Counted from the whole stretch's first letter, positions 1-62,443 are shown. The stretch is 62,443 bases of DNA, filler included, from a bacterium (GCA_046331705.1; 4 parts of 4 records of this genome joined end to end with filler, not necessarily neighbours in it), one strand, 5' to 3'. Numbers and translations are program-made. Notes: generated by a model not told the origin, from the letters alone.

Positions 1-8
1 CGGGGCGG

Positions 9-1435
9 GTGCCGGCGAAGCTCGTCTGCCTGGACCGCGGCCAGCCCGCGATCGAGGCTTCGATCCTGACGTCGCCCGTCGCCGTGACGTTGGAGCCGGG
101 GAGCGCCGACCCCGACCTCTCGCGTCACCCCGCGATCGTCGCCGCCACGACCGAGCTCTGCGACGACGACGGCGACGGCGAGCCGGACACCGGGCGCTAC
201 TACGCCGTATGGCACGATGGCCAAGCCCATGCCGGCGGACCGTTCGTGTCGGGCTGGCCCGTCGCGACGCCCACGACGACCATCGGCGCGACGATCCCGT
301 TGCCGCCACTCACCACGGGCGGCGACTTCGGACCCGCCGCGGGGGTCGTGGGCGGCGAAACGCTCGTCTACGGCGGAAACTTCCTCGGCTTTCCATTCGT
401 CGTGCGCACCCGTTCCGGCACGACGTCGATCGAGCTCTTGCTCTCGGGCGATGGCGATCTCGCGGCGGGCGGCGGTGCGACGATCGCCCGCTTCGATCCG
501 AGCTCCGAGGTGCCGACGCTGCTCGTTCCGACCGCGACCATCCTCGACCAAGGGCCCGGCATCCAGGCGCTCGATCACAACATCGTGGGCTGGCGCGCCG
601 AGCCGCCGTACGAACGAGTCATCCGCGCGCCGATGGACGACATCCAGTTCCTCTCCAACCCAGCCGTGGCGGACGTCAGCGGCGACGGTCGCCCCGAGGT
701 GATCGGTGGCTCGGGCGGCTATCTGCTGCGCGCTTACGATGCGTCCCTGGCGATCGCACCCGGGTGGCCGCGCTACACACAGGGCTGGATCGTGGCGAGC
801 CCGTCCCTGGGCGATGTCGACGGCGACGGCCGGCTCGAGGTCGTGATCCCCACGCGCGAAGGCAATCTCTTCGCGTGGCGCACCGCCGGTGCCACCTGCC
901 GTGCCGATGGCGCCTGGCAGCCCGAATGGTGGACCTACCACCGCGACGAGCACCGCAGCGGCGTCTACGGCCACGATTCGCTGGCGCCTGCGCGGCTGCG
1001 CGAGCTGACTCGCTCGAGCGACGTGGACGGCTCGATCGAGCTCGGCTGGATCGCGCCCGGCGGCGACGGGCCCTGTGGCCGAGCCGCGCGTTACGACGTC
1101 CGGTACGCCACGGACCCGTCGGCGGACTTGAGCGATCCGGTCACGTTCGCCGCCGCACCGAGTGTGTCGAACCCGCCGTCACCGGCTGTGGCCGGCAGTC
1201 GCGAGCGCTTCCACTTCGTGCCGCCCCCGGATGCCGTGAGCTACGCGATTCGGGCCATCGACGAGCACGGCCTGATCGGGCTGCCCGCCGTCGCGTCGAG
1301 CGCGGCGCAGCCCGGCCGAGCACGCCACTCGGGCGGGTGCACCGTCGCCGACGGCGCGGCCAGCGACGGTTCGGGCGATGCGCTCGCCGTCCTGGCGCTG
1401 ATCGCGCCGTGGCGGCGGCGACGCCGCGCCCGAAT
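9..1435 (+). CDS. FG-GAP/VCBS-repeat surface protein with FN3-like domain and MYXO-CTERM-like sorting tail (partial)
   Basis: Repeats PAVADVSGDGRPEV and SPSLGDVDGDGRLEV; FN3-like segment LGWIAPGGDG...YDVRYAT...YAIRAIDE; C-terminus GGC...hydrophobic segment...WRRRRRAR; runs into the linker. Confidence 0.75.
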
Positions 1436-1535
1436 NNNNNNNNNNNNNNNNNNNNNNNNNNNNNNNNNNNNNNNNNNNNTTAATTAATTAANNNNNNNNN
1501 NNNNNNNNNNNNNNNNNNNNNNNNNNNNNNNNNNN
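1436..1535. other. Artificial contig linker (N44-TTAATTAATTAA-N44)
   Basis: N runs around a stop-in-all-frames 12-mer; identical at three places. Confidence 0.98.
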
Positions 1536-2128
1536 GCGCTCTCGAACGGCGCCGCGTCGATGCCGTTCCACAGCACCGGCACCGCCAGCGGATGCTGCCC
1601 AGCCGCCACCAGCTCGTGCATCACCGAGGCCGAGATGGCGATCAGCCGCTCCATCTCGCGCGCCGCGAGGCGAAATCGCGCGCTGCGAAAGAGCCCCAGA
1701 TCCTCGTCGCGAACGTGACAGATCGCGGGGATGCCCGTGAGCCGCGCCACCGCCGCGGCCCGCGTCAGCCGCCACACGGTGCCCGCGTGGATGAGCCGCA
1801 CCCCTCGCTCGCGCGCGACCGTCGCGAGCCCGCGGACCACGCGCCACCACGCCAGCGGATCGAGGCGACCTAAGTGCGGCGTGCCGTCGAGGTAGACCTC
1901 GATGTCCCGCGCGCGCGCAGCGTCCGCGAGCGGCCCTTCTCCGGGCAACGCCAGGATCGGCGCGAAGAGCCGACGATCGAGACGCGCGCTCGCTTCCAGC
2001 AGGCTGCGCTCGGCTCCACCCATCCGCGACGTGTACGCGAGGAGCAAGATCGGCGCGGGCCAGCGAGTGTCGGGCGGGGCGCCGCGCCCTCGCTGGCTCC
2101 ACCCTCGCTTTCGCGCAGTGGATCGCAT
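1536..2128 (-). CDS. Glycosyltransferase family 4 (GT-B), N-terminal part, truncated by linker
   Basis: MGGAERSLL, LPGEGPL, LIHA, ICHVRD, IAISASV, WNGID motifs. Confidence 0.85.
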
Positions 2129-3904
2129 TCAGCGCGACCCCGGCTTCCGCGCCAAGACCACGTAGCCCTTCGCCATCCGCGAGCCGCGGTCCCACAGGAA
2201 GCGCGTGAGGCGGCCGGTCTCGCCGTGACGGGTCGCGAGCCTAAGCGCGATCGCACGCGTCCACAGAAAGGCGCGTTGCGCCGCCACCGAGCCGCGGTGC
2301 GTGAGCGCGCCGCCGAGCCGCTCGAGCCAGCGCAGGTGCAGCGCCCGCGCACAGCGCGCGACGCACTCCCCGGGAAGCGTCGCGAGATTCCGGGCCAGGA
2401 AATCCGCGATCACGGCTCCCGCCCCGCCCACCGCACGGATCTGCTCGATCTCGAAGCCCGCGCCGCGCAGCAGCAACGCGAGGCCATCCTCGGTGAAACG
2501 CCAGCGGTCCTCGGGCGCATCGTGGATTCGATAGAAAAACGGCGCCGAGACCAGCACCGAGGCCCCGGGACGCGCGACGCGGAACACCTCCGCCAGAACC
2601 AGATCGGGTGCGCGCACGTGCTCGAGGACCTCCGCGACCACGACCCCGTCGAAGCGCGCGTCGCAGATCGGCAGCCGGGCCGCGTCGGCGCGCACGCTCG
2701 CGGCGCTGGCGCGCGGCGAGCGATCGATGCCCACGTACCCGTCGCGCGGGAGCTCGAGCGGTGCGCGCAGCGGCCCGTCGCCGCAACCGAGATCGAGCAC
2801 CGCGCCGGCGAGCCGCCGCCGAAAGGGCACCAGGGCTTCGAGCAGCAGCTCGCCCGCGATCAGCGAGTCGGAGCCGCGCGCATCGAAGCGCGCGCGGCCC
2901 GTGATCGGATCGCGCACGATCCGACCGGCGGCGATCGGAGTCTCCGCTCCCGGCGGCGCCGGCACGAACGGCTGGAAATGGCCGAGCAAACGCCGGTAGA
3001 GCTCGCTCGGCAGCGGCACGCCACGGCGGTCGAGAACGTCGCACACGGCGATCGCGCGCCACAGCAGCCGATGCGCGAACCCGCGCCAGCGCGGCCGCCG
3101 CCGCCGCGCCACCAACGTCGCGAGGACCGGCGCCTGGCGCAACGCGCGATACGCCGAGGGCAGCGCGCGTTCGCGCCAGCGGAGGTACTCGCCGAGCGAG
3201 CGCCCGCTTCGCGGCAGCGCCCGCACCGACGCATCACCGGCCCAGCCCACGGCGACCCCACGGTGCGTGAGCCGGTAGCCGAGCTCCACGTCCTCCCACG
3301 CGGCGATCTCGAAGCCCTCGTCGAAGCCGCCGACGGCGAGAAACGCCGCGCGCGCGATCGACAGGTTGGAGGTGTGGAAGCGGGTGAAGGACACGCCACC
3401 CGGCGCGCGTGACTCACGCTCCGCGGCGGCGAAGTCGAAGTGAACGCCGGTGCGCCAGACGAAGCGATCGAACGGCGTGTCGCCGCCGTCTGCCGGCGGT
3501 TCGACGCGGCCGACGAAGGCCGTCGGCTGCGACGACGAAGCGGCGACGTCGGCGTGCGCGCGCAGATGCGCGACGAGCCAGTCGGGGTCGGGATCGAGGT
3601 CGTCCGCGAAGAAGACCAGCACCCGCCCCCGCGCTCGGCGCGCTCCTTGATTCCGGGCGCGGGCCGGTCCGAAGCGGCCTTGGCGCAGCACCACCACCTC
3701 GCGGCCGAACGCTCGTGCGCCGGTCAAGCTCGGTGTCACCGGCTCCCTCGAGCCGTCGTCGATCACGATCAACTCGGCGGCGACGTGCTCGTGCCGCACC
3801 CGCGCCAAGCGCATCGGCAGACCGCCGATCAGGCCCGCCCGATCGCGCGTGGGCACGATCACGCTCACATCGAGGCTTTCCGCGACTCGCTCGGCCGCAC
3901 TCAT
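2129..3904 (-). CDS. GT2 glycosyltransferase fused to class I SAM-dependent methyltransferase
   Basis: SVIVPTRDR, IVIDDGS, GPARARNQG, GGFDEGF..WEDVELGYRL; then VLDLGCGDG, EVLEHV, APFFYRIHDAPEDRWRFT. Confidence 0.85.
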   Translation of the reverse strand: MSAAERVAESLDVSVIVPTRDRAGLIGGLPMRLARVRHEHVAAELIVIDDGSREPVTPSLTGARAFGREVVVLRQGRFGPARARNQGARRARGRVLVFFADDLDPDPDWLVAHLRAHADVAASSSQPTAFVGRVEPPADGGDTPFDRFVWRTGVHFDFAAAERESRAPGGVSFTRFHTSNLSIARAAFLAVGGFDEGFEIAAWEDVELGYRLTHRGVAVGWAGDASVRALPRSGRSLGEYLRWRERALPSAYRALRQAPVLATLVARRRRPRWRGFAHRLLWRAIAVCDVLDRRGVPLPSELYRRLLGHFQPFVPAPPGAETPIAAGRIVRDPITGRARFDARGSDSLIAGELLLEALVPFRRRLAGAVLDLGCGDGPLRAPLELPRDGYVGIDRSPRASAASVRADAARLPICDARFDGVVVAEVLEHVRAPDLVLAEVFRVARPGASVLVSAPFFYRIHDAPEDRWRFTEDGLALLLRGAGFEIEQIRAVGGAGAVIADFLARNLATLPGECVARCARALHLRWLERLGGALTHRGSVAAQRAFLWTRAIALRLATRHGETGRLTRFLWDRGSRMAKGYVVLARKPGSR

Positions 3905-4097
3905 GGCGCGGACAAGTTACGTGCGGCGCTTCCCGCGCGGAACCCCCGCGCGTTCCGCCCCCGAGCCGAGCCACCGCTTCCCAGGGTTGGCGATGGGCGC
4001 CAACGCGGGTTGGCGGCTCGGCGATCGTCCCTCGCGCTCGCCACTCGCGAACCGAGCGCAGCGCGTGGTCCGCGCGCGACGAACGACCGGTTGCACG

Positions 4098-4114
4098 TTG
4101 GTGCCGATCTTGCT
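4098..4114 (+). promoter_or_regulatory. Candidate sigma54 (-24/-12) promoter
   Basis: TTGGTGCCGATCTTGCT has GG-N10-GC spacing and TTGC, about 60 nt upstream of ATG 4177. Confidence 0.45.
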
Positions 4115-4176
4115 CGTGACGCTCGCCGCCGCGCGTCACCACACCGATTCGATGGATTCCTGCCCGGGGGGGCCGC

Positions 4177-6792
4177 ATGACCCAGCACGCTCGCGTCACT
4201 CGACTCGCACGCGCCTACGTCTCGATCGGCGGCGCCGCCTTGCTCGCGGCCCTGGCGTTCCCGACCCTCGCCAGCGCCGCGCACGCGTGGTTCGCGTTCA
4301 ACGTGCGTGACGCCAGCACCAATCAACCGCTCGGGTGCGCGCGCTTCCGGACCATCCACGACGTGGAGCTGGTGAGCGACGCGAACGGAAACATCGCGTT
4401 CTACGAGCCAGGGCTCATGGGTCAGAGCGTGTGGTTCCACATCACTCGCCAGGGCTACAAGGGCCAGAGCTTCCCCGACCCCGACGGCTTCGGTTTCTCC
4501 GGCAAGGCGTTCATCGTGACCGAGGGTGGAAGTGCCACGGTGCTGATGACGCCGATCGCGGGCCAGGACCCGGGAAGCTGCGCACCGGGGACGGACGAGA
4601 CCACGTTGCTCGGCGGGCCGGTCCCTGCGCCGAGCGCGCGCTTTCGCATCCGCGTGATCGATGCCGCGAGCGGACGCGGAGTCCCGCTGGTCCACGTGAC
4701 GTCGCCTCGTCGCACCTACCAGACCGACTCGAAGGGATGGGTGGCGTTCCACGATCCGGCGCTCATGTCTCAGCCGGTGGCGTTCCAGATCGCGAGCTTC
4801 GGCTACACCCCCGCGACCGCCTCGTTCACCACGACACCGGGCGGCAGCGGCCAGGTCGCGCTCACGCGCATCAACGTCGCCGAGCGGCTCTATCGAGAGA
4901 CGGGCGGTGGCATCTATCGCGACAGCGACCTCCTCGGCATGGCGGCACCCACCGCGCAGCCGCTGCTCAACGGCAAGGTGCTCGGCTCGGACTCCGTCCT
5001 GAGCACCGTCTACCAGGGAAAGGCGTTCTGGATCTGGGGCGACACGAACTTCCCCCAGTACCCGCTCGGCAACTTCAAGTCGACGGGCGCCACGTCGCTG
5101 CTGCCTGGGCAAGGCGGGCTCGACCCCGCGGACGGCGTCGATCACGTGTACTTCACCCGCGCCGATGGCTCCGCTGCCGAGATGCTCCCCAGCAGCACCG
5201 TGCCGAATCCGCCGGGCTACACCGCTTTCCTGGCGGCCTGGGTCGGGAGCCTGGTGGCGGTCCCCGACGGCAACGGAGTCGAGCGACTGTTCGCTCAGTA
5301 CTCGCTGGTTCCCGGGCTCGCCACGCCGCTCCAGCAGGGCTGGGCACGTTTCAACGACGCCACCCACGTCTTCGAGCAACCGGTCGTGCTCAGCGGCAAC
5401 GAGGTGGTGAAGGCGGAAGGGCATGCGTTCGACTGGACGCACGGCAGCGCGCGCTACGTCCACTTCGAGCCGCGCTACATCGGCACGACCGGCCTCCACG
5501 ACGCGCCGGTGCGCGTCCCCGCGACGGCGAGCGCGATCGTGGATCCCCGCACGTATCAAGCGTTCACCGCGCTCGCGCAGGGCAGCTCGACCCAGCTCGT
5601 CCGCGACGGCGACGGTCGTCTGGTCTACACGTGGAAGACCGGCACGCCGCCGATCTCGGGGGATTCGGCCACCTCGGCGGGAGTCGCGCCCGAGGAAACG
5701 CTCTATGGGCACTACGCGGAGCCCGAGACCCTCGAGCAACCGCTCGCCCACGGCGCCCACACCGCGTGGAACGAGCACCGCAAACGCTTCGTGCAGATCT
5801 TCACGCAAGGCCTCGGCACCACCTCGCTCCTGGGCGAGGTCTGGTTCGCCGAGGCGGATACGCCGATGGGGCCGTGGGTCTACGCGCGCAAGGTCATGAC
5901 CCAGGACAACTACAGCTTCTACAACCCCAACCACCATGCGTTCCTGGACCAGCAGGGCGGCAAGCTCCTCTACTTCGAGGGCACCTACACCACGCTCTTC
6001 ACCAGCGGCCAAACGCCCACGCCGCGCTACGAATACAACAACGAGATGATGCGTCTCGATCTCGGCGACGCGCGGCTGGCGTTGCCGGTTCCGGTCTACG
6101 ATCTCGGCATCGCGGCGGCCGGTGGAACGCTGCCCGGCAACCTGGTCACCAAGTCGGGGCTGCGCGCGAGCACGGCGAATCGCGCCGCCGCCTTCTTCGC
6201 GCGCGATCGGGCGGTGACGGGGTTGGTTCCGGTGTGGTGGTCGGACGCCGCGTGCCGGCCGCGCGCGCTGCTCGCCGGCGGCTCACCGCAGACCGAGCCG
6301 ATCTTCTGGGCTCTTCCCGGCGACACGCCCAACCCTCCCACGAACACGGTGCCACTCTGGGAATTCACGACCAACGTCGCGTCGCTGCCGCCGCACGTGT
6401 ACACGACCGATGCGGGATACGCGAATCCGGACTACGTACGCGGCGCCACGCCGCTGGTTCACGTGTGGGTGAATCCGATGAGCGGCGTAACGCTGCCCGT
6501 GACGGACTACCTGGGGTCGGTGGTGGCGGACGCGGGCGCCGACGTCTGCACCGTAGCGACCAGCTCCTCCGGCGCCTACGTCAGCCTCGACGCCTCGCAG
6601 ACCGCCACTCCGAACGGCGCGGCCGTGAGCCATGCGTGGAGCTTCAGCGGCGGATCGGCGAGCGGCGCCAAACCGTCCGTGCTGCTGCCCAAGGGACTGA
6701 GCTCGGTGAAGCTCACGACCACGGCGGGCAGCGTCACCAGCACGGACTACGTGACCGTGTACGTCGCTCCGTGTACCAGCGGCTGCTGCTGA
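4177..6792 (+). CDS. Secreted protein: two carboxypeptidase-regulatory-like beta-sandwich repeats, probable beta-propeller core, C-terminal PKD-like domain
   Basis: Signal peptide ending ASA/AHA; duplicated N-terminal module; VAERLYRETGGGIYRDS, WIWGDT, YSFYNP motifs; ADAGAD..VSLDAS..SHAWSF PKD-like end. Confidence 0.6.
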   Translation: MTQHARVTRLARAYVSIGGAALLAALAFPTLASAAHAWFAFNVRDASTNQPLGCARFRTIHDVELVSDANGNIAFYEPGLMGQSVWFHITRQGYKGQSFPDPDGFGFSGKAFIVTEGGSATVLMTPIAGQDPGSCAPGTDETTLLGGPVPAPSARFRIRVIDAASGRGVPLVHVTSPRRTYQTDSKGWVAFHDPALMSQPVAFQIASFGYTPATASFTTTPGGSGQVALTRINVAERLYRETGGGIYRDSDLLGMAAPTAQPLLNGKVLGSDSVLSTVYQGKAFWIWGDTNFPQYPLGNFKSTGATSLLPGQGGLDPADGVDHVYFTRADGSAAEMLPSSTVPNPPGYTAFLAAWVGSLVAVPDGNGVERLFAQYSLVPGLATPLQQGWARFNDATHVFEQPVVLSGNEVVKAEGHAFDWTHGSARYVHFEPRYIGTTGLHDAPVRVPATASAIVDPRTYQAFTALAQGSSTQLVRDGDGRLVYTWKTGTPPISGDSATSAGVAPEETLYGHYAEPETLEQPLAHGAHTAWNEHRKRFVQIFTQGLGTTSLLGEVWFAEADTPMGPWVYARKVMTQDNYSFYNPNHHAFLDQQGGKLLYFEGTYTTLFTSGQTPTPRYEYNNEMMRLDLGDARLALPVPVYDLGIAAAGGTLPGNLVTKSGLRASTANRAAAFFARDRAVTGLVPVWWSDAACRPRALLAGGSPQTEPIFWALPGDTPNPPTNTVPLWEFTTNVASLPPHVYTTDAGYANPDYVRGATPLVHVWVNPMSGVTLPVTDYLGSVVADAGADVCTVATSSSGAYVSLDASQTATPNGAAVSHAWSFSGGSASGAKPSVLLPKGLSSVKLTTTAGSVTSTDYVTVYVAPCTSGCC

Positions 6793-6972
6793 CGATTCGA
6801 CGGTGCCGTGGTTCCAGGAAAGCTGGGCTCGGCTTGGCGAGCGATTGCAGGCTGGCTCGGGGTGGGCGCGAAAGCAGTCGCGCTTCTTTCGGGACGGAGG
6901 CCTCGTGAGACCTGCGAGCAAGCGTGGCGCGCGGAGCCCGGCACGGTGCGCGGCGCAACGAGCGCCAGGCAC

Positions 6973-8715
6973 CTAGTCGCGCGAGCTCGCCACGGGGCGC
7001 GAGCGCAAGATCTCACCCAGCAGCTTCGCCTGGTTGTCGAGACGGGCGGAGGCAGCGCCGCCCTCGCCCAGATAGCCGCGCAGCACGAAGTTGAGCGCGG
7101 CGACGTTGCCGAGCTCGTGGCGCTCGATCGCACCGCCGAAGGGCTCGGGCAGCGCGTCGCGCACCCGCTCCGCTGTCAGGTACTCGCAGAGCCACGGGTA
7201 GCGCGCAGGGTCACGAGCCCAGACCCCGATGTTCGCGTCCCCACCCTTGTCCCCCGAGCGCGCGCCGCACACCTCGCCGAGCAAGGTGCCGGGCCGCGGC
7301 CGTGACGCGGGCGCGACCACACGCGCGGCGCTCGGTCGCGGCGCGGGCGCGCGCTCGTCCACGGCTCGGTGCACGGGCGGCAGCGCCGGCGCGGGGACCT
7401 CGAGCACCCTCTCGCCGATCGACACCCGCGCGATCACCCGTTCGCGCGCCACACGCGTCGGCCACGTGCCGGCGCACGCGACGGCCGGTGTGGGCGGGCC
7501 CGCGAAGGTGATGCCGGGGACACTCGCCAGCGCGAGCTCGACGGCGGCGTTGCTGAACGCGCGGCCAACACGCGCCTCGTCTCGATCGCGCACGGCGAAA
7601 CGCGTGTAGCTGGTGGTGGTCGCCGGATCGGCGAATCGCTCGGCTCGCGCCTCGGCGAATCGCTCGCGTCCGCCCACGGCGCTCCACAAGAGCGCCTCGA
7701 ACGCGCGGGATTTCTCCGCGGCATCGGCGCCGCCGATGACCACGTCCACGTGATTTCGAAAGCCCGCGGCGTAGTGCGCGGAGACCTTGAGCGAGGGCGG
7801 CGGTGGGGACCCCCGCGCGCCGCTCACCCGCACGCGATCGCGTCCCACCTCTTCCACGAGCACCGAATCGAAGTGCGCCGTGACGTCGGGCGTCAGGTAC
7901 GCGGGCGAACCGATCTCGTAGAGAAGCTGAGCGAGCACCGTGTCGCGCGAGACCATGCCGCCCGTTCCCGGGTGCTTGGTGACGACGAAGCTCCCGTCCG
8001 CCTCGATCTCCGCGATCGGAAACCCCATCGCCGCGAGCTCGGGAATCTCGCGCCAGAAGCTATGGTTGCCGCCGGTCACCTGGGTGCCGCACTCGATCAG
8101 GTGCCCGGCCACGATGCCGCCCGCCAGCCGATCCCAGTCGTCGGAGCGCCAGCGAAACCGCCACATCGCCGGGGCCAGCGTGAGCGCCGAGTCGGTGACC
8201 CGACCGGTGACGACGATGTCGGCGCCAGCCTCGAGCGCCGCCACGATCGGCCACGCACCGAGGTACGCCGCGGCGGCGACCACCGGCTCACCGAGAGTCG
8301 CGAACGGCGCACCCGTCACGCCGTTCGCGAGTAGCTCGCCTGCGTCCGCCAGCTCGGACAATCGAGCCAGCAGATCCTCCCCCTCCACGACCGCGATGCG
8401 CGGCGTTCGCCCCAGCCGTCGCGCCGCCACCTCGATGGCCGCGCGGCACCCGTGTGGGTTGAGGCCACCGGCGTTGGACACGATCTGGATGCCGCGGTCG
8501 AGGCACGCCGCGAGAACGTCCTCCACCTGGTGCACGAAGGTGCGCGCGTAGCCGCGCGTCGCATCCCGCGCCTTGTCGCGCGCCAGGATCGCGAGCGTGA
8601 TCTCGGCCAGGTAGTCGCCGGTGAGCACGTCGATCGGCCCGCCCTCGACGAGCTCGCGCGCCGCGCTCAGCCGGTCGCCGTAGAACCCGCTGCAGTTGGC
8701 GACCCGAAGCGCCAT
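6973..8715 (-). CDS. Acyclic terpene utilization AtuA family protein (DUF1446)
   Basis: ANCSGFYGDR, GDYLAE, NAGGLNP, GRVTD, GHLIECGTQVTGGN, QLLYEI, ARSGDKGG. Confidence 0.9.
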   Translation of the reverse strand: MALRVANCSGFYGDRLSAARELVEGGPIDVLTGDYLAEITLAILARDKARDATRGYARTFVHQVEDVLAACLDRGIQIVSNAGGLNPHGCRAAIEVAARRLGRTPRIAVVEGEDLLARLSELADAGELLANGVTGAPFATLGEPVVAAAAYLGAWPIVAALEAGADIVVTGRVTDSALTLAPAMWRFRWRSDDWDRLAGGIVAGHLIECGTQVTGGNHSFWREIPELAAMGFPIAEIEADGSFVVTKHPGTGGMVSRDTVLAQLLYEIGSPAYLTPDVTAHFDSVLVEEVGRDRVRVSGARGSPPPPSLKVSAHYAAGFRNHVDVVIGGADAAEKSRAFEALLWSAVGGRERFAEARAERFADPATTTSYTRFAVRDRDEARVGRAFSNAAVELALASVPGITFAGPPTPAVACAGTWPTRVARERVIARVSIGERVLEVPAPALPPVHRAVDERAPAPRPSAARVVAPASRPRPGTLLGEVCGARSGDKGGDANIGVWARDPARYPWLCEYLTAERVRDALPEPFGGAIERHELGNVAALNFVLRGYLGEGGAASARLDNQAKLLGEILRSRPVASSRD

Positions 8716-8719
8716 GCCG

Positions 8720-9739
8720 TCACTCCTCGGGCGGACCGGATGCGCGAGCGAGCTGGGACGCGTTGACCGAGCCCGCGTCGAAGCGTCGCGCCGCTGCGAT
8801 CATGCGGTCGAGCGTCGCGTCGAAGGGCGGCGCCTCGCTCCCCTTGTAGAAGCGAATCGGGTTCACGCGTGCGACCACGAACGCGCGCAAGTACGGGCTC
8901 TCGAATCCCCGCTCCTTGAGCGCCGCCATCGCCGCCACCACCGCCTCCTCGAGCGCCAGCACGCGACGCGCGCGCTCGGCGCGGATCTCGAGCGCCTGGC
9001 TCATCGGCTCCTCGATGAACCCGTCCACCCGGTTGAGCAGCGCGTGGTAGGCGCCGCCGCCGAAACGCGGCCGCTCCTCGTAGCACAGGCCCAGCGTGAG
9101 CAGCGCCGGCTCCTCGAACTCGAGGGCGAAGTCTGCCTCGGTGCGTCCGTCGCTGGCGGCGAGGCTGCGCGCCATGCGGATCACCTCGAGCGCCTTCTCG
9201 CGCAAGGCGTGCGCCTTCTCGGTGTTGAGCGCCAGGATCTTGTAGGCCACCGCCGGATCGGGCAGCACCAGCGCCACGATCGCACGCGCGCCGAGGCGGT
9301 TCATCGCCGAGAGCCGATGATTGCCGTTGGGCGTCCAGTAGCTGCGCTCGCCCTGACGCATGGCGATCACCGGATCGAGGAAGCGGCCGATCTTGTCGAT
9401 CACCTTGGTGAGGCGATTGGCGTGCGCCTCCGAGAGATCGCGCTGGAACGGCGTGGGCGCGACCTGCTCGATCGGCAGTCCCGCGAGCACCTGCCAATGG
9501 CCGCCGAGCGGATCCCGATACGTGCCCAGCACCGAGCCGCCATCGTTCTCGATCTCGCGGACCAGCGCCGAGATCTCGGCCGGCGGCGCCTCGCCCGCGA
9601 GCTCCGGCGCGCGCAGGCCTCGCGACGCGGGCTCCACGGCGGCTTTCTTGCGCCGGCCGCCACCCGCAGTCGCACGCGGCGCCCGCGTGGTCGTCCGCTT
9701 GGGCTTCTCTGCACCGTCGCCTGTGCTCGCTTTCGCCAC
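8720..9739 (-). CDS. ParB/Srx-like N-terminal domain protein
   Basis: PTPFQRDLS, FLDPVI, WTPNGNHRL, ALNTEKAH..REK. Confidence 0.75.
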   Translation of the reverse strand: MAKASTGDGAEKPKRTTTRAPRATAGGGRRKKAAVEPASRGLRAPELAGEAPPAEISALVREIENDGGSVLGTYRDPLGGHWQVLAGLPIEQVAPTPFQRDLSEAHANRLTKVIDKIGRFLDPVIAMRQGERSYWTPNGNHRLSAMNRLGARAIVALVLPDPAVAYKILALNTEKAHALREKALEVIRMARSLAASDGRTEADFALEFEEPALLTLGLCYEERPRFGGGAYHALLNRVDGFIEEPMSQALEIRAERARRVLALEEAVVAAMAALKERGFESPYLRAFVVARVNPIRFYKGSEAPPFDATLDRMIAAARRFDAGSVNASQLARASGPPEE

Positions 9740-9892
9740 GGCTCACCTCCCTCGCTCGCGCCCTCGCTCGCTCGACGGGCAGGATGAGCGGGCGTGCTCC
9801 GCTCGTCAAAGACGTGGATATCCTTCGCGTCACCACGTCTCGCGCGGCGGCGCGTGACCACCCAGCGTGACGAGCGAGGAGGTCGACACGCG

Positions 9893-10333
9893 ATGAGCAT
9901 CGATCACGGCTTCACCCACGTGGCGCTGATGGTGAGCGATCTCGATCGCACGATCGCGTTCTATGCGAAGTACGCCGAGATGAAGGTGGTGCATCAGCGC
10001 GCCGACGGCACGTCCCGCACTCGGGTCGCGTGGCTCAGCGACCGCACGAGGCCGTTCGTGATCGTGTGCGTCGAGCTGCCGCGCTGGGTGCCGCGCTTCG
10101 TGCTGCGCGCGGCCAAGGGGCTCTTCTCGTTCGAGCACCTCGGCGTGGGCTGCGCGAGCCGCGAGGACGTGGACCGGCTGAGCGCCGAGGCGGCGCGCGA
10201 GGGCTGCTTGCGACGCCCGCCGATGGACTCCGGCCCACCCGTCGGGTACTGGTCGTTCCTCGCCGACCCCGACGGCAACACCCTCGAGCTCTCCTACGGC
10301 CAAGAGGTCGGAATCACCGTCGCGACGGCGTGA
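9893..10333 (+). CDS. VOC / glyoxalase family protein
   Basis: THVALMVSDL..FY, HLGVGC, DPDGNTLELS; GGAGG ribosome-binding site upstream of ATG 9893. Confidence 0.9.
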   Translation: MSIDHGFTHVALMVSDLDRTIAFYAKYAEMKVVHQRADGTSRTRVAWLSDRTRPFVIVCVELPRWVPRFVLRAAKGLFSFEHLGVGCASREDVDRLSAEAAREGCLRRPPMDSGPPVGYWSFLADPDGNTLELSYGQEVGITVATA

Positions 10334-10468
10334 CCCGTCCTCGTTCGCGAGGGAACGGGATCCTCCTCGCTGCTCACGCACGCGGACGCGGCACCGCGAT
10401 GCCTGGCATGAGCGGCGCGACGGCACTCGTCCGCTCCGAGCGGCTGCACGCGACGCCGCCCTGGCGGC

Positions 10469-11710
10469 TCAGGGATCGGATTTCTTGCGCGCGAGGGCCT
10501 TACCGCCGAGCCGATCGTCGGGAGCGCGCGGATCGGTGTCGGCGGGATAGAGACCTTTGGTTCCGAAGCGCTCGCGCACGGCGGTGAGGACGCCCTGCAG
10601 CGCGTCGCCGCGCTCGGCGCGCGCCTGCTTCGGATCGGGCGGCGCATCCGCGAAGAGCTCGAGCTGGGTCTCCGCCTCCGGTTCGAGGAAATCGCTGACG
10701 CCGACACCGGTGAGGCGGAAGCTGCGGCCTTCGATCTGCACCGCGTCGAGCAGCGCGCAGGCGGCGCGGTAGATCTCACGCGCCTGAGCCGTCGCGCGCG
10801 GCAGCGTGAGCTGACGCGTCTCGGTCACGAAGCTCCCGTCGCGGATCTTGAGGTGGACCTTGCGACCCCGCATTCCCTTGCGGGTGAGCCGGTCCGCCAC
10901 GCGCGTCGCCTGATCGAGGAGATGGCGTTCGATGGCGACGCGGCCCACGATGTCGTCGGCATACGTGTCCTCGTGGCTCACGCGCTTGAGCTCGTGCGTG
11001 GGCTCCACCGCACGCTCGTCGACGGCGTTGGCGAGACGATGAAAATGAAGGCCCGACTCGCCGAAGAGCCGCTTGAGCTCGCGTGCGTCGCGACGCCGGA
11101 TGTCGCCCACCGTCCGGATGCCACGGGCGATCAAGGCTTCGGCAGCCTTCGGTCCCACGCCCCAGAGCTCGCCGACCGCGAGCGGATCCAGAAACGCCAG
11201 CTCCTCGCCGGGCGGCACCTCGGTGAGCCCGTCGGGCTTGTCGCGCCCGCTGGCGATCTTGGCGATGAACTTGACCGCCGAGATCCCCACCGAGCAGGTG
11301 AGCCGTGTCTCCGCCAGCACCGCGGCGCGGATCGCCTCCGCGACGGCGCGCGGCGGTCCGAACAGGCGATCGGTGCCGGTGACGTCGAGGAACGCCTCGT
11401 CGATCGAGAGCGGCTCGACCAGCGGCGTGAAGCGCTCGAAGATCGCGAAGACCTCGTCGGAGACCTCCGCGTAGAGATCGTGGTGCGGCGAGATCACCAC
11501 CGCCTCGGGACAGAGCCGAAGCGCGACCGCCGTGGGTTGCGCCGATCGGCAGCCGAACGCGCGCGCTTCGTAGCTCGCCGCCGCGACCACCCCGCGCTTG
11601 CCGGCGCCCGCGACCAGCACCGGTAGACCGCGCAAGCGCGGATTCTCACGGACCTCGACGGACGCGAAGAATGCGTCCATGTCGACGTGCAGGATCGCTC
11701 GGGCCGTCAT
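10469..11710 (-). CDS. dinB: DNA polymerase IV (Y family)
   Basis: ILHVDMDAFFASVE, ASYEARAFG, SIDEAFLD, KFIAKIAS..KPDG, LWGVG. Confidence 0.95.
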   Translation of the reverse strand: MTARAILHVDMDAFFASVEVRENPRLRGLPVLVAGAGKRGVVAAASYEARAFGCRSAQPTAVALRLCPEAVVISPHHDLYAEVSDEVFAIFERFTPLVEPLSIDEAFLDVTGTDRLFGPPRAVAEAIRAAVLAETRLTCSVGISAVKFIAKIASGRDKPDGLTEVPPGEELAFLDPLAVGELWGVGPKAAEALIARGIRTVGDIRRRDARELKRLFGESGLHFHRLANAVDERAVEPTHELKRVSHEDTYADDIVGRVAIERHLLDQATRVADRLTRKGMRGRKVHLKIRDGSFVTETRQLTLPRATAQAREIYRAACALLDAVQIEGRSFRLTGVGVSDFLEPEAETQLELFADAPPDPKQARAERGDALQGVLTAVRERFGTKGLYPADTDPRAPDDRLGGKALARKKSDP

Positions 11711-11800
11711 CCGTTCGACCGTCGCGCGCTCGACGGCGGGGCGGATCGAGCCTCGCCCCGGCGAGCCGACGGCACGACCCGAGCGTATCGCGAAGGCGCG

Positions 11801-12667
11801 TCAGGGGCTGGCGGGCTTTGCGGCAGGGGCGGCGGCTGGCGAGCCCAGGGCCGCGCGGGCCCGCTCCGCGAGCGCCTGGGTCGCGCGGGTGCTGCGCAGG
11901 TGCTCGGGCAGCGCGTCGATCGCCGCGAGCGCTCGCTGGAACGAGTCGCGCGCCTCGGCTTCGCGTCCCGTACGCGCGAGAAGCTCGGCGCGCCGGATCA
12001 GCCACGTCTCCTTCCGCGGTGCGTCGGCGGCGAGACGATCGATGCGCGCCAGCGCGGCCTCCACGCGCCCGAGCTTCTCCTCGTGTTCGAGCGCCGCGAG
12101 CTCGAGCGTCACCAGTGGCCCGAGGCGCGCGATCCCCTCGTCGATCCCGCCGAGGGCGCGCTCCCGGAGGTCGCCGCCGAGCCCGGCGACCGCGTTCGAG
12201 CGTTCCAGGTAGAGATCGGGGCTGGGCGCAGGCGCGGCGGCGATCACCGCGCTGAAATCGTCCCACGCCGCGTAGCCGTCACCGAGCTTCACGAGGGCGC
12301 GGGCACGCAGCAGCCGAAGCTCGGGATCGCGAGGGTCGCTCCCCAACCCCGTCTCGGCGACGGCGCGCGCGGCGCGCGGGTATCCCGCATCGTCGAGCAC
12401 GCGCCCGCAGACGGCGCAGATCCGCGGGGCGGTGGGCGCGAGCGCACGTGCCCGCTCGCAATCGGCCAGCGCCGAGTCGTAATCGCGCGCGAAGCGGTGC
12501 AGATCGGCGCGCCACGCGTAGAGCGAGGCATCGCGCGGGCTGGCCTCGATCTTGGCCGTCAGCTCCCGAACGCGGGACGCGACGTCGTCGTCCGCCCGAA
12601 CGGCGCTGGGCGCCGCGCACAGCGCGACGCCCAGCCACACCACCCACCGAGAGGCGAGCCCGCGCAC
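11801..12667 (-). CDS. Secreted TPR-repeat protein
   Basis: Signal peptide ending VRA; Ala-rich TPR helices; immediately downstream of the phosphatase gene. Confidence 0.7.
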   Translation of the reverse strand: MRGLASRWVVWLGVALCAAPSAVRADDDVASRVRELTAKIEASPRDASLYAWRADLHRFARDYDSALADCERARALAPTAPRICAVCGRVLDDAGYPRAARAVAETGLGSDPRDPELRLLRARALVKLGDGYAAWDDFSAVIAAAPAPSPDLYLERSNAVAGLGGDLRERALGGIDEGIARLGPLVTLELAALEHEEKLGRVEAALARIDRLAADAPRKETWLIRRAELLARTGREAEARDSFQRALAAIDALPEHLRSTRATQALAERARAALGSPAAAPAAKPASP

Positions 12668-12674
12668 GCCGAGA

Positions 12675-13976
12675 TCAGCTCGGCAGCTTCTCGAGCGTGA
12701 AGTGATCTTGCACGTCGCCCAGCGAGTTCACGAACGCGGCGTCCAGGCGGTCGCCGGCGACGTCCAACACCATCGAGCCCAGCACGTTGAGCGACACGAA
12801 CATCGCCGGGTGGTTGAGGGGACCGCCGCTGGTCTGCCCCGAGCTCCCCGGCACCGCGTACACCGCGCCGAGATGCGGCATCGCACCGAGCCCGTGCTTC
12901 ACGTACGAGCCGGTGCCGTCCTCGCGGCCGTCGCCCGCGTCGAGGATCATCGAGGGGACGAGCGTCGACGACGAGCCGTAGTGGCCATCGAGCAGGTAGG
13001 AGCGCTCGTACGAGTGACTGTGGCCTGCGAGCACCAGGTCCACTCCGTAGCTCTCGAGCACCGGCAGGAAATTCTGGCGCATGTCGATGAGCGCGCCCTC
13101 GGTGTCCGAGTCGTGCGAGCCCTTGCTGTAAGGCGGATGGTGCCAGAACGCGATCAGCCAATCGGCGGAGGCGGCGGCGAGATCCGCCTGCATCCACGTC
13201 ATCATCGCCCCGGTGGGGGAACGGTCCGTCTCGTAGGAGTCGAGGCAGATGAAGTGGATGTTGCCGTAGTCGAACGAGTAGTACGCCTCGGTGCCGGAGG
13301 GCACGCCGCCAGCCTCGCCGCTCTTGGGAAGCGTGAAGTTCTCGTAGTAGGGGCCAGTCTGGGTGGCGGAGTCGGCGCTGCCGCCGTCGTGGTTGCCGAG
13401 GGTCAACCAAAGCGCGCGCTTGCGCAGCATCGTCGGGTACTGATTGAAGAGCTTGAGCTGGTATTCGGTATCGGTGCCGCTGGTGTAGGCGTTGTCACCG
13501 AGCATCAGCCAGAAATCCGGGTCCTGGGTGCCGGTGTAGGTGTAGAAGGCGTCGCGGACCGCCTGTTGCGCGCCGGTTCCGGTCCCCGGATCGCCGAGCA
13601 CCCAGATGCGCATCGGCTGAGGCTGGCCGACGGTGGGCTGGGTCAGGAAGTTGTAGTCCGAAGTGCCCCCGGCGAGCGTCGCTGTGGACGTGCCGATCGA
13701 GTAGTAGTAGCCGGTGTTCGGCGCGAGCCCGGTGAGCGTGAGCTCGTGCTCCGTGGTCATCGTCGCGTCGCTCACCTCGGACGTGAGCGTGGTGGGTGAG
13801 GCTCCGTAGCGCACCACCGAATCGGACGCGGCATTGGTCCGCCAGCGCACGACCATGCTCGTCGGCGTGGCGTCCTGCAGATACGCATCGCGCGTCACCG
13901 TCGGCTGGCATCCGACCGCGGCCGCCGCGAGCAGCGCGCCGAGCGCACCAGCGCGAACCGAGAATTGCTTCGACAT
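12675..13976 (-). CDS. Purple acid phosphatase-like metallophosphoesterase with N-terminal FN3 domain (probable lipoprotein)
   Basis: GDPG, LGDNAY, GNHD, HHPPY, GHSHSYER motifs; lipobox-like AVGC; start placed at MSKQ. Confidence 0.88.
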   Translation of the reverse strand: MSKQFSVRAGALGALLAAAAVGCQPTVTRDAYLQDATPTSMVVRWRTNAASDSVVRYGASPTTLTSEVSDATMTTEHELTLTGLAPNTGYYYSIGTSTATLAGGTSDYNFLTQPTVGQPQPMRIWVLGDPGTGTGAQQAVRDAFYTYTGTQDPDFWLMLGDNAYTSGTDTEYQLKLFNQYPTMLRKRALWLTLGNHDGGSADSATQTGPYYENFTLPKSGEAGGVPSGTEAYYSFDYGNIHFICLDSYETDRSPTGAMMTWMQADLAAASADWLIAFWHHPPYSKGSHDSDTEGALIDMRQNFLPVLESYGVDLVLAGHSHSYERSYLLDGHYGSSSTLVPSMILDAGDGREDGTGSYVKHGLGAMPHLGAVYAVPGSSGQTSGGPLNHPAMFVSLNVLGSMVLDVAGDRLDAAFVNSLGDVQDHFTLEKLPS

Positions 13977-14226
13977 CGACGAGCCTCCCCGCCGCACCAC
14001 GTCGCCCTCGCGGTCGCGCGCGGGGCTCGTTCGAGCCGCGCGCGGGCCTCACCCCCATGGTGTGGCCCGGGACTTCGTGTGCTGCGGAATCGAGGCTAGC
14101 AAGCCACGGAGCCGTCACGCAATCGTGACAAGCACCTCACCTGGCCCGTCATTGCGCGGTGACACGCCACGCGCCAGCGGAAAGCGCGTCACCGCTTCGC
14201 GTCGCTGCGAGCCGGCTCGCGCCGGA

Positions 14227-14385
14227 TCACGCCGGAACGAAATCGGCCTTGGTCGCGCCGCAATCGGGGCACGTCCAATCGTCCGGCAAGGCTTCGAAGG
14301 GCGTGCCAGCAGGAACTCCTGCAGCGGGATCCCCGAGAGCGGGATCGTAGACGTGATCGCAGATCGTGCATCGCCACTTGGTCAT
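14227..14385 (-). CDS. Rubredoxin (52 aa; absent from the ORF track)
   Basis: Hand translation [52 protein letters not shown]; two CxxC motifs; AAGGAGG ribosome-binding site. Confidence 0.97.
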
Positions 14386-14421
14386 GTGCCTGCCTCCTTG
14401 GATCGAAACGAGTCCCGGCGC

Positions 14422-15867
14422 TCACGAAGCGCTCGGCGGTTTGCGATTGCGTAGCACGTCGCGGACCAACTGAAGCTCGGCGCGGTCGATGGCGCCGGTC
14501 GCCGCGAGCAGCCCGACATAGGTCACGATGGCCCCCGCGAAGCTCGCCACCGGCCACGCGCTGAATCGCGCCAACACCATCCCCGCCGCGATCGCCGCCG
14601 CCACCGGTCGCACCAGCGCGCGCAACGCGAGCCATCCGTAGCTGCGCACGCTCGGCAACGCGAAGGCGAGGACCAACACGCCGACCAACGCCAGCAGCGT
14701 CGCCCATGCGGAGCCCTCGATCCCGAGCCGCGGAATCAAGGCAATGTTGAGCACGACGTTCACCACCATGGTGCTGGCGGCGAACACCAGCACCAGGCGC
14801 TCGCGCCCCTCGCTCACGAACGCATCCCGGAACACGAACAGGAAGTACAGGAAGAGCTCGGCCACCGTGAGGATCACCAGCACCCGGTGGGCGCTCACGA
14901 AGGTCGGTCCGAAGACGAGGCCGAGCAGCCAGCCGCCGTATCGCATCATGAACGGCACCGCCGCGACGATCACCATCACCAAGAGCTCGAGGGTGCGCTC
15001 GAGGACCTCGCGATGGCGCGTGCGGTCCACTCCCGCGTAGCGCGAGAGCAGCGGAAAGATGGCGGACATGACCGCGAACGGCACCACGTTCCAGAGCTCC
15101 ATGAGCTTGACCGCTGCGGCGTAGCCGCCCAGCTCGGCCGGTCCCAGGTAGTGCTGGATCATGACCTGATCGACGCGGTTGTAGACCACCATCAGCAGCG
15201 AGTTGAGCGCCAGCGGCCAGCTCGTCGAGGCCAGCTCCACCATCAAGCCGAGGCTCGGCCGTGCGTCCGGACGCAGCGTGCGCGCGCCCCGGTAACCAAT
15301 CACCAGCGCGGGCAGCACGCTCGAGAGCACCAGCGCGAGCCACGGGGCCCACGCCTGCCGAACCAGCAGGATGCCGAGCACGGCGAGCACCACGTACGCG
15401 GCATTGCCAGCGGCATTGGCGGCGACCGGCGTCTCCATGCGCATGGTGGCGCGGAACACCGCACCGAACGGCAGCGACGCGTAGCTCAGGATCCACGCGC
15501 AGCCGGCGATCACCATCCAGCGCACCTCGGGAGAACGATGGTCCGCGCCCACCCACGGCAGGAGCACGATCACCGCGGCGCACGCGGCGAGCGCCAGGAC
15601 CAGCCGGAGCAGCGCCGCGTTGAACACCACCCGCGCGCGATCGGGGCGTTCGCGCGCCACGTCGCGGACCACGATCTGCTGCAACCCCAGGTCGCCGATC
15701 ACCTGGAAGATGCCGACGTACGCCACCACGAAGCTGAAGCTGCCGAGCTCGGCCTTGCCGAGCAGCCGGCCCATCGCCACGTAGACGATCGCGCCGGTGA
15801 CCCGACCGAAGAGCTGCCCGGCCAGCACCAGCCCGCTGGTGCGCAGAACGCGACGAAGCGTGCTCAC
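14422..15867 (-). CDS. Wzx-type polysaccharide flippase
   Basis: Many TM helices; DLGL, YNRVDQVMI..LG..ELGGYAAA, NVVLNIALIP.LG..GSAWAT; GTG start overlaps the upstream stop (GTGA). Confidence 0.88.
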   Translation of the reverse strand: MSTLRRVLRTSGLVLAGQLFGRVTGAIVYVAMGRLLGKAELGSFSFVVAYVGIFQVIGDLGLQQIVVRDVARERPDRARVVFNAALLRLVLALAACAAVIVLLPWVGADHRSPEVRWMVIAGCAWILSYASLPFGAVFRATMRMETPVAANAAGNAAYVVLAVLGILLVRQAWAPWLALVLSSVLPALVIGYRGARTLRPDARPSLGLMVELASTSWPLALNSLLMVVYNRVDQVMIQHYLGPAELGGYAAAVKLMELWNVVPFAVMSAIFPLLSRYAGVDRTRHREVLERTLELLVMVIVAAVPFMMRYGGWLLGLVFGPTFVSAHRVLVILTVAELFLYFLFVFRDAFVSEGRERLVLVFAASTMVVNVVLNIALIPRLGIEGSAWATLLALVGVLVLAFALPSVRSYGWLALRALVRPVAAAIAAGMVLARFSAWPVASFAGAIVTYVGLLAATGAIDRAELQLVRDVLRNRKPPSAS

Positions 15868-16571
15868 GCGCCTTCCGGCGTGGGCACTGGGCGGCGCGCG
15901 ATGCGGCGCGCGGGCACACCGATCGCGGTGGTGAGCGGCGGCACGTCCGCGGTCACCAGCGAGTTGGCCGCCACCACCGCGTGATCGCCGATGGTGACGC
16001 CCTTCAGGATCGTGGCCTTCGCTCCCACGAACACGTAGCTGCCGATGCGAATGGGTGCCTTCTCCACGGCGGATTCGTCGCGCAGCCAGTTGCGAGCCAC
16101 CGGCGTCATCGGCACCTCGTGGGCGGAATCGACGAGCGTCGCGTACTCGCTGATCACGGTCCAGCGCGCGATCGAGATCGACTCGGCGCAGTGCACGATG
16201 CAGCGCTGGCTCAGCCCGCAGGTTCCCTCGAGCACCAAGTGTCCGCCGAACACGTGGATCAGGCACTCGCGCTTGATGGCGCTGCCCGAGCCGAGCTCGA
16301 CCACCGCATCCACCAGGTGGAACCGCACCGCGTCCGCGAACGTCACGTCGTCACCGAGCGTCAGGCGAACCCGGCGCCCGCCGAGCTCGACGCGAACCCC
16401 CTTCCCCACCACGAAGTTCTTCCCCACCGCCAGGTCGAGCGCGACACCGCGCCAACGCGCTTCGAGCCGAAGTCGCGTCAGGAAGCGCGCGCGCCGCCAG
16501 CCGAGCAGCGCGCCGAGAACGAGCCCACGCGCGCGCCCGAGCCAGCTCACGGAGTCTCGGGACGTCGTCAT
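15864..16571 (-). CDS. Hexapeptide-repeat (left-handed beta-helix) acyltransferase
   Basis: PIRIGSYVFVGAKATILKGVTIGDHAVVAANSLVTADVP...GVPAR. Confidence 0.88.
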   Translation of the reverse strand: MTTSRDSVSWLGRARGLVLGALLGWRRARFLTRLRLEARWRGVALDLAVGKNFVVGKGVRVELGGRRVRLTLGDDVTFADAVRFHLVDAVVELGSGSAIKRECLIHVFGGHLVLEGTCGLSQRCIVHCAESISIARWTVISEYATLVDSAHEVPMTPVARNWLRDESAVEKAPIRIGSYVFVGAKATILKGVTIGDHAVVAANSLVTADVPPLTTAIGVPARRIARRPVPTPEGA

Positions 16572-17227
16572 GGTCGCGAAGCATCCTCGGCGCGGGTGCA
16601 CAGAACGAGGAATTGGCGGGTCAGGAAATCGCGTGCGCGGCCCAAGCTCAAGCCCCCGATCCAGCGCGCGGCGCGCGAGGCGTGGATCTCGCCGTGGATC
16701 TCCGCCGCGCGATAGCCGCTCTCGGCGAGCAACGTCAGCAGCGAGCGGCGCGTGAAGAATCGCAGATGGGTGCGGTCGAGCACTCCCTCGTCCTGGTAAC
16801 GCCATTCGCCGCGCAGGAGACCCAGGACCACCGGATAGTGGCGGACGTTGGGAACGCTGACGATCGCCACCCCGCCGGGGCGAAGCAATCCGCGCTGCGC
16901 TTCCAAGAGCGCCGCGGGCTCGCGCAGGTGCTCGAGCACGTCGGCGTAGACGAGGCAATCGAATCGCTCGCGGCCGAGACGCGCGCCCCAGTCCACGTCG
17001 GGGGTCTCGAGATCGAGCTCGAGCACCTCGTCCAGCACCGCGCGCGCCGCCGAGGCGGCGACCGGGTCGCGCTCGATGCCGGTGACCGCGCAGCCCTGAC
17101 GACGCTTGAGGGTGGCACCGACCACGCCTGCGGCGCAGCCGACGTCCAGGACGCGCTGGCACCACGCGGGCACCAGCGCCACCACGTCCGCCCGTGGGTA
17201 GCGAAAGTAGGGCGCGACGTCGCTCAC
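16568..17227 (-). CDS. Class I SAM-dependent methyltransferase (polysaccharide-associated)
   Basis: VLDVGCAAG, ADVLEHL, SVPNVRH, GVLDRTHLRFFT; GTG start overlaps the GT4 stop. Confidence 0.88.
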   Translation of the reverse strand: MSDVAPYFRYPRADVVALVPAWCQRVLDVGCAAGVVGATLKRRQGCAVTGIERDPVAASAARAVLDEVLELDLETPDVDWGARLGRERFDCLVYADVLEHLREPAALLEAQRGLLRPGGVAIVSVPNVRHYPVVLGLLRGEWRYQDEGVLDRTHLRFFTRRSLLTLLAESGYRAAEIHGEIHASRAARWIGGLSLGRARDFLTRQFLVLCTRAEDASRP

Positions 17228-18423
17228 GCCGAGCCCCGGGCATTCTCCAGCACGCGCGCGAAATCCGCCGTCAGCGCGCGGATGTCGAAGCGCTCCACGA
17301 CGCGCGCGCGGCCGCGGCGCCCGAGGGCCTCCCGCGCGGACTCCGGCGCCGCGAGCAGCTCCGCCACCGCATCCGCCAGCGCAGCCGGATCGTGGGGCGG
17401 GACGAGCCTCCCGCAATCCTCGGCCACGGCCTCGGGCAAGCCGGCGACCCGCGTCGCCACCACCGGGACCTCGAGGCTCATCGCTTCCTTGAGCACCAGC
17501 GGCATCGAGTCGCGATCGCCGTCGGGCGCGATCACCGCCGGCAGGACCAGCACCGTCGCGGCTTCGATCTCGTCGCGCACCGCCTCGTGGCCGAGCACCC
17601 CCAGGAGCCGGACCTGGGATTCGAGCGTCGCGGCGCGGATGCGCTCCTCGAGCGACGCGCGCTCGGGTCCGTCGCCCACGATCCGCACCTCGAAGGCGAG
17701 GCCGCGCTCGCGCAAGCGGCGCGCCGCCTCGACGAGATCGATCAATCCCTTCTTGGGCACCAGCCGACCCACGGCGACGAGCCGCGGCGGCACCGGGCGC
17801 TGCCGCCCGACACGCCGAAACCGCTCCGGATCCACGCCACACGGCACGACGTGGAGACCTTCGCCACCCAGCTCGGGATGGGCCTCGCGCAAGCACGCGC
17901 GGTTGTAGTCGCACACCGTGACGAACCAGCTCGCGTGCGCGAGCCGCCGCGCGACGTCGGCGGCGAGCGGGAAGAGATCGACGGCGTGCGCGGTCACGCC
18001 GAACGGCACCCCCGTGGCGACGTGCAGCCGGTGCGCGACCCGCGCGGGCTCGCTGGCGAAGTGAGCGTGGATGCGATCCGCCGAGGAAAGCCACGGGTCC
18101 CAAGCCCAAGAAAGCGCGCGCACGAGCTGCCGCGCCTCGCGCCAGCCGCCCAGCCTTCGCGCGCCGATCAGGCCACGCAACGTGGCCCACGGCCGTGCGA
18201 TCGCGAACGCCGCGATTCGCGCCAGCGCGCGCGCGGTCCGCTCGCGCGCCAGCACCGAGACCGGCGCGCGCAGGCCGCCGAGCAGCCCGCGCCCCTCGTC
18301 GTCGCCCTCGCCCAGCGCGAACACGCGCACCTCGTGGCCGAGCTCCTCCATCGCGCGGATCTCGCCCGCGACGAAAGTCTCCGACACCACCGGGAATCGG
18401 CCGAGCACGTAGGCCACCTTCAT
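17224..18423 (-). CDS. Glycosyltransferase family 4 (WcaL-like)
   Basis: FPVVSETFV, IHAHFA, TAHAVDLF, VGRLVPKKG, DGDRDSMPLVLKEAM. Confidence 0.9.
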   Translation of the reverse strand: MKVAYVLGRFPVVSETFVAGEIRAMEELGHEVRVFALGEGDDEGRGLLGGLRAPVSVLARERTARALARIAAFAIARPWATLRGLIGARRLGGWREARQLVRALSWAWDPWLSSADRIHAHFASEPARVAHRLHVATGVPFGVTAHAVDLFPLAADVARRLAHASWFVTVCDYNRACLREAHPELGGEGLHVVPCGVDPERFRRVGRQRPVPPRLVAVGRLVPKKGLIDLVEAARRLRERGLAFEVRIVGDGPERASLEERIRAATLESQVRLLGVLGHEAVRDEIEAATVLVLPAVIAPDGDRDSMPLVLKEAMSLEVPVVATRVAGLPEAVAEDCGRLVPPHDPAALADAVAELLAAPESAREALGRRGRARVVERFDIRALTADFARVLENARGSA

Positions 18424-18465
18424 GAACACCCTGACATTCGCCGATGAATCCCGTAGCCTCGCGGC

Positions 18466-19953
18466 ATGCGCGCACCGCACGAGCGATTCACCAGCGAGTG
18501 GTCCTTCGTGCTGACGGCGCTCGGCATCACGCTGGGCACCGGGAACGTGTGGCGCTTTCCGCGGATCATCGCACAGGAAGGCGGCGTGTTCCTGATCCCG
18601 TGGGCGGCGGGATTGGCGCTCGTCTGCTATCCGCTGCTGGTCGGCGAGGCGGCGCTCGGCCAGCGGGTGCGCCTGGGCGTGGTGGGCGCGTTCGCCAGCC
18701 TGGGCGATCCCAAGCGCGCCTCGATGGGCACCTTCCTGGCGTTCACGACCTTCGCGACGCTCTGCTTCGACGCCGTCGTCTGCGGCTGGTGCATCCGCTA
18801 CTTCCTCCAGGCGCTCACCCGCGAGCTCTTCGCCAACCCGCTCGCCGGGCAGACCTACTACCATCAGATCGCGTGGTCGCGCTTCGCCGGCACCTGGGAC
18901 ACCATCCCGTACCTGGTGGTGGCGCTCGCGTTGACCTGGACCATCGTGAGCCGCGGGCTCAGGCGCGGCATCGAGCGCCTGCACCGGATCGCCGTGCCGC
19001 TGGTGTTCGCGGTGCTGTTCGTGCTGGCCGCGCGCGGGCTCACGATCTCGGGGGGCGCGAGCGGGCTCGGCCACGTGTTTCGGATCGAATGGAGCCGGCT
19101 CCTCGAGCCCCGGCTCTGGTACCAGGGCCTGCTGCAAGCGATCGGCACCAGCGCCGCCGGCTGGGGCTGGATGCTGACCTACGCTGGCTCGATCCAGCCG
19201 GGCACGAGCCGCTCGCGCGCTGTGGCCCGCGTGGTGCTCGGCTGCGCGATCGCGAGCCTGCTCGCGACGCTGGCGCTGATCCCGCTCGCCTACGGCGCCG
19301 AGGCCTCCGAGGCGGTGCGTCGCAACTTGGTGTCGCGCGCCGGCGGCTTCATGTTCGTGTGGGTGCCGACGCTGCTGGCACGGGCGAGCTGGGGCGCCAT
19401 CGTGGCGGTGCCGCTCTACGGTGCGCTCGCGCTGGCCACGGTACTGACACTCGTGGCGCAGCTCGAGACGGTGGTGCGGATCGGCGTCGATCTCGGAACC
19501 GACCGGGTGCGGATCGCCGGCGGTCTGGTGGGTCTGGCGGCGGTGCTCGGGTTCCCCGCCGCGATGTCCATGGCGGTGCTGGACGCCCAGAGCTGGATCT
19601 GCGAGACGCTCGCGTTGCTGGGACCCGCGCTGGTGGGGCTCGGCATCACCCGCTACGGCGCCGCGCGGCTCTACCGGGAGGTGTTCGCGCCCGAGCCGCG
19701 ACCGGGAATCCCGCGGCGCGCGTTCGCGCTGGTGTTCGGTGTGGTGGCGCCGCTCGCCACGGTGGCGCTGGTCGCGGGGCAGTTGCTGGGCACGCTCGGC
19801 TCGTCGACGGCGCCGGCGACGGCGCTCTTCGCGCCTACCGGCCTGGGCACCGCGGTGGCGGGTCTGCTGATCGCGCTGCTGGTGGTGCGCGGATTCACGC
19901 CCGAGTTGGTGCGACGGACCTTCGCGCATCAGATCGCCGGCGCCCGCGAGTGA
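18466..19953 (+). CDS. Sodium:neurotransmitter symporter (NSS/LeuT) family transporter, divergent
   Basis: GTGNVWRFP, GGVFLIPW, GEAALG, GIER, AGWGWMLTYA; many TM segments. Confidence 0.85.
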   Translation: MRAPHERFTSEWSFVLTALGITLGTGNVWRFPRIIAQEGGVFLIPWAAGLALVCYPLLVGEAALGQRVRLGVVGAFASLGDPKRASMGTFLAFTTFATLCFDAVVCGWCIRYFLQALTRELFANPLAGQTYYHQIAWSRFAGTWDTIPYLVVALALTWTIVSRGLRRGIERLHRIAVPLVFAVLFVLAARGLTISGGASGLGHVFRIEWSRLLEPRLWYQGLLQAIGTSAAGWGWMLTYAGSIQPGTSRSRAVARVVLGCAIASLLATLALIPLAYGAEASEAVRRNLVSRAGGFMFVWVPTLLARASWGAIVAVPLYGALALATVLTLVAQLETVVRIGVDLGTDRVRIAGGLVGLAAVLGFPAAMSMAVLDAQSWICETLALLGPALVGLGITRYGAARLYREVFAPEPRPGIPRRAFALVFGVVAPLATVALVAGQLLGTLGSSTAPATALFAPTGLGTAVAGLLIALLVVRGFTPELVRRTFAHQIAGARE

Positions 19954-19995
19954 ACGCCCTCCCGACGTGCGGGACTCGGATCGAGACGGGCTGCG

Positions 19996-20565
19996 TCAGC
20001 TCGGCTTCACGTCGCGAAGCAGCGTTCCCAGATCCAGCTTGTCGCCGGCCCGGATGCCGTGATCGGCGAACCAGCCCGCCGCCATCTCGAGCGCCAAGCG
20101 CACCGGCGCGCCCGAGTGATAGCGGCGTTGGTCCTCGGCGGGAATCCCGTCCCCGGGCGCCATCTCCTCGATTCGCACGATCGTGCCATCGTCCTCGAGG
20201 AACGCGATCGAGAGCGCCATGGGCACGTTGAGCATCCAGAAATCCAGCGCGCGGCGCTCGGGAAACACGAACACCATGCCGCTCGACGGCTCGAGCGCCG
20301 TGCGGTGCATGAGCCCGAGCTGGCGCGTCTCGGGCGTCGCCGCGACCTCGGCGCGGATCTCGACGCTACCCGCGTAGAGATAGACCCAGCGGGGCTGGGT
20401 GGCGACGGCGTTCGCTCCCGTGGACGGCTTGTCGCGCGCCGGAGGCGACGAAGCGGTCTTGCAGGCGCCGCCCGCGACCAGCAGCAGCGCCGCCGCGACG
20501 AGCCCGAGCGCTGCGCGGCGCCGTCGGGCGCGGCGAGCCAGCGCCGACGGCGGCCAGGAACCCAT
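19996..20565 (-). CDS. DUF192 family protein (probable lipoprotein)
   Basis: AEVAATPETRQLGLMHR, GMVFVF, FWMLNVPMALSIAFL, ALEMAAGWF..GI..GD; lipobox-like GGAC. Confidence 0.88.
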   Translation of the reverse strand: MGSWPPSALARRARRRRAALGLVAAALLLVAGGACKTASSPPARDKPSTGANAVATQPRWVYLYAGSVEIRAEVAATPETRQLGLMHRTALEPSSGMVFVFPERRALDFWMLNVPMALSIAFLEDDGTIVRIEEMAPGDGIPAEDQRRYHSGAPVRLALEMAAGWFADHGIRAGDKLDLGTLLRDVKPS

Positions 20566-20600
20566 CTCGAATGCCGGCGCGGCACGCCCGCAGGCGTGCC

Positions 20601-20948
20601 TCAGGCGACATCCAGCTCGCGCACGAAGCTCACCGCGATGCCGTGCCGTGAGCTCACGACCCCACCCACGCCGCCGTCGGCCACCATCACCGGCTCGACC
20701 CGCACCACGCGCGACGAGCAGCGCTCGGCGATGGGCGCCTCGGCGGGCCGCTCGGGATCGCCGAACCACAACAGCAGATCGACGTCACGTCCCGTGGGCA
20801 CGGCGCCCTGCGCGATCAGGTACGCGCCGCCCCGGCTCAGGTTCACGATCTGGGCGTCGCGCGTGAACTGGTGGCCGCTGGGATCGATTCCCTTGAGCGT
20901 GGCCTTGAGCTCGATCTTCCGTCGTTCGTGCCGCCGAAGGTCGCCCAT
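20601..20948 (-). CDS. Stand-alone PilZ domain protein
   Basis: RRHER (RxxxR) and NLSRGG (D/NxSxxG) c-di-GMP-binding motifs; AGGAGG upstream. Confidence 0.85.
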   Translation of the reverse strand: MGDLRRHERRKIELKATLKGIDPSGHQFTRDAQIVNLSRGGAYLIAQGAVPTGRDVDLLLWFGDPERPAEAPIAERCSSRVVRVEPVMVADGGVGGVVSSRHGIAVSFVRELDVA

Positions 20949-21164
20949 CCGTGCCTCCTCGCCTGCCGTCGATCGCGTGGAGGGCATTTACCACACGCGA
21001 TGCGCTCGAGTCGCCCGGGCCGGTCCTCGGGCGAATTGCCCGGCGGACCCTGGAAACACCAACGTCCGAGCGAAAACGAAGCGAACGACTTCGCAAGCGC
21101 CCGCAAGCCAAGGTACGATCGCGCGCCCAATCCTTCGCCCTCGAGCATCGGAACCCGGCCCGCC

Positions 21165-22355
21165 GTGAGCGATCCCTTCGAGCTGCTCCGCGACGAGCGC
21201 ATCCTCGACGTGCGCGCCGCCACCCATTCCTTCAACTGGATACTGGCGGCGGAGGGCCTGCTCCACCTCACCAACAAGCGGCTGGTGTTCGTGCCCACCG
21301 GCAAGCTCGACCGCAGCGTGGGCATCCACGAGGTCGCGGTGCCGTTGCGCAGCGTGCTCGACGTCGGCTTCGAAGGCGGCCGCGAGCCCAAGCTGGTGGT
21401 GAAGACCGAGGACAAGAAGTACGTCTTCCGCTTCGCCGAGGTGGCCGCCGCGTTCCTCGACGCCACCCAGGTCGCCATCGAGGAGCTGCGCCGCAAGCGC
21501 GCCGCGCCGGCGGCGGCACCCGCCGGTGCACGCGCGCACCACCCTCCGGCCGCGAGCGCGCCGCAGGGCGGGCCGCGCACCGGTCCCATCGAGCTCAGCA
21601 CCCACGGTCGCGCGGTGCTCATCCTCGGCGACACGGACTTCTACGACGTGTTGCTGAGCGAGCTGGTGAAGGAGGTCAAGGTGCCGGTGGTGCTCGCCAC
21701 CAGCGCCGCGCAGGCGCTCGAGCACGTCGTCGGCCAGCGCGGCGAGTTCGCGCTGGTGATCGTGAACCTCCTCGACTCGCGGCTCGGCGGCAACGAGCTG
21801 CTGGAACGCCTCGCCGACCCCTCGGTCTTCGTCGGTGCGCCGGTGTGGGTCATCGAGCCGCTCTTCGAGAAGCGCAGCGACGGCGAGCTGCAATCGCTCG
21901 GGGTCTCGGGCTTCCTCGACAAGTCGATCCTGCCCGGCGAGCTCGGCGATCTGGTGAACCGCCTGCTACGCGGCAACGAGACCCCGCCGCACCGGCGCCA
22001 CGCCCGCGTCTCGGTCCATTTCCCCGTCGAGTATCGCGCCGACGACCGCGTCCAGACCGCGTATGCGCGCACCATCGGCCTGGGCGGCTGTTTCCTCGAG
22101 ACTCCCGAGCCCAACCCGCTCGGCTCCGAGCTCAAGCTGCGCTTTCGCCTGCCCGCGCTCGAGATCATGCTCGAGCTCAGCGCCCGCGTCGTCTACGTTC
22201 GACCGAAGCGCGAGGAGGCACAGGCGTCCCGGGGGCCCGGCATGGGCCTCAAATTCGCCGACATCGGCGACATCGCACGCGACACGCTTCGCACCTACAT
22301 CGAGGAGCATCTCAAGTACAAGGTGAACGAGGCGACGGTTCCCTTCGGCCTATGA
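21165..22355 (+). CDS. PH/GRAM-like + pseudo-receiver + PilZ domain protein
   Basis: EGLLHLTNKRLVF (PH/GRAM-like); receiver-like core with FLDK; C-terminal RRHAR..GLGGCFL..LRFRLP..ARVVY..GMGLKF; start codon uncertain. Confidence 0.7.
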   Translation: MSDPFELLRDERILDVRAATHSFNWILAAEGLLHLTNKRLVFVPTGKLDRSVGIHEVAVPLRSVLDVGFEGGREPKLVVKTEDKKYVFRFAEVAAAFLDATQVAIEELRRKRAAPAAAPAGARAHHPPAASAPQGGPRTGPIELSTHGRAVLILGDTDFYDVLLSELVKEVKVPVVLATSAAQALEHVVGQRGEFALVIVNLLDSRLGGNELLERLADPSVFVGAPVWVIEPLFEKRSDGELQSLGVSGFLDKSILPGELGDLVNRLLRGNETPPHRRHARVSVHFPVEYRADDRVQTAYARTIGLGGCFLETPEPNPLGSELKLRFRLPALEIMLELSARVVYVRPKREEAQASRGPGMGLKFADIGDIARDTLRTYIEEHLKYKVNEATVPFGL

Positions 22356-22933
22356 GCGCCGACGCTCCCATCCCTGCGACCAAGCCCCGCTGGCCGCGAC
22401 GTCCCCCGCTCGAGCTGCCGCCCACCGTCGAGTGCCGCGGCTGCGGTCGCGTCGTGCCCCTCGACGGCCTCAAGCCGTACCGCCGCTTCTACTGCCGAGC
22501 GTGCTCGCAGATGATGCGGACCACGCCGCGGCAGCTCGCGTTCCGATTCACCGCCGACCACCGCCGCAACCAGCGCAACACGCTCTGGTTGCTGCTGGCC
22601 ATCCTCGCGCTCTTCCCGATCTGGGCGCTCGACAAGATGACGGGCCGATCCGAGCTCTGGGCGGCGAGCAAGGACGCCTACGTGTGGATCGCATGGGCCG
22701 TGGGGCTGGGGGGCGCCGTGGTGTTTCGTCTGCTGCGCCCGCTCAGCAACGACATCCAGTACTGGGGCGGCGTGCTGCTCCTCGTCTCGAACGCCGAGCG
22801 GCTCGCGATGAACTGGATGGGCTGGCGGATCGGGGCGCCCTTCGTGCTGCCGCCGCCGTGGTTCGGCCTCGCCAACGGCGCGGTGATGCTGATCTGCCTG
22901 CCGATCGCTCGCCGCATCTGGCCGTCGCGCTGA
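22352..22933 (+). CDS. Zinc-ribbon membrane protein, hypothetical
   Basis: CRGC and CRAC pairs followed by about four hydrophobic segments; ATGA overlap with the previous gene. Confidence 0.6.
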   Translation: MSADAPIPATKPRWPRRPPLELPPTVECRGCGRVVPLDGLKPYRRFYCRACSQMMRTTPRQLAFRFTADHRRNQRNTLWLLLAILALFPIWALDKMTGRSELWAASKDAYVWIAWAVGLGGAVVFRLLRPLSNDIQYWGGVLLLVSNAERLAMNWMGWRIGAPFVLPPPWFGLANGAVMLICLPIARRIWPSR

Positions 22934-23026
22934 GTCGGGCGTCGCGAGCTCGCTCGCGAACGCGAAGCGCGATCCGCCCGGGGGCCGTCGCAGAGCGGCG
23001 ACTCGATCCGAGCGGCGAGCGGGAGG

Positions 23027-24709
23027 TCAGAAATCGACCTTCATGCCGGGGATGAGCTCGCGGGCGCGCTCGAAGCACTCCTTGGCTTGGCGCAGGTCGC
23101 CCATGAACTTGAAGTTCTTCGCCTGCTGGACGTTGAAGGTGGCGGCGAACTTGATCTTGTCGGCGGGGATCACGGTGTCGCGGTACTTGCGCCGTGCCTC
23201 GGCGGTCTGGACGCTGCGGTAGGCGAGCTCGATGCGATCCAGCACCTCGCGGGTCTTGTCGCGAGTCTCCTGCGAGGCGGCCTGGATCTCCCGGCGTTCG
23301 AGCGCATACTCGCGCCGGAGCCGCTCGTAGCTCGACTGGATCTCGTGGTCGAGCGCGGTCCAGTGCACCTCGAGCACGTCGAAGTGCGTGGCACCGCGCA
23401 GCGTGCCCATCTTCTTGTCGACGTCGAGCGCCGCCTTGCTGGAGACGACGTCCATCTTCGCGTTCTCTTGGAACTTGACGATGCCCGTCACCACCAGCGC
23501 GTGCATGAGCTGCCAGGTCGAGGAGCCCTTGAGCGTCGAGTAGCCGATGATCTGTCGCAGCGTTCGCGAGCCGTCGATCACGCCGTCGAGAAAGCGGCGC
23601 TCGCGGTCGGCGAGCTTGAGCCGCTGCACGGCCTGCACCATGTCCGGGTTGTGGACGACGTAGCGGTCCTGGTCGCGCTCGAGCTCGAGGCGCGCCTTCT
23701 CCCACGGAAACTTGGTCTTGAGACCGAAGAAGAGCACTCGGCTCATGTCGATCTGGGTGAGCACCAGGTCGTCGCGCTCACGATCGTCGGCGGTGAAGGT
23801 GTAGGTGCCGCGGTCCCAGCCGAACACGTCCGAGATCCGCACCTCGACCAGCGTCCGCACGATCCCCTTGATCTGGAACTCGGTGAGACTGCCGAGCTCC
23901 ACCAGCACCAAGCCGAGGAGCAGGTTCTCCTTCTGCGCGATCTTCTGCGCCTCGGCGATGTCGCCGGGGCTCACCAGACCGCTGCGTTCGAGCGACTCAC
24001 CGAACTTGTACTTGGGGTTGGGCTCGCGGACGTAGTTGGGGTGTCCGCGGAAGAGATAGAGCTCGCGCCAGTCCTTGTCGGTCTCGATGCGGAGCAATCC
24101 GGTGCGCTTGTCGTTGTAGTAGTCGCGCAACAACCGGTAGATCGGCTCGTTCTTGAGGCTGCCGGTCTCGACCTTGCCCTTGGGCTGCCACGGCGCGGCG
24201 CGCTTGCGGCGCGCCGGCATGGGCGCCGGTACGGGCTCGCCTTCGGGTGCTCCGTCCAGATCGAGGCGCTCCAGGAACTCGGCCTCCACCTCCGCTTGGC
24301 GCTTCACCGCCGACGGGGTGGGATCGTGGCCAGGCTCGGCGCCGGCCCGGATCGCGTCCTTCACCCAGGTCGCGGGGTTGGCGACGACCTCGTCGGTCTT
24401 CACCTCGACGAACGGCACCTCCGCATTCGCCCCCGGCGGACGCGTGTGCCGAGCCTGCGGCGGCGCGGCGGCGGGCGGCGCCCTACGCGCGCTCTCGCCG
24501 GGCGCCAGCAACACGCCGGCGTCTCGCAAGCGCGTGACCGCGGCCAGCACCTGGTCGCGCGGGAGCGGCGCCGACTTCACGATCGCATCGACGGTTCGCG
24601 AGCCGTCGACGAGTGACAGCACCAAGCCGTCCGCGGACGTGAGACGCACGCCTTTGAGCGCGCCCATGTCGACGCGCAACTGCATTCCCGAGAGGGCTGG
24701 ATCGCTCAT
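23027..24709 (-). CDS. DUF4388-like domain protein with C-terminal J-domain-like region and TPR helix
   Basis: GSLKNEPIYRLL..RTGLLRI..LYLFRGHP, VFGWDRGTYTF; HFDVLEV..EIQSSY..L....I.LAY......RRKY. Confidence 0.7.
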   Translation of the reverse strand: MSDPALSGMQLRVDMGALKGVRLTSADGLVLSLVDGSRTVDAIVKSAPLPRDQVLAAVTRLRDAGVLLAPGESARRAPPAAAPPQARHTRPPGANAEVPFVEVKTDEVVANPATWVKDAIRAGAEPGHDPTPSAVKRQAEVEAEFLERLDLDGAPEGEPVPAPMPARRKRAAPWQPKGKVETGSLKNEPIYRLLRDYYNDKRTGLLRIETDKDWRELYLFRGHPNYVREPNPKYKFGESLERSGLVSPGDIAEAQKIAQKENLLLGLVLVELGSLTEFQIKGIVRTLVEVRISDVFGWDRGTYTFTADDRERDDLVLTQIDMSRVLFFGLKTKFPWEKARLELERDQDRYVVHNPDMVQAVQRLKLADRERRFLDGVIDGSRTLRQIIGYSTLKGSSTWQLMHALVVTGIVKFQENAKMDVVSSKAALDVDKKMGTLRGATHFDVLEVHWTALDHEIQSSYERLRREYALERREIQAASQETRDKTREVLDRIELAYRSVQTAEARRKYRDTVIPADKIKFAATFNVQQAKNFKFMGDLRQAKECFERARELIPGMKVDF

Positions 24710-24810
24710 GGATGGACGCCGCGTTGGATCTTACCCGAGACGAATCGTGGGACGAGTCGGGATTTCGGGCGGCCGCCCACGTCTCGCGCGCCCCCCCCGA
24801 ACACCTGAGC

Positions 24811-25749
24811 TCAGGGCACCACCTTGTTGAGCGGGTACTCGATGATGCCGGTCGCGCCGAGCTGCTTGAGCCGCGGCACCAGGTCGCGCACCAGCGGCTC
24901 GTCCACCACCACCTCCAGGCTGAACCAACCCGGATCGGAGAGCGTCGCCAGCGTGGGCGTGTGCATCGCGGGCAGCAGCGCTTGCACCTCCGCGAGCTGC
25001 TTCTGGGGGACGTTCATCTTGAGGCCGACCTTGGTCTCGGCCCGCAGCGCGCCGCCCAGCAACAGCGCCAGGCTCTCCATCTTGCGGCGCTTCCAGGGAT
25101 CGCGCCACGAATCGCGGTTGGCGATGAGCAGCGTGGTGGATTCGAGGATGGTCTCCACGATCCGCAGGTGATTGGCGCGCAGCGAGCTGCCCGTTTCCGT
25201 CAGCTCGACGATCGCGTCCGCCAGCTCGGGCGGCTTCACCTCGGTGGCGCCCCAGGAGAACTCGACCCGCGCCGACACGCCGCGGCTCTTCAAGTACCGT
25301 TTGGTGAAGCCCACCAGCTCGGTCGCGATTCGCTTCCCCTTCAGATCCGAGACCTTCTGAATCGACGAGTCCTCGGGGACCGCGATCACCCAGCGGACCT
25401 TGCCGAGGCCGGCGCGGGCGTACTGGAGCTCGGCGACCTCGTGGACCTTGGCGTTCTGCTCGAGCACCCAGTCGCGGCCGGTGAGGCCCACGTCGAGCAG
25501 CCCGTCCTCGACGTAGCGCGCCATCTCCTGGGCGCGGATGAGCCGAGCCTGGATCTCCGTGTCGTCGATGGGCGGGTAGTAGCCGCGCCCGCTCGTGACC
25601 ACGTTCCAGCCGGCCTTGGCGAAGAGCCGGACGGTGGCGTCCTGCAGGCTGCCCTTGGGCAAGCCGAGCCTGAGAAGCGGTGCGGAAGCGGCCGCCTGCT
25701 TGGTGGCGGCCGCGCTCGACGAGCGCGCGCCGGATCGAGAACGTGCCAT
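24811..25749 (-). CDS. hisG: ATP phosphoribosyltransferase (long form)
   Basis: [43 protein letters not shown]-terminal regulatory domain. Confidence 0.95.
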
Positions 25750-25910
25750 GCCGAACCCTCGTGAATGCCGCGCGCGACATGCGCTACGGGCGCGTCGAAA
25801 CGGTCGTGAGCGCGGAAGCCTAGCGTGCGCCGAGACCCGTGTCTCGGCGCGCCCAAGCGACTGGCCCTCCGACTGCGCGAGGTCCAGCACCCACCGTGCG
25901 TCTTCGGCAC

Positions 25911-26010
25911 NNNNNNNNNNNNNNNNNNNNNNNNNNNNNNNNNNNNNNNNNNNNTTAATTAATTAANNNNNNNNNNNNNNNNNNNNNNNNNNNNNNNNNN
26001 NNNNNNNNNN
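25911..26010. other. Artificial contig linker
   Basis: N44-TTAATTAATTAA-N44. Confidence 0.98.
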
Positions 26011-28082
26011 GCCACGCCCTGGTAGAGCGGCACGCGCGGGTCCGTCGGATCGATGAGCCGTGCGCGCCCGAGCACGTCGCTCGCACCTTGCCAGGCGGTG
26101 CGCTCGATGCGCTGCCAGCCCAGCCTGAGCAACGGCGCCGCCGTGGTGTGGACGAGCTGTCGAGCGATCGAGAGCTGTTCCTCGGCTCGGTCGCGCTGGC
26201 CGGACTTGGCGTAGAGATCCGCGAGCGCCTCTTGCGCCTCGAGCGAGCGGGGATCCGCGGCAACGGCCTGCTCCAGGATCCCGAGCGCCTTGGAGGCGTC
26301 GCCGAACCAGAGCTCGAGATCGACCTGGAGCAGCGCCTGCTCGGTACCCTTGGTGACGGAGACGGCCTTCTCGAGCGCCGCGCGGGCGCCCTGGCGCAGT
26401 CGTTGCGCGAGCGCGTCCAGCTGATCGGCGCGCGCGGTGTCGGCGGCGCTCGGCGGGTAGCAGGTCGTCTGCGTCACGCGATAGACGCCGTCGCTGCGCG
26501 TCTCGTCGTGGCTCGAGCTCGAGCAGCGCTCCTGGCGCAGGCTCGACGCCTCGGCGCTGGCGCGGTTGGCGCGCCGCGCCCGGAAACGAGCGGCCAGCGC
26601 GAGCGCCTCGGGGTCGTCGTGGGCGAGGGCAACCCCCTTCTCGGCGAGGGATTCGGCCTCGTCGCCGCGCGCGAGGCCGTCGAGGGCCATGGCCTTCCAG
26701 ATCAGCGCGCGGGGATGGTCGGCCTTGATCGCGAGCGCGTCGTCGAGGACCCGCACCGCATGCTCGAGCTCGTCCGTGCGCGACAGCTGCCAGCGGTACG
26801 TCTCGACCGCGCGCCGTGGCTCCACGGCTTCGCCGCGGTTCTCGGATTCGCTCACCAGGAAACGCGCCACCTCGACGCGCTTGTCGGCGCTCTTGGGATC
26901 GGCGCGCACGGCGTCCTCCCGGCTGCGCAGACCGTCCTGATAGCTCTCGTCGTAGCGCAGCCGGCGCCGCGCGTCGGCAGCGACGAGCCGTGCCGCCACT
27001 TCCGCCAGCTCGTTCCCGGGACCGGACGCGCGGGCGAGGGCCTCGAGCTGGGCGGTGAGGGCGGCTGGATCGCCGTCGCTGCGGTGGCGCGCGAGCTCGG
27101 CGCGGATCGCGGGCTTGGCGGTGTCGGCGGCGTCGTCGTCCAGTCGCGCGGCCATCGCGAGATCCGCCTCGGCGCGCTTGTCGTCTCCCGTGCGCGCTGC
27201 CGCGAGCGCCCGCGACAGGTACGCCGCCGCGAAATCGGTGCGCCGGGTCAGCGCGATGGTCAGCTCGCGGCGTGCGGTCGCCGGTCGGCCCAGCGCGAGC
27301 CACGAGTCGCCGATCCAGTAGCGGACCTCGGGATCGCCGGGGTAGGCGTCGCGGGCGTGTGCGAGCTCGTCGAGCGCCTCGCCGTAGCGTTGCTGGTCGT
27401 GAAGGGCGCGACCGCGAGCGAGGTGCGCGGGCGCCAGGTCGGCGCGCGAGGACTTGAGGTTCGCGAACCACGCACCCGCGCGCCGCATCGCCTCGCGAAT
27501 CTCGGGGCGCTGGGCTGGAGCGGGATCGCCGGCGCCACCCATGTCGGGCGGGAGTCGCGCGGTCTGAAATCGCATCGCGAGGTCGTAGATCACGAAGCTC
27601 GCGTAGTCGGTCGGGTAGTCGTCGCGGCCTTGTGCGAGGTGGCCGGGGATGCTCACCAGCCCCGGCCGGTCGCTCCGCAACGAACGCGGACCTCCGCCGA
27701 GCGCATGGTCGGGCCCGACCTGACCGCTCATGGCCTCCGCGACGTAGGTCCAGAGCTCGGGCTCGCGGCCGCGCACGCCGAGCTTGGTGGCGCGCTCGAG
27801 ATCGGCGAGCGCCTCGCCGAACTGCAGGGCCAGCGTTCGCGCCACCGCGCGGGCCAGCACGAAGCTCGCGTCGTCGCCGCGTGTTTCGAGCGCTCGGGAG
27901 AACGCGTTCGCCGCGTCGGCCGCGCGGCCGGCGCGCAGCGCGTCGAGGCCTTCGAGATAAGCGGCCAGCGCCGGCGACGTGCTCGCTGCCGGCGGTTCCG
28001 CCGCTGCGCCCAACGTCGCCGCGCCGGCGGCGATCGCCGTTGCCATCGCCAGCGTGATCGCCCAGCGCCGGGTGCTTCCCAT
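26011..28082 (-). CDS. Secreted TPR-repeat protein (3' end truncated by linker)
   Basis: Signal peptide; many TPR motifs such as YPGDPEVRYWIGDSWLALGR and DPRSLEAQEALADLYAKSGQ. Confidence 0.75.
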
Positions 28083-28257
28083 CTCGTTCTCCCTGTGGTC
28101 GCGAGCTCGTGCTCACGGTAGCGTGGTCCAGTGCGCGATCGGAAGCGGCGCGGATGATCGCGGGGAGGACCGCGGGGATGCGCGTGGCGCTCCGGCGCCC
28201 CAACGCGACGCTCCTCGGCGATGACCGGCAGGCGCGGCTCCAGGACGGGAGGCGACG

Positions 28258-28707
28258 ATGGCGGATCCGATCCAGGCCATGACCGTGCGGGAGGTCGAGA
28301 TCGACGGGAAGCGCTTGCCGCCGCACACCGTGGTGTGGGTGTGGGGCAAGTCGGCCGGTCAGGCACAGATCGAGTTCAAGAAGTGGCGTGGTTTGGTGCC
28401 GGTCACGGCGCTCGTGCGCTACCCGGTGGAAAGCCCGCCGCTCGAGGAGCTGCGCAAGCTCGACGGTTGCTTCGGGATGCCGGACGAGGCGTTCGAGGTC
28501 GTGCATCGGGACGACGTCCATTGCTTCGAGCTGCTGCGATGTCGGGCCCACGGACGTCGTTTCTTGCGCGATACCCGCGGCACCATCGGCTGGTACTCGA
28601 TCGTGACGTTGCTCCGCGACGACGAGCGCGGCGCGCCGGAGGACCTGTGGCGGCGCTATCACGCGCAGGACGACAGCGAGCTTCGCCTCGCGGGTCGTAG
28701 CTCGTGA
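28258..28707 (+). CDS. Hypothetical protein
   Basis: GGAGG ribosome-binding site; protein-like composition; no family recognised. Confidence 0.6.
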   Translation: MADPIQAMTVREVEIDGKRLPPHTVVWVWGKSAGQAQIEFKKWRGLVPVTALVRYPVESPPLEELRKLDGCFGMPDEAFEVVHRDDVHCFELLRCRAHGRRFLRDTRGTIGWYSIVTLLRDDERGAPEDLWRRYHAQDDSELRLAGRSS

Positions 28708-28829
28708 GCCGGCGCCGCGCACCGCTCGTGGCGCGTCGATCCCCGAGCCGATTCCAGCCTCTTTCCTTGGGCGAGCGAAACCACTAGCGTCAGCGCTCGG
28801 CCCGCGCCTCGCGTGCGAGGGAGACATCC

Positions 28830-30530
28830 ATGTCGAAGAAGCACTTCCGGCCCGATTGGTCGGAGCAGCCGCCTGCGCCCGGCACGTACCGCTCGATCGC
28901 GAAGTACGGCGACCCCAAGGCTTTCAAGCATCCGAGCGACGCCTGGGTGCGCATGATGCAAGCCGAGTTCGGGCTGAGCGATGGCCACTTCGCGCGGAAG
29001 CAGCACGAGGGGAACGAGCGGGTCGTGCTGAATCGGCCTCCCGCGCTGCGCCCGGAGCAGATCGAGGCGCTCGGCGCGATCGTGGGCGGCGAGAACGTCG
29101 CGCTCGACGACTATTCGCGGGTCAAGTACTCGTCGGGCAAGACCTCCGAGGAGATCCTGGAGACGCGCCAGGGGACGATCCGCGAGGTCGCGGACGTGGT
29201 GGTCCATCCGCGCGACAAGCACGACGTCCAGAAGATCGTCCGGTACTGCAACGCCCAGCGCATCCCGATCACGGTCTTCGCCGCCGGTTCGTCGGTGAAC
29301 TTCGGTTGCCGCCCCTACAAGGGTGGCGTGTCGCTGGCGCTCGGCACGCACATGAACAAGCTGCTCGCCGTGAACGAGCTCAATCAGACCGCGCGCGTCG
29401 AGCCCGGCATGTTCGGCCCCGCTTACGAGGACGCCCTCAACCACGCGCCCGAGCGCTTCGGCGCGAAGCGGCGCTACACGTGCGGGCATTTCCCGCAGTC
29501 GTTCGAGTACTCGACCGTCGGAGGCTGGGTGGTCACCCTCGGCTCCGGCCAGGCCTCCACCTACTACGGCGACGCCTACGACATCGTGTTCGCGCAGGAA
29601 TACGTGACTCCCGTCGGCAGCTTCCGGACGATCGAGGTTCCCGCCACCGCGACCGGGCCGCGCCTCAACGACATCATGAAGGGCTCGGAAGGAAGCTTCG
29701 GCATCCTCGTCGAAGTGACCATGAAGATCTTCCGGTTCATGCCGGAGAATCGCCGCTACTTCAGCTTCATGTATCCGAGCTGGGACGCGGCGGTGAACGC
29801 GAGCCGCGAGATCCTGCAGGGCGAGTTCGGCAAGCCCGCGATCTACCGCATCTCGGACCCCGAAGAGACGGACCGGGGGCTCAAGCTCTACGGGATGCCG
29901 TCGTTCGTGGACCCGATCCTGATCCGGCGCGGCCTCAAGCCCATGGAGCGTTGCCTGAGCCTCGGCAACGTCGAAGGCGACGCCGACTACACGCGGCTGG
30001 TGGTCAGGAAGATCAAGGCCATCGCACGCCAGCACGGCGCCATGTCGCTCGGCACGTACGCCGCGAAGAAATGGGAGCACACGCGTTACGCCGAGCCCTA
30101 CATGCGTGAGGACCTCAACGACTACGGCATCCTGATCGACACGCTGGAGGCGGGTGTCTCGTGGGACAACCTCCACCGCCTGCACCAAGGCGTGCGCGCG
30201 TTCGTGAAGAGTCGCCCGGCCACGATGTGCATGACGCACGCGTCCCACTTCTACCCGCAGGGCACCAACCTCTACTTCATCTTCATCGCGAAGATGGACC
30301 TCGACGAGTACGTGCCGTTCCAGAAGGGGATCATCGACGCCATCGTGAAGTTCGGCGGCACGCTCAGCCACCACCACGGAGTCGGGCGGTTGCTCGCCCC
30401 ATGGATGGAGGAGCACCTGGGTGCCGAGCAGATGGCGGTGCTGCGCGCGTTGAAGCGCCACTTCGATCCCAACGGCATCATGAACCCCGGCGGCCAGCTG
30501 GCTCTCGACGAGATCCCGCCGCGGCGGTGA
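28830..30530 (+). CDS. FAD-binding oxidoreductase, alkyl-dihydroxyacetonephosphate synthase-like (VAO/PCMH family)
   Basis: GHFPQSFEYSTVGGWV, GSGQASTYYG, GSEGSFGI, RISDPEET, HASHFY..GTNLYF, SHHHGVG, FDPNGIMNPG. Confidence 0.88.
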   Translation: MSKKHFRPDWSEQPPAPGTYRSIAKYGDPKAFKHPSDAWVRMMQAEFGLSDGHFARKQHEGNERVVLNRPPALRPEQIEALGAIVGGENVALDDYSRVKYSSGKTSEEILETRQGTIREVADVVVHPRDKHDVQKIVRYCNAQRIPITVFAAGSSVNFGCRPYKGGVSLALGTHMNKLLAVNELNQTARVEPGMFGPAYEDALNHAPERFGAKRRYTCGHFPQSFEYSTVGGWVVTLGSGQASTYYGDAYDIVFAQEYVTPVGSFRTIEVPATATGPRLNDIMKGSEGSFGILVEVTMKIFRFMPENRRYFSFMYPSWDAAVNASREILQGEFGKPAIYRISDPEETDRGLKLYGMPSFVDPILIRRGLKPMERCLSLGNVEGDADYTRLVVRKIKAIARQHGAMSLGTYAAKKWEHTRYAEPYMREDLNDYGILIDTLEAGVSWDNLHRLHQGVRAFVKSRPATMCMTHASHFYPQGTNLYFIFIAKMDLDEYVPFQKGIIDAIVKFGGTLSHHHGVGRLLAPWMEEHLGAEQMAVLRALKRHFDPNGIMNPGGQLALDEIPPRR

Positions 30531-30588
30531 GCGCGGGCACGTTCCGCGTCGGAGATCCGATGGCGGACCGCGCTGCCGCCGGTGCGAC

Positions 30589-31056
30589 TCAAGTCGCGAT
30601 CGCGTGGTAGATGCTCGCGACCGCCATGCCCATCACGATCACCGCGCCGATCGTCCAGCAGGCGGCCCGCGTCTCGTGGGAGCGCGCCGTCAGGTACGCG
30701 GCGAAATGCGCCAGACGGCTCGCGACGTACCCGTAGAAGAGCGCGCTCGCGAGCGCCACGGACGGCTGCGTGGTCACGTAGATCAGGCCCGCCGCCAGGA
30801 ACGCGGGAACGTTCTCGAGGTCGTTCTGGTGGATGCGACGAATCCGATCGACGTAGTCGTTGGGCCTGGTCTGGTCGGGGCTTGGATTGGGGTTGAGCAA
30901 CGACTTGCGGGTGTCCTCGGGACTTCGGAAGCCGCCGTTGGCTCTGATCATCCGGTACACCGTGAGCCAGGCCATCGCGAGCATCTTGAGGACCATCAGT
31001 CCCGCGGCGATGACGTAGGCCCGGAACACGGGATTCTCGAGGGTGAGCGTGCTCAT
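30589..31056 (-). CDS. MAPEG family protein (MGST1-like)
   Basis: FRSPED, VDRIRRIHQNDLENVPAF, SRLAH; four TM segments; ATGA overlap with the TetR stop. Confidence 0.88.
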   Translation of the reverse strand: MSTLTLENPVFRAYVIAAGLMVLKMLAMAWLTVYRMIRANGGFRSPEDTRKSLLNPNPSPDQTRPNDYVDRIRRIHQNDLENVPAFLAAGLIYVTTQPSVALASALFYGYVASRLAHFAAYLTARSHETRAACWTIGAVIVMGMAVASIYHAIAT

Positions 31057-31736
31057 GCGGGTTCTCCGGTTGCGGCTGCCGCGCGGAACACGGCGCCCAT
31101 CTGTGTGATCAACTCTTCGTCGGAGTGCTTGAGCGGATCGCCGAACTTCTCGACCAGCGCCTTGATCGCGACGATTCCGATCGCCGCGGCGTAGGCGCAG
31201 AACGCGAGCCGGCGGGGATCCATTCGCGAGCCGCGTGAGCGCCGGCCGCGGCGCTGGGCGGCGACCTTGCGCTCGGCGCCGCCATAGAGCTGCTCGTTGA
31301 GCGGGCGGATGCGAGCGATCTGCGCCGAGCCGATGAGGCTCTTGGCGTCGTAGAGCTGGACCTGCTGCATCACCAGCCGGAACACGTCGAGCCGCTTGGC
31401 GTAGCGCTCGACGTAGGTTCGGATGATCGCTTCGAGCGCGGCGCCACCATCGGCGGCAGCCTCCACGGCGGCGGCGATCTCGGCTGCCTCGCGCTCGCAT
31501 TCCTCGAGCCAGATCTCGAAGACCAGCTCTTCCTTCGACGCGAAGTGGTAGAGCAGCCCCTGCTTGGTGACGCCGGCCTCGCGGGCGACGGCCTCGAGCG
31601 TCAGGCCCGCGACACCGTCCCGCAGCAGCACGGCGCGCGCGGCCTGCTGGATCTCCTGGCGGGCAGCCGTGCGGCGCCGCGCCAACCGCGCCTCTCGCTG
31701 GGCGGCACTCGGCCGTGCTGGCAGCGATCGCGTCAT
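31053..31736 (-). CDS. TetR/AcrR family transcriptional regulator
   Basis: HTH LTLEAVAREAGVTKQGLLYHFASKEEL. Confidence 0.93.
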   Translation of the reverse strand: MTRSLPARPSAAQREARLARRRTAARQEIQQAARAVLLRDGVAGLTLEAVAREAGVTKQGLLYHFASKEELVFEIWLEECEREAAEIAAAVEAAADGGAALEAIIRTYVERYAKRLDVFRLVMQQVQLYDAKSLIGSAQIARIRPLNEQLYGGAERKVAAQRRGRRSRGSRMDPRRLAFCAYAAAIGIVAIKALVEKFGDPLKHSDEELITQMGAVFRAAAATGEPA

Positions 31737-31745
31737 GATGTACCA

Positions 31746-31787
31746 ACAATATATTTAACTTGACCATTGGTCAAGTCATCGGTCAAG
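31746..31787 (-). promoter_or_regulatory. Sigma70-like promoter overlapped by a perfect palindromic operator (probable TetR site)
   Basis: ACTTGACCA-T-TGGTCAAGT at 31758-31776; minus strand reads TTGACC-N17-TATTGT; extra half-site GGTCAAG at 31781-31787; AT-rich patch. Confidence 0.8.
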
Positions 31788-31993
31788 CCGAGTGGCGAGT
31801 CGCCCGATCTCCAGCGCAGGGGCGTTCGCGTCGCCCGAACGGAACGGACGCGCGCGAGCCGGCGTCGGACGAATCGTTTCCGTCGCGCTGGCGCGTCGGC
31901 AGAAATCGGGGTCGGAGACGGGAGCGGGCGCGGCTCTGGTGCGCTTGGGGCGCTCTTCGCCGACGGTTGCGAGAGCGCGACCGCGGATGTCCG

Positions 31994-32294
31994 TCAGCCG
32001 CGTGCTGCCGGCGCAGGTTCGCGGGCGAGCAGCCGCGCCGCAGCGCCGGCATACGCGACCTCCACGAACAGGATCGCCACCAGAAGCGGGTGGGGCACGC
32101 CGTCGACGGCGAGGCTCACGACGCGCCCGAGCGCGAAGCCGCCCATGAAGACCGCGAGCGCCGCCAGCGCCGTTCGAGCGTGCTCGGCGCGTCGGGCGCC
32201 GAGCTCGAAGAGCACCGCGAACGCGACGAGGAGGCCGCCGTAAGCCGAGCGGATGATCGCGAGCTCGGTCACCGAGCGAAGGGTGACGCCGTAG
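31994..32294 (-). CDS. DUF4345-like membrane protein (5' end truncated)
   Basis: IRSAYGG, GGFALGRVVSL..DGVP, EV pattern. Confidence 0.65.
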
Positions 32295-32394
32295 NNNNNN
32301 NNNNNNNNNNNNNNNNNNNNNNNNNNNNNNNNNNNNNNTTAATTAATTAANNNNNNNNNNNNNNNNNNNNNNNNNNNNNNNNNNNNNNNNNNNN
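32295..32394. other. Artificial contig linker
   Basis: N44-TTAATTAATTAA-N44. Confidence 0.98.
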
Positions 32395-32530
32395 CGCGGA
32401 TCGTGAGGTTCACGTCCACCAGCACCGGCACGTCGCTGGCGCCGCGGTGGTACGTCTTGCTCAGCCCGCGGATCTCGACGAGCGGCGGCGCGGGCGCCGT
32501 CGTCGGCGTGTTCGCGCCGGCGTCGTTCAC
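32395..32530 (-). CDS. MacB/LolD-type ABC ATPase, N-terminal fragment
   Basis: LVEIRGLSKTYHRGASDVPVLVDVNLTI; GTGA overlap with the adaptor gene; cut by linker. Confidence 0.75.
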
Positions 32531-33729
32531 GACTTGACGCGTACGCGCTGACCGGCGCGCAGCTCCGCGGGCGGCTGATCGATGACGAACGTGCCTTCGG
32601 CCGCGCCTTCGAGCACCACCAGGAAGCCCGCGTCGGCGGGCTCGGTGCGGACTGGCTTCTCCACCACCACGTCGTTCTCGACCTCGAGGACCACGCTGCG
32701 GCCACCGCGCTGCACCACCGCGGAGACTGGCAGCGCGGGTTTGACCTGGATCGCCGCCTTGGGCGGCTCGGTCACGAACGTGACCTTGGCCGACATGTCC
32801 GGGCGCAGGTCTCGCGACGGCTCGCGAATGCGCGCCTTCACCGGCACCACGGATTTCTTGCGGTCCGCCATCGCGCCGATCTCGAAGACCTCGGCGAGAT
32901 AGCGGCGCTCGGGAATCGCCTCCGGCGTCACGATCGCGGGCCCACCCATCCGCACCTTGGTGATCTCGGTCTCGTTGATCTCGAGCTCCACGTCGATCGC
33001 CGAGAGATCGGCCATCGTCACCACCGACGAGCCGGGATCGCCCTCGGCGGTGACGCCCAGGGTCAGGAACTCGCCCACGTCGCGGATCTTGCGGATCACC
33101 GTGCCGTCGATCGGCGCGGTGACCATCGTGTCCGCGAGCGCCACCCGCGCCAGCTCGAGCCGCGCCCGCGCCACCCGCACGTTCGTCTCCGCCTTGTCGA
33201 GGTCCGCCTGCGACGCGATCCGCGACTGGGTCAGCTCGCGGGTGCGCCGGACGTCGAGCTCGGCCTGCGCGAGCTCCGCCTCGGCCACCTTCACCTGCGC
33301 GCGTTGCTCGTCGTCCTGGACTCGCGCGATGAGATCGCCCTCGTGGAGCTCGGTCGTGATCTCCACCGGCATCTCCACGATCTTTCCCTGCGTCTTGCTG
33401 CTCACCGTGATCTGCCGCTTCGCCACGATGTAGCCGCTCGCCGTCAGCAACGTGGGTGGCAAGCCGAGATCGCGCGGCGCCACGGAAACCAGCGTCACGT
33501 CCGTGGGCCGCGTGGCGCGCCAATAGGCGATGCCACCGCCGATCGCCGTCGCCAGCGCCAGCAGCACGATCACCTTCACCCACGGAAAACGCCGCCGCCT
33601 GCGCACGCCGGCGGTCCCGGGCGTGCCGAGCCGGAGCAAGCTCAGATCCCGCTCGAGGTCGGGATCGAGCGTGGAAGGTTGGATCGCCTCCTTCGAGGTC
33701 GTCGATGAGCTGGCGCTGGGCGGATTCAC
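32527..33729 (-). CDS. Efflux periplasmic adaptor (MacA/HlyD-like membrane fusion protein)
   Basis: N-terminal TM; TASGYIVA, GKIVE, APIDGTV, LRPDMSAKV. Confidence 0.88.
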   Translation of the reverse strand: MNPPSASSSTTSKEAIQPSTLDPDLERDLSLLRLGTPGTAGVRRRRRFPWVKVIVLLALATAIGGGIAYWRATRPTDVTLVSVAPRDLGLPPTLLTASGYIVAKRQITVSSKTQGKIVEMPVEITTELHEGDLIARVQDDEQRAQVKVAEAELAQAELDVRRTRELTQSRIASQADLDKAETNVRVARARLELARVALADTMVTAPIDGTVIRKIRDVGEFLTLGVTAEGDPGSSVVTMADLSAIDVELEINETEITKVRMGGPAIVTPEAIPERRYLAEVFEIGAMADRKKSVVPVKARIREPSRDLRPDMSAKVTFVTEPPKAAIQVKPALPVSAVVQRGGRSVVLEVENDVVVEKPVRTEPADAGFLVVLEGAAEGTFVIDQPPAELRAGQRVRVKS

Positions 33730-33968
33730 GGCGGCGAAGTCTATCCCGCGCGTCGCAATCGGTCCGCGGGAGGTGTTCTCGCTTCGCCTGAGCCTGTCAC
33801 GGATCGGCCAGTGCCGATTGGGCTAGCGCCCTCGGATCTCCGCTGCGGACCGAGCGCCGCCGCCAACCGGATCGCCGTGGAGTCGATTCCTGCCGTCGGT
33901 CGGCTCACTCGACCGCCGCGATGCGTGGTCGTGATCGATTCGATCGGAGGGGGCTTGGGCCGCAGCGA

Positions 33969-35006
33969 TCAGGGGTGAGCGGGCGCGGGCGGCGCGAGCT
34001 CGGTCTCGACGTGGCGGAGAACGTCGCGGAGCACGGCGGGGCCCACCCGCGGTCGCGCCAGCGCGTCGCTGAGCAGCCGTCGCCAGCGGCGGGCACCCGG
34101 TCGCGCGTGGAAGAGCGGCAGCAGGTGACGGTAGACGGCGCGAAGCGTGGTGCGATCGCCGACGGTGCGCGCGGCGTACTCGACCATCGCTTCGACGAGC
34201 GCGTGTGGATCGCGCGCGCCAGTGGGTGCGGCGCTCTCGCCGAAGATGCGCTCGTCGACCTCGCCGAGCCAGCGGGGATCGTCGTAGGCGGCGCGTCCGA
34301 CCATCACGCCGTCGACGTGGTCGAGCTGGGCGAGTGACGCGTCGATGCCCGCCACGCCGCCGTTGAGCACGATCTCGAGCTGGGGAAGCTCGCGCTTCAA
34401 GCGATGGACGTCCTCGTAGCGCAGCGGCGGAACCGTGCGGTTCTCCGCGGGCGAGAGTCCGTTCAGCCATGCCTTGCGCGCGTGGACCGCGAAGCGGGTG
34501 ACGCCAGCCGCGCTCACGATCGCGACGAAGCGCGCCATGTCCTCGTAGCGATCCAGCTCGTCCACGCCGATGCGGTGCTTGATCGTGACCGGCACGCTCA
34601 CCGCGGCGCGCATCGCCGCCGCCAGCTCGGCCACCCGCTCGGGCTCGCGCATGAGCACGGCGCCGAAGCAGCCTTCCTGCACCCGTTCGGACGGGCAGCC
34701 GACGTTCAAGTTGATCTCGTCGTAGCCGCGCTCGGCGGCGATGCGCGCCGCCTCGGCGAGCTTGCGCGGGTCGTCGCCGCCGAGCTGGATCGCGACGGGA
34801 TGCTCGATGGCGTCGAAGCCGATGTAGCGCTCGAGGCGGCCGTCGGCGACGTGGTGGAGGATCGTGTCCGCCACCACCATCTCGGTGTAGAGCAACGTCC
34901 GGCGCGTGAGCTGGCGCGCGAACCACCGGAAGTGCCGGTCGGTCCGGTCCATCATCGGCGCGATGCTGAACGCATGCGCGGGACGCCGCGTGCGGGTGCT
35001 GGTCAT
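33969..35006 (-). CDS. dusA: tRNA dihydrouridine(20/20a) synthase
   Basis: SIAPMMDRTDRHFR, LYTEM, QLGG, INLNVGCPS.RVQ.G.FGA, KHRIG, VHARKAWL.GLSP.ENR. Confidence 0.93.
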   Translation of the reverse strand: MTSTRTRRPAHAFSIAPMMDRTDRHFRWFARQLTRRTLLYTEMVVADTILHHVADGRLERYIGFDAIEHPVAIQLGGDDPRKLAEAARIAAERGYDEINLNVGCPSERVQEGCFGAVLMREPERVAELAAAMRAAVSVPVTIKHRIGVDELDRYEDMARFVAIVSAAGVTRFAVHARKAWLNGLSPAENRTVPPLRYEDVHRLKRELPQLEIVLNGGVAGIDASLAQLDHVDGVMVGRAAYDDPRWLGEVDERIFGESAAPTGARDPHALVEAMVEYAARTVGDRTTLRAVYRHLLPLFHARPGARRWRRLLSDALARPRVGPAVLRDVLRHVETELAPPAPAHP

Positions 35007-35448
35007 GGCGATGAGATCCGGCGGCGCTGGCGCGAGCCGGTTCCGCGGCAATCAACCCAACGCGCAGGAAAGCGTCCAGTGCGCGACGCCGCGTACGCTC
35101 GTGGGTGTCTCGTCGAAGCGGCGGGATGACACGATCGGGTACGTTGCCGCGCGAGGGGAGAGCAAGGAAGGGTGCGACGGTGACGATCACACGGTCACGT
35201 GTAGGGTCACGTGGTGTGTTCTGGGCGCGCCGGTCGAATCGCGATACGAGGCGCCGATGCGAGCTGCATTCGACGGGCCTCGGGACAAACGGCAGGGTGC
35301 TTGACCTGGGACCCGAATCATGGGCTCATTAGCCCTTCCTAACCGCATCCGGCGCCAGCAATCTCGAGTTCCGAGCAGCCGACGCCCGATGGGCGGTGCT
35401 CTGGCCGGGGCTCGGATCGCCGGCAGCTGACGCCCAGCGAGGAATTTC

Positions 35449-36555
35449 ATGGCGGTGTACCAAGGCAAGTCGACGATCGTTTGGATCGAGGCGCTCAAGA
35501 ATCGCGATCCCGAGGTTCGCGTCGCGGCGATCGACGCCCTCGTGAAGATCGGCATGGCCGCGGTTCCGGACCTGATCGACGCGCTCGGCGAGCAGAGCGT
35601 GGACGTCGTGACCGGCTCGGCTCAGGCGCTGGCACGCATCGGCACGGCCGCGCGTCCCGCGCTTCCCGCGTTGCAGGCCGCGCTGAAGCACCGCCTTCCG
35701 GAGGTGCGCGCCGAGGCGGCGTTCGCGTTGGCCAAGATCTCGAACGAGGCGCTGCTGAAGGCGCTCGCCAGCCCCGAGGCCGGCGTTCGCGCGTGCGCCG
35801 CCGAGGCGCTCGGGCGACTCGGCACCGAGGTCCGCGACTGCATCAAGCTGCTGCTCGCGGCACTCCAGGACGCGGACCCGATCGTGCGCGAGGCGGCAGT
35901 GCAGAGCCTGGGGCGGTTGGGCCCCGGTGCGGTGGAAGCGTTGCCCACGCTCATCGCCATGGCGCGTAGCGCGGACGCTCGAATCAAGCCGTCGCTGCTG
36001 CTGGCGCTGGGAGCCATGGGCGCCCAGGCGGTGGACGCCGTGCCGGTGCTGGTGGATGCCCTCGACATCGAGGGATTTCGCGGCGCGGCGGCACGCGCGC
36101 TCGCCGGGATCGGACCCGCGGCGAAGCCGGCGATCCCCAAGCTCAAGAACATGCTGAGCGACGCGAGCCTGCGCTACATCGCCGCGGGGGCCATGGTGAC
36201 CATCGGCGCGGAAGCGTCGTCGACCGTCCCGGTCCTCATCGAGGGATTGGCGGATGCGCGGGTCCGCGAGGCGTGCATCGAGTTCCTGGGACGAGTGGGC
36301 TGGGCGGCGCGACCGGCGGTCGAGCCGTTGACCGCGTTGCTCAAGCACGACGATCCGCGGGTGCGCACGCTCACCGCGAAGTCGCTCGGCCTGATCGGCC
36401 CGGCCGCCAAGCCGGCGCTGGGTGCGCTCCGCAAGCTCGTGAAGACCAAGGACGAAGCGGAGAAGCAGGCGGCGCTCGAGGCGCTCGATCGCATCAATCC
36501 CAAGGCGCGCCTCGGCGGCCCTTCGTTTCTCGACAAGATGCTGCGGCGCGCGTAG
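35449..36555 (+). CDS. HEAT/PBS-lyase repeat protein
   Basis: Repeated DP.VR..AA..LG..GP.A..A.P.L units. Confidence 0.85.
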   Translation: MAVYQGKSTIVWIEALKNRDPEVRVAAIDALVKIGMAAVPDLIDALGEQSVDVVTGSAQALARIGTAARPALPALQAALKHRLPEVRAEAAFALAKISNEALLKALASPEAGVRACAAEALGRLGTEVRDCIKLLLAALQDADPIVREAAVQSLGRLGPGAVEALPTLIAMARSADARIKPSLLLALGAMGAQAVDAVPVLVDALDIEGFRGAAARALAGIGPAAKPAIPKLKNMLSDASLRYIAAGAMVTIGAEASSTVPVLIEGLADARVREACIEFLGRVGWAARPAVEPLTALLKHDDPRVRTLTAKSLGLIGPAAKPALGALRKLVKTKDEAEKQAALEALDRINPKARLGGPSFLDKMLRRA

Positions 36556-36612
36556 GCGTTGCGTCGCGCGCGCGGGTCGTGCCGAGACCGTGCCGAGACC
36601 GAGGCCGGTGCG

Positions 36613-39021
36613 TCAGTTCGCGTTGCGGCTCGCGTCTTCCATCACTGCCTGCCAGCGGAGCGAAGGCTCGTTCGCGGCTCTGCGTGCCTCGCGCTCGTGC
36701 GCGCTCAGCACGGCGGCGAGCCGCGGCGCCTGATCGGGATCGAGGAAGTTCATGCCGCGGGTGGCCAGGCCGCAGTTGGTGCCCGGCAACGAGATCTCCT
36801 CCGGCACCAGGCGCGCGCGCTGCTCGTAGGGATCGAGGTCGGGCGTGGACGTGAAGAGATCCCACATCGGCTGCGCCAGCTCGTCGTAGATCGTGAGCGG
36901 ATCGAGCCCGAGCAGGTGCTCGACGGAAGCGAGCAGGCTGCCCTCGTGGGCGATCACGTGCGACACGTGGCCGCGCCGGGCGTAGGGCGACACCGCCACG
37001 AAGATCGAGCGGTGAGCGTCGACGTGATCGTCGCCCGATTGGGGGTCGTCCTCGACGATGAACGCCACCGAGGACTCCCAGTACTTGCTGTGGGTGAGCC
37101 AGTCGACGAAGCGTCCGGTGGCGAGGTCGTTATCGGCCACCATCGAGCGCGGCGAGGGGTAGAGCGGGTCGCAGCCGAGCGTGTGATCGTCGGGCAGCAA
37201 CATGTACACGAACGGCGGCACGCCTTCGTCTTCCCACTCGGCGATGCGGCCCTCGATCTTGTCGACGTCGCGCGTGTACTGCCAGAAGAACGGTGGATCG
37301 ACCGGGCTCGAGTGGATGTAGCGGGTGTCGAAGATGAGCTTGCCGATCCACGTGCCCACCGCCTCGCCGTAGATGCGAAACGGGATCTGCTTCGCGAGCA
37401 GCGCCTGGAAGATGTACTGGCGCTTCGGCCAGACCGCCGGGTTCAGGTAGATCTCCGCCTCGAAGGGCAGCGGCCGGTCGGCGGCGAAGCGCACCTTCTC
37501 CACGTACACGTTCGAGAGCGACGAGGTGAGGAGCTGGTGCCCCTGGTCCGAGGTCTCGGCGTTGGTGTAGTAGTTGTCGACGCTCGCGAAGCGCTCGACC
37601 AACGCGTGCAGGTTGGGCGTGGGATCGCCGCAGTAGAGGCAGTTCGCGGGCTCGCCGTCCCCGCCAGCGAAATCCCCCAGCAGCGCGTCGTAGGTCTTGT
37701 TCTCGCGCACCACCAGGAACACGTGCTCGATCGGTGTCCGGCCGCCGCGCTCGAGCGGGATCGGGTTGTCGAAGGCCTCGGCGTTCACGTCGTAGAGATG
37801 CGCCGCGCGCGCGGCGAGCGCATCGCTGCGCTCGGCGAGGCTCGCGAGCTCGGCATCGCTCGGTAGGTCGACGAGCTGCACCGTCGCCTGGTTCACGAGG
37901 TCGTTCGAGCCGACGTCGCTCGGCCCGGTTCCCGTCCCCTTGCCATTGGCGACGTAGAGGCGACGGCCGTCGGGCGAAACCGCCACGGCGGTCGGATACC
38001 ACGCGGTGGGGATGGCGCCGATCACGCGACCTTCGCCGACGTCCACCACCGCGACTCGATTGTCCGCGGCCTGCGCCACGTAGAGCCGCTTGCCGTCCGG
38101 CGAGAACGCGAGGCCGTTCGGACCCGTGCCGTAGCCCTGCGCGTTGATGGTGCGCAGGTCGAGCGTCGACAGCACCTTGCGCTTGCGCACGTCGATGACC
38201 GAGAGCGAGTCCTCGTCCGAGTTCGCGACGTAGAGCCGCGTGCCGTCGCGGCTCAGGGCGAGCGCCTCGGGGTTCTTCTGAACGGCGATCGAGGCCACCG
38301 AACGCATGGCGCGCGGATCGCGCACGTCGAAGACGTCCACCGTTCCGTTCTTCTCGGACGTGACGAACGCCTCGGCGCCGTCGCTCGACAGCACCACCGC
38401 GTACGGATTGCCGCCGGTGCCGGTGTGCCCGAGCTCGACGCCGCTCGCCGCGTCGAACGCCGCGAGGCCGTTGCTCGATTCGGTGAGCACGAAGAGCGTG
38501 GCGCCGTCCGCGCTCAGCGCGAGGCCCGCGGGAAACTCGCCTGCCGGAAAGCCGCCACGCTCGGTGAGCGCCGCGCCGTCCCAATCGAGGATCACGATGC
38601 GCTCGGCACCGCCGCCGCTGGCGTAGAGCGTCCGACCATCGGGAGCCAGCACCAATCCCAGGTAGAGCCCGTCGCGCTCCTCGATCGAGGCCGCGATGGT
38701 CCCGGTGGTCGTGTCCAGCGCGCTCACGGCGAGACGACCGTCGTCGTCGTTCGAGGTGACGAACAAGGTGCGACCGTCGGGGCTGAGCACGACGGCGAGC
38801 GGCAAGCCGTCCACGTTCACCATCGTGCCGAGCGGCTCGATGCGCCGGCCGTTGGGAAGGATCCAGCTGCCCGATCCCGCCGGGCCAACGCGCAGCGTGG
38901 CCTCGTCGCGAACGGAGATCCCGCCGCCGCGCGTCGTCGGCGAGTCGCTCGAGCATCCGGCGAAGACCAGCGCGCCGAAGGCGAGGGCGCGCGCCGCTGT
39001 CCGTGGAATCGACCAACGCAT
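36613..39021 (-). CDS. YVTN/YncE beta-propeller + phosphoesterase (alkaline phosphatase superfamily) lipoprotein
   Basis: Lipobox FAGC; propeller repeats P....SPDG..LYV; IEHVFLVVRENKTYD, TPNLH, PDDHT, VADNDLA, EDDPQSGDDHVDAHRS. Confidence 0.85.
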   Translation of the reverse strand: MRWSIPRTAARALAFGALVFAGCSSDSPTTRGGGISVRDEATLRVGPAGSGSWILPNGRRIEPLGTMVNVDGLPLAVVLSPDGRTLFVTSNDDDGRLAVSALDTTTGTIAASIEERDGLYLGLVLAPDGRTLYASGGGAERIVILDWDGAALTERGGFPAGEFPAGLALSADGATLFVLTESSNGLAAFDAASGVELGHTGTGGNPYAVVLSSDGAEAFVTSEKNGTVDVFDVRDPRAMRSVASIAVQKNPEALALSRDGTRLYVANSDEDSLSVIDVRKRKVLSTLDLRTINAQGYGTGPNGLAFSPDGKRLYVAQAADNRVAVVDVGEGRVIGAIPTAWYPTAVAVSPDGRRLYVANGKGTGTGPSDVGSNDLVNQATVQLVDLPSDAELASLAERSDALAARAAHLYDVNAEAFDNPIPLERGGRTPIEHVFLVVRENKTYDALLGDFAGGDGEPANCLYCGDPTPNLHALVERFASVDNYYTNAETSDQGHQLLTSSLSNVYVEKVRFAADRPLPFEAEIYLNPAVWPKRQYIFQALLAKQIPFRIYGEAVGTWIGKLIFDTRYIHSSPVDPPFFWQYTRDVDKIEGRIAEWEDEGVPPFVYMLLPDDHTLGCDPLYPSPRSMVADNDLATGRFVDWLTHSKYWESSVAFIVEDDPQSGDDHVDAHRSIFVAVSPYARRGHVSHVIAHEGSLLASVEHLLGLDPLTIYDELAQPMWDLFTSTPDLDPYEQRARLVPEEISLPGTNCGLATRGMNFLDPDQAPRLAAVLSAHEREARRAANEPSLRWQAVMEDASRNAN

Positions 39022-39121
39022 TGAGCAGCTCTCCGTCGGGGTTCGAGGGCGAACGGTTTTACCAAGAATCGGCGGGCGTCGATTGAAGTTCGGGAAGCAA
39101 CTGTGTGACCATCCGCTCGCC

Positions 39122-41653
39122 ATGCGAATCCTCACCCGAGCGCCATGGAGCGGTGCGCATCTCGTCACGCTGCTGACGCTCGCGTGTGCGTCCGCGGCCT
39201 GCAGCGGCTCGAACGGTGCCGCCAACCCCGCATCCGGCGCGGCGCGCGCGGAAGCGTTTCGCATCTCGAGTGAGTCCGACTTGATCGGTGGGCCCGCGGC
39301 GATCGCCGGTCTGGGCGACTGGATGATTCGCAACGACCGCATTCGCGTGATCGTGGAGGACGCCGGCCCTTCGATCGGTTTCGTCGGCGCCTTTGGTGGC
39401 GGCATCCTCGACGCGGATCTGGTACGGGGCGCGGACGAGCCGGGCAACGATCGCATCACCCAGACGTTCCCCGTGTTCCTGCCGCGGGGTGCCGAGGCCG
39501 AGCGCATCGAGATCGTCGCCGACGGCAGCGACGGCGGCGCGGCCGTGCTGCGCGTGACGGGGCACGACGGCTCGTTCAGCTTCCTTCAGAGCTTCGGCGA
39601 CATCTCGATCCCGGATACGCCCCTCGACCTCGCCTTCACCACCGACTACGTGCTCGCACCCGGCGACGCGCACCTCACGATGCGCACCACACTGGCGAAC
39701 CGCGGTTCCAAGCGCCGCACGGTGATCGTGGGAGACGTGCTGCTCTTCGGCTCGGACTTGCAGATCTTCGGCCCCGGGTACCCGCTCGACGACTTCCCCA
39801 CCCTCGCCACCGTCGATCACCTGGTGGGAATCGGCGCGGGCGCGAGCTACGGCTACGGCACCGCCGCGGGAAAGCTGGTGGTGCCGTTGGTCGACGCGTC
39901 ACAGACCGGCGCGCTCACCAATGGGCTCAAGGGGCTGGCGATCGAGCCCGGCGGCGCGGCGAGCTACGAGCGCTGGTTCGCCCTCGGCAACGGTGACAGC
40001 GTGAGCGCCTCGGCGCAGATCCTGGCGCTGCGCGGCACGGCGACCGGCCACCTCGCGGGCCGCGTCACCAACTCCGACGCGACCGAGCTGGCGCGAGGAG
40101 CGTGGATCGAGCTCTACGGCGCGGACTCGTCCTTCCAGGGCCGAATCGACGTGGCGCCCGACGGCACGTTCGCCGCCGACCTCGTGCCCGCGAGCTACTC
40201 GCTGGTGGCGCGCGCATACGGCCGCCATCCGTCGAGCTTCGCCATGGCGGACGTGAGCACCGCTGCCACCACCACGCGAGATCTCGTCCTCGGCACCACC
40301 GGATCGGTCGAGTACCGCCTCACCGCCAGCGGCGCACCGTCGCCCGGCAAGCTCGTCTTCGAGGCGTACGGCGAGAACGGCGCCTTGGATTCGAGTCTCG
40401 ATCCCGACCTCGGCCCGCGCAACACCGCCGACGCGAGCGGCAACTACGTCTACAGCGCCACCGGCAGCGGCAGCGTGGCGGTGCCGCCGGGCACGTATCG
40501 AGTCACGGTCATGCGCGGACCCGAGTACACGCTCAGCGTGACCGATCACCTCGAGGTCCCGGCCGGCGGCAGCGTGCCGCTCGCCGCCGACCTCGAGCGA
40601 GTGGTGGACACCTCCGGCTGGCTCGCCGCCGATTTCCATCAGCACTGCACCAACTCGGACGATTCGCCCGTGGGGCGGCGCGATCGGGTCGTGAGCAACG
40701 TGGCGATGGGGCTCGAATACGTCGCCAGCACCGACCACGACTTCGTGACGAACCTCGACCCGCTCGCCGAGGAGCTCGGCGTGGCGTCGATCTTCCACGC
40801 GATGCCGGGGAACGAGATCTCGACCCTCAACATGGGCCACTTCAACGCCTTCCCGCTGACGCCGGACCCGACCATTCCCGACGGCGGTGCGCTCGATTGG
40901 AACGGCCTCACCGCGGGCGAGATCTACGAGGCCGCCAAGCGCGACCCGGCGCACCCGATCACCATGCTCAACCACGGTCGCTCGGGGCTGCTGGGCCAGC
41001 TCGACTACGTGGGGTACGACCGCACCACCGGCAAGAGCGAGCGGCCCTTCTACACGAACTTCGATTCGATAGAAGTGAACCTGACGCCGGACCTGCTGCT
41101 CGACTGGTACAGCCTCCTGAACCAGGGCTACACCTTCACCGCGGTGGGCAACTCGGATACGCACCGCCTCAAGGGCAGCGAGGTCGGCCAGCTCCGGAAC
41201 TACGTGCGCGTCGCGAGCGACGATCCGCGCGCGATCTCGCCGAAGACCCTCGTCGACGCCTTGCGCGCGCATCGCAGTCAGTGGACGTCGGGGCCGTTCC
41301 TGGTGCTGGAGGTGAACGACCAGGCGCAAGTCGGCGATCAGCTCACCGACACCGATCGCGTCGTGGACGTGCACCTGCGCGTGCTCGCGGCGCCGTGGGT
41401 GGACGTGGACTTCGTCGAGATCGTCGGCAACGGCTTGCCGCTCGCCCACCTCGACGTGCCGGCCTCGACCGCCGTCACCCGTCTCGATGCACGGCTTGCG
41501 CTGCGCCTCACCGAGGACACCTGGCTCGTCGCCACCGCCCTCGGCGACACCCGCGCCTATCCCGCCCAGCTCGAATCGCCCGCAGCGTTCACCAATCCCA
41601 TCTGGGTCGACGTCGACGGCAACGCCCGCTTCGATCCACCCGGGCTTTTCTGA
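39122..41653 (+). CDS. CehA/McbA-family PHP metallohydrolase with beta-sandwich domains (probable lipoprotein)
   Basis: DFHQH..SDDS, STDHD, GNEIS..GHFNAFP, NHGR, GNSDTH, AFTNPIWVDVDG. Confidence 0.82.
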   Translation: MRILTRAPWSGAHLVTLLTLACASAACSGSNGAANPASGAARAEAFRISSESDLIGGPAAIAGLGDWMIRNDRIRVIVEDAGPSIGFVGAFGGGILDADLVRGADEPGNDRITQTFPVFLPRGAEAERIEIVADGSDGGAAVLRVTGHDGSFSFLQSFGDISIPDTPLDLAFTTDYVLAPGDAHLTMRTTLANRGSKRRTVIVGDVLLFGSDLQIFGPGYPLDDFPTLATVDHLVGIGAGASYGYGTAAGKLVVPLVDASQTGALTNGLKGLAIEPGGAASYERWFALGNGDSVSASAQILALRGTATGHLAGRVTNSDATELARGAWIELYGADSSFQGRIDVAPDGTFAADLVPASYSLVARAYGRHPSSFAMADVSTAATTTRDLVLGTTGSVEYRLTASGAPSPGKLVFEAYGENGALDSSLDPDLGPRNTADASGNYVYSATGSGSVAVPPGTYRVTVMRGPEYTLSVTDHLEVPAGGSVPLAADLERVVDTSGWLAADFHQHCTNSDDSPVGRRDRVVSNVAMGLEYVASTDHDFVTNLDPLAEELGVASIFHAMPGNEISTLNMGHFNAFPLTPDPTIPDGGALDWNGLTAGEIYEAAKRDPAHPITMLNHGRSGLLGQLDYVGYDRTTGKSERPFYTNFDSIEVNLTPDLLLDWYSLLNQGYTFTAVGNSDTHRLKGSEVGQLRNYVRVASDDPRAISPKTLVDALRAHRSQWTSGPFLVLEVNDQAQVGDQLTDTDRVVDVHLRVLAAPWVDVDFVEIVGNGLPLAHLDVPASTAVTRLDARLALRLTEDTWLVATALGDTRAYPAQLESPAAFTNPIWVDVDGNARFDPPGLF

Positions 41654-41784
41654 GCAGCGCTCGTACGGCCGTACACCCGGGCGAAGTGCGTCGCCACGTT
41701 GCGTCGAGGAGTTTCCGGCAACGGCGCGCCGCTCGACGGAGACCGCTCGCGAGTCGCGCGCCGAGTCGCCGAGCTCGATCCGGT

Positions 41785-43071
41785 TCAGCCGGCCGGGAGC
41801 GGGAACGCGAGCTCCACGTCGCGGTCCTCGGGATCACCGGAGCCGTCGAAGGGGTCGCGTGCAGCAGCGTCGGCGGAGATCCGGGCGCTCTCGCCGAGCG
41901 CACCGTGCGCGCGCTGCTCGAAGACGTAGGTGGTGAGGGTGCCGGTGCCGTCGCCGTTGCTGGCGATCTCGAAGACGCGGCCGTGTTGCGGCTGATCGAT
42001 GAGCGACGATCCCTGGATCTCCCAGTAGCCGGTGCCCGCCGCGCTGCCGAGATGCGCGGTGACCGAATGGATGTGTGTGTGGCCGGAGACGTGGGCGATC
42101 ACCTCGGGGTGCTGAGCGAGCAACCGGCGCACGTCTCCGCCGTCGTGGACGCCGAAGGGACTGTCGAGGTCGGCGAGCCGGTGGTGGCTCACGAGCACGA
42201 CGAGCTTGGCGCGGCTCGCGTCGAGCTCGTCACGGAGCCATCCGAGCTGCTCGTCCCCGATCGAGCCGTTGGCGCCGCCGCCCTCCTCGGTGGTCTCGAG
42301 CACCACGAGGCGGATGGCGGGGTTGCCGTCGCGGGGCGGCGCGGCGTCGAACGCGTAGTACGCGCGACTGCTGCGTGGGTTGCTGCCGTCGTAGCGAGGG
42401 TTGAGCCCGAAACCATGACCGGCGGCGATGCGCTCGCTGGGGTCGTGGCCGTCGCCGAAGAAGAGCGACACGAAATCGTCCATCTCCATGTAGTCGCCGG
42501 ACACCACGCCGCTCGCGATGTCGGGCGGGATCACACCCAGCGCCAAGTCGTCGTGATTGCCGACGGTCTGAAGCCAAGGGACCCGTAGCTCGTCGAGACC
42601 GTCACGCGCCGCCGAGGCCTCGCTGGTGATCCCCGAATCCGCGCTGTCTCCGGTGCAGACCACGAACGCGGCCTCCGGGCTCATCGCGTTGATGGTCGCG
42701 ACGAACGCCGCGAGCACGTCCACGTCGCGCTCTTCCTGCTCGGGGGCGCGCTGGAAGCCGCCGAAGCCGATCGCATCCCCGAAGTCGTCCACCAGCGACT
42801 CGAGGTCTTTCGAGAAGATCCGGAAGCTCTCGTCGGTCATGTGGATGTCGGTGAGCTGGACGAAGCGCAGCAGCACGCCTGCGCGCCCGCCCGCGCCGGG
42901 ATTGGGGACGACCTCGAGATCGTTTCGGGCGATCAGCTCGGTGGGTCGCACGGGCGGATCGGCTGCGGGCTCGCTTCCGCCGCCACCTCCGCCGCCGCAC
43001 GCGCCGAGGAGCAGCGTGAGGAGGATCACGGAACGGTAGGACCTGGTCGCATTCGATGCGCGGCGAACCAT
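41785..43071 (-). CDS. Calcineurin-like metallophosphoesterase lipoprotein
   Basis: Lipobox LGAC; TDIH, TGDSAD, GNHD, SHH, GHTH; WEI..SSLIDQPQ. Confidence 0.85.
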   Translation of the reverse strand: MVRRASNATRSYRSVILLTLLLGACGGGGGGGSEPAADPPVRPTELIARNDLEVVPNPGAGGRAGVLLRFVQLTDIHMTDESFRIFSKDLESLVDDFGDAIGFGGFQRAPEQEERDVDVLAAFVATINAMSPEAAFVVCTGDSADSGITSEASAARDGLDELRVPWLQTVGNHDDLALGVIPPDIASGVVSGDYMEMDDFVSLFFGDGHDPSERIAAGHGFGLNPRYDGSNPRSSRAYYAFDAAPPRDGNPAIRLVVLETTEEGGGANGSIGDEQLGWLRDELDASRAKLVVLVSHHRLADLDSPFGVHDGGDVRRLLAQHPEVIAHVSGHTHIHSVTAHLGSAAGTGYWEIQGSSLIDQPQHGRVFEIASNGDGTGTLTTYVFEQRAHGALGESARISADAAARDPFDGSGDPEDRDVELAFPLPAG

Positions 43072-43445
43072 GACGCCCCCTTGCGGGGACTCGACTCGTT
43101 GCTCGCGAGTCGGCGCGAAGTGCGTTGCCCCGCCGATGGCCCTTCGAGGCTGCAAGGTCGCTGCCGCGCCGCGCGCGTCGCGTCGCGCGCGCACGCCCTG
43201 CTTCCGAGCCGCACGAGCGGGTCACGCGGTTCGCCGCTGGCGCTCCGAGTGTCGCAGCGGTAACGAGCCGGGATGATCCGGGCCCGCGGCTGGGATGGGG
43301 AAACCACGTACGCCCGCGTCGTCTCCGCCGCGACTGTCTGGTATTCGAGACGATGCGCGCTCGAGCGCCTCGCTGCACGTGATTCCGCGCGAATTCGCGG
43401 AAGAACCGCGAGGTCGCGCGGGCCGCGCCGAGTCGCGCCGCATGC

Positions 43446-43461
43446 CGGCACATCCCTTGCT
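43446..43461 (+). promoter_or_regulatory. Candidate sigma54 promoter
   Basis: CGGCAC-ATCCC-TTGCT is one base off TGGCAC-N5-TTGC; inverted repeat TTCCGCG-N6-CGCGGAA at 43383-43402 upstream. Confidence 0.6.
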
Positions 43462-43625
43462 CGATCCTCGGGCGGGTTCGTATCCGCGCCGGCGCCTCTC
43501 GCGGGACCGGTGAGTCCGTTCGTCGCCTCCCGTGGCTGAGCACCGGCGCGCCGCGATGCCGCCGTGATCCTGGGCTCTGGAGGAGCGCGAGCGCGTCCTC
43601 ACGCGCCGCTCCGGGAGGTGGCCAC

Positions 43626-44813
43626 ATGAACCGGTCCAGCAGGTACTCCCATCCCGTTCTGGTGTTCTTCGGCGTGCTGGCGACGCTGACCGCCTGGTGC
43701 TCGACGGCGCGCGCCCAGGTGCCGATCGGCTGCACGATTCCCGATCCCACCACCGCGCAGCTCCAAGCGTGCTTCGAGTACTACGACTTCCAGTCGTCGT
43801 GCGCGTCGGCGGCGGCCAACTTCATCACCGATCGCGGCACGGGTCTCGGTGAGTTCGCGGGCTGCGGCACGCGTGGCGACTGCTATCCGCTCGCCGTCGA
43901 CGCGGTCGGCGGCGTGTGTCTCGGCGGTGGTGCCGGCACCGGCGTCGCGGGCCTCGGAAGCACCGGCGACGTGGCGGTCGAGAACGTCGCCTCGGTGTTC
44001 TCGGAGCACGTGCTCGTGCCCGTGCTGCCCGACTCGTTGTCGGTGTCGAAGGGCAGCGGCGCGGAGTCCGTGGCCGGGGCCGGTGAAGGCGCCGGCGAGC
44101 CGGGCACGCCCGGCGGCGCCGTGAGCGGCGAGCGCTCGGTGCTCACGTTCAGCGCCGTGGATGCCAACGTGACCGTGGACTTCTGGGAAGCGAAGCCGAT
44201 CGACGGCAGCACCTACCAGATCGCGCTCGGTTACGCGAGCACCACCCTCGGTGGGGGCACGTTCTTCGTCGACGGCGCGTACTCGCGTCTCGACGGCGAC
44301 GAGCTGAGCTGCAACAACACCGCGCGCGCCAAGCTCGGCTACCGGTGGGACCTCGGCGACGTCTTCCTGCTGGGGCTCTACGGCAACGTCGACTGGGTGG
44401 ACACGAAGCCCGACGACGTCTTCTTCTATGGCGGTGGCTTGCTCACCGGGTTCCACTTCGATCTCGGTCCGGTGAAGCTCTCGCTCGGAGCCGTGGGCCA
44501 GGGGGTGTTGAGCAGCCTCGATCGCTCCGACGACAAGACCGACTACACGGTCTCGGTCGCGTACGGTGGTGGTGTCGGCATTCCGCTCTTCCACTACTTC
44601 TCGTTCAACGCGCAGGCCTACCGCACGACCGCCTTCAAGCCAGGCGCGGACAGCGACTTCGAGGACGTCGGGTCGTTCACCACGCTCTTGGTCTCCGGCG
44701 ACTTCGCCGTCAGCCCGAGCTTCGTGCTGAACCTCGGCTACCGGACCCGCTTCGAGATCGACAACTACGACACCAACGCCGTGATTCTCGGCATGCGAGC
44801 CTTCTTCTTGTGA
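43626..44813 (+). CDS. Outer-membrane beta-barrel protein with small Cys-rich N-terminal domain
   Basis: Signal peptide ending ARA; six Cys near the N-terminus; amphipathic aromatic beta-strands; GGAGG ribosome-binding site. Confidence 0.65.
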   Translation: MNRSSRYSHPVLVFFGVLATLTAWCSTARAQVPIGCTIPDPTTAQLQACFEYYDFQSSCASAAANFITDRGTGLGEFAGCGTRGDCYPLAVDAVGGVCLGGGAGTGVAGLGSTGDVAVENVASVFSEHVLVPVLPDSLSVSKGSGAESVAGAGEGAGEPGTPGGAVSGERSVLTFSAVDANVTVDFWEAKPIDGSTYQIALGYASTTLGGGTFFVDGAYSRLDGDELSCNNTARAKLGYRWDLGDVFLLGLYGNVDWVDTKPDDVFFYGGGLLTGFHFDLGPVKLSLGAVGQGVLSSLDRSDDKTDYTVSVAYGGGVGIPLFHYFSFNAQAYRTTAFKPGADSDFEDVGSFTTLLVSGDFAVSPSFVLNLGYRTRFEIDNYDTNAVILGMRAFFL

Positions 44814-44858
44814 GGCGTCGGCATGCGGCTCGGCGCGCGGCGATCCGTTCGGTGCGGG

Positions 44859-45596
44859 CTACGGCGACGGCTCGAGGCCCGAGCGCTCGATGCGCTTGAG
44901 CAGCTGCGGGACCGCCTGGTCGAGCGCGGATTGGGTGGCTTGGCCGATGGCGCTCTCGGCGAAATCGGCCTTGCTGTGACTGAAGAGCGTGCGAACGTCC
45001 TCGTCGGAGAGCGCTTCGCCGACGGCGGAGGCCGGGATGAACTCGCCGGTCGCCACCGACGCGAAGCGCAGCTGAAGACCGAGGCGTGTCGTGCCGTGCG
45101 ATTCGCCGCGCAGCCCCGTCACGTGCTCCTCGCGCCCCGTCGAGAACTCGAAGATCTCGCCGTACACGAGGAAATCGGGCACCTCGAGCCCTTCGAAGTG
45201 CTTCGGCCGGTAGAGATCGTCGCGATTGATCGCCTTGTCCCACTGGTCGACGATCCGCTCCACCACCGCCTCGCGTTCTTCCAGGAACCGGAACCACCCG
45301 GAGTCGTAGAGCGCCTCCACGATCCGGTTCGAGAGCCCGAAGCCGAGCCGCTTGTCACGCAGATCCGGCCAATCGCGAACCACCTCGGGCGCCAGCCCGA
45401 GCCGCACCACTTGCACTTTGAAGGGCACCGGCGGCCGCGCCGCCGGCGCAGCGCCCGCGAGATGGCCCGCGACGTGGTGCTCGGCGATCGTCGAGGTGCT
45501 GGCGCAGCTCGCGGCGAGCAACGCGGCGCACGCGCGAACGATCGCGCGCGCCGGGTGTCTGCCGTGCGGAAGGGGACGTCCAAGACGTGCGTTCAT
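44859..45596 (-). CDS. CsgG/HfaB-like lipoprotein
   Basis: Lipobox AASC; LGFGLSNRIVEAL..SG.FRFLE, FLVYGEI.EFS, LRF....TGE, SAIGQA...ALDQAV. Confidence 0.7.
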   Translation of the reverse strand: MNARLGRPLPHGRHPARAIVRACAALLAASCASTSTIAEHHVAGHLAGAAPAARPPVPFKVQVVRLGLAPEVVRDWPDLRDKRLGFGLSNRIVEALYDSGWFRFLEEREAVVERIVDQWDKAINRDDLYRPKHFEGLEVPDFLVYGEIFEFSTGREEHVTGLRGESHGTTRLGLQLRFASVATGEFIPASAVGEALSDEDVRTLFSHSKADFAESAIGQATQSALDQAVPQLLKRIERSGLEPSP

Positions 45597-45602
45597 GGTC
45601 CC

Positions 45603-46244
45603 TCAGCGTGGGCGCATCAGCGCCTTGATGGCGCCGTCCACGGCGCCCGCGACCGCGTTGCCCACGGTGGTTCGATCGAAGACCGCCCGGTCGCCGCGGA
45701 ACTCGAACGCCGCCGCCGTGGCGCTGGCGGTGGCGTCGCCGCGGCCCTGCTCACACCAGGTCGTCTGCATGGCGGGATCGCGAATGCAGACCTGCACCGT
45801 CACCTCCAGGCGATTGGTCTGCGTCGAGAACGGGCCGAGGGTCATGGAGGTGCGCGGAGACTCGAACGCGACGATCTCGCCGAACGCCACCAGGTCCGAG
45901 CCCGCCTCGCGCGCCATGCGGTCCAGCTCGCCCTCATCGGGCAGCGTCGCGCGCTGCCAGGTGTCGATCGCCACCCGGTCGAGCTGCTTGCGCACCTCGG
46001 GCTCGATCTCCGTGAGGCGGAAGCGCCCGGCATCGTAGAGCTCTTCCGCGACCAGATCCTTGAGGCCGAATCCCACGCGCAGATCCGCGAGGCGCGGGTC
46101 GGAGACCGTGGACCGCACCCCGATCACCGCGATCGAGAGCCGGCTCGGACTCGTGAGGTAGCGCGGCTGGATCGACGTGCAGCCGGCCCAGGTCACCAGC
46201 AGCCCGAAGGCGATCGCCGCTGAGGGTCGTGGAGCTCGAATCAT
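45603..46244 (-). CDS. CsgG-like lipoprotein (paralogue of the adjacent gene)
   Basis: Lipobox WAGC; VGFGLKDLVAEELYDAGRFRL, VAFGEIVAF, TTVGNAVAGAVDGAI. Confidence 0.65.
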   Translation of the reverse strand: MIRAPRPSAAIAFGLLVTWAGCTSIQPRYLTSPSRLSIAVIGVRSTVSDPRLADLRVGFGLKDLVAEELYDAGRFRLTEIEPEVRKQLDRVAIDTWQRATLPDEGELDRMAREAGSDLVAFGEIVAFESPRTSMTLGPFSTQTNRLEVTVQVCIRDPAMQTTWCEQGRGDATASATAAAFEFRGDRAVFDRTTVGNAVAGAVDGAIKALMRPR

Positions 46245-46377
46245 GAGGCTCGGAGATCTCACGCAAGTCAGGTGCCAGAACGCGAGCGCCCACCCGCGCG
46301 CCGGGGATCGCCGCCACCACCACCCTGCACAGTCGCTGCGGCGGACGAGCGCCCTGCGCGCCTGCGGGTGCGGTCTG

Positions 46378-47610
46378 ATGCTCGCGACGGCGTTCTCCCT
46401 CGGGTGTGCAGCAGCGCCGGCACCGCTCACGGCGACCGAGACGCAGCGGATCGACGAGCGGGCCGCCTTGCCGCTCGCTTCGCCAGCGACGGGGGACGAG
46501 CAACAGGTCACCGTCGAGGGTCGCGCGCCGCTCGGCTCCGGCTCGACCGCATCGGCCCGCGACGCGGCCCTCGGCGACGGGATGCGCCACGCCGTCGAGC
46601 AGGTCGTGGGGACGCTCGTCGATTCCCGCACCCTGGTCGAGAATTTCGTCACGGTGCGCGACCGGATCTATTCCGCCTCCGACGGCTACGTGAGCCGCTA
46701 CGACGTGCTCGCGGAAGGCGTCGAAGCGGACGGCCAGACGTACCACGTCCGGATCCTGGCCACCGTGCGTCGCGGCCGCGTGAAGGACGATCTGGCGAGC
46801 TATCGGATCTTGCAGGTCAAGACCGGCAGGAAGCGGGTGATGGTCGTCGGCGAGGCCGACCCGGCCGCCGAGATCGCCGCGCAGGAGGCGGCGTCCTACG
46901 TCGCCGCGGCCGTCGCGGGCGCCAACGCCGCGCTGGCGGAGCGGGAGTTCCGGGTCTTCGACGCGGAAGCGACGGCCAAGGTGGCCGCGCGCATCGGTCT
47001 CGCCGCCGGCACGCAAGGCGAGAGTGAGCTGGTGCGCTCCGCGCTCGCGCAAGGCGCCGAGCTCTGCGTGCTGCTGGCGGTGGCGCCCGGCAAACGCGCC
47101 GCCGCGGGACCGGGTCGATTCAGCATGGGTTACGCAACGGTGCGGGCGAAGGCCTTCGATGCCACCACCGGGCGGCTCCTGGGCGTCGGCTCGGGGGATG
47201 CGAGCGAGCGTGCGCGTACCGAGCCGGGACCGCAGGACTGGCTCCGCGCCGTCGGCGCGGCGGCGGACGGCGCGGCGCGCCTCGCCGTCGCGCGGGTCGC
47301 GCCATCGATGATACAAGCGGCCGCAGCGGTGGATCGCGATCTCGGCACGCCGTACCAGGTGGTGCTGCTCGGCTACCGCGAAGCGGACGTCGATCGCGTG
47401 ATCGAGTTTCTCGAATCGGCCGCCGATTCCAAGGGGTTTCGCGAGCTCGCGCGCCAGCCCGGGCACGTCGAGCTCGAGGTCTTCTGGAGCGATGTCGACA
47501 CCACCGGCCTCAACCGGACGCTGCGCACGGAGATGAAGGCGCGCGGAGTCGAGCTGGTCACGAAGGATCAGGCGGGAAGCCGGATCGTGTTCGAGCAGCC
47601 AGGTCGATGA
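46378..47610 (+). CDS. FlgT-N-like / LPP20-like lipoprotein
   Basis: Lipobox SLGC; ARDAAL.D..RHAVEQVVGTLVDSRTLVENF....DRIY..SDGYV..Y.VL; start codon uncertain. Confidence 0.65.
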   Translation: MLATAFSLGCAAAPAPLTATETQRIDERAALPLASPATGDEQQVTVEGRAPLGSGSTASARDAALGDGMRHAVEQVVGTLVDSRTLVENFVTVRDRIYSASDGYVSRYDVLAEGVEADGQTYHVRILATVRRGRVKDDLASYRILQVKTGRKRVMVVGEADPAAEIAAQEAASYVAAAVAGANAALAEREFRVFDAEATAKVAARIGLAAGTQGESELVRSALAQGAELCVLLAVAPGKRAAAGPGRFSMGYATVRAKAFDATTGRLLGVGSGDASERARTEPGPQDWLRAVGAAADGAARLAVARVAPSMIQAAAAVDRDLGTPYQVVLLGYREADVDRVIEFLESAADSKGFRELARQPGHVELEVFWSDVDTTGLNRTLRTEMKARGVELVTKDQAGSRIVFEQPGR

Positions 47611-50600
47611 GCCGCGCCGCGCGAGCGCTCGCCGTGTGCTTGGTCTGGGCGAGCTGTGTGCCGCTCGCGCGCGCGTCGTCGTCGCTCTGGATCGAGGCCG
47701 AACCGATCGAGGCCGACGGCATCGACCGGTTCGCGCGCCTCGACGACGGCGTCTATCGCGGCGCCTCGCCGAGCGACGCGGGGCTCGAGCTGCTCGCGCG
47801 CGCCCACGTCCGAACGCTCCTCTGTCTGCGCAGCGAGGTGCCGTATCGCGAGAAGGCCGAGGCGCTCGGCTTTCGCATCGTCCACATCCCGATTCCGCTC
47901 ACCGACGCGCCCAGCGCCGACCAGATCGTGCGGTTCCTGGAGATCGCCACCGATCCCGCGTCCCGTCCGGTCTTCTTCCACTGCCGCGTGGGCGAGGATC
48001 GCACCGGCGCGATGGCGGCGCTCTACCGGATGCAGGTCCAGGGGTGGCCGGCGGAGTCCGCCCGCGCGGAGATGAAGCGGTTCGGGTTCTCGGCGTATTG
48101 GCGCGACCTCGGGCAATTCGTGCGGCGCTTCGGTGGTGCCCCGGGAGAGGGGCCGCCGTCGACCGAAGGCGAGTCGCGAGCGGTCGAGCACCTGCGCGCC
48201 GCCGATTCGGCAGCCGCGGCGGGCAACCCGACGGAGGCGCTCGAAGCGCTGCGCCGAGCTCTCGTTCGGGCGAGTGATCGCCGCGAGCGGGTGGCGATCG
48301 CGCGGCGCTTCGTCGCCGTGCTCGCCGAAGCGAGCGAGCGGCACGCGCTGCCCGCAGGCGGGATCGAGCTCGCGGTGCGCGAGTGGGCCGTGCTGCGCGG
48401 TCAGGACGCCGAGGACGGGGAATCGCTTCAGCGCCTCGCCGCGATCTTTCGCGAGGGGCTCGATCTGGCGCGCGCCGCCGCTGCGCTCACCCGCGCCCGC
48501 GAGCTGGGCGGCGAGGCGGTGGATACCGAAGCGGTCGGTGACCAGCTGGCGCGGGTTCGCGCCGTGCGCGGCGTCGCGCCGCGCAGCGACATCGGCAAGC
48601 GCATCGGCTTTCTGGATCGGATCACGCGCGGCGAGCTCGCGGCCCTCCTGGTCCAGGAGCTTCGCGTCGATCGGCTGCGCCCCGAGCAAGTGGCACCCAC
48701 CTACGAAGCACCGCGCCCCGCGCTGCCGCCTGAGACGCCCGCGGCGTTGCCGGACGACGCTCGGTCGAGCCCGTACGCCGACGACATCGGCCGCGCGCTG
48801 GCGCTGGGCGTGCGCGGGCTCGAGCTGCTTCCGGACCGCGCGTTTCATCCCGACGAGCCCGTGAGCCGCGCCGAGCTCGCGGGGGTGATCGCCGACGTGC
48901 TGAGCCGCGCCGGCCGCGATCCGACGTTGCTGCTGCGTGGGCTCGGCGAGCCGCCACGCTTCGTCGACGTCGATCCGAACGCGTGGTACCGGCCGGCGGC
49001 GGAGCTCGTGGCGTCGCTCGGGATCCTCGCGAGCGGGGACGAGGCTGGCGGCCCAGCGCCGAGGTTTCGCCCGCGCGACGCGATCACCGGCGTCGAGGCG
49101 CTCGCGGGCTTCAAGACGCTGCGCGATCGCCTCGATCTGAGAGCGCGAGCCGTGGTGGTGGTGATCGACTCGCTGCGCGCGGCTTCGCTCTACGGCGCGC
49201 TCGATCGAGGCCGCCTGCCGCGGCTCGCACGCCTCGCGGAGGAACGCGGGTTCGTGCGCTTCGAGCACTGCCTCGCCGCGCTGCCCTCGGACACGATCCC
49301 CAATCACACCACCATCTTCACCGGCGCCTTGCCGGGGCATCATGCGATCACCGGCAACGAGTGGTTCGATCGCGCGCTCGACGCCGGCGAGCCGCTCGCG
49401 CGTCGCACTCGCGAGTACCTCAAGTTCGGTCCCGCCGACGATCCAGGCTTGGGGCGCGCCTGGAGCTTTCCGGGCTTCCCGCTCCACGAGCTGGACCTCG
49501 TCGCGGGAGTGCCCACGATCTACCAGGCGCTCGCCGCCGCCGAGGCCGAGCGAGGCCGCAAGGTGGAGACGGCGGTGGCGTTCGATCCGGTGCGCCGCGG
49601 CACCAGCGAGGTCGCGAGCCCGGGTTTCCTGGAAGCGCTCTTCGGTGGGCGCGTGCTGCCGTTCGTCGAGGACGATTCGAAGATCGACGCCGAAGCGGTC
49701 GCACAGGCGGTGTCGTGGATCGAGAGCGACCAGCCGCCGGAGCTGCTCGGCGTGTGGCTACCGGGTCTGGACTCGTGGTCCCACCAGCACGGTCCCGGGG
49801 AGCCGGGCGGCGAGCGCGACGGGCAATCGGACTACCTCGCACGGCACGTGGACGCGCTGCTCGGCGAGCTGGCCGACGCGCTCGAGCGGCGCGGGCTTCT
49901 GGCCGAGACGCTGCTCGTGGTGAGCGCCGACCACGGCCACCACGACGTGGTGGCCGACGAGCGGCACGCGATCACGACCCAGGAGGTGTATCGCGCCCTG
50001 GCGCACGCCGGTTTCCGGGTGCCGCTCGATTCCCACGGCGAGCTCGACGAGAGCGAGCGCGACGTGGAGCTGGTGGTCGCGGGTGGAGACAACGGTGGCG
50101 CGGCGCTGGTGTCGGTCCAGAGCGAAGGGCGTGGTTGGAGTGGCGTGCCGACGCTCGACGAGATCGGTCCCGTCGCCCGGGTGCTGGCGAACCAACCCTA
50201 CGTGGCGCGGGTCTTCGCGTTGCAGCCGGCGACCGCCGCGATCGAAGCGCGGGCGTTCGAGCTTCGAGAGGCGCCGGCGGGTCCACCGTCGGCAGCGCGC
50301 GTCGGATGGTCCGCGCTGGAGCCGGGTCGGCCCGATCGGCTCGCCGAGCGCCTCGCGGGCCTGGCCGGATCGACGCGCTCGGGGGATCTCTTCGTGGAGG
50401 CGCGCAAGCCGTATTACTTCGCGGTGCCCGGGCACCTCTATCGCGGTGAGCACGGCGGCGCCGACGGCGAGCAAGACCACGTGCCGCTCTTGCTGGTCAA
50501 TCCGCCGGGTCATCCGCGCCAGCGCGTCGCTACACCGGTGGGCAACGAGGACATCGCGCCCACGATCGGCGGCGTGCTCGGCTTCGCGGCGGCGCTCGCC

Positions 50601-50891
50601 GCCGACGGGCGCGATCTCCTCGATCCGCCGCGCATCCACGTGTCCTCGCACGTCGAGGGTCAAGTGGTGCCAGCGGGCAGCGTGACGTTGCTCGGCTTCG
50701 CCGAGGACACGCTCGGCGTCGAGCAGGTCGAGATGCGCGTCGACGAGCAAGGCCCGTACGTCCCCGTCGACGGCACGGCCACCTGGGAAGCCGAGCGCGT
50801 GCTCGCACCCGGCCGGCACACGATCGACGTGCGTGCGCGCGATCTCACCCAGCTCGAGACCACCGTGCGCTTCCACCTGGTGGCGCGCTGA
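47607..50891 (+). CDS. Secreted multidomain phosphatase: CX5R (DSP/PTP) + TPR-like + SLH-like repeats + NPP/alkaline phosphatase + Ig-like domain
   Basis: HCRVGEDRTG; ITRGELA, FHPDEPVSRAELA, FVDV...AWY...FRPRDAIT; IDSLR, PSDTIPNH...TG, DSWSH, ADHG, GEHGG; ATGA overlap with the upstream gene. Confidence 0.8.
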   Translation: MSRAARALAVCLVWASCVPLARASSSLWIEAEPIEADGIDRFARLDDGVYRGASPSDAGLELLARAHVRTLLCLRSEVPYREKAEALGFRIVHIPIPLTDAPSADQIVRFLEIATDPASRPVFFHCRVGEDRTGAMAALYRMQVQGWPAESARAEMKRFGFSAYWRDLGQFVRRFGGAPGEGPPSTEGESRAVEHLRAADSAAAAGNPTEALEALRRALVRASDRRERVAIARRFVAVLAEASERHALPAGGIELAVREWAVLRGQDAEDGESLQRLAAIFREGLDLARAAAALTRARELGGEAVDTEAVGDQLARVRAVRGVAPRSDIGKRIGFLDRITRGELAALLVQELRVDRLRPEQVAPTYEAPRPALPPETPAALPDDARSSPYADDIGRALALGVRGLELLPDRAFHPDEPVSRAELAGVIADVLSRAGRDPTLLLRGLGEPPRFVDVDPNAWYRPAAELVASLGILASGDEAGGPAPRFRPRDAITGVEALAGFKTLRDRLDLRARAVVVVIDSLRAASLYGALDRGRLPRLARLAEERGFVRFEHCLAALPSDTIPNHTTIFTGALPGHHAITGNEWFDRALDAGEPLARRTREYLKFGPADDPGLGRAWSFPGFPLHELDLVAGVPTIYQALAAAEAERGRKVETAVAFDPVRRGTSEVASPGFLEALFGGRVLPFVEDDSKIDAEAVAQAVSWIESDQPPELLGVWLPGLDSWSHQHGPGEPGGERDGQSDYLARHVDALLGELADALERRGLLAETLLVVSADHGHHDVVADERHAITTQEVYRALAHAGFRVPLDSHGELDESERDVELVVAGGDNGGAALVSVQSEGRGWSGVPTLDEIGPVARVLANQPYVARVFALQPATAAIEARAFELREAPAGPPSAARVGWSALEPGRPDRLAERLAGLAGSTRSGDLFVEARKPYYFAVPGHLYRGEHGGADGEQDHVPLLLVNPPGHPRQRVATPVGNEDIAPTIGGVLGFAAALAADGRDLLDPPRIHVSSHVEGQVVPAGSVTLLGFAEDTLGVEQVEMRVDEQGPYVPVDGTATWEAERVLAPGRHTIDVRARDLTQLETTVRFHLVAR

Positions 50892-50975
50892 GCGCGGGTG
50901 CGTCCCGGTGGAGCGGATGCGCCACGGCGCCGCAGCGCCGCGGCACCCGTGCGTCTCGCGTCGGCGCGAGCCGCG

Positions 50976-51848
50976 TCACGTCGCCGTGGGGCCGAGGCGG
51001 CACACCACCACGTCGGGCGGTGCGTAGGTGCGAAACGGCACCTCGAGCGCGCCGATGCCGCGGCTCACGATGAGCGCGCCGTGGTGGGGAGGCGCGAGCT
51101 GGAAGCGGCCGTGAAAGTAGGGCGCGTTGTACTTCGACTGCGGGATCCAGAGCGGACGACCACCCGGCAGCGCCAGATGGCCGCCGTGGGTGTGGCCGCA
51201 GACGGCGACGTCGAAGCGATGACGATCGATCGCGCGCAGCGTGCACGGCGAGTGGATGAGCAGGATGCGCGTGCCGTTGGCGTTCGCGAACGCGCGGTCG
51301 GGATCGGGGTCTCCGCTCCACCCCTCGTCGACGCCGCACACCGACACGTGGTCGAAGGGCGCCGGAAGCGCCGCGGAGTCGTTGATGAGCATCTGCACGC
51401 CCGCGGCCTCCAGGCGGCGGCTGATGTGCCGATAGTCGGTCCACAGGTCGTGGTTGCCGAGCACGGCGAATTTCCCGAAGGGCGCCCGCATGCGCTCGGC
51501 GGCCCGCGCGATCGGTTCGATGAAGGCCGCTTCGATGAAGATGAAGTCGCCGCCGAGGAGCAGGACGTCGGGCTCCGCGGCGGCCATGCGCTCGAAGGCC
51601 AGCTCGATGAGCTTGGGATGCGTCGTCGGACCGGCGTGAAAGTCGGAGGCGAACGCGAACGTGAGCGGCCGCAAGCCCGCCGGCCACTCGCGGGCGACCA
51701 CGTCGTGAGCGATCGTGTCGACCACCCGCTGCGCACCCAGCGCGTACGCGAGCCGCGCGGGCCAGCCGCTGGCCGTGAGCCGGAGGAAGAGCGGCTCGGC
51801 GAACGTGCGCCACCACCCGTAATGTCTTCCGCGGCCGAGCTGGGTCAT
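50976..51848 (-). CDS. Metallophosphoesterase (YkuE/YaeI-like)
   Basis: SDFH, GGDF, GNHD, HSP, GHTHGGH, VSRGIG. Confidence 0.88.
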   Translation of the reverse strand: MTQLGRGRHYGWWRTFAEPLFLRLTASGWPARLAYALGAQRVVDTIAHDVVAREWPAGLRPLTFAFASDFHAGPTTHPKLIELAFERMAAAEPDVLLLGGDFIFIEAAFIEPIARAAERMRAPFGKFAVLGNHDLWTDYRHISRRLEAAGVQMLINDSAALPAPFDHVSVCGVDEGWSGDPDPDRAFANANGTRILLIHSPCTLRAIDRHRFDVAVCGHTHGGHLALPGGRPLWIPQSKYNAPYFHGRFQLAPPHHGALIVSRGIGALEVPFRTYAPPDVVVCRLGPTAT

Positions 51849-51946
51849 GGGAGTGGGCGAGGAGCGCCACGCGTGCGCGAGTTGCGCGAAGGCGCGGAGC
51901 TTAGCGCGGGCGCACGCCCGTCGATAACGCCGCGGCGCGCCGGGAA

Positions 51947-52726
51947 TCAGCGCTGCGGCGCGGGACGGGGTCGGATCAAGAACCCGCCGCTCGCCAGCGG
52001 CACGCGTTCCACGGCGGTGCGGTACGCGCGCTCGAGCCGCTCCTCGGTGAGGATCTCGGCGGGCGTGCCGCAGCCCACCAGGCGGTGCTCGGCGACCAGC
52101 GCGACACGGTCGGCGAACTCCGCGGCCAGGTTGAGGTCGTGCAACGACGCGATCACGGTGAGCCCGTCCCGCGCGAGGCTCCGCACCAGCGCCAAGATCG
52201 TCATCTGGAAGTGGATGTCGAGGTGGGAGGTCGGCTCGTCGAGAAGCAGCACGCGCGGTTCCTGGGCGAGCGCCATCGCCAGCCACACGCGCTGACGCTC
52301 GCCGCTCGAGAGCGTGGCCACCCGGCGGTCGGCGAGCGGGGTGCACTCGGTGCGTTCGAGCGCCGCGTCGAGCACCTCGCGATCGCGCGCACCGAGGCTC
52401 TGGAATCGCCCGAGGTGCGGCAGCCGGCCCAGCGCCACCGCTTCCCACACGCGTAGCTCGTCGGGGCAGCGGATCGATTGCTCGACGGAGGCGAGGCGCG
52501 TCGCGATCGTGCGGGGAGCCAGCGACGCGAGCGGCTCGCGGTCGAGGTAGACGGCCCCGCGAGCCGGCTCGATGAGCCCGGAGATCGCGCGCAAGAGCGT
52601 GGTCTTGCCGGCGCCGTTCGGCCCCACCAGCGCCATCAGCTCGCCGGCGCGCAGCTCGAGCGAGACGCCCGCGAGCACGGGTGTCCCGTTGTAGCGAAGC
52701 TCCACGTCGTCGATGCGCACGATCAC
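51947..52726 (-). CDS. btuD: Cobalamin/iron-siderophore ABC transporter ATPase (BtuD/FhuC-type)
   Basis: GPNGAGKTT, LSSGERQRV, LLLDEPT, HDLNLA; B12 substrate inferred from context. Confidence 0.8.
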   Translation of the reverse strand: MIVRIDDVELRYNGTPVLAGVSLELRAGELMALVGPNGAGKTTLLRAISGLIEPARGAVYLDREPLASLAPRTIATRLASVEQSIRCPDELRVWEAVALGRLPHLGRFQSLGARDREVLDAALERTECTPLADRRVATLSSGERQRVWLAMALAQEPRVLLLDEPTSHLDIHFQMTILALVRSLARDGLTVIASLHDLNLAAEFADRVALVAEHRLVGCGTPAEILTEERLERAYRTAVERVPLASGGFLIRPRPAPQR

Positions 52727-52742
52727 GGTGCGTCCTCGCGCG

Positions 52743-53798
52743 TCACGCTGCGTCGCCCGCCCAGGCGCGCCGCCCCGCCGAGGTGCGGCGACGCAGCAAG
52801 TACAGGAAGAAAGGCGCGCCCAGGAGCGCGGTGAGGATTCCGACCGGGATCTCGGTGGGCTTGGCGAGGGTGCGCGCCGCGGTGTCGCACACGATCAGCA
52901 GGATCGCGCCCGCGAGCGCCGCCGCCGGCACCAGCGCGCGGTGGTCGGGCCCCACCACCAGCCGGAGCGCGTGGGGGACGATCAGCCCGATGAAGCCGAT
53001 GGTACCCGCGGCGGCGACGCACGACGCGGTCAGCAGGGCGGCCGCGGCCAGGAGCGCGCGCTGCACCCACGCGGGGCTCACTCCCAGATGGGCGGCCATC
53101 GCGTCGCCCAGCGCCAGCGCGTCGAGATCGCGCGCGAACGCCAGCAGCACCGGGACGCACACCGCCACCACCAGCGCCAGCGGCCACACCTGCGCCCATT
53201 GCGCCCCCGCCAGCCCGCCCATCATCCAAAACACGATCCCGCGCGTCTGATCGGGACTCGACACCACGATGCAGAAGCTGGTGACCGACGCGAACAGCGC
53301 GGAGAGCGCGACTCCCGCCAGCACCAGCGTCGCGCCGTCGCCATCACCGCGATTCATGCGGCCGATGCGGTACACGATCGCCACGGCGAGCAAGCTGCCG
53401 GCGAAGGCCGCGAACGGCAGCACTCCCGGCAGCTTCCGCTCCAGGCCGAGCGCGATGACCGCCGCGGCGCCCATCGTCGCCCCGCTCGAAAGCCCGAGGA
53501 GATAGGGCTCCGCGAGCGGATTGCGGAAGATGCCCTGCATCACCGTCCCCGCCGCCGCGAGCGCCAAGCCCACCAGCCCAGCCAGCGCGACGCGCGGCAG
53601 CCGCACGTCGCGCACGATGCGGGTCTGGGTGTCCGTGGCGGCGGGCTCGCCGTCGCCACGCGAGAGGGCCTGCCAGACGATCCCGGCCACGCGCGCCGGC
53701 GGGATCGACACCGTGCCGGTCCCCACCCCGGCGACGAAGGTCGCCACCAGGAGTCCGCCCAGGATCGCCAGCGTGACGCGCGCCGAACGTCGCCTCAT
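52743..53798 (-). CDS. btuC: FecCD/BtuC-family ABC permease
   Basis: RLPRV, QGIFRNPLAEPYLLG.SSGA, GTIGFIGLIVPH, EIPVGILTALLGAPFF. Confidence 0.82.
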   Translation of the reverse strand: MRRRSARVTLAILGGLLVATFVAGVGTGTVSIPPARVAGIVWQALSRGDGEPAATDTQTRIVRDVRLPRVALAGLVGLALAAAGTVMQGIFRNPLAEPYLLGLSSGATMGAAAVIALGLERKLPGVLPFAAFAGSLLAVAIVYRIGRMNRGDGDGATLVLAGVALSALFASVTSFCIVVSSPDQTRGIVFWMMGGLAGAQWAQVWPLALVVAVCVPVLLAFARDLDALALGDAMAAHLGVSPAWVQRALLAAAALLTASCVAAAGTIGFIGLIVPHALRLVVGPDHRALVPAAALAGAILLIVCDTAARTLAKPTEIPVGILTALLGAPFFLYLLRRRTSAGRRAWAGDAA

Positions 53799-54760
53799 GG
53801 CGTCGCCCCGCTGGTGGGACGCGGCGGGGGGGACGAGAAGGGCGCGGCGGCGGGGGTGGGCATGGCGGGCGTCGCGCCCGCGTCGGCGAAAGCCTCGGGG
53901 TGCAGCCAGACGGCGAGCGTGCGCAAGGTGTCGGGAAATCGCGTCGAGACCCAGGAGGAGGGCCGCATCGCGAGCACTCGCCCGGCCTTGACCGCGCGCA
54001 GGCTCGACACCACCTCGTGGGAGCGCGTCCACTCGAGCTCGGACGGATCGACGACCAGCGCATCGGGATCGCTGCGCAAGATCTCCTCGTAGCTCACGCG
54101 GTGATAGCCGGCGGGCGCGGCGAACACGTTCTCGGCGCCCGCCTTGGCGAGCAGCTCGTGATCGGGAGTGCCGACGCCCGCGGTGAGCGGCGGCGAGCCG
54201 GGCAAGGGGTAGAGCAGGGCGACGCGTGGCCGTGGGCGGCCCGCGACCCGCGACTCGATCGCGGCGACCTCGGTGGTGAGCCGATTCACCAGGCCCGGCG
54301 CCGCGCTGCTCTCGCCGCGCACGGCGATCTCCACCTGATCGATGGTGCGCAGCACGCCGGCCAGGTCGTCGGACGGCGCCGGTGTGTAGACGAGCAGCCC
54401 TGCCGCCTCCAAGCCGTCGCGCGACGGACCGAATGCGCCCAGCACCAGGTCCGGCTCGAGTGCGAGCGTGCGCTCGATGCTCACCGCGTTCACGTCACCG
54501 ACGCGCGTGATCGAGGCGAAGCGCTCGGGAGCCTCGGGAGTCGCGGCGATCCCGACGATGCGCTCGGCCAGGCCGAGCTCGTCGAGGATCTGCGCGAAGA
54601 GCGCCGGCCCCGCCACCACCACGCGTTTCGCCGCCTTGGGGATGCGGACGACGCGGCCGCGATCGTCCCGGAGCTCGACGGGAAACCCGGCCTGCGCGAT
54701 GCGCGCGCCCAGCGTCAGCGCGCAGACCGCGAACAGTCCCCAGCGGCGCGCGCGCGTCAT
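53795..54760 (-). CDS. btuF: BtuF-type periplasmic binding protein
   Basis: Signal peptide; FPVELRDDRGRVV.I......RVV, ERTLALEPDLV, AGAENVF, SYEEILRSDPD, AVKAGRV. Confidence 0.78.
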   Translation of the reverse strand: MTRARRWGLFAVCALTLGARIAQAGFPVELRDDRGRVVRIPKAAKRVVVAGPALFAQILDELGLAERIVGIAATPEAPERFASITRVGDVNAVSIERTLALEPDLVLGAFGPSRDGLEAAGLLVYTPAPSDDLAGVLRTIDQVEIAVRGESSAAPGLVNRLTTEVAAIESRVAGRPRPRVALLYPLPGSPPLTAGVGTPDHELLAKAGAENVFAAPAGYHRVSYEEILRSDPDALVVDPSELEWTRSHEVVSSLRAVKAGRVLAMRPSSWVSTRFPDTLRTLAVWLHPEAFADAGATPAMPTPAAAPFSSPPPRPTSGATP

Positions 54761-55395
54761 GACGTGGCTCGTCCCGCCGTCCGGCCGTGGTCCCGCGGTG
54801 CGCGCTCGAACGAGGGAGTGGGCACGATGTCCATGAGGGCTCGCCAGAGCCCCGCGGCCGCGCGACTCGCGTCGCCCGCGAACACGATCACCACCCAATC
54901 GCCGACCTCCGAGGGCCCGAGCGCGCTTTCGACGCGAGCGGCGTCGTGGGCGTTGCGGCGGCTGAAGCTCGCGTCCACGTCCGTCAGCTTGAGCCCGGAC
55001 GGCTCGCGAGAGAGCAGCAAGATACCCGTGCCGCCCTCGCGAACGGCCGCGTCGCGCAGTTGCCAGGTCTTGGGCGCGCGCGTCACGCCCCGCACCAGCG
55101 CGCCGCAGGCATGACGGTCGAGCCCCATCTCGACCAGTGCCAGCTCGGCGACGCGCGGCACGCGCGCGAAGAACTCGCCGAGCGCGGCGCTCGCGGCGTC
55201 GCTCAGGAAGGTGCCGGGCTTGGCGAACTCGACCCAGCCCAGCGCCTCGAGCTTCTCGAGCTCGGTGCGCACCACGCTCTCGGTCCAATGAGTCCGTTCC
55301 ACGAGGGTGCGGCGTCCCAGCGGGCCACGGCGCAGATGGAAGAGCAGGCCGAGCTCGAGGTGGGGCCTTTCCAACGGTTCTTTGTGGGGTATCAT
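54757..55395 (-). CDS. Winged-helix + DUF4443 (PH0730-like) putative transcription factor
   Basis: GPLGRRTL.ER....ESVVRT.LEKL...G.V.....GTFLS (wHTH); QLRDAAVREGGTG.LLL and GDWVVIVFA match my recollection of the archaeal PH0730/DUF4443 pattern; AAGGTGG upstream of ATG 55395; ATGA overlap with btuF. Confidence 0.78.
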   Translation of the reverse strand: MIPHKEPLERPHLELGLLFHLRRGPLGRRTLVERTHWTESVVRTELEKLEALGWVEFAKPGTFLSDAASAALGEFFARVPRVAELALVEMGLDRHACGALVRGVTRAPKTWQLRDAAVREGGTGILLLSREPSGLKLTDVDASFSRRNAHDAARVESALGPSEVGDWVVIVFAGDASRAAAGLWRALMDIVPTPSFERAPRDHGRTAGRATS

Positions 55396-55402
55396 ATCCC
55401 AC
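55384..55402. promoter_or_regulatory. Palindromic operator, copy 1 (overlaps the regulator start codon)
   Basis: GTGGGGTA-TCA-TATCCCAC; one mismatch from a perfect inverted repeat. Confidence 0.75.
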
Positions 55403-55464
55403 CTTCCACCTGGGACCGCGAGGGCGACGGCGCTTCGGTGCGCCGTCGTTTCGTCGGCGGCACG

Positions 55465-55483
55465 GTGGGATAATCTATCCCAC
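55465..55483. promoter_or_regulatory. Palindromic operator, copy 2 (upstream of btuB)
   Basis: GTGGGATA-ATC-TATCCCAC; perfect 8-bp arms; contains the -10-like GATAAT. Confidence 0.8.
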
Positions 55484-55514
55484 ATCGCCAGGAACACAAG
55501 CCATCGAAGTCGTC

Positions 55515-57650
55515 ATGTCGAATCTCCCGCCATCGACAGTGAGGTCCACGACGCGTCCGCGCGCGAGCGCGCCGGCGCGCGGCGCCGCGGCGTGCGATCG
55601 CGCGCGATCCACGACGTGCCGGTGGCGCACCGGGGCGATCGCGCTGGTGCTCGCGTTCCACGCCCTGAATGCCGGCGCGGAGGACGCGCCGGACTCGCTC
55701 ACGGAGACGGAGACGGTCGTGGTGGAGCAGTCCGCGCCACCGCCGGATACGGGCAGCCGCGACGTGTCGGCGTTCGCCACCATCGTGCCTCGCGACCAGT
55801 TCGCGGGCACGGGCGCCGACCTCGGCGAGGTGCTGGAGCGAACCGTCGGCGTCCAGGTGCGGAACTTCGGCGGCCTCGGCGACCTGTCGACGATCTCGAT
55901 TCGCGGCTCGACCGCCGAGCAGGTCGAGGTCTTCCTGGACGGGATCCCGCTCAATCGCGCGCTCGGCGGCGGCGTCGACCTGTCGACGCTGCCCCTCGGG
56001 AACGTGGAGCGGATCGAGGTCTATCGCGGCACGGCGCCGAGCGGTCTCGCGCTGACCAATCTCGGTGGCGCGGTCGAGCTGGTGACGTCGCCCGCTTACG
56101 GCGACGACGAGACCGCGGTCTCGGTGGGCGGCGGAAGCTTCGGCACCCTCGATACCTCCGCGTCGCTCCGGCGCGGCTCGGGGCCGTTCCATCTCTTCGC
56201 GAGCGCGGGCTACGCGCGCAGCGAAGGAGATTTCCGTTTCCGGGACGACAACGGCACGCCCAAGAACGGCGCCGACGACGCGGAGGTGGCGCGGCGCAAC
56301 AACGATTTCCAGAGTGTTGCGTTCCTCGGCAAGGGCGACACCGATCTTCCGGCGGACCTGAGCCTGACGCTCGCCGACGATTTCTTCTGGAAGGACGAGG
56401 GCGTCCCCGGGATCGGCAGCAATCAATCCGACTCGGCGCGGCTCACCTCGCTGCGCGATCTGGCGCATGCGCTGCTACGCGGCCGCGGCTGGCTCGACGG
56501 TGCGCTCGATCTGGAGGAACGGCTCGAGCTCGGGTTCCAGCGTGAGGCGTTTCGCGACATCGAGGGCGAGATCGGCGTCGGCGCGCAGGACACGCGCAAC
56601 ACCACGTCGACCTATGCGTCGGTCTCGCAGGTGACGCACCGGCCGATCCAGGATCTGGCGATCACGGCGCTCGCCGATCTCCGGCACGAGGAATTCCGCC
56701 CCGCCGACGAGCTGCTCGAGCCGGCCGATGGCCCGACCAGTCGCCGCAACGCCGCGCATCTGGTGCTGGAGGGCGAATCGCGACTCTTCGGTGAGCGCTT
56801 GGTTCTCGATCCCGCGCTGCGTTTCGCGTACGTCGAGGACGAGCGTCGCCCGTTCGGGCCATTCGTCACCGCCGGTCCCCAGAACGCCGTCGACCGGCGC
56901 GTCACCTGGAAGGTGGGTGCGCGCGGCTATCTCGCCGAGTGGCTGGAGGCGCGCGGCAACGCCTCGACCTCGTTTCGCGCGCCGAGCTTCACCGAGCTCT
57001 TCGGCGATCGCGGGTCGATCATCGGCAACCCCAAGCTCGACCCGGAGCGCGGCTTCAGCTGGGACATCGGCCTCGCGCTGGTGCCGCCCGATCTCGACTG
57101 GCTGCGCGCCGTGCGCATCGAGGCGATCTACTTCTTCAGTGACGTCGACGATCGGATCCTCTTCATCCAGAACAGCCAGCGCACGGCGGTGGCGGAGAAC
57201 ATCGCCGCGTCGCGCAGCCAGGGGGTGGAGCTGACCGCGGCCGCGCTGCTTCCTGCCGGCTTTCGCGCCAGCGCCAACGCCACCTTCCAGCAGACCGAAG
57301 ACCTCTCGCCGGCACCGAGCCGCCACGGCAACGATCTGCCCGGGCAGCCGCGCAACGACGTCGCCACCCGGCTCGAATGGCGCGAGAAGCCGGTCACGTT
57401 GTTCACCGAGCTCGAGTACATCGGCTCGAATTTCCTGGATCCGGCGAACCTCGAGGCGGTCGACGATCGCGTGCTGGTCTCGGCGGGCTTCAAGGTCCGC
57501 GTCCTCGACGGGATCACGCTCGCGTTCGACGCGCGCAACCTGGCCGACGATCGCGTGACCGACGTGATCGGCTATCCGCTGCCGGGCCGCAGCTTCTTCG
57601 GCTCGGTCGAGTGGCGGCTCGTCGACGAGGACGCCCCGAACGATGAATGA
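55515..57650 (+). CDS. btuB: TonB-dependent receptor, probable cobalamin transporter
   Basis: TonB-box-like ETVVV; plug ISIRG....QV.VFLDGIP, VERIEVYRG, GGAV.LVT; FRAPSFTELF; GYPLPGRSF; lies upstream of cobU-cobT-cobS. Confidence 0.8.
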   Translation: MSNLPPSTVRSTTRPRASAPARGAAACDRARSTTCRWRTGAIALVLAFHALNAGAEDAPDSLTETETVVVEQSAPPPDTGSRDVSAFATIVPRDQFAGTGADLGEVLERTVGVQVRNFGGLGDLSTISIRGSTAEQVEVFLDGIPLNRALGGGVDLSTLPLGNVERIEVYRGTAPSGLALTNLGGAVELVTSPAYGDDETAVSVGGGSFGTLDTSASLRRGSGPFHLFASAGYARSEGDFRFRDDNGTPKNGADDAEVARRNNDFQSVAFLGKGDTDLPADLSLTLADDFFWKDEGVPGIGSNQSDSARLTSLRDLAHALLRGRGWLDGALDLEERLELGFQREAFRDIEGEIGVGAQDTRNTTSTYASVSQVTHRPIQDLAITALADLRHEEFRPADELLEPADGPTSRRNAAHLVLEGESRLFGERLVLDPALRFAYVEDERRPFGPFVTAGPQNAVDRRVTWKVGARGYLAEWLEARGNASTSFRAPSFTELFGDRGSIIGNPKLDPERGFSWDIGLALVPPDLDWLRAVRIEAIYFFSDVDDRILFIQNSQRTAVAENIAASRSQGVELTAAALLPAGFRASANATFQQTEDLSPAPSRHGNDLPGQPRNDVATRLEWREKPVTLFTELEYIGSNFLDPANLEAVDDRVLVSAGFKVRVLDGITLAFDARNLADDRVTDVIGYPLPGRSFFGSVEWRLVDEDAPNDE

Positions 57651-58872
57651 AACCCCTCTCGATGCGAATCCGCATCCAACAACGCGCGGCGCCATCGGCA
57701 CGGCCGCGTTTCGGAGAGTCACGATGCAGGGCATGGAAACTTCGTTGCACGGAACCTGGGCGCGCTGGCTCGCGATCGGCACGATCGTGGTCGCGGGCTG
57801 CTCGAGCGGCGGTGGCGACGGTCCCGGCGTGGGCAGCACGGCGAACACCGCCGTGCTCTCCACCACGGACTTCACCACCGGCCGCCTCGCCACGGTGAGC
57901 CTGGAAGCGCCGTACACGGTGGGGCAGAACCTGGAGGAGCTGGGCTCGGACGCGGTGCTGCGCGTCTTCGACGGTCAGGTCGACGTGGTGAACCGCTCGG
58001 TGGGCGAGAACGTGCAGGTGATCGACCCGGCGTCGGGCTTCGCCACGGTCGCACAGTTCAGCACCGGTGACGGGTCGAATCCGCAGGACGTGCTGGTGCG
58101 CGGCACCACGGCGTTCGTGCCGCGCTACGAGGCGGGCTCGCTCGACGATCCGTACAACGACGTGCTGCTCATGAGCCTCACCGACGGCTCGACGCTCGGC
58201 CGCATCGACCTCTTGCCGTACGCAGACACCGCGACCGATCCCGGCATGCTGCCGCGCCCAGCGGCGATCCTCGAGGTCGGCGGGCTGGTGTGGGTGATGC
58301 TGCAGCAGATCAACGCGAGCTTCTCGAGCTATGGCCAGGGGTGCTTCGTCATCATCGATCCGGCCACGCGCAGCGTGGTGGGCGCGGTGGTTCTCGACGT
58401 CCAGAGCCCGTTCGCGGCGGAGGTCTTCGGTGACGCGATCTACGTGGCGGCGAACGGCGTCTTCTCGATCCCGCCCACGCTCTCGGGCGGGATCGTGAAG
58501 GTGGACACCCAGACGCGCACGGCGACGCTGCTCGTCGACGACGACGACCTCGGCTCGAACGTGAGCGACGTGGTGGTGGTCTCGGAGTCGAAGGGCTACC
58601 TGGTGGTGGCGAACGTGGATGACCAGGGCACGCCCGCGGGCACCAACGACGTCCGCACGTTCGATCCGCGCACCGGCGCCGTCGGCGCCAAGGTCTACAC
58701 CTGCGGCGGCTACCTACCCGACATCGCCTGGAACGGCGGCACGACCCTGGTGGCCACGTGCCAGGACTTCGCCACGCCGGGAGTGGTGCTGATCGACACG
58801 ACCTCGGACGCGGTGGTGGCTGGCCCGCTCGACACCGGTCTGCCGCCGTTCAGCATCGGGTTCCTGAAGTGA
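57643..58872 (+). CDS. YncE-like beta-propeller lipoprotein (possible BtuG analogue)
   Basis: Lipobox VAGC followed by a Gly/Ser linker; propeller-like repeats (VIDP, SNPQD, VLIDT); true start may be 57724 or 57733. Confidence 0.65.
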   Translation: MNETPLDANPHPTTRGAIGTAAFRRVTMQGMETSLHGTWARWLAIGTIVVAGCSSGGGDGPGVGSTANTAVLSTTDFTTGRLATVSLEAPYTVGQNLEELGSDAVLRVFDGQVDVVNRSVGENVQVIDPASGFATVAQFSTGDGSNPQDVLVRGTTAFVPRYEAGSLDDPYNDVLLMSLTDGSTLGRIDLLPYADTATDPGMLPRPAAILEVGGLVWVMLQQINASFSSYGQGCFVIIDPATRSVVGAVVLDVQSPFAAEVFGDAIYVAANGVFSIPPTLSGGIVKVDTQTRTATLLVDDDDLGSNVSDVVVVSESKGYLVVANVDDQGTPAGTNDVRTFDPRTGAVGAKVYTCGGYLPDIAWNGGTTLVATCQDFATPGVVLIDTTSDAVVAGPLDTGLPPFSIGFLK

Positions 58873-59417
58873 GTCCCGCTTCGAAGCGCGTCGTGCTGGT
58901 GGGCGGCGGCGTGCGTTCGGGGAAGAGTGCGTTCGCGTTGCGCCGCGCCTCGGAGCTCGGGGCGCGGCGCGTCTTCCTGGCCACGGCGGAAGCGCTGGAC
59001 GACGAGATGACGGCGCGGATCACGCGCCATCAGATGGAGCGCGGAGCCTCGTTCGTGACCGTGGAGGAGCCGCTCGCCGTTCCCGAGCGGCTCGACGCGC
59101 TGACCGACGTGGACGTGGTGCTGCTCGATTGCCTGACGCTCTGGCTCTCGAACCTGGTGGTGCGCGGCGACGACGAGCGCCGCGTGGAAGCCGCGGTGGA
59201 AGAGCTGGCGCGGGTGCTCGCGACGCGCCGCTTCCACGCGGTGGTGGTGACCAACGAGGTCGGCATGGGTCTGGTGCCCGAATCGGCGTTGGGGCGGCTC
59301 TTTCGCGACGTCGCGGGGCGCGCGCACCAGCGCCTCGCCGCGCTTGCCGACGAGGTTCACTTCGCCGCGCTCGGGGTGATGCTCACGCTCAAGCCGAGCC
59401 CGCTGGTGGCCAGGTGA
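58869..59417 (+). CDS. cobU: Bifunctional adenosylcobinamide kinase / cobinamide-phosphate guanylyltransferase
   Basis: GGVRSGKS, ATA...DDEM..RI..H...R, DCLTLWLSN, VTNEVG.GLVP...LGR.FRD..G; GTGA overlap. Confidence 0.95.
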   Translation: MSPASKRVVLVGGGVRSGKSAFALRRASELGARRVFLATAEALDDEMTARITRHQMERGASFVTVEEPLAVPERLDALTDVDVVLLDCLTLWLSNLVVRGDDERRVEAAVEELARVLATRRFHAVVVTNEVGMGLVPESALGRLFRDVAGRAHQRLAALADEVHFAALGVMLTLKPSPLVAR

Positions 59418-59588
59418 GCCGCCGGCCGAGTGCGAGCCGCGCGACCCGCGACGTGGACGCAGGTTTCACCTTCCGCTCGGCGCACGAGTGCGCCGCATGA
59501 TGCCGCTTCGGCAGCCTGCGAGCCCGAGCTCGCACGGACACGATCGGCCCCCTGTCCGCGCCCGTGGCGCGGAACGAACGGAGCAACC

Positions 59589-60665
59589 ATGACCGATTCG
59601 CTTCTCGCTCGCACCACGCTGGCGATCGTGGCGCCCGACGAGTCGATCGCGGCGGCCACGCAGCACGTCCTCGACTTCAAGACCAAGCCACGCGGAAGCC
59701 TGGGACGGCTGGAGGCGCTCGCGTGCCGAATCGCAGCCATGCGGGCCGTGGCGCGGCCGCCGCTTCCCACCAAGGCCATCGTGGTGATCGGCGCGGACCA
59801 CGGTGTGGCCGCGGAAGGCGTCAGCGCCTATCCGAGCGAGGTCACGCGCCAGATGCTCCTCAACTTCGCGGCGGGCGGGGCCGCGATCAACGTGCTCGCG
59901 CGGCGCGCTGGGGCGCGGGTGCTGGTGGTGGACATGGGCGTGCGCGAGCCGCTCCCCGCAGACGCCGGTGTGCGTGCCGAGCGGATCGGTCCCGGAACGC
60001 GGAGCTTCTTGCGCGAGCCGGCCATGACGCGCGGCCAAGCCGTTCAGGCGATCGAGGTCGGTATCCGCATCGCGAACGAGCTCGCCGACGAGGGCGTGGA
60101 TCTGCTGGGTCTGGGCGAGATGGGGATCGGCAACACCACGGCGTCGACGGCGCTGGTGGCCGCGTTCACGGGCGCCGAGCCCGAGCGCGTCACCGGGCGC
60201 GGCACCGGCATCGACGACGCCGGCTGGCTGCGCAAGGTGGGTGTGGTGCGCAGCGCGCTCGCGTTCCACGGGCTCGGCAAGGGCGCGGCGCCGGGCGACG
60301 CGCTCGACGTGCTGGCGTGCGTCGGCGGGTTCGAGATCGCCGGGCTCGCAGGGGTCGGGCTCGGAGCCGCCGCCCGGCGCGTACCGGTGCTGCTCGACGG
60401 CTTCATCTCGACGGCGGCGGGGCTCGTCGCGGCGCGGCTCGCGCCGCTCGCCTCCGCCTATTTCCTCGCGGCGCACCGCTCGGTCGAGGTGGGGCACCGG
60501 GTCGCGCTCGACGCGCTCGGAGTGATGCCGCTCCTGGATCTCGATCTCAGGCTCGGCGAGGGCACCGGTGCCGCGCTCGCCATGAGCTTGATCGACGCCT
60601 CGCTCGCGATCCTCCACGAGATGGCGACCTTCGAGTCCGCGGGCGTCGCGGACACGGGTCGCTGA
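59589..60665 (+). CDS. cobT: Nicotinate-nucleotide:dimethylbenzimidazole phosphoribosyltransferase
   Basis: TKPRGSLGRLE, ADHGV..EGVSAYP..VT, GEMGIGNTT, GGFEIA, LRLGEGTGA, EMATF. Confidence 0.96.
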   Translation: MTDSLLARTTLAIVAPDESIAAATQHVLDFKTKPRGSLGRLEALACRIAAMRAVARPPLPTKAIVVIGADHGVAAEGVSAYPSEVTRQMLLNFAAGGAAINVLARRAGARVLVVDMGVREPLPADAGVRAERIGPGTRSFLREPAMTRGQAVQAIEVGIRIANELADEGVDLLGLGEMGIGNTTASTALVAAFTGAEPERVTGRGTGIDDAGWLRKVGVVRSALAFHGLGKGAAPGDALDVLACVGGFEIAGLAGVGLGAAARRVPVLLDGFISTAAGLVAARLAPLASAYFLAAHRSVEVGHRVALDALGVMPLLDLDLRLGEGTGAALAMSLIDASLAILHEMATFESAGVADTGR

Positions 60666-60667
60666 GC

Positions 60668-61411
60668 ATGCTCGCTCGCGCCCGGCGCCGGCTGGCGCTC
60701 GCGATCACCTTCCTGACCCGCGCGCCCGTCCCGGCGGGCGCCGCGGACGCCGACGACCTCGCCGCGAGCTTGGTCTTCTTTCCGGTGGTCGGTCTCGCGC
60801 TGGGCACGCTGCTGGTGGCCGTGGCGGCGCTGCTGCCGCCAGAGCTGCCGGCCGCCGCGCGGGGAGCGGTCGTGGTGGCGACGCTGGCGCTGGTGACCGG
60901 AGGGCTTCACCTCGACGGGCTCGCCGACGTGTTCGATGCGCTGGGCGGCGGGCGTGGCTCACGCGAGCGGATGCTCGCGATCCTGGACGATCCGCGGATC
61001 GGCGCCCACGGCGCCGCGGCGCTGGTGCTGGTGATCGTGGCCAAGACCTCGCTCGTGGGCGCGCTGGCGGCGGCCGATCAGCGCTGGGCGCTGCTCGCGT
61101 TTCCCGTCGCCGCGCGAGCGGCGATCGTGCCGCTGGTCGTGCTCTTTCCCGCGGCGCGCCGCGAGGGCTTGGCGCACGCGTTTCACGAGCGCGCGCGCGG
61201 CGGGCACGTCGCGGGAGCGAGCTTTCTCGCCGCGCTCGTCCTCGGCGCGATCGGCGCGCAGTGCGCGGGGCCGACGCTCGCGGCCATGCTGGCGGCGCTC
61301 GCGATCGCGAGCTGGATGCGCTTTCGCCTGGGCGGATTGAACGGCGACGTCTACGGCGCCGCCCTCGAGCTCGCCGAAGTCGCCTTCTTGGCCGGCGCCC
61401 TCAGCCGCTGA
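60668..61411 (+). CDS. cobS: Adenosylcobinamide-GDP ribazoletransferase (cobalamin synthase)
   Basis: FLTRAP, TGGLHLDGLAD.FD, MLAILDDPRIGAHG, GGLNGDVYGA..E..E. Confidence 0.95.
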   Translation: MLARARRRLALAITFLTRAPVPAGAADADDLAASLVFFPVVGLALGTLLVAVAALLPPELPAAARGAVVVATLALVTGGLHLDGLADVFDALGGGRGSRERMLAILDDPRIGAHGAAALVLVIVAKTSLVGALAAADQRWALLAFPVAARAAIVPLVVLFPAARREGLAHAFHERARGGHVAGASFLAALVLGAIGAQCAGPTLAAMLAALAIASWMRFRLGGLNGDVYGAALELAEVAFLAGALSR

Positions 61412-61501
61412 CCGGATTCCGCGCACGCGGATCCCGCCGGACCGCCCGTCGTGCGCGGGTCCACCGAGGGTGCGGTGGGCCTCCAGCGGGGGGGCGCGGC
61501 C

Positions 61502-61951
61502 TCACGCCAGGCGGGAGCGGCCGAGATCGAGGGCGAGCATGGCGACGGCGGCGGCGGCGAGCAGGGCGCCCACGGGCACGAGCACGATGAAGACCGAGGG
61601 ATCGCCCTCCGCGGACCCGATCCCGCCGAGGAAGAACCCGAGCGGCACCAGCGGCGTGCCGAAACGCAGCAGCGCGGCGGCGCGCGCGCGGCGGGTGTCG
61701 TCGCTCATGTGCCGCGAGGCGGTGAGCGCGAAGATCACGTTGATGACGCCGAGCAACGTCCCGTGGGCGTGGGCCAGGGTCCAGAGCTCGCGCCGGAGCC
61801 GCGCATCCACGTAGAGCGGCAGCTTCACGAGATGGAACGCCTCGAGGACGACGCCGCCGACGAGGAACACGGCGATCATCGTCCAGCCGAGGCGCAGGCA
61901 CGCCGTGCACGCGGCGTCGGACGTGGCGGGAGTCTTGGACGGTTTGCTCAT
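61502..61951 (-). CDS. Four-TM hypothetical membrane protein
   Basis: Hydrophobic helices; LAHAHGTLLG and PLGFFLGG motifs. Confidence 0.6.
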   Translation of the reverse strand: MSKPSKTPATSDAACTACLRLGWTMIAVFLVGGVVLEAFHLVKLPLYVDARLRRELWTLAHAHGTLLGVINVIFALTASRHMSDDTRRARAAALLRFGTPLVPLGFFLGGIGSAEGDPSVFIVLVPVGALLAAAAVAMLALDLGRSRLA

Positions 61952-61961
61952 GAGGGCTCGC

Positions 61962-62443
61962 TCACTCTCCGACGTCGATCTCTTTCGAGGCCATGAGCCG
62001 AAGGGCCACCATCGAGGCAGCGGCGTCGCGGTCGATCTCGTGGTCGGGGGCGACGAAGGTGCCTGGCGGCGGTGGCGGAAGCTGGCGCCCGCCTTCGCGC
62101 ACGTAGCCGGTCCAGCGCCTCGCGATCTCGGCGAGGCGCTCGGCGCGCGTCGGTGCGTCGGCGATGTAATCGAAGTCGCGCGCGGCTTCCGCGAGGGGCG
62201 AATCGCCCAGGTCGCCAGCGAGGTCGATCAAGCTCTGGCGCGCGAGAAAGCGAATCGTCGGGTAATCGTCGCGCAGCGCTTCGACGAGCAGCGGGGCCAC
62301 GAAGCTCGCACGCGCCTCCGGGGCCAGCGGGCCGTCGCGCCGCCCGGCGAGCTTGGCGGCGACGGCACGCTGCACCGGGTCGCCGCCCAGCAGCTCGGCG
62401 ACGAACGCGGTGGCGTCGAGGGGCGCGCCGTCGGCGCGTCCTG
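61962..62443 (-). CDS. C-terminal fragment of a hypothetical protein (HEAT-like segment)
   Basis: LLVEALRDDYPTIRFLARQSL..FDYIAD; frame appears to continue to the window edge. Confidence 0.5.
   Translation of the reverse strand, partial: GRADGAPLDATAFVAELLGGDPVQRAVAAKLAGRRDGPLAPEARASFVAPLLVEALRDDYPTIRFLARQSLIDLAGDLGDSPLAEAARDFDYIADAPTRAERLAEIARRWTGYVREGGRQLPPPPPGTFVAPDHEIDRDAAASMVALRLMASKEIDVGE

Follow-up and report, generated by a model that had tools for sequence, protein, structure and literature searches.

Twin 19-bp palindromes between two divergent corrinoid operons are candidate operators of the adjacent winged-helix-DUF4443 protein

The genes for B12 supply are a textbook case of riboswitch control, and to our knowledge few protein regulators of B12 uptake have been described. 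Among transcription factors with cobalamin-dependent activity, those of the CarH/LitR type use B12 as a light sensor, and among regulators of vitamin supply genes NiaR is a vitamin-responsive (niacin) repressor. The cobalamin riboswitch (RF00174) is an RNA leader that shuts off its genes when B12 is plentiful, and the target set of its regulons (btuB-type receptors, btuFCD and cob/cbi genes) is common to the locus described here, which presumably also shares its signal and logic; by contrast, this locus would be governed by DNA palindromes and a protein. We found no paper on the domain of unknown function DUF4443 or on a protein regulator of B12 uptake of this kind, and the accessible portions of PMC8123684 and PMC2667541 make no mention of such a regulator. 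PH0730, after which the family of the protein discussed below is called, is named in the accessible portion of a catalogue paper.

We analysed a stretch of 62,443 nt of bacterial DNA (the window), in which positions 32395-62443 are a single 30-kb contig of an 8.17-Mb assembly that is 95.7% complete. Two gene sets diverge here from an intergenic region of only ~120 nt. Leftwards, on the minus strand, a putative operon would begin with a regulator gene (54757..55395; 212 aa), whose product is assigned by Pfam, fold and homologues as a winged helix-turn-helix joined to DUF4443 (PH0730 family), and would continue with genes for a BtuF-like periplasmic binding protein (Peripla_BP_2; 53795..54760), a BtuC-like permease of the FecCD type (52743..53798) and a BtuD-like ABC ATPase (51947..52726). 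Neighbouring genes overlap by 4 nt at two junctions, the btuF ATG with the regulator stop and the btuC start with the btuF stop. Rightwards, on the plus strand, the second putative operon would comprise genes for a TonB-dependent receptor with Plug and barrel (55515..57650), a lipoprotein whose structure model has a BtuG-like beta-propeller fold (57733..58872), CobU (adenosylcobinamide kinase/guanylyltransferase; 58869..59417, its start being the likeliest among several GTGs), CobT (nicotinate-nucleotide-dimethylbenzimidazole phosphoribosyltransferase; 59589..60665) and CobS (adenosylcobinamide-GDP ribazoletransferase; 60662..61411).

The name btuB for the receptor gene comes from this context, as does the B12 specificity that we ascribe to its product: the receptor failed both BtuB equivalogs of NCBIfam, scoring 133 bits against TIGR01779 (cut-off 599.7) and 100.6 bits against NF007926 (cut-off 836). 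The lipoprotein (379-409 aa), encoded directly downstream of the receptor, carries a lipobox-like AGCSS and gave no Pfam family, and its model is of high confidence (pLDDT 91.3). In Foldseek, 9 of the best 10 rows were BtuG1, BtuG2 or BT1954 of Bacteroides, mostly cobalamin-bound entries, with E-values of 7e-14 to 8e-12 and TM scores by target of 0.73-0.77. Compared by overall fold, it thus resembles BtuG, the surface B12-binding lipoprotein of Bacteroides, and it resembles BtuG also in its position beside a receptor. Because cobU, cobT and cobS exceed their NCBIfam cut-offs and the lipoprotein model is BtuG-like, we assign both operons to corrinoid capture, import and nucleotide-loop salvage. 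Regulated import should matter to this organism, and the case is a sharp one: PF02310, the B12-binding domain, has 85 matches in its genome (81 over the cut-off), and CbiC, a marker of corrin-ring synthesis, gave none.

Between the two operons stand two 19-bp palindromes with G+C-rich outer arms (GTGGGA / TCCCAC) around an A+T-rich centre. The candidate operator P1 (55384..55402) reads GTGGGGTATCATATCCCAC, that is GTGGGGTA-TCA-TATCCCAC, and the candidate operator P2 (55465..55483) reads GTGGGATAATCTATCCCAC, that is GTGGGATA-ATC-TATCCCAC; P1 is imperfect throughout the window's phylum, with A/C or A/A at positions 6/14. A preliminary description of this DNA had reported near-identical inverted repeats 81 bp apart, one over the regulator's own ATG and the other about 30 nt before the btuB start and containing GATAAT, with no further copy in the window, and each of these observations holds. 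The start-to-start distance is 81 bp, and P1 spans the end of the regulator's Shine-Dalgarno sequence and its ATG (55395-55393, minus strand), a start borne out by N-terminal conservation among the homologues. P2 is separated by 31 nt from the receptor ATG at 55515 and contains GATAAT on the plus strand (55469-55474) and TAGATT on the minus strand (55477-55472), which together provide -10-like hexamers in both directions; the centre of P1 reads TATCAT on the plus strand.

Allowing up to 2 mismatches to GTGGGRTANNNTAYCCCAC, the whole window holds exactly two matches, P1 and P2, where 0.01 are expected, and none of 100 shuffled windows reached two or more. The same search of the 8.17-Mb assembly returned P1, P2 and one G+C-rich match with 2 mismatches, and a control with the backwards pattern returned one match. 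When the genome was scanned with a weight matrix built from 12 orthologous sites, the two palindromes scored 32.1 and 31.0 bits and the runner-up place 15.3 bits. On the window shuffles and the genome-wide weight-matrix scores we reject a chance origin of the palindromes; the extra G+C-rich match (C1:243981) itself looks like chance, the control count being similar.

The regulator carries DUF4443 (PF14544) at residues 96-188 with 30.7 bits against a Pfam cut-off of 27, and PF14544 stands in the precomputed domain lists of all its close homologues; NCBIfam gave no match for it. Its N-terminus falls just under the cut-offs of CggR_N (28.5 bits versus 30) and PH0730-like_N (22.6 versus 30.2), and residues 8-80 adopt a winged-helix regulator fold (Z 10-12) in a model with a pLDDT of 92.4, in which the low-confidence residues 1-10 are disordered. 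Among proteins with a solved structure, the regulator's closest relative is PH0730 of Pyrococcus horikoshii (PDB 2P8T). It shares the two-domain architecture and the fold (Z 21.2 with 180 of 184 residues aligned and an rmsd of 2.8; Foldseek E 1.2e-12; profile E-value 1.3e-16) at ~21% identity, and its entry is titled 'hypothetical protein' and gives no function, operator or ligand. The DNA-binding domain of the CggR/SorC proteins (PDB 2O0M, 8R3G, 7OYK) is the closest relative of the regulator's N-terminus in both sequence and fold, but their sugar-phosphate-binding C-terminal domain is absent from the regulator and replaced by DUF4443. With the MarR family the regulator shares only the winged-helix fold, and MarR_2, at 19.7 bits against a cut-off of 27, was rejected. 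A homodimer prediction gave a score of 0.36 against a mark of 0.42, which says nothing either way.

Both the regulator and the palindromes are conserved in the genomes compared, which are relatives, so that the counts given here overstate independence. Each of the 6 genomes sampled from the window's phylum has one orthologue of the regulator (64-89% identity) and both palindromes, one on the ATG and the other 54-81 bp upstream. In an alignment of the six regions the palindromes are invariant islands, the spacer between them varying in sequence and in length, and, where the contigs reach far enough, the genomes also retain the receptor gene in its divergent position and, downstream of the regulator, btuF, btuC and btuD. 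A scan of a genome collection yielded 19 loci, 5 from this phylum and 14 from a distant, Bipolaricaulota-type one; the metagenome-assembled genomes of these 14 are labelled Bipolaricaulota, Acetothermia or Fraserbacteria or, in one case, Thermotogae. At all 14 of these Bipolaricaulota-type loci GTGGGA-N7-TCCCAC begins 7 nt before the regulator ATG (the site of L016 ends in CAG), the operons having one palindrome each at the regulator start, placed ~10 nt past the -10 of a TTGnnn-17-TAnAAT promoter, or roughly at +3 to +21. Four of these loci were annotated, and in them a binding-protein gene comes next after the regulator; further on stand a second binding protein, which has no signal sequence, and the corrinoid adenosyltransferase BtuR/CobO; a FecCD permease is present in three of the four, as is an ABC ATPase.

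On this evidence P1 and P2 are probably operators of the adjacent winged-helix-DUF4443 protein, which would be a local repressor of the two divergent corrinoid operons, with a corrinoid as its most likely signal. That the protein binds these sites, forms a dimer and represses rather than activates, and which ligand it senses, is what we infer from the arrangement in the DNA. The assignment of the palindromes to the adjacent winged-helix protein, already made in the preliminary description, has gained comparative support from the six genomes of the phylum and the 14 distant loci, in which the motif is indeed found upstream of the orthologues. Autorepression combined with repression of btuB-cob, which the same description had put forward, would be the natural reading of sites that lie over candidate promoters and a start codon. 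Intracellular corrinoid, acting on the DUF4443 domain as a co-repressor, would most likely be the signal, and occupancy of P1 would also block, at the level of DNA, the region of the regulator's ribosome-binding site and its ATG, leading to autoregulation. The protein would thereby do the work of the cobalamin riboswitch that is missing from the window's genus.

Where the promoters lie would determine how bound protein interferes with transcription. The palindrome centres hold the only -10-like hexamers of the ~70% G+C intergenic region, and because of this a protein bound there would shut out RNA polymerase, whichever promoter layout holds. In the direction of the regulator, the best sigma-70-like match has its -10 (here TAGATT) inside P2 in 6/6 genomes, with a TTGnnn 16-17 nt upstream in 5/6; in the window the candidate -35 of this promoter is, by consensus match, TTGTGT (55494..55499, minus strand), 16 nt from TAGATT. 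In the direction of the receptor, P1 holds the -10 of the best match in 6/6 genomes, here an alternative candidate promoter TTTCCA-16-TATCAT (55368..55395, plus strand) that is likewise a consensus match and overlies coding sequence; its -35 is in conserved coding sequence, and its conservation is therefore not independent evidence. Two layouts can be drawn from these matches: either P2 would be a two-way promoter, or the promoters would face each other with one -10 per palindrome. Bidirectional, pseudo-symmetrical promoters that fire both ways are described in the accessible portions of PMC12825309 and PMC10268837, and the P2 centre likewise has overlapping -10-like hexamers on both strands. 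GATAAT in P2 would, however, have a poor -35 as the receptor -10, and for the receptor operon the layout with one -10 per palindrome agrees better with the consensus. A 151-nt contig from an RNA run extends over 55302-55452, taking in P1 and ending before P2; it may stem from DNA carry-over and shows no transcript ends.

The preliminary description had further proposed that the motif can be used directly to map a regulon. In the window's own genome this did not bear fruit, as no metE, nrd or cbi target was found, and this genome has no second locus in which the link between regulator and B12 is replicated. In relatives, on the other hand, the motif led to further B12 loci. The genome of a sister genus (G001) has exactly two RF00174 riboswitches, one leading cbiX-DUF3209-cbiD and the other a second TonB receptor gene that is divergent from cobD/cbiB, and each riboswitch is preceded by a copy of the motif, ATGGGATATCCTATCCCAC or GTGGGATATGTTATCCCAT, that ends 8 nt from its 5' end, with a TTGAC(A/T) hexamer 7 nt upstream of each of these operator candidates. 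Putative operator and riboswitch hence stand in series in the sister genus; this arrangement there, together with the twin-operator divergent layout, the BtuG-like gene and the local regulon, is what is particular to the case of this window. Operators placed directly before each riboswitch would constitute a natural two-layer control, by protein and by RNA, of one pathway. In another relative (G002) a tandem pair of motifs, 22 bp apart, precedes another TonB receptor gene. A second, perfect GTGGGATA-N3-TATCCCAC site occurs in 3 of 5 Bipolaricaulota-type genomes, just past a promoter of the TTGAyy-17-TAtAAT type (read by eye) and ahead of a gene for a secreted beta-rich protein of 437-463 aa with a C-terminal Phe and no Pfam family. 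Other G+C-rich near-matches in relatives look like chance, being as frequent as in controls, and one of them (G005:C86) falls inside the ORF of a sulfatase-modifying enzyme.

Riboswitches were searched for in the same groups, with part of the candidates scored and in genomes many of which are incomplete. Searches for RF00174, RF01482 and RF01689 gave none in the window's genome, and RF00174 was not found in 4 other genomes of its genus. Among 121 sampled Bipolaricaulota-type genomes the regulator was present in 56 and RF00174 in 1; none of 5 regulator-bearing genomes that were scored more fully had RF00174, and the 14 Bipolaricaulota-type loci gave no Rfam match. The protein system would offer a route by which lineages lacking a cobalamin riboswitch could regulate B12 import, and its motif can guide the search for B12 genes among these uncultured groups.

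The strongest competing account accepts the operators and the protein as described and differs about the signal: in place of a corrinoid, the protein might respond to cobalt, to the lower ligand or alpha-ribazole, or to nutrition in general, or it might simply be an autoregulator that holds the transporters at a constant low level. We regard this as unlikely, although DUF4443 shows neither a fold nor a motif recognised as B12-binding (PF02310 is absent from the regulator's Pfam hits at E <=0.01), setting it apart from CarH/LitR, which are MerR-type proteins with PF02310; the regulator, for its part, would govern B12 supply. In its model DUF4443 resembles instead a compact alpha/beta domain of the kind that binds small ligands in NiaR. 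The domain matches the GAD insertion domain of bacterial AspRS (Z 11.6 with 117 aligned residues and an rmsd of 3.0), and the second-best Foldseek match of the whole regulator is NiaR/TM1602 (E 6e-5 to 2e-4), which likewise joins a small winged helix to a compact alpha/beta ligand domain, the 3H domain. NiaR differs in its Pfam family, in a whole-chain TM of 0.25-0.31 with an rmsd above 11, and in its ligand, nicotinic acid; the Pfam 3H domain found no match in the regulator, and the likeness is one of fold only. This nearest ligand-binding look-alike binds, by the title of its PDB entry, a small pyridine acid, which would favour a non-corrinoid signal.

A third point in favour of another signal comes from the archaeal-type branch of DUF4443, which was sampled at 80 metagenome loci with a narrower alignment, as two others were too diverse. 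BLAST with the proteins of the window and of L021 found a BtuC or BtuR match within 5 kb in 3 of the 80 and no CobU, CobT or CobS match within that distance, GTGGG-N9-CCCAC was present in none of the 80, and 25 of 28 loci examined lacked an upstream perfect palindrome with arms of at least 7. With so few of these loci near B12 genes and the motif absent, the B12 link is not extendable to this branch by adjacency, and function should not be generalised from adjacency to all DUF4443 proteins. Against a non-corrinoid signal, all good sites found lie at corrinoid genes (btuFCD-btuR, cobUTS with the BtuG-like gene, and both riboswitch-led operons of G001), and corrinoid supply is the common denominator of all targets. 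A corrinoid therefore remains the signal that we favour, and a defined operator together with a small protein that has a solved relative in 2P8T yields a testable prediction, corrinoid-dependent binding to the 19-bp site, which makes the role of this domain of unknown function directly accessible to experiment.

Going beyond this locus, we tentatively propose, as a view that may well prove too broad, that DUF4443, with its GAD/3H-like fold, is an unrecognised corrinoid-sensing domain and that winged-helix-DUF4443 proteins are an old protein counterpart of the B12 riboswitch. Such proteins would bind GTGGGA-N7-TCCCAC with B12 as co-repressor, standing in series with riboswitches in some lineages and replacing them in others, including the window's genus and most Bipolaricaulota-type genomes.

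Whether the two sites act separately or jointly bears on a further proposal of the preliminary description, that P1 and P2 loop the intervening DNA. A pair of similar sites at opposite ends of the control region, 81 bp from each other, would suit such a mechanism. With 10.5 bp taken per turn, however, the spacings in the six genomes (81, 80, 60, 54, 55 and 66 bp) come to 7.7, 7.6, 5.7, 5.1, 5.2 and 6.3 turns and have no common helical phase. Moreover, the Bipolaricaulota-type operons have a single site each, and the tandem pair of G002 is just 22 bp apart. Looping is thus the part of the preliminary description that found no support, and we consider it improbable.

The palindromes could also work as hairpins in leader RNA, which would mask the translational start of the regulator or provide a signal for processing or stability. 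In line with this, P1 lies over the Shine-Dalgarno sequence and AUG in 20/20 loci and P2 would form an 8-bp hairpin if transcribed. The nucleotides of P1 are constrained beyond the protein sequence, which counts towards the operator reading: codon 3 of the regulator is xCC in 20/20 loci while encoding Ser (14), Pro (3) or Thr (3), and codon 4 is CAC in 19/20 loci, CAG in one and CAT in none, compared with 9 CAC and 10 CAT at the next conserved His of the same set. Because these nucleotides are fixed and residues 1-10 are disordered, the right arm of P1 appears to be kept as DNA or RNA and not for the protein. Shine-Dalgarno and coding constraints are, at the same time, partial confounders of the conservation of P1. 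Several observations speak for DNA over RNA and make the hairpin account very unlikely. The stem formed by P1 as RNA has only 5 bp, around a 9-nt loop (local fold -10.3 kcal/mol, z -1.5); the arms are invariant and not covarying across two phyla, with positions 6/14 unpaired in the window's phylum; and the extra sites of relatives lie at promoters, after -35/-10 boxes or 8 nt before a riboswitch 5' end. In addition, Rfam gave no match in the window at the gathering score and, for 54600-56000 at E up to 1, no credible family and nothing but two chance-level hits, and the adjoining gene encodes a winged-helix DNA-binding protein.

It is equally hard to credit that a different, unlinked transcription factor reads the sites and that the DUF4443 protein is a mere neighbour, for although some sites of G001 and G002 are far from the regulator gene, one site lies on the regulator's own start codon in 20/20 loci of two phyla, the regulator is single-copy per genome in the phylum, and conservation of the motif core goes hand in hand with that of the recognition helix. 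Under the preferred assignment to the adjacent protein, the GTGGGA and TCCCAC arms would be the likely contacts of two recognition helices. Across both phyla the recognition-helix stretch TESVVRTEL is near-invariant, and so is the longer helix-turn-helix stretch LGRRTLV..TG.TESVVRTEL that contains it, compared with an overall identity of ~40%.

Searching the whole genome from which the window derives, we obtained 85 matches to PF02310 (the B12-binding domain), 81 of which lie above the cut-off; the frames bearing such matches are mostly 450-900 aa long. No match to CbiC and no cobalamin riboswitch were found in the same genome. The organism appears to be very B12-hungry and seems to depend on uptake and salvage. 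Downstream of the TonB receptor gene in the window, a lipoprotein gene (57733-58872, plus strand) encodes a product with no Pfam family, whose structure model was best matched by Bacteroides BtuG, a surface B12-binding beta-propeller. Its sequence relatives stem from records labelled Deltaproteobacteria, Acidobacteriota and Polarisedimenticolia. The lipoprotein appears to be a BtuG-like partner protein in a group other than Bacteroidota.

Operators of the same type were also located at other positions in related genomes. Both cobalamin riboswitches of the sister-genus genome, one leading cbiX-DUF3209-cbiD and the other a TonB receptor gene adjoining cobD, are preceded by an operator (L119, 3318-3336; L120, 1559-1577) that lies 8 nt upstream of the riboswitch 5' end, a sequence layout that suggests control by protein and RNA in series. 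In another genome, G002, a further TonB-dependent receptor gene is preceded by two tandem operators (L118, 3974-4014) whose centres are 22 bp apart. Three Bipolaricaulota-type genomes possess a second perfect operator directly downstream of a canonical promoter, followed by a gene (L112, 166-1557, minus strand; L113, 1545-2855, plus strand; L116, 133-1521, minus strand) for a secreted, beta-rich protein of 437-463 aa that ends in a C-terminal Phe. No Pfam family was found for these three proteins; they may act at the outer membrane as part of the corrinoid uptake machinery.

The spacer between the two operators of the window contains a G+C-rich hairpin of 8 bp (GACGGCGC-TTCGGT-GCGCCGTC; 55426-55447). 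The 97-nt leader has a folding z of -2.65, but the hairpin is not conserved in the five orthologous spacers. The archaeal-type DUF4443 branch (80 metagenome loci) carries the signature GPxPSF...GLGEGxVRT...EQRD; its genes rarely adjoin B12 transport genes (3/80 loci), and among 28 loci inspected for an upstream palindrome, 25 showed no obvious one.

Bipolaricaulota-type operons contain, between btuD and btuR, a gene for a second Peripla_BP_2 protein (L021, 8500-9408; equivalents in L015, L016 and L024). This protein is devoid of an N-terminal signal region and could be a cytoplasmic corrinoid-handling protein. Separately, a calcineurin-like phosphoesterase gene follows btuD both in the window (50976-51878, minus strand) and in G002 (L013, 9493-10584), and at one Bipolaricaulota-type locus, L015, a Metallophos_2 gene forms part of the divergent cluster.
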